This document shows, piece by piece, positions 1-28,060 of a stretch of 28,060 nucleotides of DNA (position 1 is its first letter; every line of letters starts with the position of its first letter). The stretch is taken from positions 1-28,060 of the IMG/VR virus record IMGVR_UViG_3300031811_000008; one strand, given 5' to 3'. The notes beneath the pieces are model-generated. The model was not told the DNA's origin, did not search any database, and was given only the letters and a program-made list of their open reading frames with translations. The stretch comes from a virus (lineage: Duplodnaviria > Caudoviricetes). The position numbers were made by a program, and so were the translations under genes.

Positions 1-1
1 G

Positions 2-178
2 CCGAATGGGGCCGGGGAGGAAGACCTCGAGGCCGCCGAGGCTCTGGTCGCCGAGGAAGCCCACAAGGTCGGGAAGAAAACCTTCCAGATTGTCGGCGAC
101 CCCGGCTCGGCAATGGACGCCTTCGCGGCATTTTGTGCCGTCCAATCCGGCGAGCTTCACTTAACGGTCACTTACTAA
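2..178 (+). CDS. Hypothetical protein, 5'-truncated
   Basis: Open frame from the window edge (...EEDLEAAEALVAEEAHKVGKKTFQ...LTVTY*) ending at TAA 176-178, 12 nt before the next gene. Confidence 0.7.
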   Translation, partial: PNGAGEEDLEAAEALVAEEAHKVGKKTFQIVGDPGSAMDAFAAFCAVQSGELHLTVTY

Positions 179-190
179 AGGCGGTCGGCC

Positions 191-862
191 ATGTGGTTAA
201 TGACGAACCGAGGGTTTTACAGCATAGTTGAGAAGCCGTGGGACAAGCCCGATTCGACCCTCACGGTTCGCGCTCGCCGGCGGTCGGACATCGAGGCGTT
301 CCTCGCGCTTATCGAGGACAACGCGCTTGACTCCATTCCGAGCGCCCGGGCCGATCACATGGCCGAGGGAACCGACTTTATCGAGTTCGACGACCGAGCC
401 GACTACGCTTGGCGGGTTCGCGTTCCGCGGACTCAAGTCGGGCTCGTCGTTGCCCGGGTTATCGGCGGGATTGATTACGACAATTTCAAGTCGGACGTTG
501 CGAAGAAAGGGCTCCACGACCACGCCTCTTGTTACTCGTCCGTTTGGGGCGCCATGTCTCGCTTGCAGGACGGCGGCGCCTACTCGAGCGGCAATCGACC
601 GAAAGGGGGGGGCGGTCAAACGCATCTCCCTTTTTCAAACAGCTTTGGCGGCGCTACCGAGGCGGGCGTCGCTGAGGCTGTTGAACCTTGGACAGCCGCG
701 GAAGAGTGGGACGATTGGGCCTGTCCGCACTGCTCCGAACAGGTTGACCCCGAGGCATTTAGGGCAACGGGCGCTTGCGACAACTGCGAAACTGAACTCG
801 TAAGCTGCCTCGGCTGCGGCGAATGGCTCGGCGGCCAGCATGATTGCACCGACTACTTTTAA
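191..862 (+). CDS. Conserved-looking hypothetical protein with C-terminal zinc ribbon
   Basis: 223 aa; N-terminal MWLMTNRGFYSIV..LTVRAR..DY.WR..IDYDNFKS globular domain, Gly-rich linker, then CPHC/CDNC/CLGC/HDC. Confidence 0.85.
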   Translation: MWLMTNRGFYSIVEKPWDKPDSTLTVRARRRSDIEAFLALIEDNALDSIPSARADHMAEGTDFIEFDDRADYAWRVRVPRTQVGLVVARVIGGIDYDNFKSDVAKKGLHDHASCYSSVWGAMSRLQDGGAYSSGNRPKGGGGQTHLPFSNSFGGATEAGVAEAVEPWTAAEEWDDWACPHCSEQVDPEAFRATGACDNCETELVSCLGCGEWLGGQHDCTDYF

Positions 863-865
863 CCC

Positions 866-893
866 TTGCTCCGCGGTTCCAATGCGCTATATT
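866..893 (+). promoter_or_regulatory. Putative sigma70-like promoter
   Basis: TTGCTC-16 bp-TATATT upstream of a GAGGAGG RBS; shares ATGCGCTATATT with the promoter at 20841-20869. Confidence 0.55.
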
Positions 894-926
894 AGCGGCC
901 CCTTTTTTCCTGAGGAGGAAACACTT

Positions 927-1655
927 TTGGCAACAGACGCCGCTTGGCAGAAGGGGGCCGCGGTCTTGCAAATGACGTACGGAAAGCTTGCAAGCCGTCA
1001 AGCCCTTGGAGGATTGTATCGAAGCTTAAACGACCTAGACGACGAACAGCTGCTCGAAGCCATTTCTCGCCATTGCGACGACGATACGCCGGACGGCGGT
1101 CGCCTCATTGGCGAGTGGTTTCCCAAGCCCGCCCGACTCCGGTTCCACGCCAACGCCTTTAAAGTGATTCGCGATCGCCAATGGAGGGCCGCCCTTGAAG
1201 TCGAGGAAGCCCGCTTCCGGGCGATCGCAGAGGCGAAACCGAAAAAGACCGTCGCCTTCCCGGGTGGCGGCGAATATGGCCTGCCAGCAAGCCTTGAGGT
1301 TAGCTCGGCGGCCTGTAAAGAGTGCGCCGATTCCGGCCTTTCCCCCTACTACATCCCGAAGCTGCTCGACCACCCACGGGACAAATACCGCGTGTTTCTG
1401 GCGAGCGAGTTCGCAAAGATGCCTTCCGAGCTTCGGCCCCGCTTCCGTAGATACTCGGCGGTGTGCGATTGCAAGGCCGGCCAGATGCGCCGCGCCAAGC
1501 ATCCGACACAGCACGTCGCGGAAAAGATAGCCGGCCGGGATCGGCGCTGTTACATAACGATCGAGGAAGCGCGCCAGATGGCAGAGAAACGCTTTGCCAA
1601 GGAAGGCGGGCAATATGGCATTAGCGAGCCCGAGGTCGCCACGATCCGCATTTAA
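927..1655 (+). CDS. Putative replication protein (helicase loader/inhibitor-like N-terminus) with Cys-rich C-terminal domain
   Basis: TTG start at 927 after GAGGAGG; Y..L.DL....L..A...H...WFPKPA.LR pattern typical of lambda P/G39P-like proteins; CKECADSG and AVCDC motifs. Confidence 0.6.
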   Translation: MATDAAWQKGAAVLQMTYGKLASRQALGGLYRSLNDLDDEQLLEAISRHCDDDTPDGGRLIGEWFPKPARLRFHANAFKVIRDRQWRAALEVEEARFRAIAEAKPKKTVAFPGGGEYGLPASLEVSSAACKECADSGLSPYYIPKLLDHPRDKYRVFLASEFAKMPSELRPRFRRYSAVCDCKAGQMRRAKHPTQHVAEKIAGRDRRCYITIEEARQMAEKRFAKEGGQYGISEPEVATIRI

Positions 1656-1678
1656 AGGGCTCAGGAGAGGAGATTGAT

Positions 1679-1858
1679 ATGTCGCCGAAAGGGCGGGTTG
1701 GCCCCGTTGAGCACGGCCAAATGAACCGCGAGCGCATCGCGCGCTTAACGCGGATTTATCACACCCCGAAATACGCCGGCGAGGCGAGCGGCATTCCGCC
1801 GTCTTCGCTCGCCAGAGCGGCGAAGCGTTTCGGGCTCAAATTCCGCTCGGAAGATTAG
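1679..1858 (+). CDS. Small Fis-like helix-turn-helix protein
   Basis: 59 aa, below the ORF-track cutoff; strong RBS (GGAGAGGAG); RIARLTRIYHTPKYAGEASGIPPSSLARAAKRFGL fits an HTH pattern. Confidence 0.7.
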   Translation: MSPKGRVGPVEHGQMNRERIARLTRIYHTPKYAGEASGIPPSSLARAAKRFGLKFRSED

Positions 1859-1886
1859 AGCGGACGCACGAAAGGAACCCCTCAAA

Positions 1887-2381
1887 ATGCAGTTGACATC
1901 GAATGCAATCCTTGACGCCTACCGCCAGTACCGTTGTGCTTTTATTGCCGGCGCGTACGGCGGGGGCTGGCGCTTGCCCGGGCGCCCGAACAAGTGCGGG
2001 AACGACGCGAAGACGGACGACGAGAAGGCGTTCGCGGTTCGCGCCCACAATCACGCGGCGGAAATGCTGCGGACGGAAGTCGAGCGTTTCACAATGGCCC
2101 ACACGACCGGCCAAGTGGTAATGGGAGAGGAAACAGAAAACCTCATTTCGTCGCTCACGGCGAGAATCGAACCGCCGAAGCCGCCGCGGCCGGAAGTCGA
2201 GGTCGTGAACGAGGCGGTAGACCTTGCGCGGCGAGTCTTCATCGACGGACCTCAGCATGTTGGCCCCCAAGCGGCCGCGGACAGGCTGATACAGCTTCAA
2301 GCCGAGGTTGCGCGGAACGATAGGCGCCGGCGGATCGATAGCGCCCACGGAATACCCGTCTTCGCCGACGAGGACGGGTGA
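1887..2381 (+). CDS. Hypothetical protein
   Basis: 164 aa ORF, AAGGA RBS, same strand as neighbours. Confidence 0.75.
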   Translation: MQLTSNAILDAYRQYRCAFIAGAYGGGWRLPGRPNKCGNDAKTDDEKAFAVRAHNHAAEMLRTEVERFTMAHTTGQVVMGEETENLISSLTARIEPPKPPRPEVEVVNEAVDLARRVFIDGPQHVGPQAAADRLIQLQAEVARNDRRRRIDSAHGIPVFADEDG

Positions 2382-2538
2382 AACCCCTTCTCTACTTGGC
2401 GGCCGGTGCAATCGGGGGCGCTTTTCTGGCCCTCCTGCATCGGTCCGCCATTCTTCGCGCGATCGGCCACTTATTCGCCATGATCGTAACCGCTTTAAAC
2501 CTTCACGACGCCCCGACGAGATGGGACGAACGGAAATA

Positions 2539-3000
2539 ATGACCGAACCAACGTTACCGCCAGAAGCGCCCGACGACGACGCGCCACCGCTGCCGATTGA
2601 AATCGTATCTCAGGCGCTCCACCAATTCGCCGAGTTCCTCAAGGAGGCCAGCGAAAGCGCCGACGATAACTGTTTCGAAGATCCGAACGCCCACAATAAC
2701 GCCTTGGTTTCGTCAATCGCGCTGCTCGGGTTCGTCCCGAATATGTTGGCGTCCGATTACGTCCAGGCTCAAAAATGCCTTGCCGAACTCATGTCGGCGC
2801 TGTTCACGGCCTTACAGATCCCGCGACGGAGCCACGGCGCTTTTGCTGCGGGGATGCTGGACGGCATCACGGCCGAGAAGGCCCGCGAAGACGGCGGCGG
2901 CATACTCAAGCCAAGCGGCGTCGAAGTGAGCCGCTACGGCAAGCTCATGGCCCGTAACGGCAAACGCCACGGCGGGAACCGAAAGGGGAAAGGGAAATAA
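2539..3000 (+). CDS. Hypothetical protein (acidic/Pro N-terminus, basic C-terminal tail)
   Basis: Protein-like composition begins at MTEPTLPPEAPDDD; start uncertain (ATG 2521 or 2539); stop overlaps the next ATG. Confidence 0.75.
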   Translation: MTEPTLPPEAPDDDAPPLPIEIVSQALHQFAEFLKEASESADDNCFEDPNAHNNALVSSIALLGFVPNMLASDYVQAQKCLAELMSALFTALQIPRRSHGAFAAGMLDGITAEKAREDGGGILKPSGVEVSRYGKLMARNGKRHGGNRKGKGK

Positions 3001-3194
3001 TGGATCCAGACAACGTAGACCTTATGAACAGGCACGGCGTATCTGTCGGCGCCGGGGGGATTGTAATGATGATTCCGCCAATGGCTCCAATGTCGAATGA
3101 GGACGCGCTCGTTTTGGCCGCTTGGCTGGTTACAATGACCGTTCCCGACGATGGGCATTTCGACGCCATCCTCGAGCAAGTGCAGGGAACATGA
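3000..3194 (+). CDS. Hypothetical protein
   Basis: 64 aa, TAATG coupling upstream and ATGA coupling downstream. Confidence 0.75.
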   Translation: MDPDNVDLMNRHGVSVGAGGIVMMIPPMAPMSNEDALVLAAWLVTMTVPDDGHFDAILEQVQGT

Positions 3195-3415
3195 GCAAGA
3201 TAATTAGCGATATAACAACAATGCACCAGCGCCGGCGCATTGTTTTGACCGAACAGCAAGTCCGCCGCGCCGTGGGAGTTTGGGCTTCAAATAACGACGA
3301 CGCCTTTCCCAAAGGCGGTCCGTTTGGAGCCCCCGCGGAGATGGAGTCCGGCGGAACGACCCACCCGGGGAATTACGTGTTCACTTGGGAGATTTCCGTC
3401 GAGGATGGCGAATAA
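3191..3415 (+). CDS. Hypothetical protein
   Basis: 74 aa from ATG 3191 (ATGA overlap). Confidence 0.7.
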   Translation: MSKIISDITTMHQRRRIVLTEQQVRRAVGVWASNNDDAFPKGGPFGAPAEMESGGTTHPGNYVFTWEISVEDGE

Positions 3416-3633
3416 TGCCTTGGGGCGGAACCCGGGTCAATCGCGGCGGGGCTGCTTTGCCGCTCAGCCCCGGGACACACTGCGAGCTTGACGGTGAAGC
3501 CGCTACGGTGTGCCTATATCAGCCGGCCGAGGGCGGGTTCGTGTATTGGGTCAGGATTAACTCGAAGCCGCGCACGGAGCCTTGGCGGCGCGTGAAGCGA
3601 ACCGAAATAAAAGCAGGGATCGAACTAATATGA
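3415..3633 (+). CDS. Hypothetical protein (small beta-rich)
   Basis: 72 aa from ATG 3415 (TAATG overlap, GAGGA RBS). Confidence 0.65.
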   Translation: MPWGGTRVNRGGAALPLSPGTHCELDGEAATVCLYQPAEGGFVYWVRINSKPRTEPWRRVKRTEIKAGIELI

Positions 3634-3827
3634 TGAGTAATCGTACGTATTTTCTAACCCGCCGGCTGTATAGTCGGGGGTCAGTCTTGACGCCGGGGCG
3701 CTTTGGCGGAACTCGCGTCCGATTCCCCGGCAAAGATTATTATTCGCCGGTCTGGTTTAACGAGGAGCCCGCCACGGTTTTAATCTGGATTCAAGAGCAG
3801 GATAAAAACGAGAGGTTGGACCTATGA
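3630..3827 (+). CDS. Hypothetical protein
   Basis: 65 aa, ATGA overlaps at both ends. Confidence 0.65.
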   Translation: MMSNRTYFLTRRLYSRGSVLTPGRFGGTRVRFPGKDYYSPVWFNEEPATVLIWIQEQDKNERLDL

Positions 3828-4045
3828 ACTGGCGCGAGAAAGCCGAAGACGCCGAGCGCCTTATCGAGCAAATGGGGCCGCCGCATGATATCCCGTTCGA
3901 CGAACTCGCCGAGCACGGGATAATACTCGACCCGAAGTTTCCGCTGCCCCCGGGGCCGACGACTTTAAAGCTGGTTAAAGTGGCCCTGGAGTCGCGAATC
4001 GAAATTTACCGCGCCCTGCTTACCGGGCTTTTCCCGACCGAATGA
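3824..4045 (+). CDS. Hypothetical protein
   Basis: 73 aa, GAGG RBS, ATGA overlaps. Confidence 0.7.
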   Translation: MNWREKAEDAERLIEQMGPPHDIPFDELAEHGIILDPKFPLPPGPTTLKLVKVALESRIEIYRALLTGLFPTE

Positions 4046-4233
4046 CGCCCGGCGACATTTTGATCTACCTAGACGACGAGCGAATCGACGAGGGGGTCGT
4101 CGAAATGACGAACTCCCTTACCGAGGGTCCGCTTTGGACGATCGACGGGGTAGTCGTAGAGCCCGCGGGGCCGCTGGTTTGCATCGAAGGCCCGGACCTC
4201 AAGCTTATGTGGAGGTTCAAGCGGTGCGACTAG
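4042..4233 (+). CDS. Hypothetical protein
   Basis: 63 aa, ATGA overlap. Confidence 0.6.
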   Translation: MTPGDILIYLDDERIDEGVVEMTNSLTEGPLWTIDGVVVEPAGPLVCIEGPDLKLMWRFKRCD

Positions 4234-4248
4234 TCGCAAGAGGAATGA

Positions 4249-4557
4249 GTGATGAATAAGACTGAACACATCCTCGCCTGCATCATCGAAGAGTGCGCCG
4301 AGGTCCAACAAGCAGCCACCAAGGCGTTGCGATTTGGACTGGAAGATCGCTACCCCGACCGTCCTCCGAATACATCTAACCGGCAGGACATCATTTCCGA
4401 ACTCGCAGACCTCCGCGCAGTTATGGATATGGCTTGCGGGCTTGGGCTTGGCATATGGATGCCCCTTGCTAATCCAGACAAGCGGAAGAAGGTTGGGAAG
4501 TGGATGGCTCACGCCGTAGGAACAGGAGCCCTCGTGGAGGATGAAGGGAGCGACTGA
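4249..4557 (+). CDS. MazG-like nucleoside triphosphate pyrophosphohydrolase
   Basis: EECAEVQQAATKALRFG ... ISELADL matches the all-alpha NTP-PPase EExxE / ExxD motifs. Confidence 0.8.
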   Translation: MMNKTEHILACIIEECAEVQQAATKALRFGLEDRYPDRPPNTSNRQDIISELADLRAVMDMACGLGLGIWMPLANPDKRKKVGKWMAHAVGTGALVEDEGSD

Positions 4558-5040
4558 ATGAAACACTTACTAATCGAACGCTTCACCACCCACCGCGATC
4601 TCGGCACCTTGTCGATGGCCAGCTTTCCGTCGATACCAAGCACCAACGCCAAGTTCCCCTATTTGGAGCCCCCGTGGGCCAATAATGAGCCTTACAAGTC
4701 CTGCGTCCCACCTGGGGTCTACACGGGAATCTGGGATAATTCGCCCAAGTACGGCGACGTCTATTTCTTGCTCGGTGGGACGGTGGTTCAGAATTCTTAT
4801 GACCTAAGCCACGGGGCCACCCGATTCGCATGTATCGCGGGGCACGGGGCCAACTGGCACTATCAGCTTCAAGGGTGCGGAGCGTTCGGGATGGCAAAGA
4901 TTGAAAACCACATAGGTCGGCCAGGATCCAACCGGCGTTCACACATGATCACGTCGTCCAAAAAGGCCCTGGGCAAGGTTCACGACATCCTCGAGCGCGA
5001 CCCCATTATCCAAATCACCATCGCCTGGGCAGCGCCATGA
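4558..5040 (+). CDS. DUF5675-family protein, putative cell-wall enzyme/endolysin
   Basis: GTL...LEPPWANNEPYKSCVPPGVY...SPKYG...HGANW..QLQGC, the characteristic DUF5675 pattern with a His/Cys pair. Confidence 0.8.
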   Translation: MKHLLIERFTTHRDLGTLSMASFPSIPSTNAKFPYLEPPWANNEPYKSCVPPGVYTGIWDNSPKYGDVYFLLGGTVVQNSYDLSHGATRFACIAGHGANWHYQLQGCGAFGMAKIENHIGRPGSNRRSHMITSSKKALGKVHDILERDPIIQITIAWAAP

Positions 5041-5078
5041 GTCCTCCATAGGCTTACAAGATAGGGGATCGGGAGGGG

Positions 5079-5183
5079 CTACTCGTCGCAGGTGAATTTG
5101 ATACCACAGTTGAAGCAGATCAGCTCACACCATAGGGCAATCATCAGGAAGCCACAGTTAGGACAGAGGTGTTCATTCATCAT
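5079..5183 (-). CDS. CPxCG-type zinc-finger microprotein (34 aa)
   Basis: MMNEHLCPNCGFLMIALWCELICFNCGIKFTCDE*; six Cys in CPxCG/CxxCG arrangement; RBS spacing suboptimal. Confidence 0.55.
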   Translation of the reverse strand: MMNEHLCPNCGFLMIALWCELICFNCGIKFTCDE

Positions 5184-5341
5184 CGGCCATTACGACCCTC
5201 GGGAGTTGTCCATGCCAGGACGGCAAAATAGGGCTGGGCTCGGGGCGAAATCTACATTCCGCCGCCCTCGAAGAAAGCGCTCCAGGCTTTTCGCGACACG
5301 ATGGGATACGAGCCGCTGGTCGCCTATGTCCGGTGGGCTGT

Positions 5342-5524
5342 TTAGGCGAGCAGTTTGACGAGTACGGTAATCGCGGCGGCGGCGCCAATGGTGCTAACCG
5401 CCGCGATTACTTTCATGTAGGCTTTTAGCGGATACACTTCGCTTTCCAGTGATAGAATCCGGCGCGCGTTCGATTCCCCGTCCTGTTGAACCTTCTTAAT
5501 CCAGCCCGATAAATCCTCATTCAT
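5342..5524 (-). CDS. Small membrane protein (coiled coil + C-terminal TM), lysis-module candidate
   Basis: 60 aa, ATGA-coupled to the holin; hydrophobic C-terminus VIAAVSTIGAAAAITVLV. Confidence 0.7.
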   Translation of the reverse strand: MNEDLSGWIKKVQQDGESNARRILSLESEVYPLKAYMKVIAAVSTIGAAAAITVLVKLLA

Positions 5525-5781
5525 TCGTGGCGCTGATGCGACCCCCGTAGCAGCCGTTTAACCCAGAGCTTGCCCAGGTTGACTCCCCAGGTGCCCAGAG
5601 CGGCGGCGTAAGCGTAGCTGGCGGGTTTGTCGCCCAAGGTTTCCGCGAGTCCAGGCCACCATTCCAGCACGACCATGAGCGCGGTCGGACCCGTTGCCCC
5701 GATGGCGATTGATTTTGCAGCCTTGCCCTTGAGCAGCTTACCGACGGCGGGTGCCGCGAGTTTTAGAATATTTCCGAACAT
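5521..5781 (-). CDS. Putative holin
   Basis: 86 aa with two hydrophobic segments and a basic C-terminus, located at the end of the late operon. Confidence 0.6.
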   Translation of the reverse strand: MFGNILKLAAPAVGKLLKGKAAKSIAIGATGPTALMVVLEWWPGLAETLGDKPASYAYAAALGTWGVNLGKLWVKRLLRGSHQRHE

Positions 5782-5833
5782 TTAGAGCCTGCTTTCGTAG
5801 CGTCCTATGCGAAAAATCCTTCGAACTCGGACA

Positions 5834-5852
5834 GAGCGCCTTGAAGGCGCTC
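5834..5852. repeat. Perfect 9-bp inverted repeat (GAGCGCCTT-G-AAGGCGCTC)
   Basis: Directly visible, intergenic between the fibre cassette and the holin. Confidence 0.85.
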
Positions 5853-5860
5853 AAGCGCTG

Positions 5861-6025
5861 CTAAGCCTTGGGCGGGAACAGCACGAGTAACCTTTTTCGT
5901 AGTTCAACCTGCTCTTTTAGTGCCATGTGCCGATTGAGCAATTCAGACATCTGACTCTCCGCGCTTTTGATGTCATTTTCCAGCGTAATCCTGTCGGCCT
6001 CAAGGGCCCTATTTTCTTCGCTCAC
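5861..6025 (-). CDS. Small coiled-coil protein (54 aa)
   Basis: GTG start after AAGGGG; MSEENRALEADRITLENDIKSAESQMSELLNRH..., heptad pattern. Confidence 0.65.
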   Translation of the reverse strand: MSEENRALEADRITLENDIKSAESQMSELLNRHMALKEQVELRKRLLVLFPPKA

Positions 6026-6045
6026 AAATTTTCAACCCCTTTCTC

Positions 6046-6369
6046 TCATAAGAGATCAACGGCATTCGAAATTCTTTCCACCCGTAACTTCAAGTCCGCA
6101 TAGGCATCTGCCACCGGATCGGTGCCGGTGTAGTCATTGATCTTGAACCTGTCTACATGCACCGCTTCCAACTGCTTACCCCACGGCTCCTCGTCGGCCT
6201 GGCGGTCTGCCGCAGAGGCGTATACCGCCACCTCGTAGACGAGATAGGTAACAGTTTCCAGTGTCTCCCCTGTGGCAACGTTGACTGGAGACTTGGTGAT
6301 CTTGTCTGTCTCTATCACTTTGATGTAGGCACTGGTCGGCCCTTCTAACACATCTGCTTGCAGTGCCAT
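6046..6369 (-). CDS. Putative tail-fibre assembly/accessory protein
   Basis: 107 aa from ATG 6369 with AAGGAG RBS; MALQ...SAYIKV...V.VYAS....AYADLK pattern of proteins that follow fibre genes. Confidence 0.7.
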   Translation of the reverse strand: MALQADVLEGPTSAYIKVIETDKITKSPVNVATGETLETVTYLVYEVAVYASAADRQADEEPWGKQLEAVHVDRFKINDYTGTDPVADAYADLKLRVERISNAVDLL

Positions 6370-6370
6370 C

Positions 6371-7699
6371 TTAATTCTCCTTCGATAGTAGCTTGAGTTC
6401 TGCTCTGATGGATTCAATCTGTTCTTGCTGGAGATCGCATACTTCACGCAATTCCATTCGGTCCATATATGCCTGCCAGTGCGCCCCCATGAAAACTCGC
6501 TGTAGCTGCGATCCGTTGACAAGTCCTGCATGGCCCTCGGCTGCATCTTCTGGAGAACAATATCCCAGCACGCCAATGTCAATCATGGTCTGCTTGTCAT
6601 ACTTCACCATCTCGTCCCACTTGCTACGGACGATAGTCTTGGGGTCCAGCGTTGCGGTAGCCATTGCCCTACAGATATGAGCATCATCATAAGCATCCCA
6701 CGCGCCGCCATCGGCACCGTCGTATTGGAAGTCGCCGTCTTCATCTATTCCAAATAAGGCTCGATTTGCACTCCCAACACGGCCACGAAAAGTATACACC
6801 ATGCCATTTGCAGTAATATCTGTAGATGAATTCGCCCCATCGTGTTCAGAGACATAATGGTCAAACAAGCCAACCACCGCCGAACTATGCGTTGTGTCAG
6901 CCGTCCCGCCGTAGGCGTCAATAGAAAACGATGGACCGGCGCTATCTTCACGAACCGAATTAAGGTAAGTGCCGCCATTCGCCCCATTATATTTTCCAAG
7001 GGTGAAATAAGAATCCGTCTCCATGACACCAGTAAACCCATGTGCTACGTCAGAGGACTTTAGGGCAAAGAGTTTATCGTCACTGGATGTCTGGTTGATT
7101 GTAATGCCTGTAGTCATATTGGCATTGGCTGTCTCATGTAGGCCGAGATTTGCGGATGTGCCATACATTGTAAAAGCAGCTCCGCCGTTATTGCTGAAAG
7201 CCAAGGTGTTCGCACTCAAGTCGGCTTGTATAAATGCTCGGTCATTGTCATCCGCGTCACCCATAACAAGAGTGGCCGTGTCATTCGTCCCTCCAAGCAT
7301 TGTAATGCCCACTGCGCCGCTGTTCTCAACAACCAAATCATCGTGGCTGGTACTGGCAGTTACAGACCCTGCTGTTGCCGTACGCACATGCAGGGTTCCA
7401 CCCCCAGAGGCAACCCGTATCCGCTCGGTGCCCCCGGTTGAAATCGCAACCGTATCTGCCGCTGGAAACCAGATTCCCGTGTTTGAGTCGCCATTCGGAG
7501 CTATAGACGGAGTGCCCGCAGCCCCGGCGCCCCAGCTGCCGGTCATGATGCCATCGGCGGCGGCGCTGTTGGTGATCGTATTGAGCGCCTCGTGAAGATG
7601 GTCGCAGTTGATCCGCGAGACGTTGAGATAATCCTCGGCGGTCGGGTCTTCCTCGGCCCATCGCGTCCCGGGGCCGGTGTATGCGTATGTATTCGCCAT
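6371..7699 (-). CDS. Tail fibre / receptor-binding protein
   Basis: 442 aa, G/S/T/N-rich beta repeats (GAAGTPSIAPNGDSNTGIWF..ERIRV), C-terminal coiled coil; located after the tail tip. Confidence 0.85.
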   Translation of the reverse strand: MANTYAYTGPGTRWAEEDPTAEDYLNVSRINCDHLHEALNTITNSAAADGIMTGSWGAGAAGTPSIAPNGDSNTGIWFPAADTVAISTGGTERIRVASGGGTLHVRTATAGSVTASTSHDDLVVENSGAVGITMLGGTNDTATLVMGDADDNDRAFIQADLSANTLAFSNNGGAAFTMYGTSANLGLHETANANMTTGITINQTSSDDKLFALKSSDVAHGFTGVMETDSYFTLGKYNGANGGTYLNSVREDSAGPSFSIDAYGGTADTTHSSAVVGLFDHYVSEHDGANSSTDITANGMVYTFRGRVGSANRALFGIDEDGDFQYDGADGGAWDAYDDAHICRAMATATLDPKTIVRSKWDEMVKYDKQTMIDIGVLGYCSPEDAAEGHAGLVNGSQLQRVFMGAHWQAYMDRMELREVCDLQQEQIESIRAELKLLSKEN

Positions 7700-7968
7700 T
7701 AGGGCAGTACCTTATCGAGAAGCCAATCTTCCTGCGGGGTCAGTTCGCGGAGCTTGGCGGCCATGTTCACGAGCATTTTACGGGATCCCTCCCAGCGCTG
7801 GCCGTATATCACTCGCCCGGGCTGGTTGATCGACTCCCGGGGAACCCATTCGACGCGCGTCAAGCTCACGGCTTGATTTAAAACGGTCACGCGCACGCTA
7901 TCCACCTCGACGACTTCGCCGCTGCGAAGGGCGAGGCTCAGCGTTTCCTCAGGCTTCGGGAAGCTCAT
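7699..7968 (-). CDS. Hypothetical tail-region protein
   Basis: 89 aa, abuts both neighbouring genes. Confidence 0.75.
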   Translation of the reverse strand: MSFPKPEETLSLALRSGEVVEVDSVRVTVLNQAVSLTRVEWVPRESINQPGRVIYGQRWEGSRKMLVNMAAKLRELTPQEDWLLDKVLP

Positions 7969-10647
7969 TTAGTACGTTCCTGTATCGGGGCCAACATAGC
8001 TGATCGCCGAATATACGTCGTTTTCCTCGACTCGGCCCGAGAGCAACGTCGCCCATCCCGATTGCGCTCGCTGTGCCGCGGTGGCGGTGTCGTAAACAGG
8101 GTAACCGGCGGCAACCACGCGCCCGACCGGCTTGTAATTGGGCGGCATCTCCTGAATCTCGAGCCGGATCTGCGCTGTCTCTACCTCGATCTTGATTCCG
8201 GTCACTTCCCACTTGATCGTATTAAGCCGCTTTAAACTCACCCCGGAAGCGTGCGCCACGGCAACCGTATTGCATTGGCCGCGGACGACAACGAAATCGG
8301 TCGTCGAGTAGTTAACCGAACTCACTTTAACAACCTCGAGGTCGTTCACGAGGACGAAATCGTTCGCCCGGAAGAGGGTATTCGTCGCACTCTCGAAGGC
8401 TGTCGACCCCGCGGTTTCCGAATTGGTGAGCGTGCCAAGCTTAACGGGGCGCTTCGAAGTCGGGAGCCAGGAGTGATCGAAAAAGCAGGCGTCGCCGAGT
8501 TCAACGTCGATGGCGTTTAAAAAGGTTGCGAACTCGACCGTCAACCGGCGCTCTGCCCGCCAATCCTGCAAGTGTGCAATCAGATTCGCCGCCGTGGTCG
8601 CGTCGCCGATAAGGTCGGAGCCATATCCGCCGACGTTGCGGAAGTCCTTGGTTTCCTCGCCGAGCGGGTTGGTCGTCTTGTAACGCAGCTGAGAGCGCTT
8701 CATTTCGCCAACGAGGTTCGGTCCTACGTAGTAGGTGGTGCCGGCGGCGTTGTCGTTCACGCCCCCAATTACGGCCGTGAGGCTTAAAACTGTTTCCGAG
8801 TCGATCGCCGAGACGGTGTAATCCTTGTCGCCGACCACGTAGCAAGAGTCGTTAACCTTTACCCCGTCGGTTACAAATGTCGCTGAGGCGTCGGTAAGCT
8901 TGGCCGTGGACGTTGAGGTCGAGCACGTCCCTGTAACCCGGTGGCGGCCGGAAGCTATCTCTATGGCCGAATACTCGTTCGTGCCGCGATCCTTGCGATA
9001 CTTGAGGACGACTTCGTTAATCAGATCCCGAACCGGGGTCTTGCCGAAATTGATATCGGGCTCCCAGTTCGCCCGCGGGGCCTCGGGATTCTTTACGGCG
9101 ATATGGGCGTCCTCAAGAAAGGTGTGCTCAGGGGTCCGCGACTTATCCATCGCGACCATTTTCCATTTGCCCTCAAACGACTTAAACAGGTGCATCCCCG
9201 CTTCTGTGCAATAGCGATTGAGCCAGCCGATATCGTCGACGATCTTGTCCTCGGAAAAGCGGAAGCTCCACCCGGTTCGTGCTGTGGCCGCTGTGGCGAC
9301 CGCTGTCGCGTCAACGTCGGCGGTGCCAAGCTCCATGAGCGCTTTACCGCGAAGGCCAGCCGCCAGGACGTGAGCGGGGTTGTCGAGCGGATCCCCCGAA
9401 TTGTCGATCACGGCCCCGTCTTCGTAATTGGCGGCGAGGTCTTCCCACCCGGTTACTTTTTGGTGAACGCTGAGGGCCTGCCGGTCCGAGGTCAACTGGT
9501 CGTCGTACGTGATCTCGAGGTAAATCTGTTCCAGGGTCGGATTATCGCCGTGGCCGGCGATTCGCACCTCGTAGAGTTCGAAATCCCAATCGTCGGCGTG
9601 ATCGGTCGCGGCGTCGATTAGGGTAATAGTCTGGTCGCCGGAAACCGAGGCGTTCGAGAAGATCGAGGCCCCGTTGTAAAGGATATCGTAGCCGTAGCTC
9701 AGGGCCGGCGCGGAGTTTATCTGTATCAGCGCCGAGACAATGGTTCCAAGCTTCGGAACGCCGCCGATCGTAACGTCGAGGTTCGCGCCAGCGCCCACAA
9801 CGACCGAGGTCGCCGCGTCGCCGTCGAACACCTTCGGGTAGTCGGTCACGTCGTTTGTGCCCGACGGCAAGACGGGATAAAGCCGCATGGAACGGCGGGC
9901 GTCGTCGATTGAAACGATTTCGGCGGCCTGAGTGTAGCTGGCGACCGGAATCTCGGCGTAGCGCTTGGCCGCCTCGTAATACTGGTAGGGCGTGCCGTAT
10001 ACGTCGCACCGCTTCCCCGGCGTGAACTCTCTTAAAAACCCGTTGGTACATCGGCACGGCGCCAGGAAGGCGAAAGCGCCGGCGTCGTCGTGCGGTCCCA
10101 CGTTTAAAGCGCCCACGGCCCACGGAATCGGCTTGGCGTATTGATCGTAAGGGGCGTCGGGATAGTCGACGAGGTTGACGATATCCCGCGGAATCGAATC
10201 GAAATCCTTATCCGTGCCGTCGATCCCGTCGAGGAGCCAAGCGCGTATGTCGAACGGGGTGTCCTCAATAAACGATTTCGCTATTTGAACGGCGTCGGAT
10301 TTGACTTCCGCCCCGGTCACAAACCCGAGGTAAACCCGCATGATATCGTTTTCGAGGAAATAGGTATCGGTCACGTTGGACTCGACGGTTTCGTTTCGGA
10401 TGGCCGCCTGAACGGTAGCCACCGAAGCTAACCCGCCGCCCGTGCGGATTCGGTCCCACGACAGACGTAATCCGGTGGGCGTAAAAAAGTCGAGGTACGC
10501 ATTCGCGGAGAGGGTGTATTTTCGCGAACCGTAATACAACGTGACCGAAGCCTCGTCCGGCGAGTCGGCGTCGATCTCGAGAAGCCAGACAATCGAGGTT
10601 GCGTTTTTGACCTTCTCGGCCAGCGCCAGCGCGGAGAGCGTTTTCAC
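7969..10647 (-). CDS. Tail tip / baseplate hub protein
   Basis: 892 aa after Dit; KPIPWAVG, DNPAHVL, INEVVLKY, SQLRY and VELGD motifs typical of tip/hub proteins, with inserted beta domains. Confidence 0.8.
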   Translation of the reverse strand: MKTLSALALAEKVKNATSIVWLLEIDADSPDEASVTLYYGSRKYTLSANAYLDFFTPTGLRLSWDRIRTGGGLASVATVQAAIRNETVESNVTDTYFLENDIMRVYLGFVTGAEVKSDAVQIAKSFIEDTPFDIRAWLLDGIDGTDKDFDSIPRDIVNLVDYPDAPYDQYAKPIPWAVGALNVGPHDDAGAFAFLAPCRCTNGFLREFTPGKRCDVYGTPYQYYEAAKRYAEIPVASYTQAAEIVSIDDARRSMRLYPVLPSGTNDVTDYPKVFDGDAATSVVVGAGANLDVTIGGVPKLGTIVSALIQINSAPALSYGYDILYNGASIFSNASVSGDQTITLIDAATDHADDWDFELYEVRIAGHGDNPTLEQIYLEITYDDQLTSDRQALSVHQKVTGWEDLAANYEDGAVIDNSGDPLDNPAHVLAAGLRGKALMELGTADVDATAVATAATARTGWSFRFSEDKIVDDIGWLNRYCTEAGMHLFKSFEGKWKMVAMDKSRTPEHTFLEDAHIAVKNPEAPRANWEPDINFGKTPVRDLINEVVLKYRKDRGTNEYSAIEIASGRHRVTGTCSTSTSTAKLTDASATFVTDGVKVNDSCYVVGDKDYTVSAIDSETVLSLTAVIGGVNDNAAGTTYYVGPNLVGEMKRSQLRYKTTNPLGEETKDFRNVGGYGSDLIGDATTAANLIAHLQDWRAERRLTVEFATFLNAIDVELGDACFFDHSWLPTSKRPVKLGTLTNSETAGSTAFESATNTLFRANDFVLVNDLEVVKVSSVNYSTTDFVVVRGQCNTVAVAHASGVSLKRLNTIKWEVTGIKIEVETAQIRLEIQEMPPNYKPVGRVVAAGYPVYDTATAAQRAQSGWATLLSGRVEENDVYSAISYVGPDTGTY

Positions 10648-11021
10648 GCGGACATATCTTTCGAAAGGCGAATCGCGCCGGTCCAGAGATTGTTATTCCG
10701 GCGGAAGCTCTCAAGGCCGCTTATGCAGTGCATGGAGGTAAACGCGGTTCCGTTCGAGTCGGTGAACGTGAACGGAAGCGACGCCCACTTGACGGTATCC
10801 TGTATGAAGTCCCTCAGGGCCTCGAAATCGGTATTGTCGAGCCGATAGCTTACGATCATGTCAATATGATCGGTCGACCCGTCGCCAAGGTCTGCCGTCT
10901 TCACGGCGCCGCCCATCGTGCGCCCGACGAGCATCGGATAGGACTCGCCCGGGTCTTCGGGGAACAGGTGATCCGCAATGGAAACGATCGGAGCCGAGAG
11001 GTCGTTGAAGGTTGAAGCCAT
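10644..11021 (-). CDS. Distal tail protein (Dit / lambda M-like)
   Basis: 125 aa directly after the tape measure; RTMGG...ALRDF....PFTFTD pattern. Confidence 0.7.
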   Translation of the reverse strand: MASTFNDLSAPIVSIADHLFPEDPGESYPMLVGRTMGGAVKTADLGDGSTDHIDMIVSYRLDNTDFEALRDFIQDTVKWASLPFTFTDSNGTAFTSMHCISGLESFRRNNNLWTGAIRLSKDMSA

Positions 11022-11022
11022 T

Positions 11023-14000
11023 TTAGTTCGTCGCCTCGAGGTCGTTGACGGTGCCGGATTTGTCGACCGTGTAGGTCGGCGTCACGGGCGGCCGTCGCCG
11101 CATTGCGCTTTGAACCTTGCTCACCGATTCGGCCAAGTCGTCGAGCCGCAAGCGGTTGTCGTGCGACTCGCCCGAAGTCCGGTTTCCGCCCGAGCGGGCG
11201 ACCACTCCCTCGATAATGCCCTCAAGTCCGCTGAGGTCGACGATATCGCTTATGGAGATACGCCGCGGGTTTCCGGTGACTCGGATAATGTCGTTCAGGT
11301 CGACGGTGATCCGGCCCGCTGCCGAGACATCCAGTACGTCCGCCCAGTGGCCGAGGGTCTGCCGGTTGTTCGTAGTAAACTCGACGGTTCGCGCCCAATC
11401 TCGTTCGTAGCGTTTAAGGTCGGCCGGAATGTCAACCAGATTCCCCCAATGGCTCGGGCGGTGCCGGTATTCAGTTTCGACGTTCATCTGCACGGCCCGA
11501 TACCAAGGGCGCTCGTAAGCTTTGAGCGTGCTTGGTATGTCCACCATATTGCCCCAGTGCGTCGGCTTATGTCGCAACTGCTCGTTGACAACCATATCGA
11601 CCGCATGGGACCACGGAATCTCAATCGGCGTAGTTGCGGACAGGTCGACGATATTCGAGAAAGTCTCGGGGCCTGGAATGCTGCCGACGCCCAAGCTTTG
11701 CCGCCCGCCGCCCGGGCCTGCGGCGTCAAGGTCGGCGAGCGCCTTCCCAGCGGGCGTGGGGCCGCTGCCGCCACGGTTTTTGGCATGGGTTGCCTGCTTG
11801 AGGGCTGCCGTTTCCGCGCGTTGAAGCGCGTCGATAGAGTCCTTTAAGCCGGAAAATACTTGGGCCTGCGCGTGAACGTCGCCCCCGGCGCCGGCAAAAG
11901 CGCTTTGAGCCTGCCGGCGTAGCCCCATCTCGCGAGCGTCGAACGTCTGGGATACGGCCCGTTGAAGCGGGTTTAAATTCTCAACCGCCTTGGCTGCGGC
12001 GTCGGAAACGTCTTCGAAGCTGTCGCGGATAGAAAACATGCGGCGAATCGCGTCTTCGATCGGGGTTCCCCTGCCGAACGCTGTTTCTATTCCCGCTCGT
12101 ATTTCGTCGAGGTTGAGCCCGGCGATAAACTGCGCCTGCCGCCCTGGACCCGCTCGCGTCTTGCCGTCATTGAGGCCCCGAGCCTGGGTTCCGATCTGCT
12201 CGATGAAGCTGTTTAAATCAGTTACGAAGCCCTCAGCCTTGCCGAAGTTGTCGCCGCGGAACTCGCGGAACAGGTCAAGCAAGGGCTGGACTGCGTCGAG
12301 TTGCACGCGCCGCACCTCGACCGCGAACTCGCCGCCGAGGGAAAGGCCAACTTGGTTCAGCGCTTCAATCTGCTCGCGAAGGGCGCGGTTCGTCTCCGCG
12401 ATGCTGTCTTGATACTTGGCGTGCTGGTCGCCGCTCTCGCCCAGAAGCCCGATTACGCCAGTGATCCCGGCCGCCAAGGCGCTCAAGGGATTTCCACTGA
12501 TTGCCAGCGCCGCCGCGTCGAAGAAGGTCGAGAATTCGGGAACAAGCTGTTTCATTCCCGCCACTCCGATATTGATAGCGCGATTTAAATCACGTTGCGA
12601 GCGCGCCTCCTCTGCTCGCGCTTTGGCGTTGTCCGCCCGAAGAAGCTTATCGGCAATCGCGTTTGCCTTGGCCTGCTCATGCAAGGCCGCGCGGGTATCG
12701 AAGCGAATCAATTCGGCGCTGTGAACCTGCTTTAAGAAGCCGAGCTCAGTCTCCGAGCTCCCCGCCCGATCCGCCTGCGAAAATTCGAATTCCTGCCGCA
12801 CCCTGAGAAGGTTCCGCTCGCTGGTAGCCAGCGCTTCGGCTTCCCGCTGCATAAGCTGCCGGTTGTCGTCCGACATCCCCTGCCCGCCGGCCGCGAGGCC
12901 AGTTAAAAGCCGCTGGTCTGCGAGGGATCGAGGGGCGCCGCCGCCGGTGTCCAGGGCGCCGCCACGAAGCCCCGAATTGCTGCGATGAAAAAAGGCCGCG
13001 CTGGTATCGGGGCTCTTTATGTTAAATCGCTTGGCGCCGGAAATCTCTGGGAACCCCGCGGAGCCGAACCCGGATGGCCCTCTGACCGCCTCGGCGATAG
13101 CGCCGCCAAGCGCCCGCATGGAATCTTGGCCGCCCGAGAGCACCCGCCGCCCTTCGGCGGGATCGGTGAGAGCCTTAATCAGCGAACTTCCCGGGTCCAA
13201 TGGGGAAGGCGCGTTAAAAGACATAACCCCGGGAGAGCTTTCGAGCCTGCGGGCTCGGGAAAGGGCTGCTATATCCGCGTCTTGCTCGGATCGAGGCCCT
13301 TCCCGGTCGGGGGCGTTTATCGTGCTCGCCACGGAAACCATAGCCTCGCCGAGCGTCTTCGTAAGTCCGATACTTTCGTTCAGGTTGGATATATAAAGGC
13401 CAATCGCATTATTGAGGACCGTCCAGCCGCTCGACACGGTTACTTCCATCTTGCCGAATTCTTCTTGTACGGTCTTCCCCTGCGACTGTAGCGCCTCGAT
13501 CACCTGTAGCGCCGTAATCTTGCCCTCTGCGCCAAGAGCGCGAAGCTTCCCTATCGGAACCCCCATTCCCGCGGCGATCGCCTGTGCGAGCCGTGGGGCC
13601 TGCTCGAGGACCGAATTCAGTTCCTCGCCACGGAGCACGCCGGACGCGAGGCCCTGCCCAAGCTGGACAATAGCCGCGTTGGCCGATTCCGCGGAGCCGC
13701 CCGAGATAATTAGCGCTTGGTTCACCGTCTCGAGGACGCGGCCGAGTTCCTCTTGAGAGAGCTTTAACTCCTTGTTGGCGATCGAGAAACGCTGGTAAAG
13801 CTCGACGGTGCCGCCGACGGCCGAACGGGTCCGCTGAGATATCTTAAAAAGCCGCTCCTGAACCTCTGCGGTTTCCTTGGCCGAGGAGGTAAACAGCTTT
13901 ATCCGGTTTTCGTATCCCTTCCAGGCGTCGGCAACCTGTATTGCTTGGCGGGCCATCTGGGCGCCCACGGCAACGCCCATGAGCCCGCCTATCGTACGTA

Positions 14001-14130
14001 AAAGCGGGGCCATTCGAGAAAGCGTCCCGCGAACCCCCTGGAGGTTGCGGTCGACCGTCTCGACGCCCCGATTCACATCGCGCCCGTCCCATCTGGCGCG
14101 AACCTTTACGTCAACTGTGGTTGCGACCAA
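11023..14130 (-). CDS. Tail tape measure protein
   Basis: 1035 aa; ADAW...NRIKL..LFKISQRTR, QLGQGLASGVLRGEELNSVLEQAPRLAQAIA is the classic tape-measure N-terminal domain. Confidence 0.95.
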   Translation of the reverse strand: MVATTVDVKVRARWDGRDVNRGVETVDRNLQGVRGTLSRMAPLLRTIGGLMGVAVGAQMARQAIQVADAWKGYENRIKLFTSSAKETAEVQERLFKISQRTRSAVGGTVELYQRFSIANKELKLSQEELGRVLETVNQALIISGGSAESANAAIVQLGQGLASGVLRGEELNSVLEQAPRLAQAIAAGMGVPIGKLRALGAEGKITALQVIEALQSQGKTVQEEFGKMEVTVSSGWTVLNNAIGLYISNLNESIGLTKTLGEAMVSVASTINAPDREGPRSEQDADIAALSRARRLESSPGVMSFNAPSPLDPGSSLIKALTDPAEGRRVLSGGQDSMRALGGAIAEAVRGPSGFGSAGFPEISGAKRFNIKSPDTSAAFFHRSNSGLRGGALDTGGGAPRSLADQRLLTGLAAGGQGMSDDNRQLMQREAEALATSERNLLRVRQEFEFSQADRAGSSETELGFLKQVHSAELIRFDTRAALHEQAKANAIADKLLRADNAKARAEEARSQRDLNRAINIGVAGMKQLVPEFSTFFDAAALAISGNPLSALAAGITGVIGLLGESGDQHAKYQDSIAETNRALREQIEALNQVGLSLGGEFAVEVRRVQLDAVQPLLDLFREFRGDNFGKAEGFVTDLNSFIEQIGTQARGLNDGKTRAGPGRQAQFIAGLNLDEIRAGIETAFGRGTPIEDAIRRMFSIRDSFEDVSDAAAKAVENLNPLQRAVSQTFDAREMGLRRQAQSAFAGAGGDVHAQAQVFSGLKDSIDALQRAETAALKQATHAKNRGGSGPTPAGKALADLDAAGPGGGRQSLGVGSIPGPETFSNIVDLSATTPIEIPWSHAVDMVVNEQLRHKPTHWGNMVDIPSTLKAYERPWYRAVQMNVETEYRHRPSHWGNLVDIPADLKRYERDWARTVEFTTNNRQTLGHWADVLDVSAAGRITVDLNDIIRVTGNPRRISISDIVDLSGLEGIIEGVVARSGGNRTSGESHDNRLRLDDLAESVSKVQSAMRRRPPVTPTYTVDKSGTVNDLEATN
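11320..11616 (-). repeat. 36-aa (108-bp) tandem protein repeat, about 2.7 copies, in the tape measure C-terminus
   Basis: PWSHAVDM..RHKPTHWGNMVDIPSTLKAYER / PWYRAVQM..RHRPSHWGNLVDIPADLKRYER / DWARTVEF..HWADVLDV. Confidence 0.85.
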
Positions 14131-14446
14131 CTAAAGCCTTTACTTCCTCGCGCTTCTTATCGTCCCAAATGCGCGTATAGCCGTGAACAAACTTAATCGT
14201 CTCAATCTGCTTGAACGTGAGTTCCTCGCCACTTGAAATCCCTAGTTCGTGCTCGACCAAGTAGTTTAAAGCGAAGTCGAACAGGGGCTCGACGACGTGA
14301 AGCTCGCGGTATTCGTCAGATTGAAGCGGGCATTCGTCGCACGGGGCCGACTCCTCAGGGTAGAAGTCGCATTCCCCGCCGATACAGTCGGGCCAATCCC
14401 CCTGAGTCCGTTCCCTATGGGCGCGGACGGCCCGTTTTAGTTTCCC
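14111..14446 (-). CDS. Tail assembly chaperone frameshift extension (gpT part of a gpGT fusion, 14793->14111)
   Basis: About 110-codon open -1 frame lacking its own start (KLKRAVRAHRERTQGDWPDCIGGECDF..CDECP..VGRNHS*) that fills the gap to the tape measure. Confidence 0.85.
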   Translation of the reverse strand, partial: GKLKRAVRAHRERTQGDWPDCIGGECDFYPEESAPCDECPLQSDEYRELHVVEPLFDFALNYLVEHELGISSGEELTFKQIETIKFVHGYTRIWDDKKREEVKALVGRNHS

Positions 14447-14793
14447 ACTTCTTCATCGCTGAGGGTCGCCTTCTCTTCGAAAAACAGGGCGAATGAGAGC
14501 TTCCAGTTCGCCGGGATCTTCTGCCGCCAATCGGCGGTGTCCGGCGTGAGGGGCTGCCCGTCGTCGCCTTCGACGTTTTCGACGCGAATACAAGTCGAGT
14601 TGAAAAACCCGACGCGAGCCTCGTACGACTTGTCCTTTACCTGCCCGCCACGGCCGACGGTGTTCCGACCGAGAGCAAGCTTCTTGATTGCCGCGGCCAT
14701 CTCAGGGTTAGCGTATCCCGGGAAGACGGCGCGAACTTCCTCGTCGCCTATCAGGATTCCGACTTTAACCTCGTCCGACAAACGTACAGCCAT
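14437..14793 (-). CDS. Tail assembly chaperone (gpG-like)
   Basis: 118 aa from ATG 14793 with GGAGG RBS; ends EEVGN*; lies between tube and tape measure. Confidence 0.85.
   Translation of the reverse strand: MAVRLSDEVKVGILIGDEEVRAVFPGYANPEMAAAIKKLALGRNTVGRGGQVKDKSYEARVGFFNSTCIRVENVEGDDGQPLTPDTADWRQKIPANWKLSFALFFEEKATLSDEEVGN
14440..14446 (-). promoter_or_regulatory. -1 programmed ribosomal frameshift slippery site G-GGA-AAC
   Basis: XXXYYYZ heptamer in the correct phase immediately before the chaperone TAA. Confidence 0.85.
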
Positions 14794-14797
14794 GATT

Positions 14798-15115
14798 CTA
14801 ACCTCCTGCGTGGAGTGAAGGGTTCCAGCGGCCCTCGATGGCCGCGAGCTTCCGCTGAACACATAACAGCGCAAGCCTAGTACTTTCCTGCATGTCGCCG
14901 GCGGTGCGTCTCAGCTGGCGCCTAAGCGCCCTCTGGGACGATTCCAGCGTCGAACGCCGGCAAGTGAACATTACCTCGCCGGTGACCTTCTCGAAAACTA
15001 CGTTGTAAACGTCCTCGTATCGGTGGTCGACCGATACGAGCCTATTCCTCGCTGGTCGGCGCTTCCACTGCCGCGGCGGGCGTCCTTGCCCGCTTGATCG
15101 CGTCGAGCTTTGCAT
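14798..15115 (-). CDS. Hypothetical protein, apparent paralogue of 15042-15290 (start uncertain)
   Basis: Shares HRY.DVY and V..KL.AI with the upstream gene and fills the intergenic gap; the only ATG upstream of the shared motif lies 74 bp inside the previous gene. Confidence 0.55.
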   Translation of the reverse strand: MQSSTRSSGQGRPPRQWKRRPARNRLVSVDHRYEDVYNVVFEKVTGEVMFTCRRSTLESSQRALRRQLRRTAGDMQESTRLALLCVQRKLAAIEGRWNPSLHAGG

Positions 15116-15290
15116 TGACTACCGAAAGCTGCTTAAGGGCCGAATCGCTGCCGTCTACTTCTAGGCTGGCGATCGCGACCTCGAGCCCTTTGACCGAGTG
15201 CGAAAGCGAAAGCGTGCCGTTCGAGCATTCGTATACGTCGCCGTATCGGTGCTCGGCCTTCCACGCGCTGCCGGTGCTCTTTTTGTTCAC
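15042..15290 (-). CDS. Hypothetical protein
   Basis: 82 aa from GTG 15290 with AAGGGG RBS. Confidence 0.7.
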   Translation of the reverse strand: MNKKSTGSAWKAEHRYGDVYECSNGTLSLSHSVKGLEVAIASLEVDGSDSALKQLSVVNAKLDAIKRARTPAAAVEAPTSEE

Positions 15291-15336
15291 GTTTGCCCCT
15301 TTCCGAAATGGCGTAAGTAAGGCCCATGAGTCCAAC

Positions 15337-16422
15337 TTAGGCCATGTAAGCCGCTTCCTCGTTGAACACGTCGAAATAAACGCTCTCGAACGTGCCGGCC
15401 GCGTCTTCCATGATCTGCCAAGTTGTCCGATTGACAAGCGAACCGTTGTCGTCGGCGACTTCCAGGGTCAACAGCTGCATAATCGGGAAAATCAGATTGA
15501 AGCCGTGAAAGTATCCCGCGTCGGTTCCCGAGACGGCGCCGCGGACCATGAGTTCGAACGCATACGCGGTCTGATTTTTCAGCGCCGTTATATAGGTGTC
15601 GTCGCTGTAGTCGAAATCGATCGTAAGGGTCTGGTTGCGGCCCGAACGCTCGCCCAAGGCCAGGACGTTGCCGCCGCCGACGCGATACAGATCGTCAGGG
15701 TTTACGCCGTTGTCGAAATCCCACGTAATCGAGCGGCATATCGAGGCGATATCCGTCGGGCTGGTAAGGTCCGACGTGGTGGTATCCAAGTCTTGCGAGC
15801 GACTGCCCGCCGTTGCCTTGCCGCCCGCGACGGCGGTATCGTCCAGCCAGACGCCCGCGGTTGCCGCGTTAAGCTGCGTCTCGGTGGGTTCGGTCATTGC
15901 CGCCCCGCCGGCCGCGGTCGTCCCAGAGCCGATGATATTGGCGCTCAGGTTGACCATTCGGTTCGCGCCACGGTTCACGGACAGAGAGAATCCGCCAATG
16001 AGCCCGCCGGCGTACTCGGTTTTGACCGAGGCCGTTTTCCAGGCTTCGAACGTAAACGAGGACATCGTTCCGTCGTTCGATACTGGCGTGCAAGCGTGGT
16101 GATAAACCACGGTGGCCGGGGTCGACGTATCGGCCAAGGCCGAGGCGACCGCGCCGAGTCCGAAAGCGCCGACGAAGCCGAGCGCAAACGGCTTTACGCG
16201 ATTTATCCCGAGGTCGAAGGCTACGCTCTGCGCGAAGACAACGGCGTCGGTGGCTTCCTCGCTCCCGCCCACTTTGTCGGCGTCGGAAATCACCTGCAAG
16301 GACTCCTGCGGAACGCTGCCGAGGTTCACGAGGATTCGATTGTCTACGGTCTGCGCCGTGTCGTACGCGGTTTCCTTCGCGGCGCTCGCTACCTGTATGA
16401 CTAAGTTTTTGGCAAGAGCCAT
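15337..16422 (-). CDS. Major tail (tube) protein
   Basis: 361 aa; KETAYDT N-terminal motif, YHH..TP, SFTFE, beta-rich; strong RBS; canonical position. Confidence 0.85.
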   Translation of the reverse strand: MALAKNLVIQVASAAKETAYDTAQTVDNRILVNLGSVPQESLQVISDADKVGGSEEATDAVVFAQSVAFDLGINRVKPFALGFVGAFGLGAVASALADTSTPATVVYHHACTPVSNDGTMSSFTFEAWKTASVKTEYAGGLIGGFSLSVNRGANRMVNLSANIIGSGTTAAGGAAMTEPTETQLNAATAGVWLDDTAVAGGKATAGSRSQDLDTTTSDLTSPTDIASICRSITWDFDNGVNPDDLYRVGGGNVLALGERSGRNQTLTIDFDYSDDTYITALKNQTAYAFELMVRGAVSGTDAGYFHGFNLIFPIMQLLTLEVADDNGSLVNRTTWQIMEDAAGTFESVYFDVFNEEAAYMA

Positions 16423-16434
16423 TTCCTCATCTCC

Positions 16435-16950
16435 CTAATCAATGGTTATAGTGAAGTCGATAGAAACCGAAAAGGTTAAAACGGCGACGCCTCGAATGGC
16501 GTTTCCCTCGACCGGACCCTCTGTAATGGCCGTCCCAAGTGCTTGCACGACTACCGACCCCGGGACGGACTCGAGAAGGTCGGTTGTAACGTCGCTGAGT
16601 TGCTTTGTCGGGTCGTGCTGTTGCTGCATAACTCGTTCCACGCGAGCCGCATACGCCTTGACGGATTTCTCCACGTTCGTTTTGCGCCCGCCGTCGGTGA
16701 TAACCCAGACGGTAACGGCGAAGACGCGACGGTCAGCCCCGAGCGCCGCCTCGTCCTGGGCGGAAAAGTCGCAGGTGGCGGCGATACACGGAAGCTCATT
16801 CTCGTTATACATCCCGTTGTCGCGGAGTTCCTGCTCCCACGTCGTAACGTCGAGGGCGCCGGCGTCGGCGAGCTTGGTGTCGAGTTCGATCGCTTCGAGG
16901 ACGTGTTCGGCAATGACATTGTAATAGTCGTCCGTTTGGTACGCGGTCAC
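16435..16950 (-). CDS. Putative tail terminator/completion protein
   Basis: 171 aa, ELPCI motif, directly before the tube gene. Confidence 0.65.
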   Translation of the reverse strand: MTAYQTDDYYNVIAEHVLEAIELDTKLADAGALDVTTWEQELRDNGMYNENELPCIAATCDFSAQDEAALGADRRVFAVTVWVITDGGRKTNVEKSVKAYAARVERVMQQQHDPTKQLSDVTTDLLESVPGSVVVQALGTAITEGPVEGNAIRGVAVLTFSVSIDFTITID

Positions 16951-17468
16951 TTTAAGCCCCTTTGGAGCCGGCGAAGCGCGATGTTGACAAGCTCCTTGGC
17001 GTCCTTGGGCGTGAAAAACAGAAACGGTCGCATCTCGGCTTGCTCCGCGGCATAGCTAAGATTCGGGTTCCCGAGGATAAGCCGGTCTTTGGTCATTTGG
17101 AGCACGAGAGCGGCGTTTGCGCGCAACGTCCCCAGGTCTTGGACTACCGAGTCGCCGACCTTGACGCGAGCGCCTGAGGCCCGTTTCCGGCCCTTTACGT
17201 TGCCGCTGCCGTGAACCTTGGAAACGCCGCCCCATGCCGGCACGGTGACGCCGTCGGTTTTGCGGGTATATTGCGGCGCGAAGTAGTCCCACGAGACGCC
17301 GCGGTAGGTGCCGCCGAAGCGAAGGCGCTTAAAGGTGTTGTCGGTTACGGTTCGCATGTATTGGGCGAACTCACGGAAGACCGGGCGCACGTCGCCGCCG
17401 AGGTTTTCCTCGACCGTATCGAGTAGCTGCTTGAGCTTCTTATCCTCGAGCGTGAACCGGGCGACCAT
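16947..17468 (-). CDS. Virion morphogenesis / tail completion protein (Mu gpG / P2 gpS-like)
   Basis: W...APQY, DLGTLR, NLSYAA and RPFL motifs. Confidence 0.8.
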   Translation of the reverse strand: MVARFTLEDKKLKQLLDTVEENLGGDVRPVFREFAQYMRTVTDNTFKRLRFGGTYRGVSWDYFAPQYTRKTDGVTVPAWGGVSKVHGSGNVKGRKRASGARVKVGDSVVQDLGTLRANAALVLQMTKDRLILGNPNLSYAAEQAEMRPFLFFTPKDAKELVNIALRRLQRGLK

Positions 17469-17469
17469 G

Positions 17470-18120
17470 TCAGCGCTTTAAAACGGCCATTCCAGAGGTG
17501 AAAATCGGCGCGGTGTATCCAGCGTCCAGGGCATTTGGGTTGTACGGATAAGGCTCCTTGGTGGCGATGCCGCTCCCCTTGACCCCGAGCGTTCGGTAAG
17601 CCATGTCGAAGGCTTCCTTCGCCATCACATCGGCGGGGTTGCGCCTTAGGATCAAGACGCCCAGAGCGGCGCCGTAATGGGTGGCCGCGGTGCGAATCAA
17701 GTCCGGCGTGCCGAGCAGGATCCGCGCGTCGTCGGGAAATTCGGCCTTGCCGCTGCCGAGCCATTGCGGCGGGTCGGCGGCGTAGGTGATAACGTTGGCC
17801 GCGTAGGCGGTGACCTTGTACCAAGTGTTTTGTTCCTCAACGCGGAACTCGTCGCCGACGGTCGGGTCGCCGGTTCCCCCGTCGATCGTGACGGTCGTAT
17901 CGCCGGCGGCGTGGTCGGCTTGATTGACTAGCCAATCTGCCGTCTGTGGGCCGATCTGAGCGAAGGGCGCGGCCCCGGGGTATACAGAGTCGATCCAAGC
18001 CCGAGCCGCCGCACGAAGCTTTATATCGCGCTTGGCGGCCGTATCGATCGGGCTACCGACGAGACTATCGGGAAGCTGGTCGGTGAGGTCAGCGTCGGAA
18101 CAGTAATAGAGGGCGGTCAA
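17470..18120 (-). CDS. Head-tail connector (Mu gp36-like) with inserted beta domain
   Basis: YYCSDADL N-terminus, A..WIDS, P.LIR.AA; about 75-aa insertion; position after capsid. Confidence 0.7.
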   Translation of the reverse strand: MTALYYCSDADLTDQLPDSLVGSPIDTAAKRDIKLRAAARAWIDSVYPGAAPFAQIGPQTADWLVNQADHAAGDTTVTIDGGTGDPTVGDEFRVEEQNTWYKVTAYAANVITYAADPPQWLGSGKAEFPDDARILLGTPDLIRTAATHYGAALGVLILRRNPADVMAKEAFDMAYRTLGVKGSGIATKEPYPYNPNALDAGYTAPIFTSGMAVLKR

Positions 18121-18392
18121 TTTTTCTTAGTCGATCCAGGGGGCCGGCCGCGTCTCGGTCTGGCGGCCTCGACTTGTTCGGCTTCGGCTTTCTCGGTGGC
18201 CTTATCGGCTTTCTTGGCCGCGGCCTGCTCTGCGGATTCGGTCGGGTCGTAGCCTTCGACCGTGCCATCGCCGATGAGTTCGTATTCGGCCTCGTCGAAA
18301 TCGGTGGCGCGAATAACCTTTCGCTTGCCGTCGGTGATCCGCGTTACGGCGACGCAAGCCGGGTGCCTCTTGGAGCCTTGCCAATCTCGCAT
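18117..18392 (-). CDS. Small head-associated protein with AT-hook-like tail
   Basis: 91 aa after the capsid gene; A/E/K-rich linker and C-terminal RPRRGRPPGSTKKN. Confidence 0.75.
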   Translation of the reverse strand: MRDWQGSKRHPACVAVTRITDGKRKVIRATDFDEAEYELIGDGTVEGYDPTESAEQAAAKKADKATEKAEAEQVEAARPRRGRPPGSTKKN

Positions 18393-18426
18393 TTGAGGGC
18401 CTTCCCAGTTTAAAGCGGTTTAAATG

Positions 18427-18506
18427 ACGCCCGCGGAGCTCGAACCCGAAGATCCGAGCTCCACGAACGCGGAACCCCTCGTTCGCACGAGGAGAAATCC
18501 TCGCGC
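18427..18506 (-). terminator. Tandem RNA hairpins after the capsid gene (attenuator / mRNA stabiliser)
   Basis: 9-bp stem (18485-18506) and about 20-bp stem with cUUCGg loop (18427-18470); mismatches read as G-U pairs only on the minus strand. Confidence 0.75.
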
Positions 18507-18507
18507 T

Positions 18508-19848
18508 TTACCCCATGATACGACAGGCAAGCTCGGGCCGCGGGCAGGCTACCCCGTAGAGGACCGAAAAGCGCCAAGTCGTTTGGAAATACTCGCGCGA
18601 AATCTCGAGTTGCAGCGTTACCCCGGTCTGCGGGTCCGTAAGCGCTACGATTGTATTCCCGCCGTCGTCGTCGGGTTTCGCAGGAGCGAAAGCCAGGGCG
18701 AAAGCGTTTCGATGGAAGGCCATATTGAGGACGTGGTCGGCGGCAAAGGTGATTACCGCATCGTCCGCAAAGCCCCCGACAGGGGCGGCCGGGTAGAAGT
18801 TGACCGCGGCAATCGCGTTCGCGGCTGCCGTCAGCGTGCCGTTGGTGACCATGAAATATCCGGTCACTGAGGCAACGGTAAAGACATCGCCGGTCAACAG
18901 CGTTCCCGTGAGGGTCGACTCGTCGATCGCCATCGTAGTTGCGTCGGCGGCGACTACCCCGTCCACGTCGGCGAGTTTGCCGGAACCGTTTGAAAGCGTC
19001 CCACCGGTGAACGTCGGAACGTTTTGGTTCATCAGCCACGTTGCGCCGAGCTTGCGGCCGATCTCGCCCTCGGTGATTCCTTCCTTGTCGCCGCGCTCGT
19101 TGGCCTTGACGAACAGGTCCAACGAGGTCGCGTTGCCTTCGGCGTCTTCGTCGAGGACGACAAAGCGGTCGGCCTTCGAAGCGAGCGCGGTATTCAGGAG
19201 CTTACGAGCCCCCTTCTGCCAGACGGTCGCGAGCAGGGCCTCGGTGGCGAACGGCGTGGTTCCGGCCGTCCCGACGTGCTGTGCAACGCCGTTGGTGTTG
19301 TCGACGCCGTCGTAAGCTGCGGCGAAGGTGTCAGTATCGATCTTGTTGGCGATCGCTCGGATCGATTCGGCGCTCTGGGTATTCTTGAAGCGGCCCTTCT
19401 CGATTTCGTTGGCGTCCTTGTCGGACATATGGAAATCGGTCTTTTCCCAGTGATTTAGCGCGATCGTGACCGTGGCCGGGGTCTGATCGGTGTTCGCCGG
19501 GGGCGTAGTGGCCGGCACGACCGCGGTAGTCGTCTGGGCGACGGGTACCGGGATCGTGATTGTGTCCCCAACCTCCTTGGCGTTGCTCGAATAACCCTTG
19601 TTAACGGCGCTCAAGGTTGCACAGGATTCGCGAAGCACTTCGAGCGCCTCGGTCATTATGGTTGGAATGATTGCCGAATAAGCGTTCGCGCCGCCGGCGA
19701 TCGGATGGAGCCCCGCGCTGGCGAGCTTGGCAAGACCGGCCTTGAAAGCCTCGAACGAAAACTCGTCCTTGGCCGGCTTATCGGTGGTGAAGATTGCGGA
19801 AAAGAGGGCCAAGAAATAGCCCTTTACGGCGAAGAATAGATTCTTCAC
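18508..19848 (-). CDS. Major capsid protein (P22 coat-like, HK97 fold) with 53-aa N-terminal leader
   Basis: AN..IIP.I..EAL..L, GDTITIPVP, AIANKIDTD, R.VVLD, G.IGRKLG..W.MNQN, NMAFHRNAFALA, LYG....RPELACR. Confidence 0.93.
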   Translation of the reverse strand: MKNLFFAVKGYFLALFSAIFTTDKPAKDEFSFEAFKAGLAKLASAGLHPIAGGANAYSAIIPTIMTEALEVLRESCATLSAVNKGYSSNAKEVGDTITIPVPVAQTTTAVVPATTPPANTDQTPATVTIALNHWEKTDFHMSDKDANEIEKGRFKNTQSAESIRAIANKIDTDTFAAAYDGVDNTNGVAQHVGTAGTTPFATEALLATVWQKGARKLLNTALASKADRFVVLDEDAEGNATSLDLFVKANERGDKEGITEGEIGRKLGATWLMNQNVPTFTGGTLSNGSGKLADVDGVVAADATTMAIDESTLTGTLLTGDVFTVASVTGYFMVTNGTLTAAANAIAAVNFYPAAPVGGFADDAVITFAADHVLNMAFHRNAFALAFAPAKPDDDGGNTIVALTDPQTGVTLQLEISREYFQTTWRFSVLYGVACPRPELACRIMG

Positions 19849-19960
19849 GAGAAAGACTCCCTGAAATGGCGTTTAACTGCGTTACGCCCATCCTGAGAGC
19901 CCCCCGGACCCCTGAGCGACCCCCCCGGGGCCGTTCACGGCTGGTCGTGCGATGTGGCCG

Positions 19961-20716
19961 CTATGCGGCCTTCTCGAACCCTTCGACCTGAACGTCGCCC
20001 TTGCGGACGGCCTCGTTAAAGTCGCCGGTTTCGAATTCTGCCTGAGTGATCGTTCGCCCGCCCCCGGCTTTGCGGCGCGTTTCCTCCCCGCCGCCGCCGC
20101 CGGATCCATCGAAATAAAAGGGCTTGGCGAGCGCGTATTTCTCGAAGAATTCCCCCGGGGCCTCGTCGGCGCCGGCGTTTTTCTCCGATAAAACGGGTTT
20201 ACCGTCCACCATATGAACGAGCCGCCCGTCTTTGGATTCGAATTGAGCTTGAATTGCGCCCACCACGTCGTCTATTGCCTCGGGCCGAACCCCCGCCTCG
20301 ATGGCCTCGGTTTTGAGGACGTTAGTTACGGAAACCTCCCGCAACAGGTTTTTCGTGGTGTCGAGTTCGGCTTGCATCGCCTCGTTCCGGCGCGTGAAGT
20401 CGTCGCTCAACTTTTTCTCTTGAACGTCGAGGGCTGCGTCAATGTCTTTCGAATCGACAAGCTCTTTCCGTTCGCGCTGGCGCTTGAGGTCGGCCGCTTC
20501 CGCGGCGTCCTCGGGCGTGATATCGCCGAATTTCTCCAGGGCGGCCGACAGCTTCACGTTGTTATCGCGGAACTCGGTCAGCTTTGTATCCATCTCCCCG
20601 AGCTTCGTTTGAAGCTCTGCGACTGTGGGCTCCTCGGCCCCGCCACGGATCGGATACATCCCCGCCGCCTTAAGATTGGCGAGGCCCTTTTCGAAATCCT
20701 GCAATTTATACGCCAT
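19961..20716 (-). CDS. Capsid scaffolding protein
   Basis: 251 aa from ATG 20716; KL.EFRDNN, coiled coil, GVRPEAIDD, P.YF.GSGGGG; directly upstream of the capsid gene. Confidence 0.85.
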   Translation of the reverse strand: MAYKLQDFEKGLANLKAAGMYPIRGGAEEPTVAELQTKLGEMDTKLTEFRDNNVKLSAALEKFGDITPEDAAEAADLKRQRERKELVDSKDIDAALDVQEKKLSDDFTRRNEAMQAELDTTKNLLREVSVTNVLKTEAIEAGVRPEAIDDVVGAIQAQFESKDGRLVHMVDGKPVLSEKNAGADEAPGEFFEKYALAKPFYFDGSGGGGGEETRRKAGGGRTITQAEFETGDFNEAVRKGDVQVEGFEKAA

Positions 20717-20780
20717 TTCTACCCCCGGTAGATTGTCCCGAATCCCCGATTCGGAACGGTGAGCGCCAGTGTTGAAAAGA

Positions 20781-20810
20781 AATATACCGGAAAATCCTCT
20801 CTCCAATCAA
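20781..20810 (-). promoter_or_regulatory. Putative promoter of the scaffold-capsid-tail operon
   Basis: TTGATT-18 bp-TATATT on the minus strand, about 65 bp upstream of the scaffold ATG. Confidence 0.55.
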
Positions 20811-20840
20811 GCCAATTCCCCCCGGGGGCCAGAAAAAGGC

Positions 20841-20869
20841 TTGACTCTCTATATCACATGCGCTATATT
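20841..20869 (+). promoter_or_regulatory. Sigma70-like promoter of the + strand island
   Basis: TTGACT-17 bp-TATATT, near consensus. Confidence 0.8.
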
Positions 20870-20920
20870 CTTCACTGTGGCCGGGGCAATAAGGCGCCGG
20901 CGGCGAGGGGAGAAAATAAA

Positions 20921-21379
20921 ATGTCGGAATTTACAGTTAAGCCGGGCGACGAGGTTAAAATTCGATACACCGAATGGACTCCGAGCAAGGAATTTACGCG
21001 GACAGCCTCGGGAACCGTATTGGCCGCGATCTGCGAAAACGACAAAGGAATCGTGACCGAAATCGCGGTTCGCTTGGAAGGATCGCGGCAGAACAGCCGC
21101 GATCCTGAGGCTTACGAATGGCGCGATATCGTCCGAGTCGGCCCCGACGCGGTGCGCGCTTTGATTGTCTGCGACGAGGACGAGGACGAGCGTTGTCACA
21201 TCTGCGGAACCTGCGTTCCCGATCCGAACCGTTCCCTCTGCTCGGCCTGTGGCGAGGTAAGAGCCCACGTAATCGGCCGCCCTATGATAGCCCGAGCAAT
21301 CCTAAGAGCGCTCGACGACGAGCGCTTAACTGAGCCCGTGACCGAGGTTAAAGTCGGGCTCACCGAAACGGCATTCTAA
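20921..21379 (+). CDS. Hypothetical protein, KOW/SH3-like N-terminus plus C4 zinc finger
   Basis: 152 aa from ATG 20921 with GAGGGGAG RBS; VKPGDEVKI; CHIC-x10-CSAC. Confidence 0.75.
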   Translation: MSEFTVKPGDEVKIRYTEWTPSKEFTRTASGTVLAAICENDKGIVTEIAVRLEGSRQNSRDPEAYEWRDIVRVGPDAVRALIVCDEDEDERCHICGTCVPDPNRSLCSACGEVRAHVIGRPMIARAILRALDDERLTEPVTEVKVGLTETAF

Positions 21380-21408
21380 GTCACCCCCAACTTGAGAGGA
21401 AAAATCTA

Positions 21409-21645
21409 ATGCGTGGTCGAACTTGGCAGTTTAATGTAAATCAGATCGCCGGACAGCTGTTAGCCAAAAGCCCGAACTCCAACGTCGCAGAGGTCGCCGT
21501 CAAGGCGGCCAACATGGTCGACGCGGTATACGCCGAGCAGAGAAAGAGGAACGCGGCCGACTTTGCAGCTGCGGCGGCGGCAGATTCCGATATCGGCCCG
21601 CTGCACTCGGCCGCTGATATCTTCGGAGAGGATACCGAAAATTGA
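21409..21645 (+). CDS. Hypothetical protein
   Basis: 78 aa, GAGAGGA RBS. Confidence 0.75.
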   Translation: MRGRTWQFNVNQIAGQLLAKSPNSNVAEVAVKAANMVDAVYAEQRKRNAADFAAAAAADSDIGPLHSAADIFGEDTEN

Positions 21646-21914
21646 GGTTGAATATCAAGCCCCGCGGCGAAGTGGTCGCGGGGCTCATGCGTGGGGAAGC
21701 CGAAGCGCTACGGGAACCGCTCGACGGCATCCCCTCGAGCGAGCCGGCCACGGACAGAAGCTCCGCGCCGGCCGAGCGTGACTCCATAGATGGGAATAAA
21801 ATGACAGGGATCCGAGCCGCCAAGGAACTTACCAAGGGGGCCGCTCAGGGCTTTGCCATTGTGGTCGCCGGAATCGTCGCCCTGTTGCTTCTATTAAAGG
21901 CGGTGGGATTATGA
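21642..21914 (+). CDS. Small protein with C-terminal transmembrane helix
   Basis: TTGA overlap; GFAIVVAGIVALLLLLKAVGL. Confidence 0.7.
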   Translation: MRLNIKPRGEVVAGLMRGEAEALREPLDGIPSSEPATDRSSAPAERDSIDGNKMTGIRAAKELTKGAAQGFAIVVAGIVALLLLLKAVGL

Positions 21915-22117
21915 CCGACGGCGCTTGGATTGAATTCTCGGCCGTCTGCGCGCGCCTCAAGGGCGACTACAGCCCGAGCCCGAGCCGGCCGCGGGCGAAG
22001 CGGATAACCTGTAGGATCGGCGACAAGGAGCACGTCCAGATATGGAACCCCGAAACTGAGGCTTACGAATGGCTAGCTACAACTACGACAAAAACGGAAG
22101 CCTCGCGAAAACGATAG
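21911..22117 (+). CDS. Hypothetical protein
   Basis: 68 aa, ATGA overlap; overlaps the next gene by 49 bp. Confidence 0.55.
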   Translation: MTDGAWIEFSAVCARLKGDYSPSPSRPRAKRITCRIGDKEHVQIWNPETEAYEWLATTTTKTEASRKR

Positions 22118-22635
22118 CCGTTTCCTTGGATTCCCCCGAGCCCATTCCCGAGGTTGGACATAAGCTAACCGTCGACGGAACGACGTACGCAATTACGAAT
22201 ATCCAACTTGCCGCCGCCGGCAAGTTGGATATTCAAGGCGTTGAGTTGTATTCGAAGGCGACCTGCGACGCGGGCGGCGGGCCGCCCATGCTCAAGGCGA
22301 ACGAGGCCGGCGTCCCGTTGCCGGTCGGGCCGTGGTTCGCGCCGGACGAAGTCGAGGTCTTCAATAAAAACGCCGCCGCCGAATCGGTCTACACCCTAGA
22401 GCGCTTGGTCGAACTCGCGAAGGAAAAGCGGGCGGTCGTCTGCCCGTCGAAGTGGGGAACGCACCATAAGCCGGCCTCGTTCGTGGTGAATATGACCGGC
22501 CGCTTGATATACGGCTTGTTCGAGTTGGGCTTGTTCGTGAAGGAAAAACCGGTAAAAGCCGAGAAGGCCAAAAAGCTGCCGAAAGGGTGGGAACACGATT
22601 CCCCCGGGGGGATCCCCGGGGGGAAGGAAGATTGA
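22069..22635 (+). CDS. Hypothetical protein
   Basis: 188 aa, GAGG RBS, followed by a terminator. Confidence 0.8.
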   Translation: MASYNYDKNGSLAKTIAVSLDSPEPIPEVGHKLTVDGTTYAITNIQLAAAGKLDIQGVELYSKATCDAGGGPPMLKANEAGVPLPVGPWFAPDEVEVFNKNAAAESVYTLERLVELAKEKRAVVCPSKWGTHHKPASFVVNMTGRLIYGLFELGLFVKEKPVKAEKAKKLPKGWEHDSPGGIPGGKED

Positions 22636-22660
22636 AGGCGCTTAAACGGGCTCACAACGC

Positions 22661-22707
22661 AAAAGGGACAACCCTTAAGCTTTTACCTTAAGGGTTGCCC
22701 GCTTTCT
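22661..22707. terminator. Likely bidirectional intrinsic terminator
   Basis: CAACCCTTAAG (22669-22679) / CTTAAGGGTTG (22687-22697) stem, flanked by AAAA and TTTCT, between convergent genes. Confidence 0.75.
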
Positions 22708-22734
22708 GCTTACGGCACGATTACGACGCGCTTA

Positions 22735-22760
22735 CGATGATTCGATGATTCGATGATTCG
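22735..22760. repeat. Tandem repeat (CGATGATT)x3 with degenerate flanking units
   Basis: Directly visible. Confidence 0.85.
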
Positions 22761-22770
22761 TACGATTCGC

Positions 22771-22881
22771 TCACCTTCCGCCGCGGCGCTTTGGCTTTTT
22801 CGATTTCTTGCGATGGGGCGGGGTCATTGGCGGCTTTGGCGGGCTGGAACTGCGGCGGGTCTTCGTCGGTGTGCGTGGCAT
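22771..22881 (-). CDS. Very basic 36-aa peptide
   Basis: MPRTPTKTRRSSSPPKPPMTPPHRKKSKKPKRRGGR*; GAGG RBS 9 nt upstream; directly after the MuF-associated genes. Confidence 0.45.
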   Translation of the reverse strand: MPRTPTKTRRSSSPPKPPMTPPHRKKSKKPKRRGGR

Positions 22882-22894
22882 TTTCCATTACCTC

Positions 22895-23242
22895 TCAGGT
22901 TAAGACGGCGATATCCTTCGTCCATCGGCGCTCGGCGTTGTTCCAATGGCTTCGGATGTGATCGAGCACGGCCGCGACGCATTGTGCAACCGTTTTAAAG
23001 CGGTCTGTATCGAAGATCGGCCCGCGGTCGCCAAGCTGCGGCGCGAGCCCGTCGAGGTGGAACTCCAAAAATCCCCGCGGCAATACATCGACCTGTTTCA
23101 TTCGAACCATAACCTCGCGCGCATCCTCGGCGCTTTCATGGCGGCCGACAAATGCGACCTGCACGGCGGCCCCGTCTTCGACCCAAACGCCGACCGGCCG
23201 GTAATGCGGTTGCGGCCCTGTCCACTCTAACATGAATCTCAC
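22895..23242 (-). CDS. Hypothetical protein, candidate MuF immunity/accessory protein 2
   Basis: 115 aa from GTG 23242 (GTGA overlap with the upstream stop). Confidence 0.7.
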   Translation of the reverse strand: MRFMLEWTGPQPHYRPVGVWVEDGAAVQVAFVGRHESAEDAREVMVRMKQVDVLPRGFLEFHLDGLAPQLGDRGPIFDTDRFKTVAQCVAAVLDHIRSHWNNAERRWTKDIAVLT

Positions 23243-23706
23243 GGGCTCACCAAGGCGGGGTCTTCGTCTTCCTCTGCGTCCTCTACGGCCTCGGGAGCGA
23301 CCCACGCCTCGGCCGCGGCTGTATGCTGCGCTATGAGCTCCGCGTCGAGCTCTGGCGTATCTGCGGCGCCTGAGAGGATCCCTAAGCCTCGGTCGTCGGG
23401 AGCGGTGAACGTAAACGTTCGGCCGAGGGCGTTAGCGATTATCAGCCGGTCGCCGTCTGTGCGCCAAGTTTCCGTGCGGATAGTGCGAACCGCTTCGGCG
23501 TCGTTTTCGTACCCGAGCGCCATCGCCAAAAGCCAGACGGCCGCACCGTTGATTTCGCCGGCCTTGTATTCCGGGGCCACGCGCAAGACAACGAGCCTTT
23601 CAATCAAGGTTGAGGATGGCCCGTCGTCGATCATCATGGCCGCCCCGTCCGTGAACGGCGCGAGTTCGCGGGCATACTGCTTTAACATATCCTGGGCGTC
23701 GGTCAT
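23239..23706 (-). CDS. Acidic hypothetical protein, candidate MuF immunity/accessory protein 1
   Basis: 155 aa, ATGA overlap with the MuF stop. Confidence 0.75.
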   Translation of the reverse strand: MTDAQDMLKQYARELAPFTDGAAMMIDDGPSSTLIERLVVLRVAPEYKAGEINGAAVWLLAMALGYENDAEAVRTIRTETWRTDGDRLIIANALGRTFTFTAPDDRGLGILSGAADTPELDAELIAQHTAAAEAWVAPEAVEDAEEDEDPALVSP

Positions 23707-26700
23707 TTTACCACTTCCTCTATTTTGCGGCCGTCGGGTAATATAGCGTATCCGGCGTCCTTGTATGCTTTTATAATTGCGGCGTGCTGCGAAGCTGGCG
23801 CGTGTATGGAATCAATATCGTCGATTAGCGACAGCGACGCCTTGAAGTTGGTTTCGTTGCCCGAATGTTCGGCGATCGAGGCCCACTGAGACGGCTTCGG
23901 CTTGCGGTTGTCGGTTACGTACTGCCCGGTGACGCGACCGTAAGAGTCTTCCGCGTACGGTATCGCGTCCATTCGCCGCAACGACGAGCCCTTAAAATAC
24001 ATATGGCCCGACGACATCTGGGCTCGCCGCCGGATGCGGGTAAAGAAGTAGCTCGCGCCCCCTGAGGTCATATCGGCCCCGGGCGACATTCCGCCAACCG
24101 GAACGCCGATTCGCATCTTCTCTACACTCGACGCCATTACGCCGTTGTTCGCCAAAACCTGTTTAAAGAAACCGCCCATTCCGCCGGCTTCATTCGCGGT
24201 CAAGTTGTGCTGTAATACGAAGTCGGAAACGTCGCCGTCGGTCACGTCGAACCGGGACCACGCGCGATACCCGGCGCTTGAGCCTGTGCCGTGTATGGAT
24301 TCGCGAAACACGCCCGAGGGATTGTATTCGGGAAGGTCTTTCAAGCTGCTCACTCCTGCGGCTTTAACCCTGTCCTTAATCGCTTTCTTTTTGCCCCAGT
24401 GTTTTACCATTGCCGCGACCCGCGTCGCTTTATCGGCCCCCTGCTCGTCGAGAAGCTCAATCATAGCCTTATAGGAGGCCGTAACGTGTTCCTTCGTCGA
24501 GTAAGCCTGTTTGGTCAGATACATAAGCTCGAGGTCGAGCGGATCCGATGCGGCACGTTCGAGGCCCAATTCGTCGAAGTGAGCGAGGGCGCGTTCGAGC
24601 ATGGCCCCGGAAGGCTTCTCGGGAATCATAACCTCGAGCGAGCCTTGTTTCGCGAACCAATCGTCATTTTGGTGGCCGATCGGACGGTAACGAATGCGGG
24701 TTCCGTCTTCGAACTCAATCGCGTATTGAACGCCCTTCTTGCCGTAATAGTCGGAGTGAACCTCTTGAGCGAGAAAGCGGTCGTCGGTGGCAACCAGCTT
24801 GCCCTTGTCCGGCCTGCGGTGGGTGACGTGAAAGTCCTCTTTCGTAACCTTCACCTTAGCGGCGGGCGGCGCTGCCTCAACCGCCTTGCCGGCGTCGGGG
24901 TCGAAAAGCTGCTTGCGCTTGTAGGGGCTGAACCCGAGCCCGCCCGCCACGTCGGGGCCAAAGTCATTTAAAGCGGTTTTTGCGCCGACGTTTTGGTCAA
25001 CGTCCTCGATCACCTTGAGGTACGCCTTCGCCATCGCCGCCACGTCGGGGTCAACATTGGAGAGCAGGGCGTTAAGCTGCGGCTTCAACCCGTGCATATC
25101 TGCAAGCGTCGATTGATTAAACTCGAAGTCGCCCTTCTTGACGTGCGAGTTCAACGTTATAACGGCCTGCTGGATGTTCGGCGCGAAGATATCGGCTTTA
25201 AGCGGGTCCCCGATTACCTCAGGCGCCGCGGTTGCCGTGGACGGTGCAATGTCCTCGATATCCTGGGCGTTGATCCACTTCATTATTTTTGCGTCGCCGG
25301 ACGCGCGGAGCTTGAGGTCGATATTCGTTCGCGTCTTGCCCTGGAACTCGTCGGCGAAGATTAGCGCCTTGAAGTCTTCCACGTCTTCGCCCCCAAGGTC
25401 GATAGAGCGCCCCTGGAAGCCATGCCCTTCGGCCGCGTCTGCAACCTCGGCGAAGGATTGCGGGATCTTTACGGCGGCCGTCGCTGGCGCTGCCGGGACC
25501 GGGGCGGCCTGCTGCCCAAACGTAAACGTGTCGTCGCCAAGAGCGCGGCGGTAATACTGCTCGAAGTCGGAGCGGAGCGAATTCTTCCGGGTGACCGCGG
25601 CGTCGAGGAATTTCTTTCGAGCTGCGGCGCTGTTAAAGCGGTTTGCGGCGTAGCCATCCAAGAGCGCGCGGTAAGTGTCGTCGGCGATCCCTTCGAACTT
25701 CTCGATCGCTTCGAGCGTGACGTTCGGGTCGAGGTCGAGGTCGCCGTCGCGGAGCCCCTTCATAAGCGTATTGTAAATCGGCTCCGACTCTCCGAACGCC
25801 GAGTTCGGGTGGTAATCGAAGTCGAGCTTGTCGTCGCCGAGGAACTTGAACGCCTGCCCCTTGTCGACGCCCACAAGCCGACCGTCTGGGAAGGTGATTA
25901 TCTGCCCCGAGTGTCCGTCGTGGTTTGATATCAGCCAATCGAGGACGTGCTCGCGCTGGACGACTCCCAGCTGAGCTTTCGTAAGGTCGGAAAGCGGAAC
26001 CCCCTTGAGCGTGCCGTCGGCGCCGTCTATCCAACGTTGAATGGATCCGGCGCGACCGTCGGGCATATTGACGAAGCGGGCTTCGGCCGCGGCGGGATCG
26101 ACGAGGCGCTGCATTTTATAGGCGAACTCGTCGGCCATGCCGCGGAATGTCGCCTCTTTTTTCGATACCGAGGGGAACGGCTTGAACATCCAGCGCGAAC
26201 CCAGAGGATCGAGCCAAAACTCCTTAGAGTGAGCGCCCCCGATGTTCGCGGTTCCCTGCGACTGCCAGCCTGCCTCGAATGTCGGGTCAATCACATGCCA
26301 GTTTTCGTCCACCTGAGCGAAGGCGTCGCCAGTGAGCGATGGCGGCGGCGCGGGTGCGTCGGGAACGATCGGCGGCGGCGGGTCGAGCTTTTCCTTGATC
26401 GCGTCGACGGCCTGCTTGGCCTTGGCCGAGCTTTTCCCGTGGAGCGCCCCGGCCTTGTATTTCTCGAGGATCTCGCCGGCCTGAACCGGGGTGATCTTCT
26501 TGGTCGTAACGAGCTTTTGATATTCAACGTGGAACGCGAGTATTTCGGGGTTCACCTTGTTCGCGGCCTCGTTTAGCGCAAAGGCTAAATCCCCTTCGAC
26601 GTTGATCGGGGCGAACGCGCCGGAAGTCGGCTTTGCGTCGAATATCTCACCCCCGAGCTTCTTAATTTTCTTCTGAACCGTGATAAGCTTTTTCGGGCCG

Positions 26701-28060
26701 AGCTTGCCCTCGCCCACTGAGAATAAGAGCGCGTCGTATTCCTCGATTTTCGCGACTACAGAAGAGGCTTTAATCTGGTCGGCCAGATCGCCAAGGAGCC
26801 CTTGTTTTGCGGCCAATGACCCCGGGGTAAAGAGTCCCGACTTCGACATGTCATTGAAAACGTGCTGCTTGTCCGCGAGTTGCTGCGCGAGGTCTTCGGC
26901 ATTCTCGGCGGTGACCCAGAGGTCCAAAGCCTCGAGCTTGTGCTTGTCCTTGGCCGCATCAATGGCGTTGACGTACTTGACCACGGCGTCGTCGAGGAGC
27001 TTCGCCCCCTCGGGGATATCGAGGTCTTCAACCTGCTTTATAAGCGGCGCCAGCGTTTTCGACTGCCCGAAGTGGAACACCTGCGGCGGCGCGGGCGTGC
27101 TGGCTTTCAAATTGGCCTCGACCACGTCGTCGACGAGGGTATCGGCGGCGTTCACGGTGAGGGCGTCGAACTGCCCCGCCAAGTCTTGAAGCTTGCCCTT
27201 CTTAACGACCGCCGTCGCAAGCTTCTTTTTCGCTGCCCACTCGGCCGCGGGTGCGATGGCTTGGAACTCGGTTAACAGCTTTTGAATGTGAGTATCGAGG
27301 GCCGCCGCGTTCGGGCTGGCAAGCAACCCGTCAATGTCCTTGCCCATCGTGGCCGCCTTGGCTGCCTTGGTGGACTGTGCGACTTCCTTGACCGCAATGG
27401 TCGCCGCTTCCTGTAGCGCCGCCTGAGCGACGACTGAGGCGGCCTGGGCGGCCTTCTGCTTGGCATCCTTGGTCGGAGCTTTCGCCTTTGCCGTTTTTGC
27501 GAGCCCGGCGCCCTGGAGTTCCGACTCGGGAACGTCTTCGAACCATTCCGCGCGCCCGGCGATCAAAACAGAGCGGCACAGATGGAACGGGCTCAACCGC
27601 GGCGGCCGGCCATAGATGGTATTATCCCACTCCTCGAGGGACATCGCTTTTTGTTGGGAAGCGTGCTCGCAGATGTACGTCGAGCGGGAATCCTGCGGGT
27701 TCGAATTGCGGAATACGGCCTCGTCGCCGATAGAGTCCTCGGCCAGCTGCTCGTGAGTCCGGTTTATAATGCGGGTCGACTCGATTCGGGCAATGGCCTG
27801 CGCTCGCTGCTTTATCGAGCGGTGAATAACCTTCCCCGTCGAGGACTTGATCGTAATCGGCTTTATGCGCCCGCCTGCAATCAAACGGCTTTTAAGCGAG
27901 TCGACGTTCGGGTTGTGGTGGTCGACCGGGATTCCTTCGACTACGGAGTCCATCATTGTTTGACGGAACCAAACGCCCACGTCGTCGCCGACGGTGTTCA
28001 TAATCTGATAGCCCGAGGTATATCCGACCTTGAGGATTCCCTTCTCGGCTACGGAGACGT
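23703..28060 (-). CDS. Giant MuF (phage Mu gpF / SPP1 gp7-like) head morphogenesis protein with kinase-like and putative ADP-ribosyltransferase domains; 5'-truncated
   Basis: Frame stays open past ATG 28001 to the window edge; RAQAIARIESTR..DSRSTYIC..PP..PFHLCRS (MuF); GGAHSK..WMFKP..E..GSIQ..DWLISNHDGHSGQ..VDKG (kinase); QHN..GGASYFFTR..NETNFK (ART-like). Confidence 0.85.
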   Translation of the reverse strand, partial: VSVAEKGILKVGYTSGYQIMNTVGDDVGVWFRQTMMDSVVEGIPVDHHNPNVDSLKSRLIAGGRIKPITIKSSTGKVIHRSIKQRAQAIARIESTRIINRTHEQLAEDSIGDEAVFRNSNPQDSRSTYICEHASQQKAMSLEEWDNTIYGRPPRLSPFHLCRSVLIAGRAEWFEDVPESELQGAGLAKTAKAKAPTKDAKQKAAQAASVVAQAALQEAATIAVKEVAQSTKAAKAATMGKDIDGLLASPNAAALDTHIQKLLTEFQAIAPAAEWAAKKKLATAVVKKGKLQDLAGQFDALTVNAADTLVDDVVEANLKASTPAPPQVFHFGQSKTLAPLIKQVEDLDIPEGAKLLDDAVVKYVNAIDAAKDKHKLEALDLWVTAENAEDLAQQLADKQHVFNDMSKSGLFTPGSLAAKQGLLGDLADQIKASSVVAKIEEYDALLFSVGEGKLGPKKLITVQKKIKKLGGEIFDAKPTSGAFAPINVEGDLAFALNEAANKVNPEILAFHVEYQKLVTTKKITPVQAGEILEKYKAGALHGKSSAKAKQAVDAIKEKLDPPPPIVPDAPAPPPSLTGDAFAQVDENWHVIDPTFEAGWQSQGTANIGGAHSKEFWLDPLGSRWMFKPFPSVSKKEATFRGMADEFAYKMQRLVDPAAAEARFVNMPDGRAGSIQRWIDGADGTLKGVPLSDLTKAQLGVVQREHVLDWLISNHDGHSGQIITFPDGRLVGVDKGQAFKFLGDDKLDFDYHPNSAFGESEPIYNTLMKGLRDGDLDLDPNVTLEAIEKFEGIADDTYRALLDGYAANRFNSAAARKKFLDAAVTRKNSLRSDFEQYYRRALGDDTFTFGQQAAPVPAAPATAAVKIPQSFAEVADAAEGHGFQGRSIDLGGEDVEDFKALIFADEFQGKTRTNIDLKLRASGDAKIMKWINAQDIEDIAPSTATAAPEVIGDPLKADIFAPNIQQAVITLNSHVKKGDFEFNQSTLADMHGLKPQLNALLSNVDPDVAAMAKAYLKVIEDVDQNVGAKTALNDFGPDVAGGLGFSPYKRKQLFDPDAGKAVEAAPPAAKVKVTKEDFHVTHRRPDKGKLVATDDRFLAQEVHSDYYGKKGVQYAIEFEDGTRIRYRPIGHQNDDWFAKQGSLEVMIPEKPSGAMLERALAHFDELGLERAASDPLDLELMYLTKQAYSTKEHVTASYKAMIELLDEQGADKATRVAAMVKHWGKKKAIKDRVKAAGVSSLKDLPEYNPSGVFRESIHGTGSSAGYRAWSRFDVTDGDVSDFVLQHNLTANEAGGMGGFFKQVLANNGVMASSVEKMRIGVPVGGMSPGADMTSGGASYFFTRIRRRAQMSSGHMYFKGSSLRRMDAIPYAEDSYGRVTGQYVTDNRKPKPSQWASIAEHSGNETNFKASLSLIDDIDSIHAPASQHAAIIKAYKDAGYAILPDGRKIEEVVK

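Follow-up and report, generated by a model that had tools for sequence, protein, structure and literature searches.

The stretch of DNA analysed here (the window, 28,060 nucleotides) is a 28-kb fragment from an uncultured tailed phage, with an estimated completeness of 31% (CheckV). Its minus strand carries a MuF-like fusion gene, the scaffold and major capsid genes, and the neck, tape-measure and fibre genes (Table 1). The portal and terminase genes, and any gene between portal and MuF, lie beyond the contig end; in four relatives (L097, L020, L021 and L023) portal and terminase are found upstream of the MuF-like gene. The capsid match to phrog_283 (major head protein) begins at profile position 2, the capsid homologues are labelled P22 coat protein in their source records, and a profile search of the capsid against the PDB returned a weak match to 8e16 only.

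The matches of the window among cultured phages are about 33% identical, and a scan of GTDB for a host gave a single match, at 26%. The four sequencing runs compared with the window are seawater metagenomes according to their records, and a contig of run X1 extends ~1.86 kb beyond the window end. No Rfam match was obtained for positions 19800-20900. Contigs of an RNA sequencing run (X3) cover the scaffold and capsid genes, and one of them terminates at 20763, close to the promoter-like site that precedes the scaffold gene; they come from a single study, and contigs cannot show transcription or where it starts.

Table 1. Features of the head-gene region, given as positions in the window
Feature	Position	Strand	Remarks
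Scaffold gene (head scaffolding protein), 251 aa, ATG start	20716-19961	-	phrog_206, E 3.7e-17 from aa 32; 12 homologues at 54-63% identity
Major capsid gene (P22 gp5-like), 446 aa, GTG start	18508..19848	-	phrog_283, E 1.4e-66 from aa 54
Scaffold leader, residues 1-26, ending Y-P-I-R-G-G	20639..20716	-	cleavage predicted ahead of Ala27 (20638-20636)
Scaffold copy of the shared 20-residue motif, aa 8-27	20636..20695	-	ungapped alignment with the capsid copy
Capsid leader, residues 1-53, ending H-P-I-A-G-G	19690..19848	-	cleavage predicted ahead of Ala54 (19689-19687)
Capsid copy of the shared 20-residue motif, aa 35-54	19687..19746	-	ungapped alignment with the scaffold copy
Scaffold-capsid intergenic region, including the capsid ribosome-binding site	19849..19960	-	homologous to the pre-start region of leaderless relatives (alignment, 6 sequences)
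Predicted hairpin over the scaffold ribosome-binding site	20718..20732	-	shared with close leaderless relatives, where it likewise precedes the scaffold ATG
Sigma-70-type promoter-like site upstream of the scaffold gene	20781..20810	-	consensus match only; 2 such sites in the region against an expectation of 0.7
MuF-like head morphogenesis fusion gene, truncated by the contig end	23703..28058	-	phrog_4728 and phrog_6577

The leader common to scaffold and capsid

The preliminary description had reported that the scaffold and capsid proteins, although otherwise unrelated, share a 20-residue N-terminal motif, and both parts of this statement were borne out. The two copies are identical at 12 of 20 positions, and in 1000 shuffles of both proteins the best 20-mer identity was 11, with none (0/1000) reaching 12, confirming the match as genuine. 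Once the leaders are removed, the best 20-mer identity between the two proteins falls to 7. The pattern P[IVLM]xGG[AS] occurs in the six frames of the window solely at the two leader sites. The 12 shared codons comprise 7 identical and 5 synonymously different ones, and Gly-Gly-Ala is invariant across the three leaders compared, the third being that of a related capsid, P0007. Positions 19199-21717 are covered, with 2 differences, by a DNA contig from run X1, which may be the window's own sample, and positions 19605-20763, with 0 differences, by a contig from RNA run X3, which has another study code; since the contigs from both runs carry both leaders, the leaders are not an assembly error. 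Neither leader matched any model in Pfam, NCBIfam or PHROG.

The leaders might nevertheless be untranslated, or their resemblance might be due to chance or be the remnant of an old scaffold N-terminal domain. The leader is absent from most homologues, distant scaffolds have a different N-terminal domain of ~35 residues, and internal in-frame starts are present at Met65 of the capsid and at Met20 and Met42 of the scaffold. Chance is countered by the shuffles described above. Codon use in both leaders is consistent with their reading frame (codon scores for the scaffold leader: 0.135 in frame, -0.25 and -0.17 out of frame; for the capsid leader: 0.199 in frame, -0.27 and 0.01 out of frame). Translation starting downstream of the motif, an outcome considered in the preliminary description, also disagrees with the data: no in-frame ATG, GTG or TTG is present at either GG|A junction, and the ribosome-binding regions, which align with those of the leaderless genes, precede the leaders. 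An origin from the N-terminal domain of distant scaffolds was rejected, as a profile of 80 such domains scored the leaders no better than shuffles (67/300 as good for the scaffold, 147/300 for the capsid). We regard this group of explanations as very improbable.

Leaderless relatives and the history of the leader

Thirteen of the 14 closest capsids (65-79% identity) begin with Met-Ala-Asn where the window reads GG|Ala-Asn, and the fourteenth, P0007 (68%), has its own leader, ending Y-C-V-A-G-G|Ala-Asn. The close scaffolds are all without a leader (12/12), and several of them begin with Met-Ala-Glu-Glu where the window has GG|Ala-Glu-Glu. Among 119 non-self capsid homologues, corresponding to the best 120 of 160 matches, 111 start at the position of Ala54, six are called from further inside, P0089 (38%) has a different 18-residue N-terminal extension, and P0007 is the only one with a Gly-Gly leader. 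The motif was found in none of the 150 scaffold representatives listed of 502 matches. At the close loci L001-L007 and L018-L028 an in-frame stop lies 5-10 codons ahead of the capsid match, and the capsids at these loci are therefore truly leaderless. These starts, together with the onset of the phrog_283 match, agree with the earlier remark that the capsid reads like a usual coat protein immediately after the GG.

The DNA 5' of the window's GTG aligns with the DNA 5' of the leaderless capsid starts, ribosome-binding site included. The distance from the scaffold to the capsid start is 112 nt in the window, compared with 106-138 nt (to the Ala codon) in eight relatives, and the context of the scaffold ATG matches that of close relatives. 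As judged from these alignments, both leaders are shown to be in-frame inserts right behind start codons homologous to those of the leaderless relatives. The comparison also supports the GG|A junction as the position corresponding to the normal N-terminus of both proteins in the relatives.

A mature-capsid tree of 21 rows (P0001-P0021) contains two leader-bearing sequences, P0001 and P0007, which are placed apart among leaderless capsids, and a tree forced to join them was rejected (p-AU 0.0002). This placement is compatible with two gains, or with a single gain followed by several losses or by recombination, and the leader was probably gained more than once in the lineage. The window scaffold is likewise nested among leaderless scaffolds. 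Since 1 of 119 capsids (best 120 of 160 matches) and none of the 12 close scaffolds carry the leader, it is optional. The preliminary description had held that lack of conservation in homologues would count against the motif; such conservation is indeed lacking, but the pattern indicates an optional insert and not an artefact.

A profile of the three leaders, built along the lines suggested earlier and scanned against the protein collection, recovered only its own members (P0001, P0007 and P0121), which is weak evidence of absence; the same scan found no host protein carrying the leader. The window's own pattern gave chance-like matches only among viral contigs, at 9 loci (7 inspected, none a virion-protein leader), 10 loci and 1 locus. 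Searches for a leader-bearing relative with flanking DNA found none.

Gly-Gly leaders in other systems

The leader had been put forward as a possible new processing signal, and in this respect the preliminary description has to be corrected: Patience and Konstantine already have the P-I-x-G-G end on both scaffold and capsid, many actinophages have it on the scaffold, and for Patience the scaffold N-terminus is published (PMC4324244). In mycobacteriophage Patience, residues 1-34 of the scaffold gp21 and residues 1-19 of the capsid gp23 both end in P-I-F-G-G before Thr. Mass spectrometry yielded 11 N-terminal peptides of gp21 that start at residue 35 (56 in the supplement numbering), after Gly, and one gp21 peptide that retains the Gly (PMC4324244). 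The same 2014 study placed capsid processing at residues 82/83, not at the GG, from a single peptide (PMC4324244). The cryo-EM model of the Patience capsid begins at Thr20 (PMC11965321; PDB 8GIU), although disorder can be an alternative to cleavage for a model beginning after the GG. Konstantine carries PIFGG, and Suzy FAFGG, on both proteins. In Adjutor the leader common to both proteins ends in S-G-H-D, without GG, and the capsid model begins at Asn28 (PMC11965321).

The head module of Patience thus resembles that of the window in having scaffold and capsid leaders that end in P-I-x-G-G directly before the mature N-terminus, which in the window is assigned by homology only. The proteins themselves differ. 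In the PDB profile search Patience gp23 matched 8GIU and 8SAJ, while the window capsid matched 8e16 and not 8GIU, placing the two in different capsid families; the scaffold families also differ (phrog_206 in the window), and P1' is Thr in Patience but Ala in the window. Moreover, unlike in Patience, the match in the window spans a 20-residue helical stretch, the leader is optional in the lineage, and no JAB was seen in the fragment.

Scaffolds of phrog_4708 and other actinophage scaffolds carry the same [WYF]-P-I-x-G-G|A tail and, like the window scaffold, often continue with Ala-Glu-Asp/Glu. In viral contigs IWPIxGGA had 46 matches and [YF]PIxGGA[DE][DE] had 15; sorted by eye from their context, 26 and 12 of these, respectively, form the end of an N-terminal leader on a scaffold-like ORF, and all actinophage PIxGG scaffolds tested (5/5) belong to phrog_4708. 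These systems differ from the window in that the upstream part of the leader is different and the leader is mostly on the scaffold only (17/17 capsid ORFs seen, at 20 loci examined, lack it), except that in two actinophage records (L102 and L108) the capsids too carry a leader, ending Q-I-A-G-G. No report of cleavage of these scaffolds was found. Our literature search, which mostly excluded subscription papers, found no paper in which Gly-Gly leaders of phage head proteins are described as a system. The accessible text of the Cluster O paper (PMC4351075) contains nothing on such leaders, and in that of the Patience papers (PMC4324244, PMC11965321) the GG leader is neither treated as a system nor tied to gp19.

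The preliminary description had likened the leader to that of staphylococcal phage 80alpha while calling it distinct in sequence. The arrangement does correspond: in both cases one short leader is present on two unrelated procapsid proteins, Ala follows the cut, and no prohead protease is recognisable. The 80alpha leader is cut by the host ribosomal protease Prp, which cleaves F|A within an L27-like motif (Table 1 of PMC9405229), whereas the junction in the window is a predicted GG|A in an unrelated motif, and Prp had no match in the window. The likeness therefore holds for the shared-leader arrangement (12/20) and not for the cleavage motif, and we consider it extremely improbable that the window leaders are cut by Prp. 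Phage 80alpha is viable with capsid mutants that are either uncleavable or pre-cleaved, so cleavage is dispensable; the scaffold leader is required for assembly, but only as an intact element, its cleavage not being needed (PMC5744158). PMC5744158 leaves open why 80alpha equips both of its procapsid proteins with one cleavable leader.

The window leaders differ in several respects from the double-glycine leaders of exported peptides, their substrates being virion proteins. Double-glycine leaders of bacteriocins and RiPPs, which are processed by C39/PCAT enzymes, have GG at -2/-1 and hydrophobic residues at -4, -7 and -12. Their consensus also has an acidic residue at -8 and a helix that runs uninterrupted to the cleavage site. 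In the window leaders the GG and the hydrophobic residues at -4, -7 and -12 are present (P0007 has His at -7), but Gly occupies -8 in all three leaders, Pro is at -5 in both window leaders, and no C39 or transporter gene was found in the fragment.

Tails of MoaD/ThiS proteins were compared at 32 loci from bacterial genomes, all of one phylum. The residue at -7 is hydrophobic in 32/32 and that at -5 is Pro in 21/32, as in both leaders, while Pro at -5 combined with I/V/L/M at -4 was found in only 11/32. The leaders follow the MoaD/ThiS tail pattern (hydrophobic, any residue, Pro, hydrophobic, small, Gly, Gly), with Arg at -3 in the scaffold. A bacterial JAMM protease (DRJAMM) cuts a linear MoaD-MoaE fusion after Gly (PMC8832034), and the leaders share with this JAMM/MPN+ substrate a cut after a Gly-Gly tail (predicted here), the hydrophobic residue at -7 and Pro at -5. 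However, the leaders have 26 and 53 residues, and a beta-grasp domain (~75 residues) was not found in them, with no match to ThiS or any other Pfam model; for this reason only the tail resembles a JAMM substrate. As read from its residues, the window leader is neither a double-glycine export leader nor a full ubiquitin-like protein.

Probable cleavage, candidate proteases and possible function

Profile and family searches found no protease in the window, a 31%-complete fragment, in accordance with the earlier statement that no prohead protease gene is recognisable there. JAB and Peptidase_C39_2, like Prp, gave no match in the window, no C39 family member was present among the ORFs scanned, and for two unexplained ORFs (22069-22635 and 22895-23257) the Atlas yielded no protease lead. 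In Patience and Adjutor, Prok-JAB proteins (gp19, E 6.8e-10; gp11, E 4.2e-9) are encoded between the portal and MuF-like genes. Since the fragment lacks this interval, the absence of a protease from the window weighs little. In four relatives the portal-MuF interval contains between zero and two small genes, none of which matched a protease.

A JAB-type gene is present in the head module of Patience, Adjutor, Konstantine and Suzy, and relatives of Patience gp19 occur in 98 actinophage records. Prok-JAB was found in none of 15 actinophage records whose scaffold has a PIxGG leader (0/15; L102 and L108 are among the 15, as are 10 records that are at least 90% complete), and JAB in none of five leaderless relatives of the window (0/5, all fragments). 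The result for the 15 records implies that the enzyme may be the host's or of another type: either host enzymes can cut, or the link to JAB is not general, or some leaders are uncut.

As the preliminary description had supposed, the leader is most likely cleaved at GG|A, which corresponds to the relatives' normal N-terminus, by a protease that would be encoded outside the window. Cleavage of both leaders at GG|A is the predicted outcome, and we consider it likely. The main alternative is that the leaders are never cut, their helix and strand staying as an internal interaction peptide for a common site (on coat, portal or chaperone) with Gly-Gly as a flexible hinge. The twelve identities reach well past a cut site, and the AlphaFold model of the capsid (mean pLDDT 40) has a low-confidence helix at residues 32-44 (pLDDT about 40-46), both of which would suit a retained peptide, as would the 80alpha scaffold leader, needed for assembly although its cleavage is not (PMC5744158), and the lack of a protease in the window and of JAB in the 15 actinophage records. 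On the other hand, in two unrelated proteins, and again in the separately placed P0007, the GG stops precisely where the ancestral N-terminus lies, Gly-Gly-Ala is invariant in the three leaders, and the Patience scaffold is cleaved at the matching site (PMC4324244), and we therefore hold permanent retention to be unlikely.

The overall explanation to which we give somewhat better than even credence is that the paired leaders are cleaved after Pro-Ile-x-Gly-Gly by a JAB/JAMM-type protease encoded in the missing part of the phage genome or by the host. Translation would start at the capsid GTG and the scaffold ATG. A Gly-Gly-specific protease, predicted to be a deubiquitinase-like JAB/JAMM enzyme, would recognise the tail through its likeness to a MoaD/ThiS-type C-terminus and remove the leader at GG|A, freeing the same Ala N-terminus that the leaderless relatives would gain via removal of Met. 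Cleavage at GG|A by a non-JAB enzyme, for example a C39-type double-glycine peptidase of the host or a phage protease of unrecognised type encoded outside the sequenced fragment, appears distinctly improbable. The hydrophobic residues at -12, -7 and -4 do fit the spacing of double-glycine leaders, and many leader-bearing phages have no JAB gene; but Gly in place of the usual acidic residue at -8, Pro at -5, and the lack of C39 matches among the window's ORFs speak against a C39 peptidase, as does the nature of the substrates, which are large cytoplasmic assembly proteins and not exported peptides. The JAB-type gene in the head modules of the four phages named above also favours JAB.

The purpose of the leader is the least certain part of the JAB/JAMM explanation. 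It would most likely be a transient folding and co-assembly tag on both procapsid proteins, consisting of a short helix plus a cut site, and not an obligatory gate, since close relatives build heads without it. The earlier suggestion that the leader gates assembly is accordingly doubtful, with relatives of 65-79% identity being leaderless and cleavage being dispensable in 80alpha (PMC5744158).

If the JAB/JAMM explanation is true, a JAB deubiquitinase-like enzyme is a head-maturation protease. The occurrence of a second, Gly-Gly chemistry in unrelated capsid and scaffold families suggests that a shared cleavable leader is a general, repeatedly evolved device. A more far-reaching proposal, which we offer as speculative and rather unlikely, is that unrelated phages repeatedly evolve a mimic of the MoaD/ThiS tail on scaffold and coat, removed by their own or a host JAB and gained at least twice in this lineage, and that the freed Gly-Gly peptides could be decoys for ubiquitin-like antiphage conjugation. 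If this mimicry were real, it would represent ubiquitin-fusion-style head maturation in tailed phages, a Gly-Gly counterpart to the Prp/L27 route, and the peptides would be released in hundreds of copies.

The PIxGG end itself is already known, with a published scaffold N-terminus in Patience (PMC4324244). The novelty lies in the unrelated families of capsid and scaffold that carry it here, in its insertion into both genes, in its probable gain on more than one occasion, and in the near-identical leaderless proteins available as controls. Proteins of 65-79% identity with and without a leader inserted behind conserved start codons constitute a natural experiment.

Predicted RNA elements at the scaffold and capsid genes

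The conserved element between the scaffold and major capsid genes is rich in CCGGGGG runs, both in the window and in its leaderless relatives (L001, L002, L018, L020 and L021). The consensus fold contains 28 pairs, 7 of them changed on both sides, and is predicted to place the capsid ribosome-binding site within a stem. Folding of the window sequence gave z = -2.1, and a search of Rfam with window positions 19800-20900 returned no match. The element possibly has a role in translational control. A hairpin was also predicted at the scaffold ribosome-binding site (z = -2.5), with a stem preserved through paired changes in L002 and L020; this might be a site of autoregulation.

Features located in the window
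Feature	Position	Strand	Remarks
Scaffold-capsid intergenic element	19849-19960	-	conserved; equivalents in L001, L002, L018, L020, L021
Predicted short hairpin over scaffold ribosome-binding site	20718-20732	-	counterparts in L002, L018, L020, L021
Block of small genes	20759-22998	+	between MuF cassette and scaffold
MuF-like gene, >1450 codons	23703-28058	-	middle part variable
MazG-like pyrophosphohydrolase gene	4249-4557	+
DUF5675-like protein gene	4558-5040	+	possible endolysin

Leaders and other N-terminal forms in homologues

Four phage loci (L102, L107, L108 and L111) carry head modules like that of mycobacteriophage Patience, with a Gly-Gly leader on the scaffold and, in L102 and L108, on the capsid as well. 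In these modules, P-I-S-G-G is also found near the start of the minor capsid gene. The Prok-JAB protease, which Patience encodes, was absent from both of the records tested among these four (100% and 94% complete).

The capsid homologue P0089 (38%) has a hydrophobic N-terminal extension of 18 residues, which opens with Met-Lys-Asn-Leu-Phe like the window capsid and ends in a single Gly, followed by Ala-Asn. We suggest that this is possibly another leader type within the same capsid family. Most of the distant phrog_206-like scaffolds (P0139-P0283) share a conserved N-terminal domain of ~35 residues, which is lost in the clade of the window.

MuF-like gene and surrounding genes

The MuF-like gene gave a weak SCO1664-type match, and its C-terminal part is conserved and uncharacterised (phrog_6577). 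The protein ranges from 869 to 1638 aa across relatives, and its gene is followed by two small conserved genes (23239-23706 and 22895-23305), an arrangement that looks like a phage polymorphic toxin/immunity cassette. At the opposite-strand block of small genes, two promoter-like sites point away from each other, one at 20841-20869 (+) and the other at 20810-20781 (-), and the 78-aa ORF is the only one of the block that was found in relatives.

Follow-up and report, generated by a model that had tools for sequence, protein, structure and literature searches.

A divergent phage MuF head protein with a HipA-type kinase domain, a predicted DarT-like ADP-ribosyltransferase fold, and two conserved candidate partner genes

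MuF proteins are low-copy head proteins whose C-terminal tips are proposed to enter the host along with the DNA (PMC5576092, PMC9503650). In the MuF polymorphic toxins that Jamet 2017 describes from temperate phages, ADP-ribosyltransferase (ART) tips are common (14% of 191), the usual immunity layout is a small, overlapping, acidic gene behind the toxin, and the word "kinase" is absent from the main text (PMC5576092). The polyvalent proteins of Iyer 2017 join several effector domains, including kinases and ARTs, on one virion-associated polypeptide; the kinases described there are without the C-terminal subdomain, and the ARTs are of the H-Y-D type (Tox-ART-HYD2) (PMC5512222). Bxa is a Bacteroides prophage ART toxin in which two immunity proteins, Bsi and BAH, are described as neutralizing one toxin domain (PMC11699363). 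These reports establish MuF toxins with immunity genes, polyvalent kinase/ART proteins, and a prophage-encoded ART countered by a pair of immunity proteins.

The window analyzed here, a single phage contig of 28,060 nucleotides, encodes a protein that resembles the Jamet 2017 toxins in its MuF N terminus within the head module, its C-terminal enzyme domain, and the small gene directly downstream, but differs from those described in that main text in having two enzyme domains and two partner genes (d1 and d2), in the conservation of the cassette across phyla, and in a MuF domain that escapes PF04233 and PF06152. It shares with the polyvalent proteins the presence of a kinase and an ART on one polypeptide but falls within neither the truncated-kinase clade nor the H-Y-D ART clade as Iyer 2017 describes them, having instead a 260-aa HipA-type kinase and an ART with a Glu and a DarT-like fold. 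The layout also recalls Bxa-Bsi-BAH, in which two cognate immunity genes accompany a prophage ART toxin, except that here the two genes appear to follow different modules (PMC11699363). Among named phages, McProf gp54 and Onyinye gp16 ("minor capsid and ADP-ribosyltransferase fusion") carry the same kinase at 30 to 35% identity before an ART and one small gene after it; they differ in that the ART is of the VIP2 type, the middle region is absent, and the downstream gene has no detectable kinship with d1 or d2. Pseudanabaena phage Pan1 gp15 combines MuF with the ART module (28% identity) but is kinase-less and carries another small gene, and neither it nor PHROG 6577 carries an enzyme annotation.

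The original prediction had described this locus as a multi-warhead effector with two partners and as a candidate for an undescribed system. The kinase assignment, the predicted ART fold, and a pattern of one partner per module support the first part as to its layout, but "undescribed" was overstated, since multi-effector phage proteins (Iyer 2017) and a prophage toxin with two immunity proteins (Bxa) are in print. Rather than an undescribed class unique to the window, the locus combines elements of a known kind in a new way, and the combination is common and conserved. The novelty is the combination of a HipA-type kinase, a DarT-like ART, and two partner genes on a MuF protein; full-text searches of mainly open-access articles, main text only, listed no paper on a HipA-type kinase and a DarT-like ART on MuF, although the supplementary tables of Jamet 2017 and Iyer 2017/2022 may include members of this family.

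The open reading frame (ORF) of more than 1,450 aa that had been predicted is present and runs off the contig end (Table 1), with some 120 to 130 N-terminal residues falling beyond it. In five full-length relatives, residues 120 to 130 align with window residue 1, indicating that the whole protein is about 1,575 aa. The missing start is present in another locus, L183, which shares 127 nt with the end of the window at 100% identity. Its three upstream ORFs are presumably the small terminase, large terminase, and portal genes, judging from sequence motifs; these terminase- and portal-like ORFs stop about 560 nt upstream of the MuF gene, with one small ORF in between, placing the MuF-protein gene just downstream of a portal-like gene, the position expected of a MuF toxin gene. 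Downstream of the cassette, the minus-strand genes of the window encode scaffold (phrog_206), major capsid (phrog_283), tape measure, and tail fiber proteins. Between d2 and the scaffold gene, five opposite-strand ORFs (20759-22635, plus strand) break the head operon, one of which, a 78-aa ORF (21409-21645), has homologues in L166 and L168 that are oriented likewise. Past d2 and a 55-aa ORF (22721-22888), a near-perfect inverted repeat (22665-22700), with a few T residues after it on the minus strand, looks like a terminator. In many relatives, an ORF of 800 to 1,400 aa stands immediately after d2, ahead of the capsid genes.

Table 1. Features of the MuF-effector locus and of related loci. Positions without a prefix refer to the window.
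Feature	Position	Strand	Basis or remark
MuF-effector ORF	23703-28058	-	1451 codons, runs open off contig end
C-terminal part of divergent MuF (minor head protein) domain	27534..28058	-	phrog_4728 match, identity to relatives
Ala/Lys-rich spacer, with Pro-rich linker at its end	26331..27533	-	composition; variable among relatives
HipA/PI3-4K/Fam20-type atypical kinase domain (putative)	25509..26291	-	sequence motifs and profiles
Middle region, strand-rich segments and helical bundle	24579..25481	-	AlphaFold model
Conserved helical subdomain preceding ART core	24237..24578	-	conservation and AlphaFold model
ART-fold domain (predicted), nearest DarT	23703..24236	-	conserved residues, model, fold match
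d1, 155 aa, acidic (pI 4.1)	23239..23706	-	candidate partner/antidote of ART module
d2, 115 aa	22895..23242	-	candidate partner/antidote of kinase (or helical bundle)
800-1400 aa ORFs after d2	L005:10638-14462, L024:10561-14460, L038:5390-9568, L047:10631-13027
Mycobacteriophage kinase domains	L002:5001-5753, L003:5001-5753, L004:5001-5717

The whole MuF protein has no significant match in Pfam, NCBIfam, or PDB sequences, and a single-protein scan of viral contigs returned none. The MuF-like motifs predicted at its N terminus occur at residues ~88 to 163 (ARIESTRIIN, D-S-R-S-T-x-I-C, and P-F-H-L-C-R-S), and phrog_4728 ("head morphogenesis") matches residues 82 to 200 (E = 1.9e-4). This part is 78 to 83% identical to residues ~120 to 304 of the five full-length relatives, and no Pfam family matched the N-terminal 175 residues. 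In a hand-counted table of 94 relatives found with residues 560 to 1451, 62 contain PF04233 and 3 contain PF06152; neither occurs in the window copy or in the five relatives nearest to it, which marks the window MuF domain as divergent. This one C-terminal block is thus attached to more than one MuF type. The predicted spacer (residues 176 to 576) is 31% Ala plus Lys, and its identity to the five closest relatives is 39 to 50% over parts only. Matches to SAP (PF02037) and Rho_N (PF07498), which the window protein is without, occur in P0019, P0033, P0050, P0078, and other relatives, where they probably sit in the spacer; they suggest that these proteins bind nucleic acid and could thereby stay attached to DNA during ejection.

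The kinase-like domain, originally placed at about 26270-25520, was refined to residues 590 to 850. Its motifs are G607-G608-A-H-S-K612, K626, D707-W-L-I-S-N-H-D714-G-H716, and D732-K-G-Q735, followed by ~110 conserved residues. Across 168 domain copies (representatives of 50% clusters), K626, D714, and D732 occur in 100% and G608 in 89%; we take the roles of these conserved residues to be those of the Gly loop, ATP-binding Lys, catalytic Asp, and metal-binding Asp of a kinase. The window copy alone matches nothing in Pfam, but among 40 aligned members, HipA_C was matched by 26 at E ≤ 0.1 (best, 2.3e-6), Fam20C by 9, and PI3_PI4_kinase by 7. Atlas feature scores were 0.92 to 0.96, the named clusters being PI3_PI4_kinase (19% of members), HipA_2 (46%), and LepB_N (99%), and the kinase profile matched Fam20 kinases weakly in the PDB (E = 0.28 to 2.4). 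These matches support membership of the domain in the HipA/PI3-4K-like atypical kinase superfamily; its substrate may be a protein, a lipid, or a small molecule. HipA toxins proper have a HipB-type HTH antitoxin encoded upstream; the present domain is internal to a head protein. Two tandem kinase domains precede the ART core in 22 of 134 representatives (P0145, P0161, P0165, and others). The kinase is also present, unannotated, in the mycobacteriophage proteins McProf gp54, Onyinye gp16, and Phrappuccino gp195. In L248, L251, L252, L253, and L267, kinase+VIP2 genes run straight into long ORFs with paired H-x-T motifs, which by eye recall those of 2H phosphoesterases.

The domain between kinase and ART, which had been listed as unassigned, is present. 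In the AlphaFold model, it consists of strand-rich segments (~884 to 917 and 1069 to 1145) interrupted by a helical bundle (952 to 1028; window 25205-24975) that is missing from kinase-less relatives; the region travels with the ART domain and not independently. Its fold matches were limited to nonspecific helical bundles, and it has no assigned family or fold. The helical subdomain that precedes the ART core has two invariant residues, E1177 and L1181.

The C-terminal domain, predicted to be ART-like at about 24300-23703, has its core at residues 1275 to 1451 (24236-23706), where the MuF protein ends. Conserved positions are H1284 (78%), S1325, D1329 (invariant), G1333, Y1337 (83%), D1371, and E1402 (99%), along with F1339 (85%); H1284, Y1337, F1339, and E1402 each lie at or beside a strand in the models, in keeping with the ART pattern of a first-strand His, a second-strand aromatic residue, and a late Glu. 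Folded by itself, the core reached a pLDDT of 84. In the fold comparison, the best four ART matches are all DarT chains, as is the Foldseek PDB row of best probability (probability, 0.57; TM, 0.48; E = 0.61). The ART-core profile matched nothing in the PDB or Pfam, and Foldseek with a 592-residue model gave no match at E ≤ 0.001. The fold matches point to an ART fold nearest to DarT. In the ART tree, the window groups with L168, L304, and L166, whereas the kinase-less L171 lies on a long, unsure branch. An Atlas lead to OspC (rank 30, score 0.82) was rejected: OspC/CopC ADP-riboxanases are reported to have a Glu-x-His catalytic pair and a C-terminal ankyrin domain (PMC9239266), but here E1402-T-N is without the His and the protein stops at the ART core, without an ankyrin domain. 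None of the 50 fold matches listed is an OspC chain; the two may nevertheless be akin in fold.

The DarT likeness raises the possibility that the ART domain, which is basic, acts on nucleic acid (host DNA, or incoming phage DNA as a shield) and not on protein. However, the protein-modifying SopF and CteC rank within 2 Z units of the DarT matches. In addition, DarT1 is reported to need R52 and D54 (PMC11543638), but by spacing alone no Arg is conserved at ≥75% between 1317 and 1340, around D1329. DarT operons include a macrodomain DarG or a NADAR antitoxin, and neither type had a Pfam match in the 58 d1 members or in the window d2. The protein further differs from the DNA ADP-ribosyltransferases DarT1 and DarT2, as described there, in being a head-protein fusion (PMC11543638). 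We regard a nucleic acid target, which would be a special case of the reading favored below, as unlikely.

As predicted, each of the two small genes overlaps the preceding stop: d1 starts at an ATG inside the MuF-gene stop (ATGA), and d2 starts at a GTG inside the d1 stop (GTGA). Among 42 nonredundant loci, the two gaps span -16 to +26 nt and -19 to +2 nt, under a start rule that favors overlap. From 160 loci, 140 with at least 900 nt downstream were kept (19 shorter and 1 open were dropped), and homologues of both d1 and d2 are present in all 140, although the homologues are redundant, collapsing to 59 and 56 clusters at 85%, and the profiles derive from these same loci with the window genes as seeds. 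Their retention in relatives indicates that d1 and d2 are not chance ORFs. Neither matches a known protein family, and comparison ruled out that they are paralogues. Equating d1 with Pan1 gp16 or d2 with McProf gp55 was unsupported (profile-profile probabilities of 0.2% and 0.6%, respectively), also by an HMM test.

The kinase-less lineages L171-173 and L312-313, which have different MuF domains, keep d1 (E = 4e-22 and 2e-22) and have no d2 within ~1,100 nt, suggesting that d1 goes with the ART module, whereas d2 goes with the parts missing from these lineages, namely the kinase but also the helical bundle. For d2, the partial correlations of pairwise identity are 0.39 with the kinase, 0.43 with the middle region, 0.05 with the ART core, and 0.09 with the bundle region, and those of d1 with all parts are 0.14 to 0.25; these distance correlations are weak, draw on nonindependent pairs, and give a hint only. 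Counting against a strict rule of one partner per module are 22 kinase+VIP2 loci that carry neither d1 nor d2 (5 of 17 such loci examined have no small gene whatever) and the pairing of the ART module in L185, L187, L269, and Pan1 with other small genes that have no detectable kinship with d1 or d2. In another clade, the gene after the ART module (L185:8904-9239, L187:9776-10111, and L001:6944-7273) belongs to a third small-gene family (~110 aa), possibly a separate antidote.

From these patterns, d1 and d2 are likely antidotes, one per module. That both would instead neutralize one toxic domain, as Bsi and BAH are described to do for Bxa (PMC11699363), is very unlikely: kinase+VIP2 phages often have no d2-like gene, as such a scheme allows, but d2 is missing from both lineages with the ART but without the kinase, and its distances do not track the ART core when the other domains are controlled. 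The two genes might also serve the large protein in assembly, processing, or ejection, or be head accessories; both belong to the head operon, have no known family, and accompany modules whose toxicity is putative. This is quite unlikely given that they come and go with the C-terminal modules and not with the MuF type, d1 following the ART under different MuF domains, and that their position corresponds to the immunity layout described for MuF toxins (PMC5576092).

Relatives are encoded in 311 viral-contig and 224 bacterial genome-contig stretches, 80 of each being analyzed; the titles of the genome records name Armatimonadota, Acidobacteriota, Nitrospiraceae, Desulfobacterales, Dehalococcoidia, Gammaproteobacteria, and others. 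The 80 genome loci comprise 60 intact frames of at least 1,100 aa, 8 shorter closed frames, and 12 that run off the contig. There are 1,803 representatives of 50% clusters at E ≤ 0.001 and 530 at 1e-30, and PHROG 6577 (function unknown) covers the family (E = 6e-233 for P0010). The expectation that homologous phages keep the domain order holds, with the exact order of the window recurring in 61 of the 134 new representatives among the best 150. One outlying protein, P0095 (2,515 aa), has a Nudix match with the kinase and ART module and no MuF match.

The kinase and ART core occur together in 128 of the best 150 representatives, as they would if the two enzymes formed one coupled machine, the kinase making a phosphorylated acceptor or activating the ART and d1 and d2 regulating or chaperoning the pair; this count, however, comes from a list ranked by total score, which favors proteins with both domains. 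Coupling would also fit the replacement of the kinase by another subfamily in front of the same ART (L185 and L187) and the position of the same kinase before an unrelated VIP2 ART in mycobacteriophages. Full-length kinase-less versions (L171, P0206, and Pan1) nevertheless retain the ART motifs, indicating that the ART needs no kinase of its own, and we judge the coupled arrangement unlikely.

The reading we favor, at somewhat better than an even chance, is a MuF protein bearing a HipA-type kinase and a DarT-like ART that is packaged and injected with the DNA and is restrained by one overlapping partner per module. Of this, the domain order, intact conserved residues, fold match, operon, and co-occurrence pattern are observed. 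The fusion protein probably enters the host from the head, together with the phage DNA. At infection, the kinase would phosphorylate a conserved host protein and the ART-fold domain would move ADP-ribose from NAD+ onto a host macromolecule, and both enzymes would slow the cell or blunt its defenses during the early phase of infection, as the phage gains hold. In the producing cell, d1 would bind the ART module and d2 would bind the kinase; expressed late, from one transcript with the toxin, they would protect that cell and keep particle assembly from being poisoned. That the cassette is conserved across phyla suggests that its target is conserved too and that it serves to control the host rather than for strain-versus-strain warfare. 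Together with the place of the cassette in the head operon, this conservation makes interstrain competition the least favored of the uses first proposed, the others being host takeover and antidefense.

The cassette recurs in phages and prophages by the hundreds, across many phyla and also in cultured strains (e.g., L097, L125, L127, L133, and L139). The family offers a conserved, testable case for MuF-tip action after injection, since both enzyme domains have predicted catalytic residues and each has a candidate antidote. The ART is an unlisted family close to DarT, the kinase had gone unannotated in mycobacteriophage head proteins already known, and d1 and d2 define two families of small proteins that have no database entry. 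A bolder and rather improbable version is that a large temperate-phage family injects from its head a DarT-like DNA ADP-ribosyltransferase and a HipA-type kinase, two anti-phage toxin types now aimed at the host, with a new antidote family for either one (d1 and d2). If the ART does act on DNA, a toxin type so far known as a defense against phages would here be delivered by a phage.
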